Shown here: positions 1 to 38,428 of the stretch, in pieces | Numbering within the stretch: position 1 is the stretch's first letter | Layout: every line of letters begins with the position of its first letter | NCBI GenBank assembly: GCA_947039055.1 | Contig: CAMQYB010000001.1 | Location: 1-38,428 of the forward strand | DNA: 38,428 nucleotides | Source: an uncultured Deferribacteraceae bacterium | Lineage (GTDB): Bacteria; Chrysiogenota; Deferribacteres; Deferribacterales; Mucispirillaceae | Reading direction: 5' to 3' | Notes under the pieces: generated by a model | The model's database searches: none | Told to the model about the DNA's origin: nothing | What the model saw: only the letters and a program-made list of their open reading frames with translations | Made by a program: the position numbers and the translations under genes

Positions 1-1061
1 ACATCTACTAATTTATACTCTAAACTGCCGAACTTAATTCTTTCAGCGTGTGTAAATTGATCTGTAGGATCAAGATGAGGCCAAGCCTCTTGAAATAAAT
101 CTTTGCCTGCTGTGTGGTTTATAATATCATAAGATGCTTTGTCTATTGCAACTGGATCGGTTGATGACATAAATCCTATATCGTGGATCATCGGAGCATC
201 GTTACCATCATGACAATCGCACGCTGGAACAATTGATGTTAATATATTTATGTAAATAGGAGGTTTTTTGTAATGATTATGAACAGCTGCAGCGTACTCA
301 ACTATTCTCTGTTGAAGCTTATCGCACGATACATCAAAATCAGATTGAATAGCAGTTTCAGGACAAGTTGCTATACATTTAGCACAACCTGTACAGTTAT
401 CATCAATCGTCGCTGTCTTAGATATCTTAATCGCTCCCCAATTACAAACAATCTTACATCTGCCACAAGCCGTACATTTATGAGGATTAACTGATGGTCT
501 TACATCTGAGTGCATATCCATTTTACCCTCTCTTGATGCACAACCCATTGCAAGGTTTTTTAACGCTCCACCGAAACCTGTCATCTCATGTCCTTTAAAA
601 TGTGAGACAACAAACAACTTATCAGCGTTTGCGATATCAGTTGCAATCTTCGCATCTGTACATACTATCGCATTCGGGATCGGTAGATTAATGCTATTCT
701 CACCCCTTAATCCATCTGCAATTATCACTGGAACTTGTAATGTAGAGTAATTAAATCCGTTAAGCATAGCGTTATGAAGATGATCAACTGAGTTTGTACG
801 CATACCTGTATATAAAGTGTTCGTATCTGTTAAAAATGGTTTAGCTTTAATTCTATTTAATATCTCTAAAATCGGACGTAAAAATATTGGGCGTAAAAAA
901 GCTGTGTTTCCTAACTCTCCAAAATGAACTTTTAATGCTACGATCTCATCTTTTTCATATAGATCAGTTATTCCAGCCCTATTTGCTAGCTTTTTGATCT
1001 TATTTAACGGAGATTTATGATTATTGCTTTTCATAGAAGAAAAATATACCACTGAACTCAT
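1..1061 (-). CDS. DUF362-family Fe-S protein with an embedded 2x[4Fe-4S] ferredoxin segment (partial; the C-terminus runs off the left edge)
   Basis: This gene is absent from the ORF track because it has no stop codon in the window. My hand translation of the reverse complement starts at the ATG at complement(1059..1061), with GAGGGTG just upstream. It reads MSSVVYFSSMKSNNHKSPLNKIKKLANRAGITDLYEKDEIVALKVHFGELGNTAFLRP...SHFKGHEMTGFGGALKNLAMGCASREGKM...CTACGRCKIVCNWGAI...CTGCAKCIATCPETAI...ACDCHDGNDAPM...ERIKFGSLEYKLVD. I checked the frame codon by codon for positions 3-59 and it stays open. It contains two CxxCxxCxxxC motifs and DUF362-type blocks. Confidence 0.8.
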   Translation of the reverse strand, partial: MSSVVYFSSMKSNNHKSPLNKIKKLANRAGITDLYEKDEIVALKVHFGELGNTAFLRPIFLRPILEILNRIKAKPFLTDTNTLYTGMRTNSVDHLHNAMLNGFNYSTLQVPVIIADGLRGENSINLPIPNAIVCTDAKIATDIANADKLFVVSHFKGHEMTGFGGALKNLAMGCASREGKMDMHSDVRPSVNPHKCTACGRCKIVCNWGAIKISKTATIDDNCTGCAKCIATCPETAIQSDFDVSCDKLQQRIVEYAAAVHNHYKKPPIYINILTSIVPACDCHDGNDAPMIHDIGFMSSTDPVAIDKASYDIINHTAGKDLFQEAWPHLDPTDQFTHAERIKFGSLEYKLVD

Positions 1062-1171
1062 TTTACACCCTCTTAATGATTTATTTCAATTATATTAGAT
1101 AACTACGACTATATTATAAGTTTTCTTAGCAAGAATAACAACTGTAAATATGAATATAGTCTAATTTTTTG

Positions 1172-1201
1172 TTGACAGAAGAGTAGGATTAATGATAAAA
1201 A
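1172..1201 (+). promoter_or_regulatory. Candidate sigma-70 promoter for the IclR-family gene
   Basis: TTGACA lies at 1172-1177 and an A/T-rich -10-like hexamer (ATAAAA/TAAAAA) follows 17-18 nt downstream, about 40 nt before the ATG at 1239. The -10 element is weak. Confidence 0.25.
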
Positions 1202-1238
1202 TAATACAGCGTTTTAAAAAAGAGAGCAATATAAAAAT

Positions 1239-2042
1239 ATGATAAATGATGCGACTGGCATTAAAAGAGCAAAAACAGACTACAAAGTCTTTGCCGTAAG
1301 TAACACGATAGCTATTTTAGAGTTATTAGGAGAGTTTGAGCAAGAACTCACTCTCTCTGAAATAAGCGATAGACTATCACTCACTAAAAGTAACACTTCT
1401 AAACTGTTAGCTACACTTGAAAATTTCGACTATGTTGAATACAATAGAAACAATGACAGCTTTACTCTAGGTGTTAAAACTTTTCAAATTGCACAAACTT
1501 ATATCAAAAAACTGAACGTAGCTGAAATTAGTTACCCTTACCTTAAAGAAATTACTGATATACTTGATGAATCAACTTATGTTGGTATAGTCGATAACGG
1601 TACAGTTGTTTATCTAAACATGGTGGATACATCTAAACCGATTAGATTAAAACCTCGTGTTGGACATATCGGACACGCCTATGCAACAGCAATCGGTAAA
1701 GCACAACTATCTAAGTTAGATAATCAAGAAATAGAAATCCTTTTTAGAGATGGATTTCAATCTGTTACAGAAAACACTGTTAAATCAATCAGCGATCTTA
1801 TAAAAAAACTAGATGTTATAAGAGATATCGGTTACGCTATCGATGATGAAGAGTTTGAAAAAGACGTTGTCTGTGTCGCAGTCCCTGTAATGGATTTTAT
1901 GGGCAAAGCAACTGCTGGAATCGGAGTGTCTGCACCTAAAGTTAGAATGAGTGATGAACGTATAGTAAATGAAATCGCACCTCTACTTATTAAAACAGCT
2001 ATGCAACTATCATTTAAATTCGGCTATAGCGAATCTAAATAA
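1239..2042 (+). CDS. IclR-family transcriptional regulator
   Basis: The 267-aa ORF has an N-terminal winged HTH (LTLSEISDRLSLTKSNTSKLLATLENFDYVEY). The C-terminal effector domain has the IclR-like pattern (...GHAYATAIGKAQLS...VCVAVPV...AGIGVSAP). Confidence 0.85.
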   Translation: MINDATGIKRAKTDYKVFAVSNTIAILELLGEFEQELTLSEISDRLSLTKSNTSKLLATLENFDYVEYNRNNDSFTLGVKTFQIAQTYIKKLNVAEISYPYLKEITDILDESTYVGIVDNGTVVYLNMVDTSKPIRLKPRVGHIGHAYATAIGKAQLSKLDNQEIEILFRDGFQSVTENTVKSISDLIKKLDVIRDIGYAIDDEEFEKDVVCVAVPVMDFMGKATAGIGVSAPKVRMSDERIVNEIAPLLIKTAMQLSFKFGYSESK

Positions 2043-2231
2043 TCTTTCAACTGTTTACTGTTTAAAAATTATAATAGTTATCAATATTTTAATAAATATA
2101 ACACCTCTACACACTTAAAAATCTAAACCCTTACATATTTAAAATATAAATAACTATTATAATTTTTATAACTTTATAATCATTATCTAATTCTCCATTC
2201 TCAAAAAAACCTTAAACCTATATAATAATTT

Positions 2232-2306
2232 ATAACCGTTAGTCAAACCATATAACTATTTATCTAAGCCATGATAACTATTTATTTAATCCATGATAAC
2301 CGTTAT
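2232..2306. repeat. Four helically phased ATAAC-containing direct repeats (CCATRATAACYRTTWAT type)
   Basis: ATAAC starts at 2232, 2252, 2274 and 2296, giving spacings of 20, 22 and 22 bp. The longer copies are CCATATAACTATTTAT (2248-2263), CCATGATAACTATTTAT (2269-2285) and CCATGATAACCGTTAT (2291-2306). ATAACcGTTAT (2296-2306) is an inverted repeat, and an imperfect copy lies at 2232-2242. Confidence 0.55.
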
Positions 2307-2569
2307 TCATACGGCATTAAGTATTTAAATTGTTGAAATTCTCAAATATTCAATATCTCAATCTCTATCATTTATCCAATATCATAACCTTCTATAATTC
2401 CGCAAATATATATCTAAAACCTTTAGTAATTAAAACCCTTTGATCTATTCAAGACTATATCAATATATAAAAATATTCAAAAGATTATAACTACTATCTA
2501 TAAGTATTCACTTACAATCAATTAAAACCATCAATTATATCTTTATATAATCACTATTTTTTAATCCTA

Positions 2570-2585
2570 TGGCATAATAATTGCT
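2570..2585 (+). promoter_or_regulatory. Sigma-54 (RpoN) -24/-12 promoter upstream of flgI
   Basis: TGGCATaataaTTGCT matches the TGGCAC-N5-TTGCW consensus. The GG (2571-2572) and GC (2583-2584) are exactly 12 nt apart. The element lies 34 nt upstream of the flgI ATG at 2619. Confidence 0.55.
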
Positions 2586-2618
2586 TGCTTACACATATTA
2601 TTTTAAAACGGATGTGCA

Positions 2619-3710
2619 ATGTTTAAAAGATTAATAGCTTTTACCCTTATTATTATTGTTATTTCCTTTGTTAAATCTTCAGCTGGAGTTAAGCTTAGAG
2701 ATATAGCATCGGTTGAAGGCATAAGAAATAACCAATTGTTTGGTTACGGTCTTGTTGCTGGTCTTAACGGTACTGGCGATAAACAGGGTACTGAATTTAC
2801 TATTCAATCATTAGTAAATATGTTGGACAGATTAGGTATCACTGTTCCTCAAAACGATGTACGTGTTAAAAACGTTGCAGCTGTTATGGTTACAGCTAAA
2901 CTTCCTCCGTTTGCTAAAACAGGTTCGCTTATTGATGTAACTATATCATCAGTTGGCGATTCATCATCGCTTGAAGGTGGAACTTTACTACTAACTCCTT
3001 TAGCTGCTGCAAACGGACAAGTTTATGCAGTTGCACAAGGTCCTTTATCTATTGGTGGATTAAACAGCACTAGCGAAGATGGTGTTGAACATCATCCTAC
3101 AGTTGGAATAATTCCAGGTGGAGCTACTGTGGAGAAAGAAGTTGAATTTGTTATGGACACATCTGTTATAAGTATCTCTTTCACTGGAAGAGGAATAGCT
3201 GATGTTGTACAAGCTAAATCAGCGATCAATAGTTTTATCGGTGTGGATATTGCACAAATAGAAAATCCATCAACAATAAGGGTCGCTATACCGATAGAGT
3301 TTGAGCCTAGATATTATGATTTCATGAGCTCATTATTAAATATTGAAATTCAACCTGAAGCGTTTGCAAAAGTTATTATAGATGAAAGAACTGGAACTGT
3401 TGTTATGGGTTCTGATGTGAAAATAAGTGCAATAGCTATTTCACACGGTAACCTTAGTATAACAATATCTGACCAGTTAGATATTAGAAAAGCACCAACT
3501 GCTGATATAGATCAACCTTTACAGCCTCAGCCTGATAATCCAAATCCAGCAACTGAACAGGTTAGAGTTGTGATGATGCCTGAAGCTGTAACTATATCTG
3601 ATCTTGTTAAAGCATTAAACGCATTAGGGGTTTCGCCTAGAAACTTGATATCAATATTACAAGCAGTTAAATCTGCTGGTGCATTATATGCCGACTTGGA
3701 GATTATGTAA
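2619..3710 (+). CDS. flgI: Flagellar P-ring protein FlgI
   Basis: The 363-aa ORF has a signal peptide (MFKRLIAFTLIIIVISFVKSSAG). It carries FlgI hallmarks: LRDIASVEGIRNNQLFGYGLVAGLNGTGD, TPLAAANGQVYAVAQGPLSIGG and a C-terminal LVKALNALGVSPRNLISILQAVKSAGALYADLEIM. Confidence 0.95.
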   Translation: MFKRLIAFTLIIIVISFVKSSAGVKLRDIASVEGIRNNQLFGYGLVAGLNGTGDKQGTEFTIQSLVNMLDRLGITVPQNDVRVKNVAAVMVTAKLPPFAKTGSLIDVTISSVGDSSSLEGGTLLLTPLAAANGQVYAVAQGPLSIGGLNSTSEDGVEHHPTVGIIPGGATVEKEVEFVMDTSVISISFTGRGIADVVQAKSAINSFIGVDIAQIENPSTIRVAIPIEFEPRYYDFMSSLLNIEIQPEAFAKVIIDERTGTVVMGSDVKISAIAISHGNLSITISDQLDIRKAPTADIDQPLQPQPDNPNPATEQVRVVMMPEAVTISDLVKALNALGVSPRNLISILQAVKSAGALYADLEIM

Positions 3711-4183
3711 TGACAGTTAATAACAGTAATAATAAAAATGTATTAGAGTTAGGTAGCAATAGCAAAGCTAAAAATATAAGTGCTAGCGATCAAAAAAAAC
3801 AGGCTGAACTTAAAGAAGCAACAGCTGCGTTTGAAGGTATGTTTCTATCTATGATGATGAAAACAATGAGAAAAGCATCTGAATCTTTTGAATCAACATT
3901 AGTTAAAAAAAGTAATGCTGAAGATATATTTACTGAAATGTTAGATAATGAATATGTAGATCTTATCACTAAATCACCTGATACTGGACTTGGTAACTCA
4001 TTGTACCAATACCTTGTTGATACAACTGATGAGTATAGTGGACTTAGAGAAACTAATAAAAATGATGCTAATAAAAAGAACGATATTAGCAAACATAACC
4101 TTCAATCGGTTAATAAATTAAAAGAAATGGAGTCTTTGAAAACAGAGGACTCATTACTGAATTTGAAATATAGTATTAAGTAA
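3710..4183 (+). CDS. flgJ: Rod-binding FlgJ-like protein (no muramidase domain)
   Basis: The 157-aa ORF starts in the TAATG overlap with the flgI stop. It has the rod-binding motif ELKEATAAFEGMFLSMMMKTMRK...FTEMLDNEY. The C-terminal half is an N/K-rich low-complexity region with no glucosaminidase region. Confidence 0.8.
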   Translation: MTVNNSNNKNVLELGSNSKAKNISASDQKKQAELKEATAAFEGMFLSMMMKTMRKASESFESTLVKKSNAEDIFTEMLDNEYVDLITKSPDTGLGNSLYQYLVDTTDEYSGLRETNKNDANKKNDISKHNLQSVNKLKEMESLKTEDSLLNLKYSIK

Positions 4184-4352
4184 AATATGACCAGAAAAGA
4201 AAATGGTTATGATTATAAATAAGTTAAACTTGTTAGAGACGTTTGTTCTATAGTGTGTTAGATATTTTAATTGATAAGATTTTGAAATTATAATATACTG
4301 ACAACCTATTCACAAATGTTTGTAGAGATTATTTTAGAGAGGATTAGTAAAT

Positions 4353-4673
4353 ATGAAAATTAACAACAACCTGCCATTTATACGTAAAGATAGTGCTAAC
4401 TCTTCTTCTAAAAATGTATCGTCTAAAAGTAGCAACGCTTACAGTACAGCTGAGTCAAAACCAGCTACGCAAGCGACTGCGAAAGATACAGTACAGCTCT
4501 CATCTAACAGCAAACTTCTCAAAGATATGGTACAGCAACTTAAAGATATGCCCGATCCACGCAAAGCGCTTATTGATGAGTTACGTACAAGTGTTGCTAA
4601 TGGAACATATAATGTTTCTAGTAAAAGTATCGCTGAGAGTATTGTAAATAAAGTTTATGCGAAACCTTCTTAG
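4353..4673 (+). CDS. flgM: Anti-sigma-28 factor FlgM
   Basis: The 106-aa ORF has an S/N-rich, likely disordered N-terminus. The FlgM-type C-terminus reads ...RKALIDELRTSVANGTYNVSSKSIAESIVNK. GAGGAT lies 8 nt before the ATG, and the gene sits immediately upstream of flgN-flgK. Confidence 0.8.
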   Translation: MKINNNLPFIRKDSANSSSKNVSSKSSNAYSTAESKPATQATAKDTVQLSSNSKLLKDMVQQLKDMPDPRKALIDELRTSVANGTYNVSSKSIAESIVNKVYAKPS

Positions 4674-4759
4674 ATTAAACTTTATCTAAAATAGTTCTAC
4701 TTATTTATTGTCATTTAAATCCAGAGTCTTTTGTATGATTACAGAGGAGGTACTGAATT

Positions 4760-5233
4760 ATGGCGTCTATCAATACACTAAAAGAGTTACTCAGATCACA
4801 AATTTCTTTATATACAGAGATAATTGAAGTTCTTACTAAAGAGAAAAATGCAATAGTTACATGGGATTTTAGCGAGACGAATACTCTTTTAGCAAAAAAA
4901 GAAAAACTTATCCATAAAGAAAAATTATTAGAAGAAGCTAGAAAATCTCTAGCTGAAAGAGTGAAAACTGAGCTAAATGCTAAAGACAATACATTATCTT
5001 CTATTATAGAGGTTGCACCTGAAGAGGATAAAGATGAGCTAGCTTTAATTAAAAAAGAGTTTCAAAAGATAGTTGTTGGTATCAATAACGAATCTATGGC
5101 ATTGAAAATACTCTATTCAACAAATATAAAAGTTATGAATGGTTTGTATACGCAGTTAGGTATCCTTTCTAGTAATACTTATGATAAAAAAAAGTCAAAC
5201 AACTCTGCATCGTCAGTCCAGATAATGGGTTGA
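4760..5233 (+). CDS. flgN: FlgN-family flagellar export chaperone
   Basis: The 157-aa ORF is helical and begins ELLRSQISLYTEIIEVLTKEKNAIVTWDF, which is typical of FlgN. It lies between flgM and flgK and has a GAGGAGG RBS. Confidence 0.7.
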   Translation: MASINTLKELLRSQISLYTEIIEVLTKEKNAIVTWDFSETNTLLAKKEKLIHKEKLLEEARKSLAERVKTELNAKDNTLSSIIEVAPEEDKDELALIKKEFQKIVVGINNESMALKILYSTNIKVMNGLYTQLGILSSNTYDKKKSNNSASSVQIMG

Positions 5234-5264
5234 TTATAATTTATAATGTAAGGAGTCTTTTATT

Positions 5265-7010
5265 ATGAGTAATCTTTTTGGAATGTTATATACTGGCGTG
5301 TCTGGGATCATGGCTGCTCAAGTTGGCATGGATGTTGTCGGTAATAACTTAAATAACCTACTAACACCTGGATATTCTAGACAGATGGTTTCTATTCAAT
5401 CAAAACAACCGATACCAACTATTTATGGACCTATGGGAACTGGTGCTGAAGTAACTGGTATCACTAGAGCACATGATGAGTTATTAACAAAAGCTGTAAG
5501 GTCAGAAAGTTCTTCATATAATTATTTTGCATCAATGCAGAGTAGTTTAGGTGAAGCAATGCTTTATTTTAACGAGTTAGAAACTGGAGCTGGATTAGGC
5601 GATCCATTAAAACAATATTTTAGCGCATGGCAGGAACTATCTTCAACAGCTCCCGATAATACCGATGATGCAGCTACAAAAAAATATGCACTCTTAGAAA
5701 AATCTGAAACTCTTGCAAGACAATTAAGAGAGGGTTACGGATCAATAGAAAAAGTACAAGGTAATATAGATACAAAACTTACAAGTAATGTTCAACAGAT
5801 GAATGATATCATATCTAATATAGCGATACTAAATACCTCTATACTATCATCTGAAGCAGGTGCTGGACAAGCAAATGATTTAAGAGATCAAAGAGATCTT
5901 CTTGTTGATCAACTTTCAACATTTGCATCAGTTGTTACAAATGAAAATGAAAACGGACAGATATCTGTATTTATCGGTGGACAAGTTGTTGTTGATAGAG
6001 ATATGGCTCATAAACTTGAGGCGTTACCTAATCCTAAAAAGGATGGTGCTCTTGATCTTTATTTCTCACCTGTCTTAGGGGTTGGTACTGTAAGCAATGC
6101 CGAACCAGTTAATATAACTGAAAGTTTAATAGGTGGATCAATAGCTGGTGATATCAAGACAAGAGATGAACTTTTAGAAGGATATCTTGGAGAACTTGAT
6201 GTTATTGCTAGAGCTCTTATCAATGAAACAAATAAATCACATGTTTTAGGACAAGGATCAATACGATTTGATCAACTATCAGGTACTAACTCTGTAGGTA
6301 ATGCCACATCTACATTGGATAGTGAGGTAGGAAAACTTCCTTTTGATATAAAAAAGGGATCTTTTTCTATAGATGTCTATGATAAAGATGGCAAAGTGAT
6401 AAATACGATATCAATAGATGTTGATCCGTCAAAAGATACATTAGCTTCAATAGCTGATAAAGTAAACTCATCAGGCGGTTTGATAGGTGCGACTATCGGT
6501 GAGGATAATAACCTTGAATTACACTCTAATTCAGGAAACACATTCGGTTTTTCAGCAGATACATCAGGATTTCTAGCAGCAGCTGGACTAAACACATTCT
6601 TTGCAGGAACATCTGCAAAAGATATCGATATAACAGAACTTATTAAAGATGATCAAGACTATATAGCAACAGGTTCTTCAGGTGCACCAGGGGATAATAG
6701 TGTTGCAAAAAATATTGCAGGACTACAGTTTAAATCATTAGAAGGTACGTCTGGTAGAACAATCGGTGAAGCATACGGTTTCTTTATTGGTATGTTGGCA
6801 TCTGATAAATCTCAAATTGACACATTTACAAAAACTAAAGAGTTATCATTTCAGCAGAGTGTTATGAGAAATGAAAGCGTTAGAGGCGTAAGTGAGAATG
6901 AAGAGATAACCAACCTAACTTTATTTCAAAGAACTTTTGAAGCTAACTCAAGATATATTAATGTTATTGATGAAATGATCAATACTGTTGTAAATGGTTT
7001 AGGTGCTTAA
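5265..7010 (+). CDS. flgK: Flagellar hook-associated protein 1 FlgK
   Basis: The 581-aa ORF has the N-terminus MSNLFGMLYTGVSGIMAAQVGMDVVGNNLNNLLTPGYSRQ and the C-terminus GVSENEEITNLTLFQRTFEANSRYINVIDEMINTVVN. Both are the conserved FlgK rod/hook-type terminal helices. Confidence 0.93.
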   Translation: MSNLFGMLYTGVSGIMAAQVGMDVVGNNLNNLLTPGYSRQMVSIQSKQPIPTIYGPMGTGAEVTGITRAHDELLTKAVRSESSSYNYFASMQSSLGEAMLYFNELETGAGLGDPLKQYFSAWQELSSTAPDNTDDAATKKYALLEKSETLARQLREGYGSIEKVQGNIDTKLTSNVQQMNDIISNIAILNTSILSSEAGAGQANDLRDQRDLLVDQLSTFASVVTNENENGQISVFIGGQVVVDRDMAHKLEALPNPKKDGALDLYFSPVLGVGTVSNAEPVNITESLIGGSIAGDIKTRDELLEGYLGELDVIARALINETNKSHVLGQGSIRFDQLSGTNSVGNATSTLDSEVGKLPFDIKKGSFSIDVYDKDGKVINTISIDVDPSKDTLASIADKVNSSGGLIGATIGEDNNLELHSNSGNTFGFSADTSGFLAAAGLNTFFAGTSAKDIDITELIKDDQDYIATGSSGAPGDNSVAKNIAGLQFKSLEGTSGRTIGEAYGFFIGMLASDKSQIDTFTKTKELSFQQSVMRNESVRGVSENEEITNLTLFQRTFEANSRYINVIDEMINTVVNGLGA

Positions 7011-7111
7011 GAATAGCCTACTTATAATTAATTGTTAAATTAACTATTTAAGTAGTGGCAGATAGTATATTTAAAATTGATTAATAAATTAATAATATAA
7101 GGGTATAAAAT

Positions 7112-10100
7112 ATGAGAATTACATTTAATATGATGTCGATGAAACATAATAGCTCGATAAGTTCATCTTTGGCTAATATGCTTGCAGCTGGTGATAGAGT
7201 TAACGCACAACAAGATCTTTTAAAACCAGAACAGAATGCTTCTGGCTATGTTTCTGCTTATAATGTACAAAGAACAATTGATGAACTTAACCAGTTTAAA
7301 GAAAATGGTGAATCGGCAACTGGTTGGATTTCAAATAGTGAAACAATATTAACAGATGCGTTAGAGAAACTTAAGAAAGTTAAAGCTGATTTTGCAATTG
7401 GTGGTGCGAATGCAACAAATGATGCTGATGCAAGAGCTGCAATGGCAAAAGAAGTTGCAACAATTATGGAAGATCTAATGGGATATGCCAATAGTACTTA
7501 TCTTGGCAGACATATATTTGGTGGGTTTCAAACTGAGACTCCACCTTTTTCTGGTAGTGGAAGTTCTATTTCAAACGTATCATCAAGTATCCTTGGGGCA
7601 GATAGTATCGATAATATACCTGTGTTTTCAGATTTAGGTGAATTAGCCTCTGGAGCTTATAGAACAAAAATAAGCGTTGTTAACGGTATAGCAACTGTGA
7701 GTGTGCTTGATTCTAGTGGTAAACCTGTCGTGCTTGATTCTAATGGATCTGATGAAGCAAATAAAAAAGGAAATGCTACATCTGATACCTTATCATTTAA
7801 ATATGAGCCTGGTAAGGTTGTAAATACAGGACTTGGTTTCTCTATTCAAATGCCTGATAAGGAAATTACCAATGCCGATATAACTGTTGGATTTAATTAT
7901 AAAGCTGGATCAGAAGTTAGTTATGCTGGAGATATGGGTTCTATATTATCACAGATAGGATACGATCAGAATATTGCAAAAAACATACCTGGTAGTGATA
8001 TATTTATGCAATCATTCAAAACATTACTATCTACAAAAGTATTAACATCTAACGGTTCATTAGCTAATCTTGCAACACTATTATCGGAACTTGATGGAAA
8101 CAATTTTGCAACTGGCGATTCTATGAATATCTCAGGAACAGATAGCCATGGACGACCTGTTGGTGCTGCAACAATCGTATCTCCTATTAATCCTACACTA
8201 AATCATACCAATACAACTGATGAAGAGAGAACTTTAAAAGTTGCATACGGTAACAAAATGTATCAAGTTGTTATTCCTAAAGGAGATTATAAATCAGCTG
8301 ATAAATTAGCTGAAGCTGTGCAAGAACAGTTAAAGACTGCTGAATATATCGGATCTGTAAATGTTCCTGCTGATGGATATGATGAATTAAATGATTTCAA
8401 AAACTCAATAGAGCAACAGATAGATAGCGGTTATTTTACTCCAGCAACTGGAGATGAGAAGAAAAAGACAGTTGATCTTTCTAAGGATATATCAGTTACT
8501 GCTGATGGTGATAGATTATCATTTTACACAAGTAAAGCAGGTGATAATGTTCAACTTGCTATATCTGGTTCTGAGGGAAGCGATTTAGGGTTTACAGACT
8601 CTGTAACTGTTGCTGAAGGTAAAGATACTCAATTTGACTTTGGAACAACATATAATAATAACGGTATAGAGAATATTAGCACTGAACACTCTAATATGGA
8701 TTTCTCTGCAGGTGGAAAGTTTGATTTCTTTATAAACGGTAAGCCTGTATCAGTAAATCTTCCTGCACGAGGCCCTGTAACAACTACTGATGTTTCAGCA
8801 ACTACTGTATATGATGGAACAACTGATTTCAACATAACAATAAATGGAAAAAATATTAAAGTCCCTGCTGCAGAACTTAATGGTAAAACAGTTGCTGATC
8901 AAGAAAAAATAATAAATCAAAAATTGATAGATTCAGGATTTGGTGGAAGTAACTCAATAAGTTTAACAGCTCCAGTAGCACCTGCTACAACATATACTGT
9001 TGATCTAAATAGTGCGACTGCTCCAACTAAGAAAGATATAGAGTTCGAACTTCAATCTGCATTAAATTCTGCAGGGTTTACTGGTGATATATCTGCTTCA
9101 TTAAATTCGGTAAATAGTTCTGATCCTAACGATCTTGGTAAGTTTGATCTTTCATTTGCTGTTGTTAATAACAATATTAATGACTCAACTCAGATCAATA
9201 CCGTTTACTTCGATAAGAATGCTGTTCCACCTTATAAAGATATGCAGACGGATATACCAACTATTAAACAAACTCCTGGTCAAAATAATACTACCATGGG
9301 CGACTATATGAAATTCTTGAATAACTTATACGGTGAGACTGCTACAGTTTCATTGGTTGAGGGCAAGATACAAGTCAAAGATAAGCGTAGTGGAGAAAAC
9401 AGTGAATTAACTTTCTTTCAAAACTCAACAGAGTCTGGACTTCAATCTACTACTGATAACGACCTAGTAATAGGTGGAAAATACCGTGGACAAGGTGATG
9501 TTACTTGGGGTATTGATATGACTAACAGTGTAAGTACTGATGGTACTAGAACTGTTCATATATCTATTAAAGATGTTAACGGTATTGAAGTTTATAATCA
9601 AAAAGTTGATAACTATCTGGGTGGAGAGATAACATTACCAAGTGGTGTTACAATAACGCCTAATGAAAACCAGTTTCCAACTCCTCCTGAAACAAGCTTA
9701 ACAACTTCTTTTAACCTAGATCTTATCGATGATACAAAAGCATCTCTTGGAATAATGAAAGTTACTGATAATGGTAGTAATGATAATATGTTTAGAGTAT
9801 TAACAAATTTAGAGAACGCATTGAAATATAACATTGATTCAACTGAAAATGGTATCGGTGCATTTGGAGCATGGGGCAATGCATCGCTTGGATCAACTGC
9901 TACGCCGTCCTTTGATGGAACATATAAAGGAAATTATAACGATAGCTGGAAATATGAAATAATGCAAAACGGTTCTCAAGATGATTTTTATATTCAAAAT
10001 GAGTCTTACTCAACGTCTGGTAAAACTGCTTTTGATCAAAATCTAATTAACGATTTAGGTGGTGAAATATCTTTTGGTGTTAATATGTATGATAATGTTA

Positions 10101-11476
10101 CTGGTAAAAGCTCAACTATAAATCTAGATATAGATCTATCAAAAGCTTTTCCTCCATTAACTGATGCTGCATCAACTAACGCTTATATAGTTAAAGAATT
10201 AAATAATAATCCAGAGTTGAAAAAGCAAGGGATTACCTACGCTTCAGATAGTGATGGAAAAATTGTAATGGAATCTAATAGTGGAACAAAAATAGTTTCA
10301 TTCGCAGAAAATCTTGGTGCATTACCAGCTAACGCAAATAAAAATGTTCTAAGCAATTTCATAATGGGATTTCAACCTTTAGATAATAAACCGTTACCAG
10401 AAACTAGCTATCCATTAACATTAACTGATACAGATTTCTATGTTACAGATATCGGAGATCCTGCTGATCCATCTAAAAAGATTACTTTGCCAGCTCCTGC
10501 TACTTATGCTACTAAAGAAGAACTACTAGATGCAATCAATACAGAGTTAGCTGTCAGTACAGTTGGTAGAGTTGAGGCATCTTTTAGTGAAAAAACTGGT
10601 GCATTAGTGTTCAAGAATGCTGATAATACAGCTACTGAAGTATACGGTAATAATGAGTTAGGAATATCAACTTCTGATACTGGTACTGTAATAGCTGCTA
10701 AAGCTTCTGGAATGCCTAATCCTGCTCTTTCTGAGACAAGTGATGAAGACAGAACATTCACTTTTAACTATATTGATAATCTTGGCGTACAAAGAAGTAA
10801 ATCTATTATGTTAGATAAGAAAGATTATGACTCTCCTACAGCACTAGTTGAAGAGATTAATAGATTAATCGCACTTGACCCTGATCTTGTTGGACTTGAT
10901 GCAAAACTTGATAGCGATGGAAAAAGTAACGATAAAGGGAAAATAGTATTTACAACAGATCCTGCTACAATGAACAGTTTATCGGTAGAAAATGGCTATT
11001 CTGGGATATTAGGTTTTCCTAAAGCTGGAGACCAAACAACTGTACGTGTTACATCAGCAGAAAATGGCAACGTTGTTCAAGAAATTACTCTAGACACAGC
11101 TAACGACTCTACATACGTTGCTGATGGCGTATACATACGTTTTGATAGTGGAAAAATAAATGCTACTGACTTTTTTAATGTAGGCGTAGGAACTGGTATC
11201 AGCGAACAGATCGACTATCTTGATCAAATTGAGAAACAGCTATTAGAAGCTGTAGCAAATGTTGGTGGTAGATTATCAAGAGTTGAATCTGTAACAAATT
11301 TTCACACTACTGTTATCGCATCAAGTGAGACAACTAAATCAACTTATCTTGGATCAACTCCTCAAGATATTGCAGCTGCCATGACTGACCAAGCACTTGC
11401 AACATCAGCCTATAAAATGTCTTTAGAGATAACTAGTAGTATCTTAAAAATATCGTTGTTAGACTTTTTAAGGTAA
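7112..11476 (+). CDS. flgL: Flagellar hook-associated protein 3 FlgL, giant form (1454 aa)
   Basis: The N-terminal flagellin-like domain contains MRITFNMM...ARAAMAKEVATIMEDLMGYANSTYLGRHIFGGFQTETPPF, with the FlgL-type YIFGG..T..P motif. The C-terminal flagellin-like helix reads GGRLSRVESVTNFHTTVIASSETTKSTYLGSTPQDIAAAMTDQALATSAYKMSLEITSSILKISLLDFL. The gene lies directly after flgK. About 1200 aa of T/S/N/D/G-rich sequence separates the two terminal domains. Confidence 0.85.
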   Translation: MRITFNMMSMKHNSSISSSLANMLAAGDRVNAQQDLLKPEQNASGYVSAYNVQRTIDELNQFKENGESATGWISNSETILTDALEKLKKVKADFAIGGANATNDADARAAMAKEVATIMEDLMGYANSTYLGRHIFGGFQTETPPFSGSGSSISNVSSSILGADSIDNIPVFSDLGELASGAYRTKISVVNGIATVSVLDSSGKPVVLDSNGSDEANKKGNATSDTLSFKYEPGKVVNTGLGFSIQMPDKEITNADITVGFNYKAGSEVSYAGDMGSILSQIGYDQNIAKNIPGSDIFMQSFKTLLSTKVLTSNGSLANLATLLSELDGNNFATGDSMNISGTDSHGRPVGAATIVSPINPTLNHTNTTDEERTLKVAYGNKMYQVVIPKGDYKSADKLAEAVQEQLKTAEYIGSVNVPADGYDELNDFKNSIEQQIDSGYFTPATGDEKKKTVDLSKDISVTADGDRLSFYTSKAGDNVQLAISGSEGSDLGFTDSVTVAEGKDTQFDFGTTYNNNGIENISTEHSNMDFSAGGKFDFFINGKPVSVNLPARGPVTTTDVSATTVYDGTTDFNITINGKNIKVPAAELNGKTVADQEKIINQKLIDSGFGGSNSISLTAPVAPATTYTVDLNSATAPTKKDIEFELQSALNSAGFTGDISASLNSVNSSDPNDLGKFDLSFAVVNNNINDSTQINTVYFDKNAVPPYKDMQTDIPTIKQTPGQNNTTMGDYMKFLNNLYGETATVSLVEGKIQVKDKRSGENSELTFFQNSTESGLQSTTDNDLVIGGKYRGQGDVTWGIDMTNSVSTDGTRTVHISIKDVNGIEVYNQKVDNYLGGEITLPSGVTITPNENQFPTPPETSLTTSFNLDLIDDTKASLGIMKVTDNGSNDNMFRVLTNLENALKYNIDSTENGIGAFGAWGNASLGSTATPSFDGTYKGNYNDSWKYEIMQNGSQDDFYIQNESYSTSGKTAFDQNLINDLGGEISFGVNMYDNVTGKSSTINLDIDLSKAFPPLTDAASTNAYIVKELNNNPELKKQGITYASDSDGKIVMESNSGTKIVSFAENLGALPANANKNVLSNFIMGFQPLDNKPLPETSYPLTLTDTDFYVTDIGDPADPSKKITLPAPATYATKEELLDAINTELAVSTVGRVEASFSEKTGALVFKNADNTATEVYGNNELGISTSDTGTVIAAKASGMPNPALSETSDEDRTFTFNYIDNLGVQRSKSIMLDKKDYDSPTALVEEINRLIALDPDLVGLDAKLDSDGKSNDKGKIVFTTDPATMNSLSVENGYSGILGFPKAGDQTTVRVTSAENGNVVQEITLDTANDSTYVADGVYIRFDSGKINATDFFNVGVGTGISEQIDYLDQIEKQLLEAVANVGGRLSRVESVTNFHTTVIASSETTKSTYLGSTPQDIAAAMTDQALATSAYKMSLEITSSILKISLLDFLR

Positions 11477-11540
11477 CTTAAATTTTATATAAATAGTAGA
11501 GTAGTAACGTTTTAATTATCAATTTTTTTATGAGGTGTGT

Positions 11541-11978
11541 ATGTCTATCCTAAAGATAAACTCTGCAAAGTTGGGAGAGATAGAGTATAACGAGAGTGAT
11601 GTGGTAACTCTTTGTTCCCCGCTCTTAGGTTTTAATGAATTAAATGAATTTCTATTGATTTCTAACGAATCGTCGTATCCATTTATATGGTTTCAGTCGG
11701 TTGAGAATAATGATATCTGTTTTATTCTTGTAGAGGCTACAAAATTTTTTACGGATTATGAACCAACTATTCCTAAACGTGAAATGAAAGTATTAAGCAT
11801 TGAAGATATAGAAAATATGAAAATCTTTTCTATTGTTGTTATTCCTGAAGATCCAACTAAATCTACAGCGAATTTGAGAGCTCCTCTTATCATAAACTTA
11901 GATAAAAAAATTGCTAAACAAATAATACTTGATAATGATGTTTTTCCAATAAAGAGATCTCTCTTTGCTGCTAAGTAG
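11541..11978 (+). CDS. fliW: Flagellar assembly factor FliW (CsrA antagonist)
   Basis: The ORF reads [40 protein letters not shown]...[16 protein letters not shown]...[11 protein letters not shown], all FliW signatures. I prefer the ATG at 11541, with GAGG 5 nt upstream, over the GTG at 11535 used in the track. Confidence 0.9.
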
Positions 11979-11989
11979 GGGTATTGATT

Positions 11990-12223
11990 ATGTTAATACT
12001 ATCAAGAAAAAATAACGAAAGCATAATGATTGGTGATGAAATTGAAATCATCGTTGTTGATGTTGTTGGAAAAACTGTTAAACTAGGTATTAATGCACCT
12101 AGAGATATCTTTGTACATAGGAAAGAGATATACGAAGCAATTAAAAATGAAAATATTCGTGCAATATCTAAAGATAATGTAATATCATTATTTCAGCTAT
12201 TTAACGATAGGAATAAGCCATGA
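11990..12223 (+). CDS. csrA: Carbon storage regulator CsrA
   Basis: The ORF reads [51 protein letters not shown], which is canonical CsrA. The ATG at 11990, with TAGGGG 7 nt upstream, gives the usual MLILxRK start. The track ORF begins at the TTG at 11984. Confidence 0.93.
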
Positions 12224-12855
12224 CGAAAAGCTTTACTACTTCTGAAAATAAACTGCGTCACCTTGAGGATATATCTAATGATATTATCAATGAACTTGAA
12301 CCACTTTCATTTGATGGAAATATTTATCTATTAGAAGCTGATGATCCAGATATTAATCAACATATTGAAGAGATAAAACAATGTGACACAATTGGATTTG
12401 ATACCGAATCAAGACCTGCATTTATTAAAGGACAAACTTTTCCTATAGCTTTAGTCCAAATTGCAACTAAAGATAAAGTTTACCTATTTAGAATAAAAAA
12501 AAGCAAGATCAATCCTGGTTTAATTGAGATACTTAATAGTAACTCTATATTAAAAATAGGGCTTGGACTTACAACCGATATTAAAAAACTTAAAGAACTT
12601 TCTAGAAAGATTGAACCGAAAAATTTTGCCGATCTATCTGTTATCGCTAAATCTAAAGGATTTAAGAAAAGTAATGCTCGGTCACTTGTTGCTAGATATC
12701 TAAATAAAAAGCTACTTAAAAGTTCTCAAATAACTAACTGGGCTAAGAAAACATTAACCGATAAACAGATACAATATGCTGCAGTTGATGCTTGGAGTAT
12801 GATACCATTATATTCTGAACTACTTAACGATGATACTAATTATCTTAATATATGA
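12220..12855 (+). CDS. DEDDy-type 3'-5' exonuclease domain protein (RNase D/WRN-exo-like)
   Basis: The 211-aa ORF has Exo[10 protein letters not shown], ExoII-like [13 protein letters not shown] and Exo[11 protein letters not shown] (Yx3D). Its start overlaps the csrA stop in ATGA at 12220-12223. Confidence 0.8.
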
Positions 12856-13742
12856 AACCGATTATCTTTCTATCTGGACTCTTAGGTGAGCTCACTTTAA
12901 TAGAATTGATCAGCAAAAATCTCAACTTTGATATCGTAACCAATCGTAAAAACTCACTCAGGAAAAGAGACACTGGTGATATCACTTCATACTCTAACCA
13001 TCTTAATATCTCTACCATTGATACTGATAATAAAGATACAATATTATCAGTTGAGAACCTCTCACAATATGATTTCATTCTAACTATTGATTGGCCTAAA
13101 TCATATTTTAAAGATTTAGACAATAATCTTTGTATACCGATATATCATACTCATCCATCACTTCTACCAAAATATAGAGGATACTCTGCTATTACCGAAC
13201 AGATACAAAAAGGTGTAGCAATATCTGGATTAACTATCTATAAACAATCTTCTGAAATTGATGCTGGGGATATTATTTATCAACAAAATATACCAATCGA
13301 ACATGATGATATCCCTGCTACATTTATGAAAAAAGTGAGCGATGAAATTGTCAATTTCTTATATAATATCAACACTATTGCAGAATTTATACCTAGAATA
13401 CAAGAGTATAAATTAGCATCATATACATCAAGAATTAGAGATCAAGATCATCTAGTTGATTTTAGTCAATCTGCCATATACATACACAACTTCATACGCT
13501 CATTTGGATATCCATATAAAAACTCATTCTTCTATCATAAAGATTGTAAATACTACATAGTTGCAGCTCATCTTGATAAATGGTACGGTAAATATGGAGA
13601 GGTTGGAGAGATTATCTCAACTAATGATGAGTGCATAGAAGTATCACTAGGTAGTGGAACTATTATTATAACCGACATAGACTCAGATAATGGCAAAGTT
13701 AGCTCATTCACATCTCTGTTTATTATTGGAGATAGATTATGA
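12852..13742 (+). CDS. Formyltransferase-family protein (Fmt/sugar N-formyltransferase-like, with a C-terminal domain)
   Basis: The 296-aa ORF has the core motif IYHTHPSLLPKYRGYSAITEQIQKGVAISGLTIYKQSSEIDAGDIIYQQ, which matches the N-x-H-x-SLLP-x-x-RG ... D-x-G formyltransferase signature. The first position is His rather than Asn. Its start overlaps the upstream stop in ATGA. Confidence 0.75.
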   Translation: MKPIIFLSGLLGELTLIELISKNLNFDIVTNRKNSLRKRDTGDITSYSNHLNISTIDTDNKDTILSVENLSQYDFILTIDWPKSYFKDLDNNLCIPIYHTHPSLLPKYRGYSAITEQIQKGVAISGLTIYKQSSEIDAGDIIYQQNIPIEHDDIPATFMKKVSDEIVNFLYNINTIAEFIPRIQEYKLASYTSRIRDQDHLVDFSQSAIYIHNFIRSFGYPYKNSFFYHKDCKYYIVAAHLDKWYGKYGEVGEIISTNDECIEVSLGSGTIIITDIDSDNGKVSSFTSLFIIGDRL

Positions 13743-14395
13743 AAAATAATCTAAAACCTAAAGTTTCAATTATTATAAGTAATAGTATGGACAGTGATAA
13801 AAATATCGTAGAGAGTATTAAGCAACATATCAATTATGATAACTATGAAATTATAGAATTACCTAAATTAAATAACTTAGATGATACTCAAACTCTTGAA
13901 AGATTAAATAAAATTATAACTGATTTGAACTCTGAGTATATATTATTGATAGATGCTGATATAAGATTAAATGATACTTTTTCACTCGATAGATTAATAA
14001 GCAAAGCATTGCTTGATAATGTTGGTTCAGTTACTCATCCTATACTTTATACTGATAATAAAATCTATACTTTAGGATTATCAGTTAATGAGCATATTGC
14101 AACTTATAATAGTAGAGGTGATAATTTTAACTTTTTAGATCCTGCCTATACTAGCAATAAATATACAGATAAAATAGATGCAGTATCTGATAAATTTATA
14201 CTATTTCCTAAACAATCTTTCAATGATACTAAAGGGCTTGATACTGATCTAACTTATGAGATATCAATAATATTTTTTACCTTAAAGTTATCTAAACTCA
14301 TGTATAATAATATAATAATCAATTCATCTTATCTAACCTATCATGGTAAAAAGGCTATAAATAAAAGTATTCAAATCTATCAACCTGATATATAA
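13739..14395 (+). CDS. Glycosyltransferase family 2-like protein (divergent, short)
   Basis: The 218-aa ORF has KVSIIISNSMDSD...ESIKQ at the N-terminus and YILLIDADIRL (a DxD-type motif). Its start overlaps the upstream stop in ATGA. The similarity is weak and was judged by eye only. Confidence 0.5.
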   Translation: MKNNLKPKVSIIISNSMDSDKNIVESIKQHINYDNYEIIELPKLNNLDDTQTLERLNKIITDLNSEYILLIDADIRLNDTFSLDRLISKALLDNVGSVTHPILYTDNKIYTLGLSVNEHIATYNSRGDNFNFLDPAYTSNKYTDKIDAVSDKFILFPKQSFNDTKGLDTDLTYEISIIFFTLKLSKLMYNNIIINSSYLTYHGKKAINKSIQIYQPDI

Positions 14396-14431
14396 AATAT
14401 AGCTTATTGTAAAATTATACTAAATTTCAGT

Positions 14432-14818
14432 TTAGTTATCTTGAAACCTTACAGCTATCACATCAACTTCTATATTTGCATCTTTAGGCAATCCTGCTAC
14501 TTCAACACAGCTTCTTGCAGGACGGTTATCTTTCATATAGTTTGCATATACTTCATTAAACTTTTGAAAATTATCCATACTTTTAAGATAAATTGTTACT
14601 TTAACAATATTATCAAGCGATAAATTAGCTGATTGTAATACAACTTTGATATTACACATTATCTGTTCAGCCTCATCAGTAAGGTTTTCTGATATATTGT
14701 TACTGTTTGGATTAATTCCTATCTGTCCTGACAGATAGATGGTATTATTTATTTCTATTCCTTGTGAATAATGTCCTAACGGTTTAGGTGCTTGACTACT
14801 CTCTAATATCTTTTTCAT
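14432..14818 (-). CDS. ridA: RidA/YjgF-family reactive-intermediate deaminase
   Basis: The 128-aa ORF reads APKPLGHYSQGIEINNTIYLSGQIGINP...VKVTIYLKSMDNFQKFNEVY...PARSCVEVAGLPKDANIEVDVIA, the canonical YjgF/RidA pattern. Confidence 0.9.
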   Translation of the reverse strand: MKKILESSQAPKPLGHYSQGIEINNTIYLSGQIGINPNSNNISENLTDEAEQIMCNIKVVLQSANLSLDNIVKVTIYLKSMDNFQKFNEVYANYMKDNRPARSCVEVAGLPKDANIEVDVIAVRFQDN

Positions 14819-14937
14819 AATTCCTCTCCAACTTTAGATATATCTATCTATGAAACGACAATTACAAATACATGTCAACTAATTTAACTTGCATTTTAAA
14901 AAAAACCGTATATCTTATCAAATTATAGGAGATCCGA

Positions 14938-15561
14938 ATGCAGAACGAATTTATTATAGCTATATCATCAATCTTTGCACTTATTAACCCATTTAACAGT
15001 CTTCCTCAATGTTTATTAATGACAGAAGGGCTTTCTAAAAATACTAGAAAAAAGGTGTTCTCGGCAGTTATATTAGTTTCATTTATGATCGTTATCTTTT
15101 TCATTTTAACTGGTGGATTTATTATGCACCACTTTTTCAATATAGAATTTTATCATCTGCGTGTAGCTGGTGGAATTATTCTTATCGCTATGGGTTTGAA
15201 AAAATTGATGTTTCCTGTTAATGTTACAATCAATCTAAATCCAACTGACACCGATAGAGATATAATTAAGAAAGCGATTATTCCTATGGCATTTCCTATG
15301 ATGGTTGGGCCTGGAACTCTTTCAACGATTATGGTCATGACTAACGATGTCGGATTATCTATAACTGTGATGTCTGCAACTATTGCATTCATATTAATGT
15401 TCTTTCTTTTCTTCTTTTCAAACCTTATTGAACTTATAGCTGGAAAACTTATTCTGCTTGTTATATCAAGAATAATGCAAGTGTTTATTGTTGCAATCGG
15501 TGTGAAAATATTAGTATCTGGAATTGTTGGAACATATAAGGCGATAATCTTAACACTTTGA
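14938..15561 (+). CDS. MarC-family (UPF0056) integral membrane protein
   Basis: The 207-aa ORF has about six hydrophobic segments. It carries FALINPFNSLP near the N-terminus and IIPMAFPMMVGPGTLSTIMV, both typical MarC-family motifs. Confidence 0.85.
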   Translation: MQNEFIIAISSIFALINPFNSLPQCLLMTEGLSKNTRKKVFSAVILVSFMIVIFFILTGGFIMHHFFNIEFYHLRVAGGIILIAMGLKKLMFPVNVTINLNPTDTDRDIIKKAIIPMAFPMMVGPGTLSTIMVMTNDVGLSITVMSATIAFILMFFLFFFSNLIELIAGKLILLVISRIMQVFIVAIGVKILVSGIVGTYKAIILTL

Positions 15562-15588
15562 TCATTGTGATTTTAAATAATAGTGTAA

Positions 15589-15621
15589 ATGGTTTAGATA
15601 ATTTTGATAACTCTAAACCAT
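15589..15621. terminator. Hairpin downstream of the marC-family gene (possible terminator)
   Basis: ATGGTTTAGA (15589-15598) pairs perfectly with TCTAAACCAT (15612-15621), leaving a 13-nt loop. The hairpin lies 28 nt after the stop. It is followed by A/T-rich sequence but has no clean U-tract. Confidence 0.35.
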
Positions 15622-15731
15622 ATAAATATTCTTATTATAATAAAACTTACTAATAGCTACTATTTAATCTGCTGTAGTTAAAATGATTTGATTTATGATT
15701 TGATGGATATATCTAATCTCTTCTGATTTCA

Positions 15732-16012
15732 GTTATTATATTCAATAACTAACCATTAGCATTAACTATATTTATGATTGATAACAAAATTTGTTAAACT
15801 CTTATTTTGGTTAATTATATCTAATAACTAACTATTAAGATTAATTGCATTTATGATTGATAAAATAACTTGTTAAATTCTTGTTTTGGTTAATTACATC
15901 TAATAACTAACTATTAAGATTAATTATATTTATGATTGATAAAATAACTTGTTAAATTCTTGTTTTGGTTAATTATATCTAATAACTAACTATTAAGATT
16001 AATTACATTTAA
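15732..16012. repeat. 79-bp tandem repeat, about 3.5 copies
   Basis: The units are 15732-15810 (degenerate, about 80% identical), 15811-15889, 15890-15968 (3 mismatches versus the previous unit) and a partial unit at 15969-~16012. The last unit contains the stop codon and final codons of the minus-strand ORF 15999..16448. Confidence 0.85.
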
Positions 16013-16448
16013 TATGTGGTGGACAACCTGATACTGGTTGAGGTGTATACATCTCTCCTGGCACATAAGGAGGCTCGATCATGAGGTTTTCGTACTCATC
16101 AGCACAATATACGCCTACAGGACAACCATCGCCGATATACGACTCTCTAAGGTTAACTTCTGGTGGCTCTTCTGCTAATAAATGATCGTCATAAAATTCG
16201 CCTAAATATTTCTGTGGATCTTCCTCTTCGATATTAACAGGTTCTGGAACTTCTAATCTATCTATCTGAGTGCTACCCATGTGAGGCTCTGCAGGTTCAT
16301 CAATATCTTTAACCTCTTTATCTGCAGGTTCAGTAAGTTTCGGTTCTGATGATATATATTTTTGCTCGATCTTTTGTGAATATAAATCCATCGTACAAAA
16401 TAACAGCATAAATAATATATAGAAATTCAATGAAACTAATCTACTCAT
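15999..16448 (-). CDS. Hypothetical secreted acidic Pro/Glu-rich protein with a Cys-containing C-terminus
   Basis: The 149-aa ORF has an N-terminal hydrophobic signal-like segment (MSRLVSLNFYILFMLLFCTMDLYSQ). This is followed by an E/P/D-rich region and five Cys in the last 40 residues. GC content is locally higher than in neighbouring genes. I recognise no family. Confidence 0.55.
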   Translation of the reverse strand: MSRLVSLNFYILFMLLFCTMDLYSQKIEQKYISSEPKLTEPADKEVKDIDEPAEPHMGSTQIDRLEVPEPVNIEEEDPQKYLGEFYDDHLLAEEPPEVNLRESYIGDGCPVGVYCADEYENLMIEPPYVPGEMYTPQPVSGCPPHIKCN

Positions 16449-16522
16449 TTTAACCTACTCAACATTATTTAATAGTTGATATCTTCTTGACATCCACCCT
16501 TAATAACTTCTATACTTTATAT

Positions 16523-16894
16523 ATGTTTATTCTAAAATTGGCAATAATAATCTTATCAATACCGTTTCTCACAGCTATTTCAACGATTGATGCTATGCGT
16601 TACGGATCATCAATACTTATATGTATCAGAGAAGATGGTATAACAGAAGACGTTGTAAGGTATTGGACTCTTGTTAAAAGTAGTGATACAAATGTAATAC
16701 TCAATATTATGAATAAACGTTCGTTCAATCTTGAACAGTGTGAAATCTTCACTTGTACATATAATCCAAGCTCAATGGAGATCTGTAAACTGCCTGTTGA
16801 TCCACCTAAACATAGAACCGATGTTGAAAAATATAAAAGTGAAGCCGATAAAAAAATTGAAGCACAAAAAGCAAGGGAAGCGCTTAGACAGTAG
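16523..16894 (+). CDS. Hypothetical small protein with an N-terminal signal or anchor
   Basis: From the ATG at 16523 the ORF reads MFILKLAIIILSIPFLTAISTIDAM.... The track ORF starts earlier at the TTG at 16487. The C-terminus is a charged helix (DVEKYKSEADKKIEAQKAREALRQ). There is no obvious SD sequence and I recognise no family. Confidence 0.45.
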   Translation: MFILKLAIIILSIPFLTAISTIDAMRYGSSILICIREDGITEDVVRYWTLVKSSDTNVILNIMNKRSFNLEQCEIFTCTYNPSSMEICKLPVDPPKHRTDVEKYKSEADKKIEAQKAREALRQ

Positions 16895-16940
16895 CGTAAC
16901 CACAGCTATCATAAAACAGTTTACATAACTGATAGTTATA

Positions 16941-17708
16941 TTAAAATGTATTAACCTTTTTTACTATATTAGATTTTCGTTCAATCTCTAAATTTAATGC
17001 TATTTCATCTGCTGGTTTAAGTTTATCAAAATATTCAGCTTTAAACTTCTCTAATATATCTAATCGTACAGACTCAATATGTTTTATAGATTTAGATAAC
17101 TGATCGTCTGTTATAGATCTTTTAATTGTTAATCTATCTTCAATATATCCAACTTTATTATCTATCGACAATCTTAATAAAAGTTCGTAATCTTCGCAAA
17201 CTCTTAAATCCTGATCAAAACCTTTTACTGTTTCAAACAGATTTTTCTCGATCATTATTGTTGATGGTGAAACTCTACATTTATCTAATATCTTAGAAAA
17301 AATTTCTCCACCGTATCTAGCCATATCTTTATTTTGATTTATAAACTTGTTTTCTCTATACCAAAACTCATTGGTATGAGATATTTTGAATTCACGATCT
17401 TGCATAAATTGATATTGTTTATAACATTTTGAAGGAAGATAGATATCATCTGAATCAAGAAATGCAACATACTCTGATTTTGCTAAAGATACACCGATAT
17501 TTCTAGCAACAGATACACCACTATTTATATCTGTACGAAAATATTTAACTAACGGTAAATATTGTTTGATATCGTTATATGAAAGATCTTCTGAAAAATC
17601 ATCTACTATAATAATTTCATCAACAAATCTCTGTGATAATACAGAATCAACTGCATCTCTTAATTGATATTTACGATTATAAATCGGAATAATAACTGAT
17701 AACGACAT
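16941..17708 (-). CDS. Glycosyltransferase family 2
   Basis: The 255-aa ORF reads LSVIIPIYNRKYQLRDAVDSVLSQRFVDEIIIVDDFSED...GVSVARNIGVSLAKSEYVAFLDSDDIY, with the classic GT2 nucleotide-binding and DxD motifs. Confidence 0.85.
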   Translation of the reverse strand: MSLSVIIPIYNRKYQLRDAVDSVLSQRFVDEIIIVDDFSEDLSYNDIKQYLPLVKYFRTDINSGVSVARNIGVSLAKSEYVAFLDSDDIYLPSKCYKQYQFMQDREFKISHTNEFWYRENKFINQNKDMARYGGEIFSKILDKCRVSPSTIMIEKNLFETVKGFDQDLRVCEDYELLLRLSIDNKVGYIEDRLTIKRSITDDQLSKSIKHIESVRLDILEKFKAEYFDKLKPADEIALNLEIERKSNIVKKVNTF

Positions 17709-17806
17709 TGCACACTTTTTATATTAATTTAGGATATATCCCCTATATTGAAAACATATAGGAGACGTATAAACATTTAAATCTTTATTCTGTAAATAGG
17801 CTAAAA

Positions 17807-18274
17807 TTAAACCCTATGCTCTCTATTAAGTAGCGTTGAGAAAACTAACATTGTGTTTGTATTAACAACACCAGTCAACGCTCTTATTCTTTTAATAATT
17901 ACAGCTAACTCAGTTGTATTTTTAGCAATAATTTTCACAAGTAGTGAATATTCACCAGTAATATGATAACATTCAATCACATCATCAATCTGAGAAACTT
18001 CATTATTAAAATCTTCAAGGTGCATCGGATTATCTATACTCACACCTATAAAGGCAGATATATCATAATCTAATTTACGATGATTAATCTTAGTTGAGTA
18101 TCCAGTAATTATGCCGTTAGTTTCTAATCTTTTGATCCTATCAATAATCGATGGAAGTTTCATTCCAACCTCTTTAGATATATCAGTGTATGACACACGA
18201 CCATTCTCAATTAACATATTAATTATTTTCACATCAACTGCATCTAAACCCATAATACCCTCCACAATGTTCAC
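17807..18274 (-). CDS. Lrp/AsnC-family transcriptional regulator
   Basis: The 155-aa ORF has an HTH region (DAVDVKIINMLIENGRVSYTDISKEVGMKLPSIIDRIKRLETNGIITGY). A C-terminal RAM-type domain follows (...CYHITGEYSLLVKI...). Confidence 0.9.
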   Translation of the reverse strand: MNIVEGIMGLDAVDVKIINMLIENGRVSYTDISKEVGMKLPSIIDRIKRLETNGIITGYSTKINHRKLDYDISAFIGVSIDNPMHLEDFNNEVSQIDDVIECYHITGEYSLLVKIIAKNTTELAVIIKRIRALTGVVNTNTMLVFSTLLNREHRV

Positions 18275-18505
18275 TATTTAGCAAACCCTATAAAACTATA
18301 CACCATAATATATATATTTATTACAGAAAAATATATACCTTATATATACAAGATATGATCTATTTAATTTAATTGCAATATTTATTTAACTTTATAATTA
18401 AAACATCTTATAATTATTTAAATTATACACTTAAAAGATTTATAATTGCTATTTTATGTTTTATAAATTAAAATCGTTATCTAAATATATAGGTGGTGAA
18501 ATGTT

Positions 18506-19396
18506 ATGTCTGCAATATTAGAAACAAACTTGTCTGAACTTAAACTTCTAGGAAGAGGAAAAGTAAGGGATATCTATGAAGTTGAAGGGAATTTACTTAT
18601 AATTTCTACTGACAGAATATCTGCATTTGATGTAATTCTTCCAAATGGTATTGCCTCTAAAGGTAAGTTTTTAACAGAATTATCTGAATTTTGGTTTAAC
18701 TTTACATCAGATATTGTTAAAAATCATCTCATTACAACTGATATAAATAAAATGCCAACAATCTGTCATCAATATAAAAATATTCTTGAAGGTAGAAGTA
18801 TGCTTGTTAAAAAAGCGAAACCACTACCTGTTGAATGTGTTGTTAGAGGATATATAACTGGTTCTGGTTGGAAAGATTATAACCAAACTTCTATGATATC
18901 TGGAATAACTATTAAAAGTGGTATGAAAGAATCTGAAAAATTTGATACTCCATTATTTACTCCAAGCACTAAAGCCGATGTCGGATTACACGATGAACCT
19001 ATATCTTATGAAAAAGTTGTTGAACTGATTGGTAATGATAAAGCATCAAAATTAAAACAATATTCTTTAGATTTATATAATAAAGCTAACAACTATGCAT
19101 CTGAACATGAAATAATTTTAGCTGATACAAAATTTGAGTTCGGTATGTATAACGACGAAATCATATTAATTGATGAAGTTTTAACTCCTGACTCATCAAG
19201 GTTTTGGAGCAAACAAACTTATGAAATAGGCAGAGGACAAGATAGCATGGATAAACAAGTTATAAGAGATTATCTTGAAACTTTAGATTGGAACAAACAA
19301 CCTCCTGCTCCTGTTATCCCTGATGATATAATCGCAAAAGCTATTGAAAAATATTCATATATAACTAAACTGTTATTAAAATCATCTGGTAAATAA
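18506..19396 (+). CDS. purC: Phosphoribosylaminoimidazole-succinocarboxamide (SAICAR) synthase PurC
   Basis: The 296-aa ORF reads LLGRGKVRDIYEV..LLIISTDRISAFDVILPNGIASKG...VECVVRGYITGSGW...LADTKFEFG...LIDEVLTPDSSRFW, the long-form PurC pattern. Confidence 0.95.
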   Translation: MSAILETNLSELKLLGRGKVRDIYEVEGNLLIISTDRISAFDVILPNGIASKGKFLTELSEFWFNFTSDIVKNHLITTDINKMPTICHQYKNILEGRSMLVKKAKPLPVECVVRGYITGSGWKDYNQTSMISGITIKSGMKESEKFDTPLFTPSTKADVGLHDEPISYEKVVELIGNDKASKLKQYSLDLYNKANNYASEHEIILADTKFEFGMYNDEIILIDEVLTPDSSRFWSKQTYEIGRGQDSMDKQVIRDYLETLDWNKQPPAPVIPDDIIAKAIEKYSYITKLLLKSSGK

Positions 19397-19402
19397 AATA
19401 TT

Positions 19403-21193
19403 ATGAGCAATAAAGATCTTTTAGATAAAGCATCAAATGCTGGAATTGAAATATTTGAAGCCGAAAACTTGAACGATGAAATATCGTTTGAGTTTAAAGG
19501 TGTGTCGAGATATAAATCTAATAACGCTTTCTACTATCTAAAATTTTCTAGCTTCGAAGCTGTTATGTTAAAAGGTATCTATAAAAACTTCTACCGTGTT
19601 ATTGCTGGTTCTGATGATATACTTGACTCATCTGATTTAAGTCGCATTTGTAAAGTTATAAACACATTAGAGGATATTAACTTAGTCGATATATCTATTG
19701 ATTTCATAATCGCTAATAATAAAGTTTTCATAAAATCTATATCTAAAATTGATGAGTTAAACTCACTTGATTATGATCTTAAAGATCTTTCAATCCTAGA
19801 ACCTTATACTACTGCTGAATGTGAAATTAGTGATCGGTTTTATTTAGACGGTGAAACAATATTATCTAACAGTTTTATAGATGATTATTTTCCTGATACT
19901 ATATCTCCTCTTACTACATCAATTTTAGAACAGAACCCTGATATTTTATATCCGTTATTTATATCAGCTGGACTTAAAACCGTTTCACCCTCTGTTGTAA
20001 CAGTTTTCAATACTCCTTATATAACATTACAAAATTATGAGAAATCTCTAAACTATATAGGTATCAACTCTTATCAATTTAGACTTAATTATCAAACTCC
20101 TCTATATTTACAATCTAAAAGTAAAACATCTAAATTAAAACGATCTTTATTTCCTGATCTAATTGAAGAGATCGGTGAAATTTTAGACGAATTACAACAT
20201 AAATCTAAGTCAACTAATGTTCTAGCTATTAAAGATGATTTCTTATTTAATACTTATATAAAGGTTTTTATTATTCATACTTTTTTAGTAGTTGAACTGC
20301 TATCTGCATTTAATGATCTTTTAGAACTTTCAACTGATAGAAATAAACTATTAAAACTTATATATAAAACTCGTAAAGAAAACCTGTTTAGTAAAACTTG
20401 TGATACAGATGTTTTTACGTTCTTTGATTTTTTATCTAAAAAAATTAAATCAAATAGTAGTATAAATAATTATGAAGCATCTGACTTTGATATATTAATG
20501 AAAGAACTTAAAATTAAACATTCATTGTTTGCTTCTAAAAAGATTAAAACTTTAGTTGAACGCATTCATAAGTTATTAGATATGAGAGATGACTTTACTA
20601 TTACATTATCGAACCTTATGGGATATATGAAAACATCATTAGAGAAATTTTTTAAGAACCATTTGAAAGAAGGGTTTATTAACTCTACTGATGGATTTTA
20701 TTATCTGGATTACGATGATATTACTAAGCTCTTTAACGGTAATTACTACGGCGACCTTTTTAATGCGATAACTTTTAAACGAAATCAGTATTATAGGTTT
20801 TCAACATTATTTAAACCTAAAGAGATATATGTTAAAGATATTTTAACTGTAAATGAAACAAATAAATATATTTCTAACGCAATATTAAAAAATAAAATTA
20901 TAGATGTACTATCTTTAAACGATAAAGATAGTAGTGGTGTTATTACAACCGATCTAAATTTAGATAGTTATAAAGGTATGATTATACATTTCTCTAAAGT
21001 ATCAGTATTTGATTTGAACAAATATAAAGATGCTGAAGGTTTTGTGTTTGACTCTATACCTCTATACTCTCCTATAGTTGAGTTTGCATTATTAAACGAT
21101 ATACCTATCTTTTCTGGACTTAGATATGCCTCTCGTATTTTAGATGGTAAAGAAACAGTAATCAAATCTAACAAACTTAAGATATTAGATTAA
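19403..21193 (+). CDS. Hypothetical 596-aa protein; the C-terminal ~90 aa weakly resemble a PEP-utilising-enzyme mobile (swivel) domain lacking the phospho-His
   Basis: This long clean ORF starts 6 nt after the purC stop. The C-terminus KGMIIHFSKVSVFDLNKYKDAEGFVFDSIPLYSPIVEFALLNDIPIFSGLRYASRILDGKETVI follows the pattern G.ILV....P.......A.GIVTD.GG..SH.AIVARELGIP.V.G......L.DG..V. However, it has PLYSP where GGxxSH would be. The resemblance was judged by eye only. Confidence 0.55.
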   Translation: MSNKDLLDKASNAGIEIFEAENLNDEISFEFKGVSRYKSNNAFYYLKFSSFEAVMLKGIYKNFYRVIAGSDDILDSSDLSRICKVINTLEDINLVDISIDFIIANNKVFIKSISKIDELNSLDYDLKDLSILEPYTTAECEISDRFYLDGETILSNSFIDDYFPDTISPLTTSILEQNPDILYPLFISAGLKTVSPSVVTVFNTPYITLQNYEKSLNYIGINSYQFRLNYQTPLYLQSKSKTSKLKRSLFPDLIEEIGEILDELQHKSKSTNVLAIKDDFLFNTYIKVFIIHTFLVVELLSAFNDLLELSTDRNKLLKLIYKTRKENLFSKTCDTDVFTFFDFLSKKIKSNSSINNYEASDFDILMKELKIKHSLFASKKIKTLVERIHKLLDMRDDFTITLSNLMGYMKTSLEKFFKNHLKEGFINSTDGFYYLDYDDITKLFNGNYYGDLFNAITFKRNQYYRFSTLFKPKEIYVKDILTVNETNKYISNAILKNKIIDVLSLNDKDSSGVITTDLNLDSYKGMIIHFSKVSVFDLNKYKDAEGFVFDSIPLYSPIVEFALLNDIPIFSGLRYASRILDGKETVIKSNKLKILD

Positions 21194-21205
21194 CGGAGTT
21201 CCATT

Positions 21206-22156
21206 GTGCTATTAAAACATTTATTAAAATTTTTATCGCTGTTACTGTTCTTAACAGTGCTTGCTCCTGCATATGCTGAGAGATATCCATCGCCATTATA
21301 TTATCCGTATCAAGATAATCAGATAGATTATAGATATATTAATTCAGATAACTATGATGCTGCTAAATTTGATATCTCTGGATCAAACCAGTTAGGTAAC
21401 TCAAATTTTTCGTACCAGCTATCTAATTTAACATCTATAACTGAGAGCGACTCAAGCTTAACAAGTGTTGGAGTTGGTTACTCTCATACAGTCGGTAATC
21501 ATTGGTTCGGTGCAAGTGTTGCCTCATCATCTAATGAACCTTTTACACTTTTAAACCTTATAGATTTTGAAGGGTTTTATGCATATAAATTAATTGAAAG
21601 CAAAAAACCTGAAATGAAATATGAAGATGGTTCTAGTAGAACTGGATACCATAGACTATATCTAGGGATATTTTATTCAACATACTCTCCGTTTGGCGAA
21701 AAGTTTCCTCTTCCTATGATAAGATATGAATATAATGATCCTCGTGTTACATTTATTGCAGGGTATCCTCTAAACTATCTTAAATTAAAATTCTCAAGAT
21801 ACCAAGGGATAGAAATTAATTATCAACCTGTGTTAGATCTTACAATAGGATATCTTTTAACTCCTAACGATAGCAATACTTTTGCATTTGAATTTCAGAT
21901 TGAACATGAAAGATATTTATTAACTAATATAGTAAATGACGAATACCTTGATAGACGTAAATACTTTAGCGAACTGTACTGGGTTAGACTTAAATACTCT
22001 GTAAGTATTAAAAACTTTATCCAAGTTTCACCTTACTTTCAACTGCTTCTATCTGGAAAACATTATGTCGGAAAAACATTTTATGATACAACCGGTAGCA
22101 CAAACCATACAGGGTTCGGTTACTCATTTGGAACAACAATAACAGTTATGTTCTAA
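21206..22156 (+). CDS. Putative outer-membrane beta-barrel protein
   Basis: The ORF has a GTG start with GGAG 6 nt upstream and a signal peptide (MLLKHLLKFLSLLLFLTVLAPAYA). The sequence shows alternating aromatic and polar residues, is Y/G/S/N-rich, and ends in the OMP-like C-terminus GFGYSFGTTITVMF. Confidence 0.6.
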   Translation: MLLKHLLKFLSLLLFLTVLAPAYAERYPSPLYYPYQDNQIDYRYINSDNYDAAKFDISGSNQLGNSNFSYQLSNLTSITESDSSLTSVGVGYSHTVGNHWFGASVASSSNEPFTLLNLIDFEGFYAYKLIESKKPEMKYEDGSSRTGYHRLYLGIFYSTYSPFGEKFPLPMIRYEYNDPRVTFIAGYPLNYLKLKFSRYQGIEINYQPVLDLTIGYLLTPNDSNTFAFEFQIEHERYLLTNIVNDEYLDRRKYFSELYWVRLKYSVSIKNFIQVSPYFQLLLSGKHYVGKTFYDTTGSTNHTGFGYSFGTTITVMF

Positions 22157-22321
22157 AATATTTTTATAATTATTCAACATTATTATAGTTTCTAGTTATG
22201 GTTACGATTATTGTTACGGTTTTGTTTATTGTTGAAATTTGTTTTATTTTATATTAATAAAGTTTATTATCGTAAGTTGATAATATAGTTATATATGTTT
22301 TAGTTACTCAAAGGGAGCGAT

Positions 22322-23671
22322 ATGAAAGACAATAGTACATGGTTAAATATTCTTGATATTCTCAAGAACGAACTTACTGAAGCAGAAATTAATCAATGGC
22401 TTTCACCGCTTAACATTAAAACATTGAACGGTAATCCCGTTGTTTTAACAGCTCCGAATAAATTTTTTAAAACATGGGTAGAGGATAATTATCTTACATT
22501 AATTAAAAAAACCTTTAGAGAAAATTTAGGATTAAAAACCGATATCGACATAGTTATATCTATCGAGAATAAAGACGATCAAACTGTTCGTACAGTACCT
22601 GTTGAAAGAAGTAATGTTACTACAACCGATGCAACGTTTGATCTACCATTAAATAAAAGATTTACATTTGATAATTTCGTTGTAGGCACATCTAACCGTT
22701 ATGCACACGCTGCTTGTTCATCACTCATAAGTGGTAAAACTACAGCTAACCCATTATATATATACGGCGATGTTGGACTTGGTAAAACTCACCTAATGCA
22801 CGCTGTTGGTAATGAGTTTAAAGAACGATTTCCTAAATATAGAATACTTTATACAACTGGTGAGTCGTTCGTTAATGATTTTGTTACATCTATGCGTCTT
22901 AGCAAACTTGATAGTTTTAAACAACGATACCTTAACATTGATCTTTTTCTATGCGATGATGTACAATTCATAGCTGGTAAAAGCAGAACGATGGAAGAGT
23001 TCTTTTTTACATTTAGTCAGCTTTATGCAACACAGAAACAGATCGTTCTTACATCTAACACATCTCCTAACAATATCAAAGAGCTTGACCCTAGATTATC
23101 ATCAAGATTTACATCGGGATTAATGGTTGACGTATCAACACCATCTGTTGAAGAGAAAGAAGCTATCATAAAAAAATATATTGAAATAGAAGATCTAACA
23201 ACTCAAAGGTTCTCAGATGATATAATACGATATCTTGCAAACAATCTTAAAAGCGATAGCACTCGTGAAATCTTAGGTGCAACACTTAGAATATTTACAC
23301 TTGCATCAATAGATAACGAAGATATTACTATCCAATTTGCTGAAAAACATTTAAAAGATTTTCTAATGAAAAGAGATAAAACTTTATCACCCGACAGTAT
23401 TCTTGAACTTACTGCAAAATATTATCAGTTAAAAGTTAGCGATTTAAAATCTAAAAACAGATCTAAAACGATAGCTCTTGCAAGAAGTATCGCTATGTAT
23501 CTTATCCGTGAAAAATTATCTTTATCATACACAGAGATCTCATCTATCTTTAGCAGAGACCATTCTACAGCACTTCACGCAGTAAATAAAATTACTGATG
23601 AATTATTATCAAATCATGAGCTTGAAGGAACGATAAATGTCCTTTTAGATAAGATGAAACTTATCCATTAA
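22322..23671 (+). CDS. dnaA: Chromosomal replication initiator DnaA
   Basis: The 449-aa ORF has the Walker A motif IYGDVGLGKTHLMHA, Walker B LFLCDDVQF, sensor region LTSN, and the domain IV helix-turn-helix ARSIAMYLIREKLSLSYTEISSIFSRDHSTALHAVNKI. Confidence 0.97.
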   Translation: MKDNSTWLNILDILKNELTEAEINQWLSPLNIKTLNGNPVVLTAPNKFFKTWVEDNYLTLIKKTFRENLGLKTDIDIVISIENKDDQTVRTVPVERSNVTTTDATFDLPLNKRFTFDNFVVGTSNRYAHAACSSLISGKTTANPLYIYGDVGLGKTHLMHAVGNEFKERFPKYRILYTTGESFVNDFVTSMRLSKLDSFKQRYLNIDLFLCDDVQFIAGKSRTMEEFFFTFSQLYATQKQIVLTSNTSPNNIKELDPRLSSRFTSGLMVDVSTPSVEEKEAIIKKYIEIEDLTTQRFSDDIIRYLANNLKSDSTREILGATLRIFTLASIDNEDITIQFAEKHLKDFLMKRDKTLSPDSILELTAKYYQLKVSDLKSKNRSKTIALARSIAMYLIREKLSLSYTEISSIFSRDHSTALHAVNKITDELLSNHELEGTINVLLDKMKLIH

Positions 23672-23992
23672 GTTTTCCACAATAAAAGTTGTTAATTACG
23701 ATGTAGTTAGTTGAGTTTGAGCTGTTATTAATATATTATTGAAGAAGTTATCCACATTTGATAGATTGTATAATAAGAAAATTTATTAAATAATATTTAT
23801 ATAAATGTTTTATAGAGTTTAGACGATGATATATTTAAGTAGTGTTAGAAGTTGTTACTATGTTTGAGTATTTTTTGAATGTTGTTATGAGTTATAAAAG
23901 TTATTGTAATATAAGATGTAAATTTACTTGTACAATGTTATAAGTTGTCCTATAATAACAACAAAGTATAAATATAAATAGAAATTTATAGC
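23672..23992. other. Candidate oriC (dnaA-dnaN intergenic region with DnaA boxes and an AT-only tract)
   Basis: A perfect TTATCCACA lies at 23748-23756 and TTTTCCACA (8/9) at 23673-23681. TTATCCATT (7/9) lies at 23661-23669, at the end of dnaA. A 29-nt pure A/T run spans 23778-23806. The spacer is strongly G>C and T-rich. Confidence 0.5.
23748..23756 (+). promoter_or_regulatory. Consensus DnaA box TTATCCACA
   Basis: This is an exact 9/9 match to the E. coli/B. subtilis-type DnaA box. It lies 77 nt downstream of the dnaA stop. Confidence 0.65.
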
Positions 23993-24007
23993 ATGAGGAT
24001 AGTTTTA

Positions 24008-25114
24008 ATGAAATTTTCAGTAATCAAAGAAAAGATACTTACTCATCTGCAATATGCAAATGGATTTACAAGTAGTAAGTTTATTAACCCGTTACTTCAA
24101 AATGTTTACCTCTCTGTTGAAGAGAATGTATTAACTATGCGTACGACAAATTATCAGATAGGATTTTCTGCAACTATCGATGTAGATATGGTTGAGTCAG
24201 GTTCTTTAACAGTTAGTTGTAAGAAACTTTTAGATATTATAAAAGAGCTTCCTGAAACTGCTATTGTAGAATTTAACTTTAATGATAATCGATTAAACAT
24301 TAAATCTGGTAAATCATTATTTAGACTTGCCACAACTGATATTGAAACATTTCCAACGATGGCTCCTATAACTGGAGAGTATTATCTTAAACTATCATCT
24401 AAAGATTTAATCAGTTTATTTAAAAGAGTTTCATTCTGTGTTTCTAACGAACATCAGAAAGTTGAATATACTGGTGCTCATTTTAATGTTTATGGAAATT
24501 GTTTAGAGGTTTATGCAACAGGGCTTCAAAGAGTTGCTATTGCTAACACAATTTTTGACATGAATTTCTCTGATGAGTTCATAGTAAACATTCCTAAAAA
24601 AACAGTTACTGAACTTATGAAAATAATTGAAAACAGAGATATTGTTGAAATATCTACTGATAAGAAACAGATGTCATTTAAATCTGGAAACATAACTGTA
24701 TACACTAAATTAATAGAGAAATTTGTTAAAGGCGTTTCAAAACTATTTCTAAATGATTATCCTATTCAAGCAAGATTAGAGAAAAAAGTTTTCATGGAAA
24801 CTGCTAAACGTATTGCTACTATAACTGATGAAGATTCTCCTGGGATTTCTTTATCTTTTGAAACAGGAAGATTAACATTATCTAGTTTAGAAACAGAGCA
24901 TGGACTTGGTAAAGAAACTATTGAAGGCATTGAATATAAAGGCGATCCATTTAATATTATATTTCATGCAAGACTTCTTCAAGAGATATTAAACAATATT
25001 GAGTCTGATCATTTTCTTCTTGAAATGAGCAGTCATCGTTCACCAGCGTTAATTACTCCTGAATCAGATAGATATAGATATTTAATAGTTCCGATCTCTA
25101 TTGACAAGATCTAA
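24008..25114 (+). CDS. dnaN: DNA polymerase III beta sliding clamp DnaN
   Basis: The ORF begins MKFSVIKEKILTHLQYANGFTS, the usual MKF start. It runs to ...RSPALITPESDRYRYLIVPISI at the C-terminus. I prefer the ATG at 24008, with GAGGA 7 nt upstream, over the in-frame ATG at 23993 used in the track. Confidence 0.95.
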   Translation: MKFSVIKEKILTHLQYANGFTSSKFINPLLQNVYLSVEENVLTMRTTNYQIGFSATIDVDMVESGSLTVSCKKLLDIIKELPETAIVEFNFNDNRLNIKSGKSLFRLATTDIETFPTMAPITGEYYLKLSSKDLISLFKRVSFCVSNEHQKVEYTGAHFNVYGNCLEVYATGLQRVAIANTIFDMNFSDEFIVNIPKKTVTELMKIIENRDIVEISTDKKQMSFKSGNITVYTKLIEKFVKGVSKLFLNDYPIQARLEKKVFMETAKRIATITDEDSPGISLSFETGRLTLSSLETEHGLGKETIEGIEYKGDPFNIIFHARLLQEILNNIESDHFLLEMSSHRSPALITPESDRYRYLIVPISIDKI

Positions 25115-26136
25115 TGCTACTTTCAGAGTTAAAGCTATTAAATGTTCGTAATCATTTAAAATTAGATTTAACATTTGCTAAAGAGACATTATTTATCGGT
25201 GCAAACGGCATCGGTAAAAGTTCTATATTAGAATCTATCTATCTTCTTCTATCTATGCGTGGATTTAAGCGTCAGCCTTTATCCTCATTAATATCATTTG
25301 ATGAGAAATTTTTAAGAGTTGAAGGTATTATGTTTCAACAATCAGATATGAGTGAGCAAGAAATAGTTTTAAAATATCATAATAAAAAAACATTAACTAT
25401 TGATGGAGATAGTATTAATAACTATAACGAGTATTTATACTCTCATTTAGTTAAAGCATATACTCCAGATCATCTTGGGATATTATCAGTATCTCAAAGT
25501 GATAGACGATCATTTATTGATCGATCGATATTCTATACAGATATAAATTATATAAATGAACTTAGATCATACAATAGATATATAGATCAAAAAAATGAAG
25601 AAATATCTAAAGATAGTTGTGATAAGCTTTACATAAATATTTTAAATGAAAAGATTTTTCATCTATCAAACATAATATATAAAAAAAGAGTAGCAACAGT
25701 TGATAAAATAAACATGGGTTTATCAGCTTACTGTGGTGAAGATTTTAAAGAGTTTTCTAATTATTATCTTCATTATGAAAGTAATAGTTTAGATGATAGC
25801 TTATTCAGTAAAGAGATTTATATTAAAAGATCTCTCTATGGATCTCAACGAGATAAGTTTTATATGTATAAAGATGATAAAGCGATTGAAAGATATTCAT
25901 CCTTTGGACAGAAAAAGATCTTTTCATTGATAGTTATGTTAACTTTAATCAATATGATTGAAGGTGAACGTGGTGAAGAGGTTATCTGTTTATTAGATGA
26001 TTTTGAGTCTGGACTTGATAAAAATAATTCTGAGAAATTGAGAAATATATTATCAACTGGACGACAAACGATTTATTCAGGAATAGATAATGAAAGAAAA
26101 GGGTATGAAAATGTAGTAGATATATCAGATTTGTAA
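25114..26136 (+). CDS. recF: DNA replication and repair protein RecF
   Basis: The 340-aa ORF reads LKLLNVRNH...FIGANGIGKSSILESIYLL (Walker A), SFGQKKIFSLIV (signature) and LLDDFESGLD (Walker B). Its start lies in the TAATG overlap with the dnaN stop. Confidence 0.9.
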   Translation: MLLSELKLLNVRNHLKLDLTFAKETLFIGANGIGKSSILESIYLLLSMRGFKRQPLSSLISFDEKFLRVEGIMFQQSDMSEQEIVLKYHNKKTLTIDGDSINNYNEYLYSHLVKAYTPDHLGILSVSQSDRRSFIDRSIFYTDINYINELRSYNRYIDQKNEEISKDSCDKLYINILNEKIFHLSNIIYKKRVATVDKINMGLSAYCGEDFKEFSNYYLHYESNSLDDSLFSKEIYIKRSLYGSQRDKFYMYKDDKAIERYSSFGQKKIFSLIVMLTLINMIEGERGEEVICLLDDFESGLDKNNSEKLRNILSTGRQTIYSGIDNERKGYENVVDISDL

Positions 26137-26254
26137 TGATAGTAAAGGAGTTTTTACTAATATTTTGTTTTTTAATAAAAAAGAGATGATAAATTTTATA
26201 AAATCTACTATAATACCAAGATATGTAATAAAATATATTTAGATAAGTATTTAG

Positions 26255-28666
<2,412 letters not shown>

Positions 28667-28715
28667 TTTTTTCATCATCAAGTTATAGTTACTTTTCAAT
28701 TAGGAGAAATAAACA

Positions 28716-31160
28716 GTGGATAATAAACAGATACTAGAGATAAGTATTGAAGAAACATTAAAAAATAGTTATCTAGATTACGCTATGAGTGTTATAGCAG
28801 GGCGAGCTTTGCCTGACGTGCGTGACGGGCTTAAACCTGTTCACCGTCGTGTTCTATATATTATGAACGAAATGGGTCTTCAATTTAATAAACCGAATAA
28901 GAAATCAGCTAGAGTTGTAGGGGATGTGATGGGTAAACTTCACCCTCATGGTGATACAGCTATCTATGATGCACTTGTACGTTTAGCACAAGATTTTTCT
29001 ATGCGTTACCCGCTTGCTATCGGACAAGGTAACTTTGGGTCAATAGATGGAGATTCTCCTGCTGCAATGCGTTATACCGAAACTCGTATGGCTAAGATCA
29101 CTAGCGAACTTATGGCAGACATTGATTCTGATACAGTCGATTTTATACCAAGTTATGATGGATCTATGGAAGAGCCAGTTGTTTTTCCAACTAAAATCCC
29201 TAACTTACTTATTAATGGTATATCTGGTATCGCTGTTGGTATGGCTACAAATATTCCTCCACATAACTTAACTGAAGTTATGGACGCTCTTTTATTTCTT
29301 GTTGATAATCCTGATGGAACAATTGATGATATATGTGAAATAATCAAAGGGCCTGATTTTCCTACATCTGCTATCGTTATGGGTAGAGGAGAGGTTATTC
29401 AAGCATTTAAAACAGGTAGAGGATCTGTTAAAGTTAGAGCTAGAACTGAAATCATCGAACTTAAAAAAGGTGGTAAAGAACAGATTATCATAACTGAAAT
29501 TCCTTACCAAGTTAATAAAGCCTCTTTGGTTGAAAAGATAGCTGAGCTTGTAAACTCTAAGAAAATGGTCGGTATTACAGATATTCGTGATACATCAAAT
29601 AGAAAAGGGATCAAAATCTTAATAGACGTTCGTAGAGGAGAGTCTGCTGAGGTTATCCTTAATAGATTATATAAATTCACAGCGTTAGAATCTACATTTA
29701 GCTACAATATGGTAGCATTAGTTAATGGCAAGCCTCAAGTATTAGGTATAATGCCGATTTTACAGGCGTTTTTAGCCCATAGAGTAGATGTTGTTACTCG
29801 TAGAACAAAATACCTACTTAGAAAAACTCTTGAGCGTATGCACCTTGTAGAGGGTCTAAAAATAGCTGTTGAAAATATAGATGCTATTGTAGAGCTAATT
29901 AAATCATCTCCTGATACTGCAACTGCTAAGAAAAATTTAATATCTAAATATGAATTATCTGATATCCAAGCTCAAGCTGTACTTGATATGAGACTTGCTA
30001 AAATCACTGGACTTGAAATTGATAAACTTATGGAAGAGTATGCAAGATTATTAAAGGATATAGATTATTATAACTCATTACTTGATTCTAAAAAGAAACT
30101 TATGAATATGATTCGTAAAGAGCTTGAAGAAGTGAAAACTGTTTATGGTGATGTTCGTAAAACAGAAATATCTAATGAGATCACAGGTTTCAATATGGAA
30201 GATCTTATTCCTAATGATGAAACTATCGTTACTATTACTCATAACGGATATATTAAACGTACATTACTATCTAACTTCACTGCACAGAAACGTGGTGGTA
30301 AAGGTAAAACTGGAGCATCATCTAAAGGTGAAGATTTCGTTGAACAGTTAATTCCTACTACTAACCATTGCTTACAGATGTTCTTTACTAATAGAGGTAA
30401 AGTACATTTCTTAAAAGTTTATCAAGTGCCTGAACAGAATAGAGATAGTAAAGGTAGACATATATCTAACCTATTAACATTGGATCTTGATGAAAAGATC
30501 GCTTCAATCTTGACAGTTTCAGATGATGATAATACTAAGTGTATATTCTTTGGAACAAAACAAGGTGTTGTCAAACGTGTGTTAGTGTCTGACTTTAAAT
30601 CTAGTAGATCTGGTATGATAGCACTTAAATTAAGAGAAGATGATGAAATTGTATCAACACTATTAACTTCTCAAGATGATGATATATTTATTACGACTAG
30701 CCAAGGTAAAGCGATTAGATTTAATATATCTGAAGTTAGAACGATGGGTAGAACTGCAACTGGTGTTAGAGGTATTTCTCTGAACGCTGATGATTTTGTT
30801 GTATCGTTAGAAGTTATTAAAACTGAATCTCAGATCTTTGCTGTTACTACTGCTGGACGTGGAAAATCTACTCCTGTTGATGAATACAGAGTTCAATCAC
30901 GTGGTGGTAAAGGTGTTATCTTGATGAAACTTGATAAAGGCAGTACAGTTGTTGGTGCTAAACAAGTTACTATGGATCACGATATTATGCTTATTACGAA
31001 AAGTGGTAAAATAATAAGAACATCAGTATCTAAAATTAGATTAACATTGAGCAGAGGTGCTAAAGGTGTTTCTATAATGAATACATCTGGCGATGAGATT
31101 ATTTCATTAGCTGTTGTATCATCTGATATAAATGATGATGAAGAGTTTTTAGAAAGTTAA
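28716..31160 (+). CDS. gyrA: DNA gyrase subunit A
   Basis: The 814-aa ORF has a GTG start with AGGAG about 10 nt upstream. It reads [30 protein letters not shown], the QRDR-type [17 protein letters not shown], and the active-site AAMRYTE. A C-terminal beta-pinwheel shows repeated GxxGV/GKG blades. Confidence 0.97.
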
Positions 31161-31253
31161 TAAATGGATAGGACTTACTAAAGTATATAATGTTTATATA
31201 TTCTAGTGAGTGTGATCTATTAGTAAATATTATTATTTGTGCGGAGGAAGTCT

Positions 31254-32108
31254 ATGTCATTATTGTTAGACGGCAAAGTAGTTTCAGCTAGTATTCGTGA
31301 GAAATTAAAGCAATCAGTATCTGGTTGTAAAGAGAAGTTTGGAAGAGTTCCTGGTATAGCTGTTATTATTGCAGGAGACGATCCAGCGTCACATGTGTAT
31401 GTATCATCAAAAGAGAAAGCAGCATCTGATATAGGTTTTCACTCTATAGTTGATAGAGTTTCTGATACCATTACTACAGATGAGCTTTTAGCATTGATTG
31501 ATAAGTATAATAAAGATGAAATGATCGATGGAATATTAGTACAATTACCTGTTCCTAAAGGTGTTGATGATAAGAAGATACTCCGTGCTATTGATCCAAC
31601 TAAAGATGTTGATGGGTTTCATCCATTCAATGTTGGACTGTTAAATATTGGTGAAGATACTTTAATAAGCTGTACACCTGCTGGAATTATGGAGATCTTA
31701 AAGCATTATAATATAGACGTAGCTGGTAAAGATTGTGTTATTATCGGCAGAAGTAATATCGTTGGCAAACCTATGTCTGCTATGATGATTAAGGCTAATG
31801 CTACTGTTACGGTTTGTCACTCTAAGACAAAAGATATTGAAAAGAAATGTAGTGAAGCAGATATATTAGTTGCTGCAATCGGAATGCCTAAATTTGTTAA
31901 AGCCTCTTTCATTAAGAAAGGAGCTGTTGTTATTGATGTTGGCATGAACAGAGATGAGAATAATAAACTTTGTGGTGATGTAGATTATGAAGATGTGAAA
32001 GATATTGTTTCAGCTATTACTCCAGTTCCTGGTGGAGTTGGGCCAATGACAATCACAATGCTTATGTCTAACACATTAAAATCATTCATGCTTAGAATGG
32101 ATAAATAA
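31254..32108 (+). CDS. folD: Bifunctional methylenetetrahydrofolate dehydrogenase/cyclohydrolase FolD
   Basis: The ORF reads MSLLLDGKVVSASIREKL..., PGIAVIIAGDDPASHVYVSSKEKA, GILVQLPVPKG, DVDGFHPFNVG, VIIGRSNIVGKPM and PVPGGVGPMTI. I prefer the ATG at 31254, with GGAGGA 7 nt upstream, over the GTG at 31239. Confidence 0.95.
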   Translation: MSLLLDGKVVSASIREKLKQSVSGCKEKFGRVPGIAVIIAGDDPASHVYVSSKEKAASDIGFHSIVDRVSDTITTDELLALIDKYNKDEMIDGILVQLPVPKGVDDKKILRAIDPTKDVDGFHPFNVGLLNIGEDTLISCTPAGIMEILKHYNIDVAGKDCVIIGRSNIVGKPMSAMMIKANATVTVCHSKTKDIEKKCSEADILVAAIGMPKFVKASFIKKGAVVIDVGMNRDENNKLCGDVDYEDVKDIVSAITPVPGGVGPMTITMLMSNTLKSFMLRMDK

Positions 32109-32149
32109 CTTGTTTTGGTGTATATAGAATTTTATTATATTTAATTTAT

Positions 32150-32187
32150 AAAGTTAACTAATTGTTTGATTGGTTAACTTTTTTATT
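32150..32187 (+). terminator. Possible intrinsic terminator after folD
   Basis: AAAGTTAAC (32150-32158) pairs with GTTAACTTT (32173-32181), leaving a 14-nt loop. A T-rich tail (TTTATT) follows. The stem is AT-rich, so its stability is modest. Confidence 0.35.
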
Positions 32188-32258
32188 AATTAAAGATATT
32201 AGATTGTAAGTGTTATAAAGATTTTAAGTTGAATTTTGAGAGAGAGAATATACAGTAT

Positions 32259-33842
32259 ATGAGTAAAGAAAATCAGTTGAATAATATTAATAAAGAAACT
32301 GTTGCTAATAGTTATAATAGCGAAACTATCGGCAATAGTGATAGTTGTGTTAATAGTGATAGTAATGTTAATAAAGCAATTATCGGCAATAGTGATAATC
32401 GAGTTAACAGTGACAGTAATATCAATAAAGCAACTATCGGCAATAGTGATAGTTGTGTTAATAGTGACAGTAATATCAATAAAGAAACGATCGTTGCACC
32501 GATAACAGTTGTGCTAACTTCTCCTGTCATAGTAGTGCGTATTTCAGGCGTAGAGGCGATTAAGACGTTTACTCTTATCCAAGATAGAAAAGGTGTTTCA
32601 ATCAGCTGTATAGAGCCAAATAAGGTGTATTTTGCTAAGTTTATATCATTATATGATGGGTTTTGTGATGATGTTTTAGTAACATATTTTAAAGCACCTT
32701 ATTCATATACAGGCGAAGATGTAGTTGAGATATCATTTCATGGTAATCCGATCCTTATCTCATCAGCCTTAAGATCGTTTTATGATCTAGGGTTTAGAGA
32801 TGCAAGAAATGGCGAGTTCACTATGAGAGCATTCTTAAATGATAAGATATCATTAAATGAAGCTGAAGCTATACAAGAGTTTATCGCATCGGATTCAGAT
32901 ATATCATTACGATATGCTTACGAACAGATGAATGGATCTGTTGGTACTCTGTTTGATACTTTTAAATCTGAACTACTTAACTGTAAAGCTATACTTGAAG
33001 CTGATATTGATTTTGCTGAAGATACAGATATTTCTAGTATTTATGCAAGACTGCTAACAATAGTTAATCCGTTATTAGCTCAGATAGAAGAGCTTTTGAT
33101 ATCTTATAAATCATTACGATCTATAAGTAATGATGTTAATTTAGTTATTGTTGGTAAACCGAATGTAGGCAAATCATCTCTACTTAATAAACTCTTAGAT
33201 AGCAATAGAGCGATAGTTTCATCGGTTGCAGGGACAACAAGAGACTTTATTAGTGAAAGGTTTTTGATATCTGGAATACCAGTAACAGTAACTGATACAG
33301 CAGGGATCAGAGAATCAACTGATGAAATAGAAAGTATAGGTATATCTAAATCATTAGAGGTAGTTCATAAAGCAGATATTGTTTTAATTTTATTTGATAT
33401 AAGTGATGGAGATATGTCTATTCTTGATGATAAAAACCTAGATACGATTATAAATTCTAGTAATAGTAGTAAGGTTATTAAGGTTGGTAATAAGAGTGAT
33501 CTGGATCATAGTACAGATCTTTCTATGTTTGATATAGTTATATCATCTAAGACAGGCGATGGAGTTGATAAGTTATTAGCATCAATTAAGGATATAGTTT
33601 CAAGTAGTAGAGATATCAAGCCTAGCTCAATAGGTATAGTTTCCGAAAGACACGCTATGTTATTAGATGTTGTTAAGAGTTCGTTGCAGTCTGTAGTTAA
33701 GAATATTAGCAATAACTTTCCAGAGGATATGATTATATTTGATCTTAATGAATCTATCAGAAAGATAGAAGAGATTACTGGCGAGAAATATACAGAGGAT
33801 ATTCTTTCTATTATTTTTAATAAGTTTTGTATCGGTAAGTAA
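32259..33842 (+). CDS. mnmE: tRNA modification GTPase MnmE (TrmE) with a repeat-containing N-terminal extension
   Basis: The G domain has GKPNVGKSSLLN, DTAGIRES and NKSD, and the C-terminus ends in the FCIGK tetrapeptide. The recognisable MnmE core starts near ETIVAPITVV...VVRISG, at about nt 32484. The nearest in-frame ATG is 32259 and the TTG used by the track is at 32229. The start is therefore uncertain, and about 75-85 extra residues precede the core. Confidence 0.88.
   Translation: MSKENQLNNINKETVANSYNSETIGNSDSCVNSDSNVNKAIIGNSDNRVNSDSNINKATIGNSDSCVNSDSNINKETIVAPITVVLTSPVIVVRISGVEAIKTFTLIQDRKGVSISCIEPNKVYFAKFISLYDGFCDDVLVTYFKAPYSYTGEDVVEISFHGNPILISSALRSFYDLGFRDARNGEFTMRAFLNDKISLNEAEAIQEFIASDSDISLRYAYEQMNGSVGTLFDTFKSELLNCKAILEADIDFAEDTDISSIYARLLTIVNPLLAQIEELLISYKSLRSISNDVNLVIVGKPNVGKSSLLNKLLDSNRAIVSSVAGTTRDFISERFLISGIPVTVTDTAGIRESTDEIESIGISKSLEVVHKADIVLILFDISDGDMSILDDKNLDTIINSSNSSKVIKVGNKSDLDHSTDLSMFDIVISSKTGDGVDKLLASIKDIVSSSRDIKPSSIGIVSERHAMLLDVVKSSLQSVVKNISNNFPEDMIIFDLNESIRKIEEITGEKYTEDILSIIFNKFCIGK
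32328..32489 (+). repeat. In-frame 54-bp tandem repeat x3 inside the 5' end of mnmE
   Basis: The units are 32328-32381, 32382-32435 and 32436-32489, about 88-90% identical. They encode IGNSDSCVNSDSNVNKAI, IGNSDNRVNSDSNINKAT and IGNSDSCVNSDSNINKET. Unit 3 matches unit 1 in its first ~32 nt and unit 2 in the following ~17 nt, so it is a chimera. Confidence 0.85.
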
Positions 33843-33873
33843 GTTTTGTTGTGAACCATTTATTGAGGTTTAA

Positions 33874-33891
33874 ATGTTTCACGTGAAACAT
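33874..33891. other. parS: parS site 1 (ParB/Spo0J-binding centromere-like palindrome)
   Basis: The site is ATGTTTCACGTGAAACAT. Its core TGTTTCACGTGAAACA is identical to the chromosomal parS consensus. The 20-bp palindrome AATGTTTCACGTGAAACATT spans 33873-33892. Confidence 0.8.
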
Positions 33892-33975
33892 TATTATTAT
33901 GTTGATGTGTTAAAGTGATATACAGTTTGGTGTGGTTAAATTATGTCTATTGTTATTAATTGTGAGGGTCGTGAA

Positions 33976-33993
33976 ATGTTTCACGTGAAACAT
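33976..33993. other. parS: parS site 2
   Basis: This is a perfect ATGTTTCACGTGAAACAT. The 20-bp palindrome spans 33975-33994. Confidence 0.8.
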
Positions 33994-34080
33994 TGCTTTA
34001 GTTCATAGGCATAAAAGAAAGGTTTCAGTTTAGGCAGTATTTAAAATTAATAGATAATAAGGTCTTATTATATTGTGGTT

Positions 34081-34098
34081 ATGTTTCACGTGAAACAT
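34081..34098. other. parS: parS site 3
   Basis: This is a perfect ATGTTTCACGTGAAACAT. Confidence 0.8.
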
Positions 34099-34191
34099 TG
34101 TTAAGTTAGTTGTGTTAATGTATTGAGTGATAGAGAAACGCTTAAGTAATAATAGTTTTCCTGTCTGCCTTATGATTACTTTAATATGATA

Positions 34192-34209
34192 ACGTTTCAC
34201 GTGAAACAT
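34192..34209. other. parS: parS site 4 (one mismatch)
   Basis: The site is ACGTTTCACGTGAAACAT. Its single difference falls at the outermost position of the 16-bp core. Confidence 0.7.
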
Positions 34210-34241
34210 AATCAGTAAGTTATTGGCTTGAAGAAGATATA

Positions 34242-34259
34242 ATGTTTCACGTGAAACAT
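34242..34259. other. parS: parS site 5
   Basis: This is a perfect ATGTTTCACGTGAAACAT. The 20-bp palindrome spans 34241-34260, about 90 nt upstream of the first mnmG ATG. Confidence 0.8.
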
Positions 34260-34350
34260 TATATGTATAGTTCGTATGTATATATGGTTTGTATGTGTTG
34301 TGTGTAGTTTAATATGTTATATGTAGTTTGTTTAAATAGAGGTCTCTAAA

Positions 34351-36180
34351 ATGTTTAAGAAGTATGATCTAATAGTGATAGGTGCAGGACATGCAGGTTG
34401 TGAAGCAGCATTAGCATCAGCACGTATGGGTGCGAGTACCTTGCTACTAACTATATCTATTGAGAATGTGGCGTTAATGCCGTGTAATCCAGCGATAGGT
34501 GGCATAGGTAAAGGTAATTTAGTTAAAGATATGGACGCCTTAGGTGGCGAAATGGGATTAAATATAGATGCAACTGGTATACAGTTTAGAATATTAAACA
34601 GAAGTAAAGGTGTAGCTGTGAGAGCAACAAGAGCTCAAGCAGATAAGTATCTTTATAAAGATAGAATGCTTACAACTATATTTGATACACCAAACCTAGA
34701 TTTGAAACAAGGGATTGTTACAGATATTAATATTAATAATAACGAAGTAGAGTCAGTAAGTGTTGCATCAGGTGAACAGTATTTCTGTAAGAAGATAGTT
34801 ATTACAGCTGGAACATTTATTGATGGTCATATATATATCGGTAGTATGAGAATGTCTGCAGGAAGAATGTATGAACCAGCAAGCGTTGCATTAGGCGAGT
34901 CATTAACTAAGTTAGGTCTAAACCATTTCAAGATGAAAACAGATACGCCTGCAAGGATTAGGTTTGATTCTATAGATATCAGTGGACTAGAAGTTCTATC
35001 TTCTGATAGTGGAGATATAACATTTTCTGGAGAGGGTATTAAGAATAATCTAAAGAATATAGATTGTTATCTAACATATACCAATGATGAAACTTGTAGA
35101 ATAGTTGCTGACAATATAAAAGCCTCACAATTATATAGCGGAGAGATTGCTGTAAAAGGCCCAAGATATTGTCCATCTATTGAAGATAAGATCAAGAACT
35201 TTCCAGAGAAAACATCACATAATATAGTTATCGAGCCTGAAAGTTTAGATATGTTTGAGTGTCATATAAATGGTATGTCAACATCTCTTCCGTATGATAT
35301 CCAAGTTGCTGCTTATAGATCTATTAAAGGTTTAGAGAATGCTGTGTTTACAAGACCAGCTTATGCGATAGAGTATAATGTTTACGATCCGAAAGATTTA
35401 CATTACTCTTATGAATCTAAGAAAGTAAAAGGTTTATACCTTGCAGGACAATTAAATGGAACATCAGGATATGAAGAGGCAGCTGTGCAAGGTTTCATGG
35501 CAGGGGTTAATGCCGTTCTGTCTATTGATAATAAAGAACCTTTAATCTTAGGTAGAGATGAAAGTTATATCGGTGTGTTAGGCGATGATATAATAAGTAA
35601 AGGTGTTGATGAGCCTTACAGAATGTTTACATCAAGAGGCGAGTATAGACTTTTATTAAGGGAAGATAGAGCAGAGGCTAGATTGTTACAGTATGGTTAT
35701 GAAAAGTTAGGATTAATAAGAAAAGAAAGATATGATAGGTTTTTAAATGATAGAGAGTTAATAGATTTAGAGATAAGAAGACTTATTAAGTTAAAGGATA
35801 AAGATAAAAATATATCGTATCATGACCTATTAAAAAGACCTGAAGTGTTATATAGAGATATGATTAAAGAGAGTGGTATCGGTGCTGGTAATCTTTCAGA
35901 GAAGTTGATAGATCAGTTAGAGGTAGAGATTAAGTATAAAGGTTATATAGATAAAGAGCAGAAAGAGGTTGAGAAAGCAAGTATCTATGATGATATATTA
36001 GTACCTGATTCTATTAGTTATAAATCAATCCCAGGGCTTAGGTTAGAGTATGCAGAGAAGATTGCATTATTGAAACCTAAAACTTTGAAAGAGATTAGAA
36101 GTATTCCAGGGATTTCTCCATCTGCAATATCGGTTATTGCAATAGAGATATCTAAGATAGTTAAGACAGAAAACATTTAA
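34351..36180 (+). CDS. mnmG: tRNA uridine 5-carboxymethylaminomethyl modification enzyme MnmG (GidA), copy 1
   Basis: The 609-aa ORF reads YDLIVIGAGHAGCEAALASARMG (FAD motif), MPCNPAIGGIGKG, GPRYCPSIEDK, RPAYAIEY, GQLNGTSGYEEAAVQGFMAG and EPYRMFTSRGEYRLLLREDRAE. A full C-terminal helical domain is present (...IPGISPSAISVIAIEI). Confidence 0.93.
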   Translation: MFKKYDLIVIGAGHAGCEAALASARMGASTLLLTISIENVALMPCNPAIGGIGKGNLVKDMDALGGEMGLNIDATGIQFRILNRSKGVAVRATRAQADKYLYKDRMLTTIFDTPNLDLKQGIVTDININNNEVESVSVASGEQYFCKKIVITAGTFIDGHIYIGSMRMSAGRMYEPASVALGESLTKLGLNHFKMKTDTPARIRFDSIDISGLEVLSSDSGDITFSGEGIKNNLKNIDCYLTYTNDETCRIVADNIKASQLYSGEIAVKGPRYCPSIEDKIKNFPEKTSHNIVIEPESLDMFECHINGMSTSLPYDIQVAAYRSIKGLENAVFTRPAYAIEYNVYDPKDLHYSYESKKVKGLYLAGQLNGTSGYEEAAVQGFMAGVNAVLSIDNKEPLILGRDESYIGVLGDDIISKGVDEPYRMFTSRGEYRLLLREDRAEARLLQYGYEKLGLIRKERYDRFLNDRELIDLEIRRLIKLKDKDKNISYHDLLKRPEVLYRDMIKESGIGAGNLSEKLIDQLEVEIKYKGYIDKEQKEVEKASIYDDILVPDSISYKSIPGLRLEYAEKIALLKPKTLKEIRSIPGISPSAISVIAIEISKIVKTENI

Positions 36181-36453
36181 AAGATTATTAGTAGATGATT
36201 TAATTGGCTGATGACTTTTGCTACATGCTTTGGTTAGTTGTTGTTTTCTATTTTAATTAACTAATGATTTTTACTATATGACTTGATCGGCTATAATTGG
36301 TTAAGTCAGTAAGTATTAGAAATAGTATCAATTAAGGATTAATATTGTCTCATTATGTTTTAAGTATAGTAATCGTATAGTAATAGATTTAAGTAAAAGA
36401 TAATTGTAATAAATTAGTTAAATAGTGATAGGTAAATATTAAGGAATTATGAA

Positions 36454-38322
36454 ATGGTAAAGAAAGATATATATGATGTTATAGTGGTTGGTGCAGGTCA
36501 TGCAGGTTGTGAAGCAGCATTGGTATCAGCTAGACGTGGGTTTAGCACGATGCTTATAACTATATCGATCGATAAGATGGCGTATATGAGCTGTAACCCT
36601 GCGATAGGCGGATTAGCTAAAGGTTCATTAGTTAAGGATCTGGACGCTTTAGGCGGCGAAATGGGTAGGAATATAGACGCAACCTTTATACAGTTTCAAT
36701 TATTAAACCAAAGTAAAGGTGTTGCAGCAAGAAGTTCAAGAGCTCAAGCAGATAAACGTAAATATTCAGAGCGAATGAAGAAGAGTATGTTCAGCACAGA
36801 TAATCTAACAGTTAAGCAAGCGATTGTTTCTGATATATTGGTTAATGATAAAGTTGTATACGGTGTAAGAGCTTTATCAGGTGAAGAGTATCATGCAAGA
36901 AAGGTTGTGGTTACGACTGGTACATTTTTGAATGGAAAGATATTTGTTGGTGATAAGAGTTATGAAGGTGGAAGGATGAACGATATATCATCAACACATT
37001 TAGTAAGCTCATTAACATCATTAGGTTTTGATCCTATAAGGTTAAAGACAGGAACACCAGCTAGGGTTGATAAGCGTAGTATAGATTTTGATAAAGTACA
37101 AGCGTATAAGAAAGAAAGTATAAGAAGAGGTTTTTCATTTGAGACAGATGTTTTAGGTGATGATCAGATAGATTGTTTTATAACATATACGTCAGAGACA
37201 ACTCATAAGGTTGTTAGAGATAACACATATAGGTCGCTCTATTTTAATAATAAAGATAAAGCGTTAGGTCCTAGATACTGTCCATCGATGGAAGATAAAG
37301 TATCGAAATTTCCAGATAGAGAACGTCATTTAATTGTACTAGAGGAAGAAGGAATAGGTAGTAATGAGATATATATTAATGGGTTCTCATCATCACTACC
37401 GATAGATGCACAGCTTGCAGCGTATAGAACGATTATAGGGTTAGAGCGAGCAGAGTTTATACGTCCAGCTTATGCGATAGAGTATATAGCGTTTCAGCCG
37501 ACAGTATTGAAGAAGAGTTATGAGACGAAGTTGATAGATGGATTATATTTTGCAGGACAGATTAATGGAACATCAGGATATGAGGAAGCGGCAGTACAAG
37601 GTTTCATGGCTGCGGTTAATGCTACATTGTCGATAGAAGGTAAAGAGGCGTTTATACTTAATAGGGATGAAAGTTATATAGGTGTAATGACAGATGATTT
37701 AACGACTATCGGTGTTGATGAGCCATACCGAATATTTTCATCAAGAGCAGAGCATCGCATGAGATTAAGAGAGGATAATGCAGAGACTAGGTTACTAAAA
37801 TATGGTAAAGATTTAGGGTTAATAACAGATAAAAGATATAGTAGGTTTTTGGATGATTGTGTTGTAGTGAGTAATACAATTGAGAAGTTAAAGGATACAA
37901 AAATAAGGATCTCAGATAAGAATATAGTTGATATAATATCTAAATATAATATAATACTTAGTGAGAGTGTAACAGCGTATGATTTCTTAAAACGTCCTGA
38001 GGCAAGCTATGCTATTTTGGAAGAGATGAACTTAGTTGATCCATTAGGTGCGAAGCTAAAAGAACAGGTTTGGATAGAGATATTTTATGAAGGATACATT
38101 AAGAAAGAAGAGCAAGAAATTGCTAAATCTAATAAGTTAGAGTTTGTTCGAATTCCACAGAGTATAGATTATGGTTCAGTTTCAGGATTAAGGTTAGAAC
38201 AGGTCGAGAAGCTAAAGAGGATTACTCCTGAAAATTTAGGACAAGCGTTACGTATTCCTGGGATGACACATAATGCAATATCGATGTTAGAGATCGCTAT
38301 AGAGAAGATTAAAAAAGTATAA
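36454..38322 (+). CDS. mnmG: MnmG (GidA), copy 2 (diverged full-length paralogue)
   Basis: The 622-aa ORF reads YDVIVVGAGHAGCEAALVSARRG, MSCNPAIGGLAKG, LKTGTPARVD, GPRYCPSMEDK, RPAYAIEY, GQINGTSGYEEAAVQGFMAA and EPYRIFSSRAEHRMRLREDNAE. The C-terminal domain reads ...IPGMTHNAISMLEIAI. Confidence 0.93.
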   Translation: MVKKDIYDVIVVGAGHAGCEAALVSARRGFSTMLITISIDKMAYMSCNPAIGGLAKGSLVKDLDALGGEMGRNIDATFIQFQLLNQSKGVAARSSRAQADKRKYSERMKKSMFSTDNLTVKQAIVSDILVNDKVVYGVRALSGEEYHARKVVVTTGTFLNGKIFVGDKSYEGGRMNDISSTHLVSSLTSLGFDPIRLKTGTPARVDKRSIDFDKVQAYKKESIRRGFSFETDVLGDDQIDCFITYTSETTHKVVRDNTYRSLYFNNKDKALGPRYCPSMEDKVSKFPDRERHLIVLEEEGIGSNEIYINGFSSSLPIDAQLAAYRTIIGLERAEFIRPAYAIEYIAFQPTVLKKSYETKLIDGLYFAGQINGTSGYEEAAVQGFMAAVNATLSIEGKEAFILNRDESYIGVMTDDLTTIGVDEPYRIFSSRAEHRMRLREDNAETRLLKYGKDLGLITDKRYSRFLDDCVVVSNTIEKLKDTKIRISDKNIVDIISKYNIILSESVTAYDFLKRPEASYAILEEMNLVDPLGAKLKEQVWIEIFYEGYIKKEEQEIAKSNKLEFVRIPQSIDYGSVSGLRLEQVEKLKRITPENLGQALRIPGMTHNAISMLEIAIEKIKKV

Positions 38323-38428
38323 TATAGGAAGTACATAGTTTGATAGTAGGTAAAGATATATATGTTGATGACGGTATTGTAGAGAAGATTAAAAAAGTAT
38401 AATAATAGGAAGTACATAGTTTGATAGT
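38299..38428. repeat. Direct repeat of about 50 bp with an 80-bp period that starts inside the last codons of mnmG copy 2 and runs to the window edge
   Basis: Copy 1 (38299-38347) reads ATAGAGAAGATTAAAAAAGTATAATATAGGAAGTACATAGTTTGATAGT. Copy 2 (38379-38428) reads GTAGAGAAGATTAAAAAAGTATAATAATAGGAAGTACATAGTTTGATAGT and carries a 1-nt insertion. Copy 1 includes the mnmG stop at 38320-38322. Confidence 0.8.

Follow-up and report, generated by a model that had tools for sequence, protein, structure and literature searches.

The spacer between mnmE and mnmG in the origin region of an uncultured bacterium carries five closely packed palindromes. We interpret these, with a probability of about 85%, as the chromosomal centromere of a member of the Deferribacterota, i.e. 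a cluster of parS sites that would act as a candidate ParB-loading locus. This interpretation is favored by the match of the palindromes to the parS consensus, their origin-proximal context, the conserved position of such sites across the phylum, the selection apparent on the sites themselves and the rapid change in their copy number.

By extension from established ParABS biology, a ParB dimer would bind each of the 16-bp sites, and the bound ParB would then turn into closed, CTP-dependent clamps that slide out over the flanking DNA. The predicted outcome is a single partition complex, located some 10 kb away from oriC, that is segregated by ParA, and the same complex probably loads SMC as well. 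Five adjacent loading sites might increase the rate or flux of loading and also provide redundancy.

The palindrome array and its origin-region setting

The window, by which we mean the entire 38,428-bp stretch of DNA that was analyzed (GC content 31%), contains TGTTTCACGTGAAACA without mismatch at 33875, 33977, 34082 and 34243, and the one-mismatch variant CGTTTCACGTGAAACA at 34193. The original prediction had located the corresponding 18-mers at 33874, 33976, 34081, 34192 and 34242 and had equated the core of the palindrome with the chromosomal parS consensus. The positions are right on re-checking and the core is an exact match: relative to TGTTNCACGTGAAACA, four of the sites are perfect and the fifth has a single outer mismatch. 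The palindromic symmetry extends to 18–20 bp around each site, with AATGTTTCACGTGAAACATT as the longest form. The rest of the window has no further match to TGTTTCACGTGAAACA with up to three mismatches. Shuffled versions of the window gave a mean of 0.29 matches and reached five in 0 of 100 shuffles, and the number of perfect 16-mers expected in the window from base composition is 1.2e-5. Together the five sites span 386 bp (33875-34258). The features of the region relevant to the discussion below are:

22322..23671, plus strand: dnaA, by which the window is recognized as the origin region of the chromosome
23672..23992, unstranded: dnaA-dnaN spacer; DnaA boxes at 23748 (perfect) and 23673 (1 mismatch)
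32229..33842, plus strand: mnmE (tRNA modification GTPase), an ORF of 537 aa with a TTG start
33843..34350, unstranded: mnmE-mnmG spacer containing the array, 508 bp
33875..33890, unstranded: parS-1, perfect 16-bp consensus, with the palindrome extending to AATGTTTCACGTGAAACATT (33873-33892); 32 bp past the mnmE stop codon
33977..33992, unstranded: parS-2, perfect consensus
34082..34097, unstranded: parS-3, perfect consensus
34193..34208, unstranded: parS-4, CGTTTCACGTGAAACA, with its single mismatch at the outermost position
34243..34258, unstranded: parS-5, perfect consensus; the mnmG-1 start codon lies 92 bp downstream
34351..36180, plus strand: mnmG copy 1, directly 3' of the array
36355..36372, unstranded: possible decayed parS, ATGTTTTAAGTATAGTAA, a weak candidate with 11/18 matches, upstream of mnmG-2
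36454..38322, plus strand: mnmG copy 2, with 52.6% amino acid identity to copy 1

The sites have about 20 bp in common, and the DNA between them is unique, indicating that the five-site array is not a tandem repeat. Consistent with this, Tandem Repeats Finder detected no array across the five sites, and there is no head-to-tail unit that includes the inter-site DNA. The 3' flank of parS-5 is itself a conserved sequence, matching that which follows the sister species' final site (see below). Re-measurement reproduces the centre-to-centre spacings of 102, 105, 111 and 50 bp given originally. These had been described as lying near whole numbers of helical turns. With a helical pitch of 10.5 bp they correspond to 9.71, 10.0, 10.57 and 4.76 turns, with phase offsets of -103, 0, -154 and -86 degrees. 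As just one of the four spacings is in phase, the proposed helical phasing is unsupported.

The gene order in the window is flagellar genes, purC, two unknown ORFs, dnaA, dnaN, recF, gyrB, gyrA, folD, mnmE, the five parS sites, mnmG-1 and mnmG-2, so that the array shares its contig with the origin-region genes dnaA, dnaN, recF, gyrB and gyrA. The dnaA-dnaN spacer is likely to be oriC or a part of it, and its perfect DnaA box and the array's centre are some 10.3 kb apart. In E. coli oriC is situated next to gidA. A location of oriC between mnmE and mnmG was considered for the window and rejected, as that spacer has one 1-mismatch DnaA box, versus the perfect and 1-mismatch boxes of the dnaA-dnaN spacer. 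The linkage of dnaA and dnaN is not universal in the phylum: in Denitrovibrio sp. (L135, 1-1880) the gene upstream of dnaN is not dnaA but an opposite-strand gene with an hfq domain. The ORFs directly upstream of dnaA in the window (19403-21193, 596 aa; 21206-22156, 316 aa) show no match to Pfam or NCBIfam entries, even at E<=1.

The start of mnmE probably lies downstream of 32229. The match to the family begins at residue 85, making the N-terminus of the ORF about 85 residues longer than the family model, and gene callers assign lengths of 405-527 aa to mnmE on sister contigs.

With metagenome contigs from the same species, the neighborhood can be followed upstream to tgt, yajC, secD and others, and downstream to rsmG, a lipoprotein gene, an SLT/LysM transglycosylase gene, two heptosyltransferase genes and hflX. 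Named homologs of MnmG with ~53-55% identity come from Deferribacterales, Denitrovibrio and Deferribacteraceae, and the gene order from dnaA to rsmG is common to the window and these named genomes. On sequence grounds the organism is thus placed as an uncultured member of the Deferribacterota; the presence of FlgI and of LPS heptosyltransferases would fit a flagellated diderm. Among the flagellar genes, a 1454-aa ORF (7112-11476) occupies the flgK-flgL position, has an N-terminal flagellin domain as its sole domain match, and retains the same length in the sister contigs L127-L130. For a hook-associated or flagellin-like protein this would be an uncommonly large size.

Conservation, selection and copy number of parS in Deferribacterota

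A parS site is present upstream of mnmG in 8/8 related Deferribacterota loci, with the following arrangements:

L134 (Deferribacteraceae bacterium CP063375.1, MnmG 54% identical): one perfect site, which fills the 21-bp gap from the mnmE stop codon to the mnmG ribosome-binding site
L135 (Denitrovibrio sp.): a lone perfect site within a spacer of 121 bp
L132 (GCA_054287265.1): two mnmG copies, each with a perfect site 11 bp before it
L131 (MnmG1 70% identical): four 1-mismatch sites, one before mnmG-1 and three before mnmG-2
L133: a 1-mismatch site upstream of mnmG and a perfect site ~0.5 kb downstream of mnmG
L136/L137 (sister species, MnmG1 94% identical): three perfect sites, all within a spacer of 213 bp

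Five metagenome assemblies of the window's species, obtained independently, carry the five-site version without any difference. The copy number of parS thus changes rapidly among relatives, taking the values 1, 2, 3, 4 and 5. When the window is aligned to the sister species, three sites pair up and are identical at 60/60 positions, whereas the alignable inter-site DNA is identical at 64/109 positions (59%), with 58 more columns gapped. For comparison, identity at third codon positions between the two species is 76% in mnmG-1, 75% in mnmG-2 and 84% in gyrA. The difference between sites and inter-site DNA indicates that purifying selection acts on the palindromes in comparison with the DNA around them, and conservation beyond the neutral level is seen both in the recurrence of the site at all eight loci and in its sequence.

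The five-site array appears to be a lineage-specific expansion of one ancestral parS situated just upstream of mnmG. Tandem pairs of mnmG occur in the window and in three of the related loci (L131, L132 and L136), and a single mnmG is found in L133, L134 and L135. In L132 the sequences upstream of the two mnmG copies are similar, which, together with the parS at each copy, suggests that parS and mnmG were apparently duplicated there as one unit. The window's species has no intact parS upstream of mnmG-2, and the suggestion that ATGTTTTAAGTATAGTAA is a decayed parS comes solely from the comparison with L132 and its intact site before each copy. In L131 the three parS-like sites between the mnmG copies (11726-12151) lie within tandem direct repeats of ~189 bp, pointing to growth of that array by segmental duplication; all three have a central CpG-to-TpG/CpA change (CACATG or CATGTG).

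The proximity of these sites to mnmG bears on two readings in which the array influences gene expression. In the first, the array would have a dual role, serving as a high-flux ParB-loading platform and also making the expression of mnmG-1 dependent on ParB occupancy, with mnmG-2, whose upstream site is possibly decayed, free of such control. We regard this as unlikely; if true, it would link tRNA modification, through one of its enzymes, to the cycle of chromosome segregation. Marginally less probable is the second, that the array is mainly a transcriptional operator at which ParB or another palindrome-binding protein, acting especially at parS-5, controls mnmG-1 in a paralog-specific manner, mnmG-2 being devoid of an array. 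In most relatives a parS is found 11-92 bp from the mnmG start codon, and in the sister species the distance from the last site to the ATG is just 35 bp, which means that any mnmG promoter there must overlap or precede that site. A precedent is P. aeruginosa, in which ParB at the intergenic sites parS3 and parS4 represses downstream genes (PMC7022226). However, the 21-bp gap that contains parS in L134 is too small for a promoter; what is conserved is the position of the site and not an overlap with a promoter, implying that regulation of mnmG cannot be the conserved role of parS. Furthermore, promoter-like matches in the window's spacer show no excess (6 versus 4.6 in shuffles), the same sites adjoin rsmG, parA or gyrA in unrelated taxa, and a single operator would suffice for regulation, five full-length parS sites being rather what a centromere needs. 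By analogy with P. aeruginosa, a side effect of the array on the transcription of mnmG-1 is possible.

ParA, ParB and the persistence of the sites

As had been noted from the sequence at the outset, there is no parA or parB in the window, and searches with Pfam, NCBIfam and tblastn confirm this. The same searches found neither gene in ~58 kb, comprising the window, 10 kb upstream (L127-L130) and 10 kb downstream (L001), nor ParA or ParB in the loci of the relatives L131-L134. The tblastn probes were the B. subtilis Soj and Spo0J proteins, used as probes alone; they readily recovered ParA and ParB at loci of other phyla, showing that the probes work. The original prediction had further described the arrangement as the usual mnmG-rsmG-parA-parB order interrupted by a second mnmG. 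Contigs of the same species do place rsmG next after mnmG-2, in keeping with that order, but the description as a whole is not supported, as parAB follows rsmG in 0/8 related Deferribacterota loci, including those with a single mnmG.

The usual position of parAB is occupied in these loci by a gene of 463-536 aa that overlaps the 3' end of rsmG (L001 12622-14145; L131 14633-16210; L132 14721-16331; L134 12404-13822; L135 12455-13846; L136 14468-16021). It has no Pfam match, and in L001, L131, L132 and L136 it is followed by the SLT/LysM transglycosylase gene. A lipoprotein-type signal peptide (…SGC…) is present in the four copies that were translated (L001, L131, L132 and L134). We considered this gene as a substitute for ParB and rejected it on account of the lipoprotein signal peptide and the lack of a ParB-like domain; its product probably functions in the cell envelope.

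In Mucispirillum schaedleri, the one species in culture from the related gut family Mucispirillaceae, adjacent genes are annotated as a 'chromosome partitioning protein' and a 'ParB-like partition protein' (AYGZv1_130016/17), flanked by pepA (130015) and tpiA/secG (130019/20) (PMC5285517 supplementary file 6). This location between pepA and tpiA is consistent with the lack of parAB beside rsmG across the phylum, and means that parAB need not adjoin either rsmG or the parS cluster. We infer that the organism of the window encodes a cognate ParB, with the annotation in M. schaedleri as indirect support.

These data also bear on the proposal that the sites are relics, ParB having been lost in the lineage and the palindromes persisting by chance or binding a different protein. 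About a quarter of bacterial species are devoid of ParABS (PMC7333895), and the failure to find ParB in ~58 kb around the array would be in line with such a loss. In contrast, the complete identity of the sites between species, set against just 59% for the inter-site DNA, the growth in site number from 1 to 3 to 5 with no decay, and the ParB annotated in the related gut family all speak against this proposal. Because the sites are under selection and have multiplied, we consider a ParB-less relic very improbable. Least probable of all is that we are dealing with a dispersed repeat of the REP or MITE type, or with an RNA element such as a terminator or attenuator hairpin unrelated to ParB: an RNA hairpin of 8-12 bp could form at each site (-6.9 and -12.4 kcal/mol) and mnmE and mnmG have no terminator between them, so the region may be transcribed, but the hairpins have no T-tract, zero terminators are called in the spacer, the top Rfam score of 25.9 bits falls below the gathering score of 90, the conserved part is just the 16-20 bp that match parS with all 16 positions fitting the consensus, and there are no extra copies, nor any further parS, in the ~58 kb examined (up to three mismatches in the window and up to two in the ~20 kb of flanks from sister contigs).

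Density of the array and comparison with known parS clusters

The centromere reading places the array among parS loci that differ widely in number and arrangement. Between 1 and about 20-24 parS sites occur per chromosome, the upper figure in reviews being 20-23, and their clustering is one of the questions regarded as open (PMC7333895). In M. xanthus, 24 parS lie upstream of parAB (PMC3778016), and in C. crescentus at least 5 sites are clustered ~8 kb from ori (PMC5815017). Five sites within one spacer had been predicted to be unusually dense. We scanned reference genomes, one per species, for two perfect parS 75-105 bp apart; the resulting prevalence figures are lower bounds, biased to the centre spacing of 91-121 bp that the pattern requires, and the window's species is not among the matches listed. 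At least 120 species from many phyla have such a pair. Among the matches listed, at least 13 other species possess, when one mismatch per site is allowed, five or more sites within 400 bp, the densest being L052 and L031 with 8 each, L050 with 7, and L121, L038 and L071 with 6 each; L052 has 11 sites in all, in ~1.1 kb. With these species and the published clusters, including the 24 sites of M. xanthus (PMC3778016), the claim of unusual density does not hold: five sites in 386 bp are at the dense end of the range and not exceptional. Dense single-spacer parS arrays are common in uncultured bacteria. Among the matches listed, 10/13 dense arrays lie in one spacer beside gyrA, dnaA, mnmG, rsmG or parA (those of L071, L038 and L055 between mnmG, rsmG and parA), and comparable arrays elsewhere also adjoin parB.

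With the Spo0J/parS type of B. subtilis (TGTTNCACGTGAAACA) the window shares the 16-bp palindrome, its origin-proximal placing and its presence in multiple copies per chromosome. It differs in that its five sites are confined to 386 bp of one spacer, rather than being spread over kilobases to hundreds of kilobases, and in the lack of an adjacent parAB. The clusters of M. xanthus and C. crescentus resemble that of the window in having several parS at one locus ~8-30 kb from the origin with a single partition complex; however, they adjoin parAB and span kilobases across several genes, whereas the window has a single intergenic array remote from parAB. The window also resembles L052, L031, L071, L038 and L055, in which a perfect consensus parS recurs 5-11 times in a few hundred bp of an origin-region spacer. 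Several closely spaced ParB-binding palindromes also constitute one centromere in plasmid arrays such as F sopC. Arrays of that type have plasmid-specific sequences and a plasmid-encoded ParB, in contrast to the window's chromosomal consensus beside dnaA and gyrBA. The binding site of Noc (NBS) is a related palindrome, ATTTCCCGGGAAAT; we ruled out this identity, as the central bases of the window's sites are CACGTG and not CCCGGG.

In a broader form of the unlikely dual-role reading considered above, the fast turnover of parS copies at one unchanging position (1, 3 and 5 copies in related species) would amount to a tunable centromere strength. The Deferribacterota offer a clean natural series at the same centromere locus, with 1, 2, 3, 4 and 5 copies of parS, that could be used to approach the open question of why the number of parS varies and why the sites cluster (PMC7333895).

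Two of the dense arrays show a regular tandem organization: a 55-bp unit repeated 9.4 times downstream of gyrA in an uncultured Bacilli MAG (L052, 5382-5896), and a 46-bp unit repeated 7.4 times upstream of parA in a member of the Lachnospiraceae (L031, 1013-1353), both built on a perfect chromosomal parS. Here the inter-site DNA is also repeated and regular, whereas that of the window is unique and irregularly spaced. These two arrays combine a plasmid-centromere-like architecture with the chromosomal consensus and an origin-region context.
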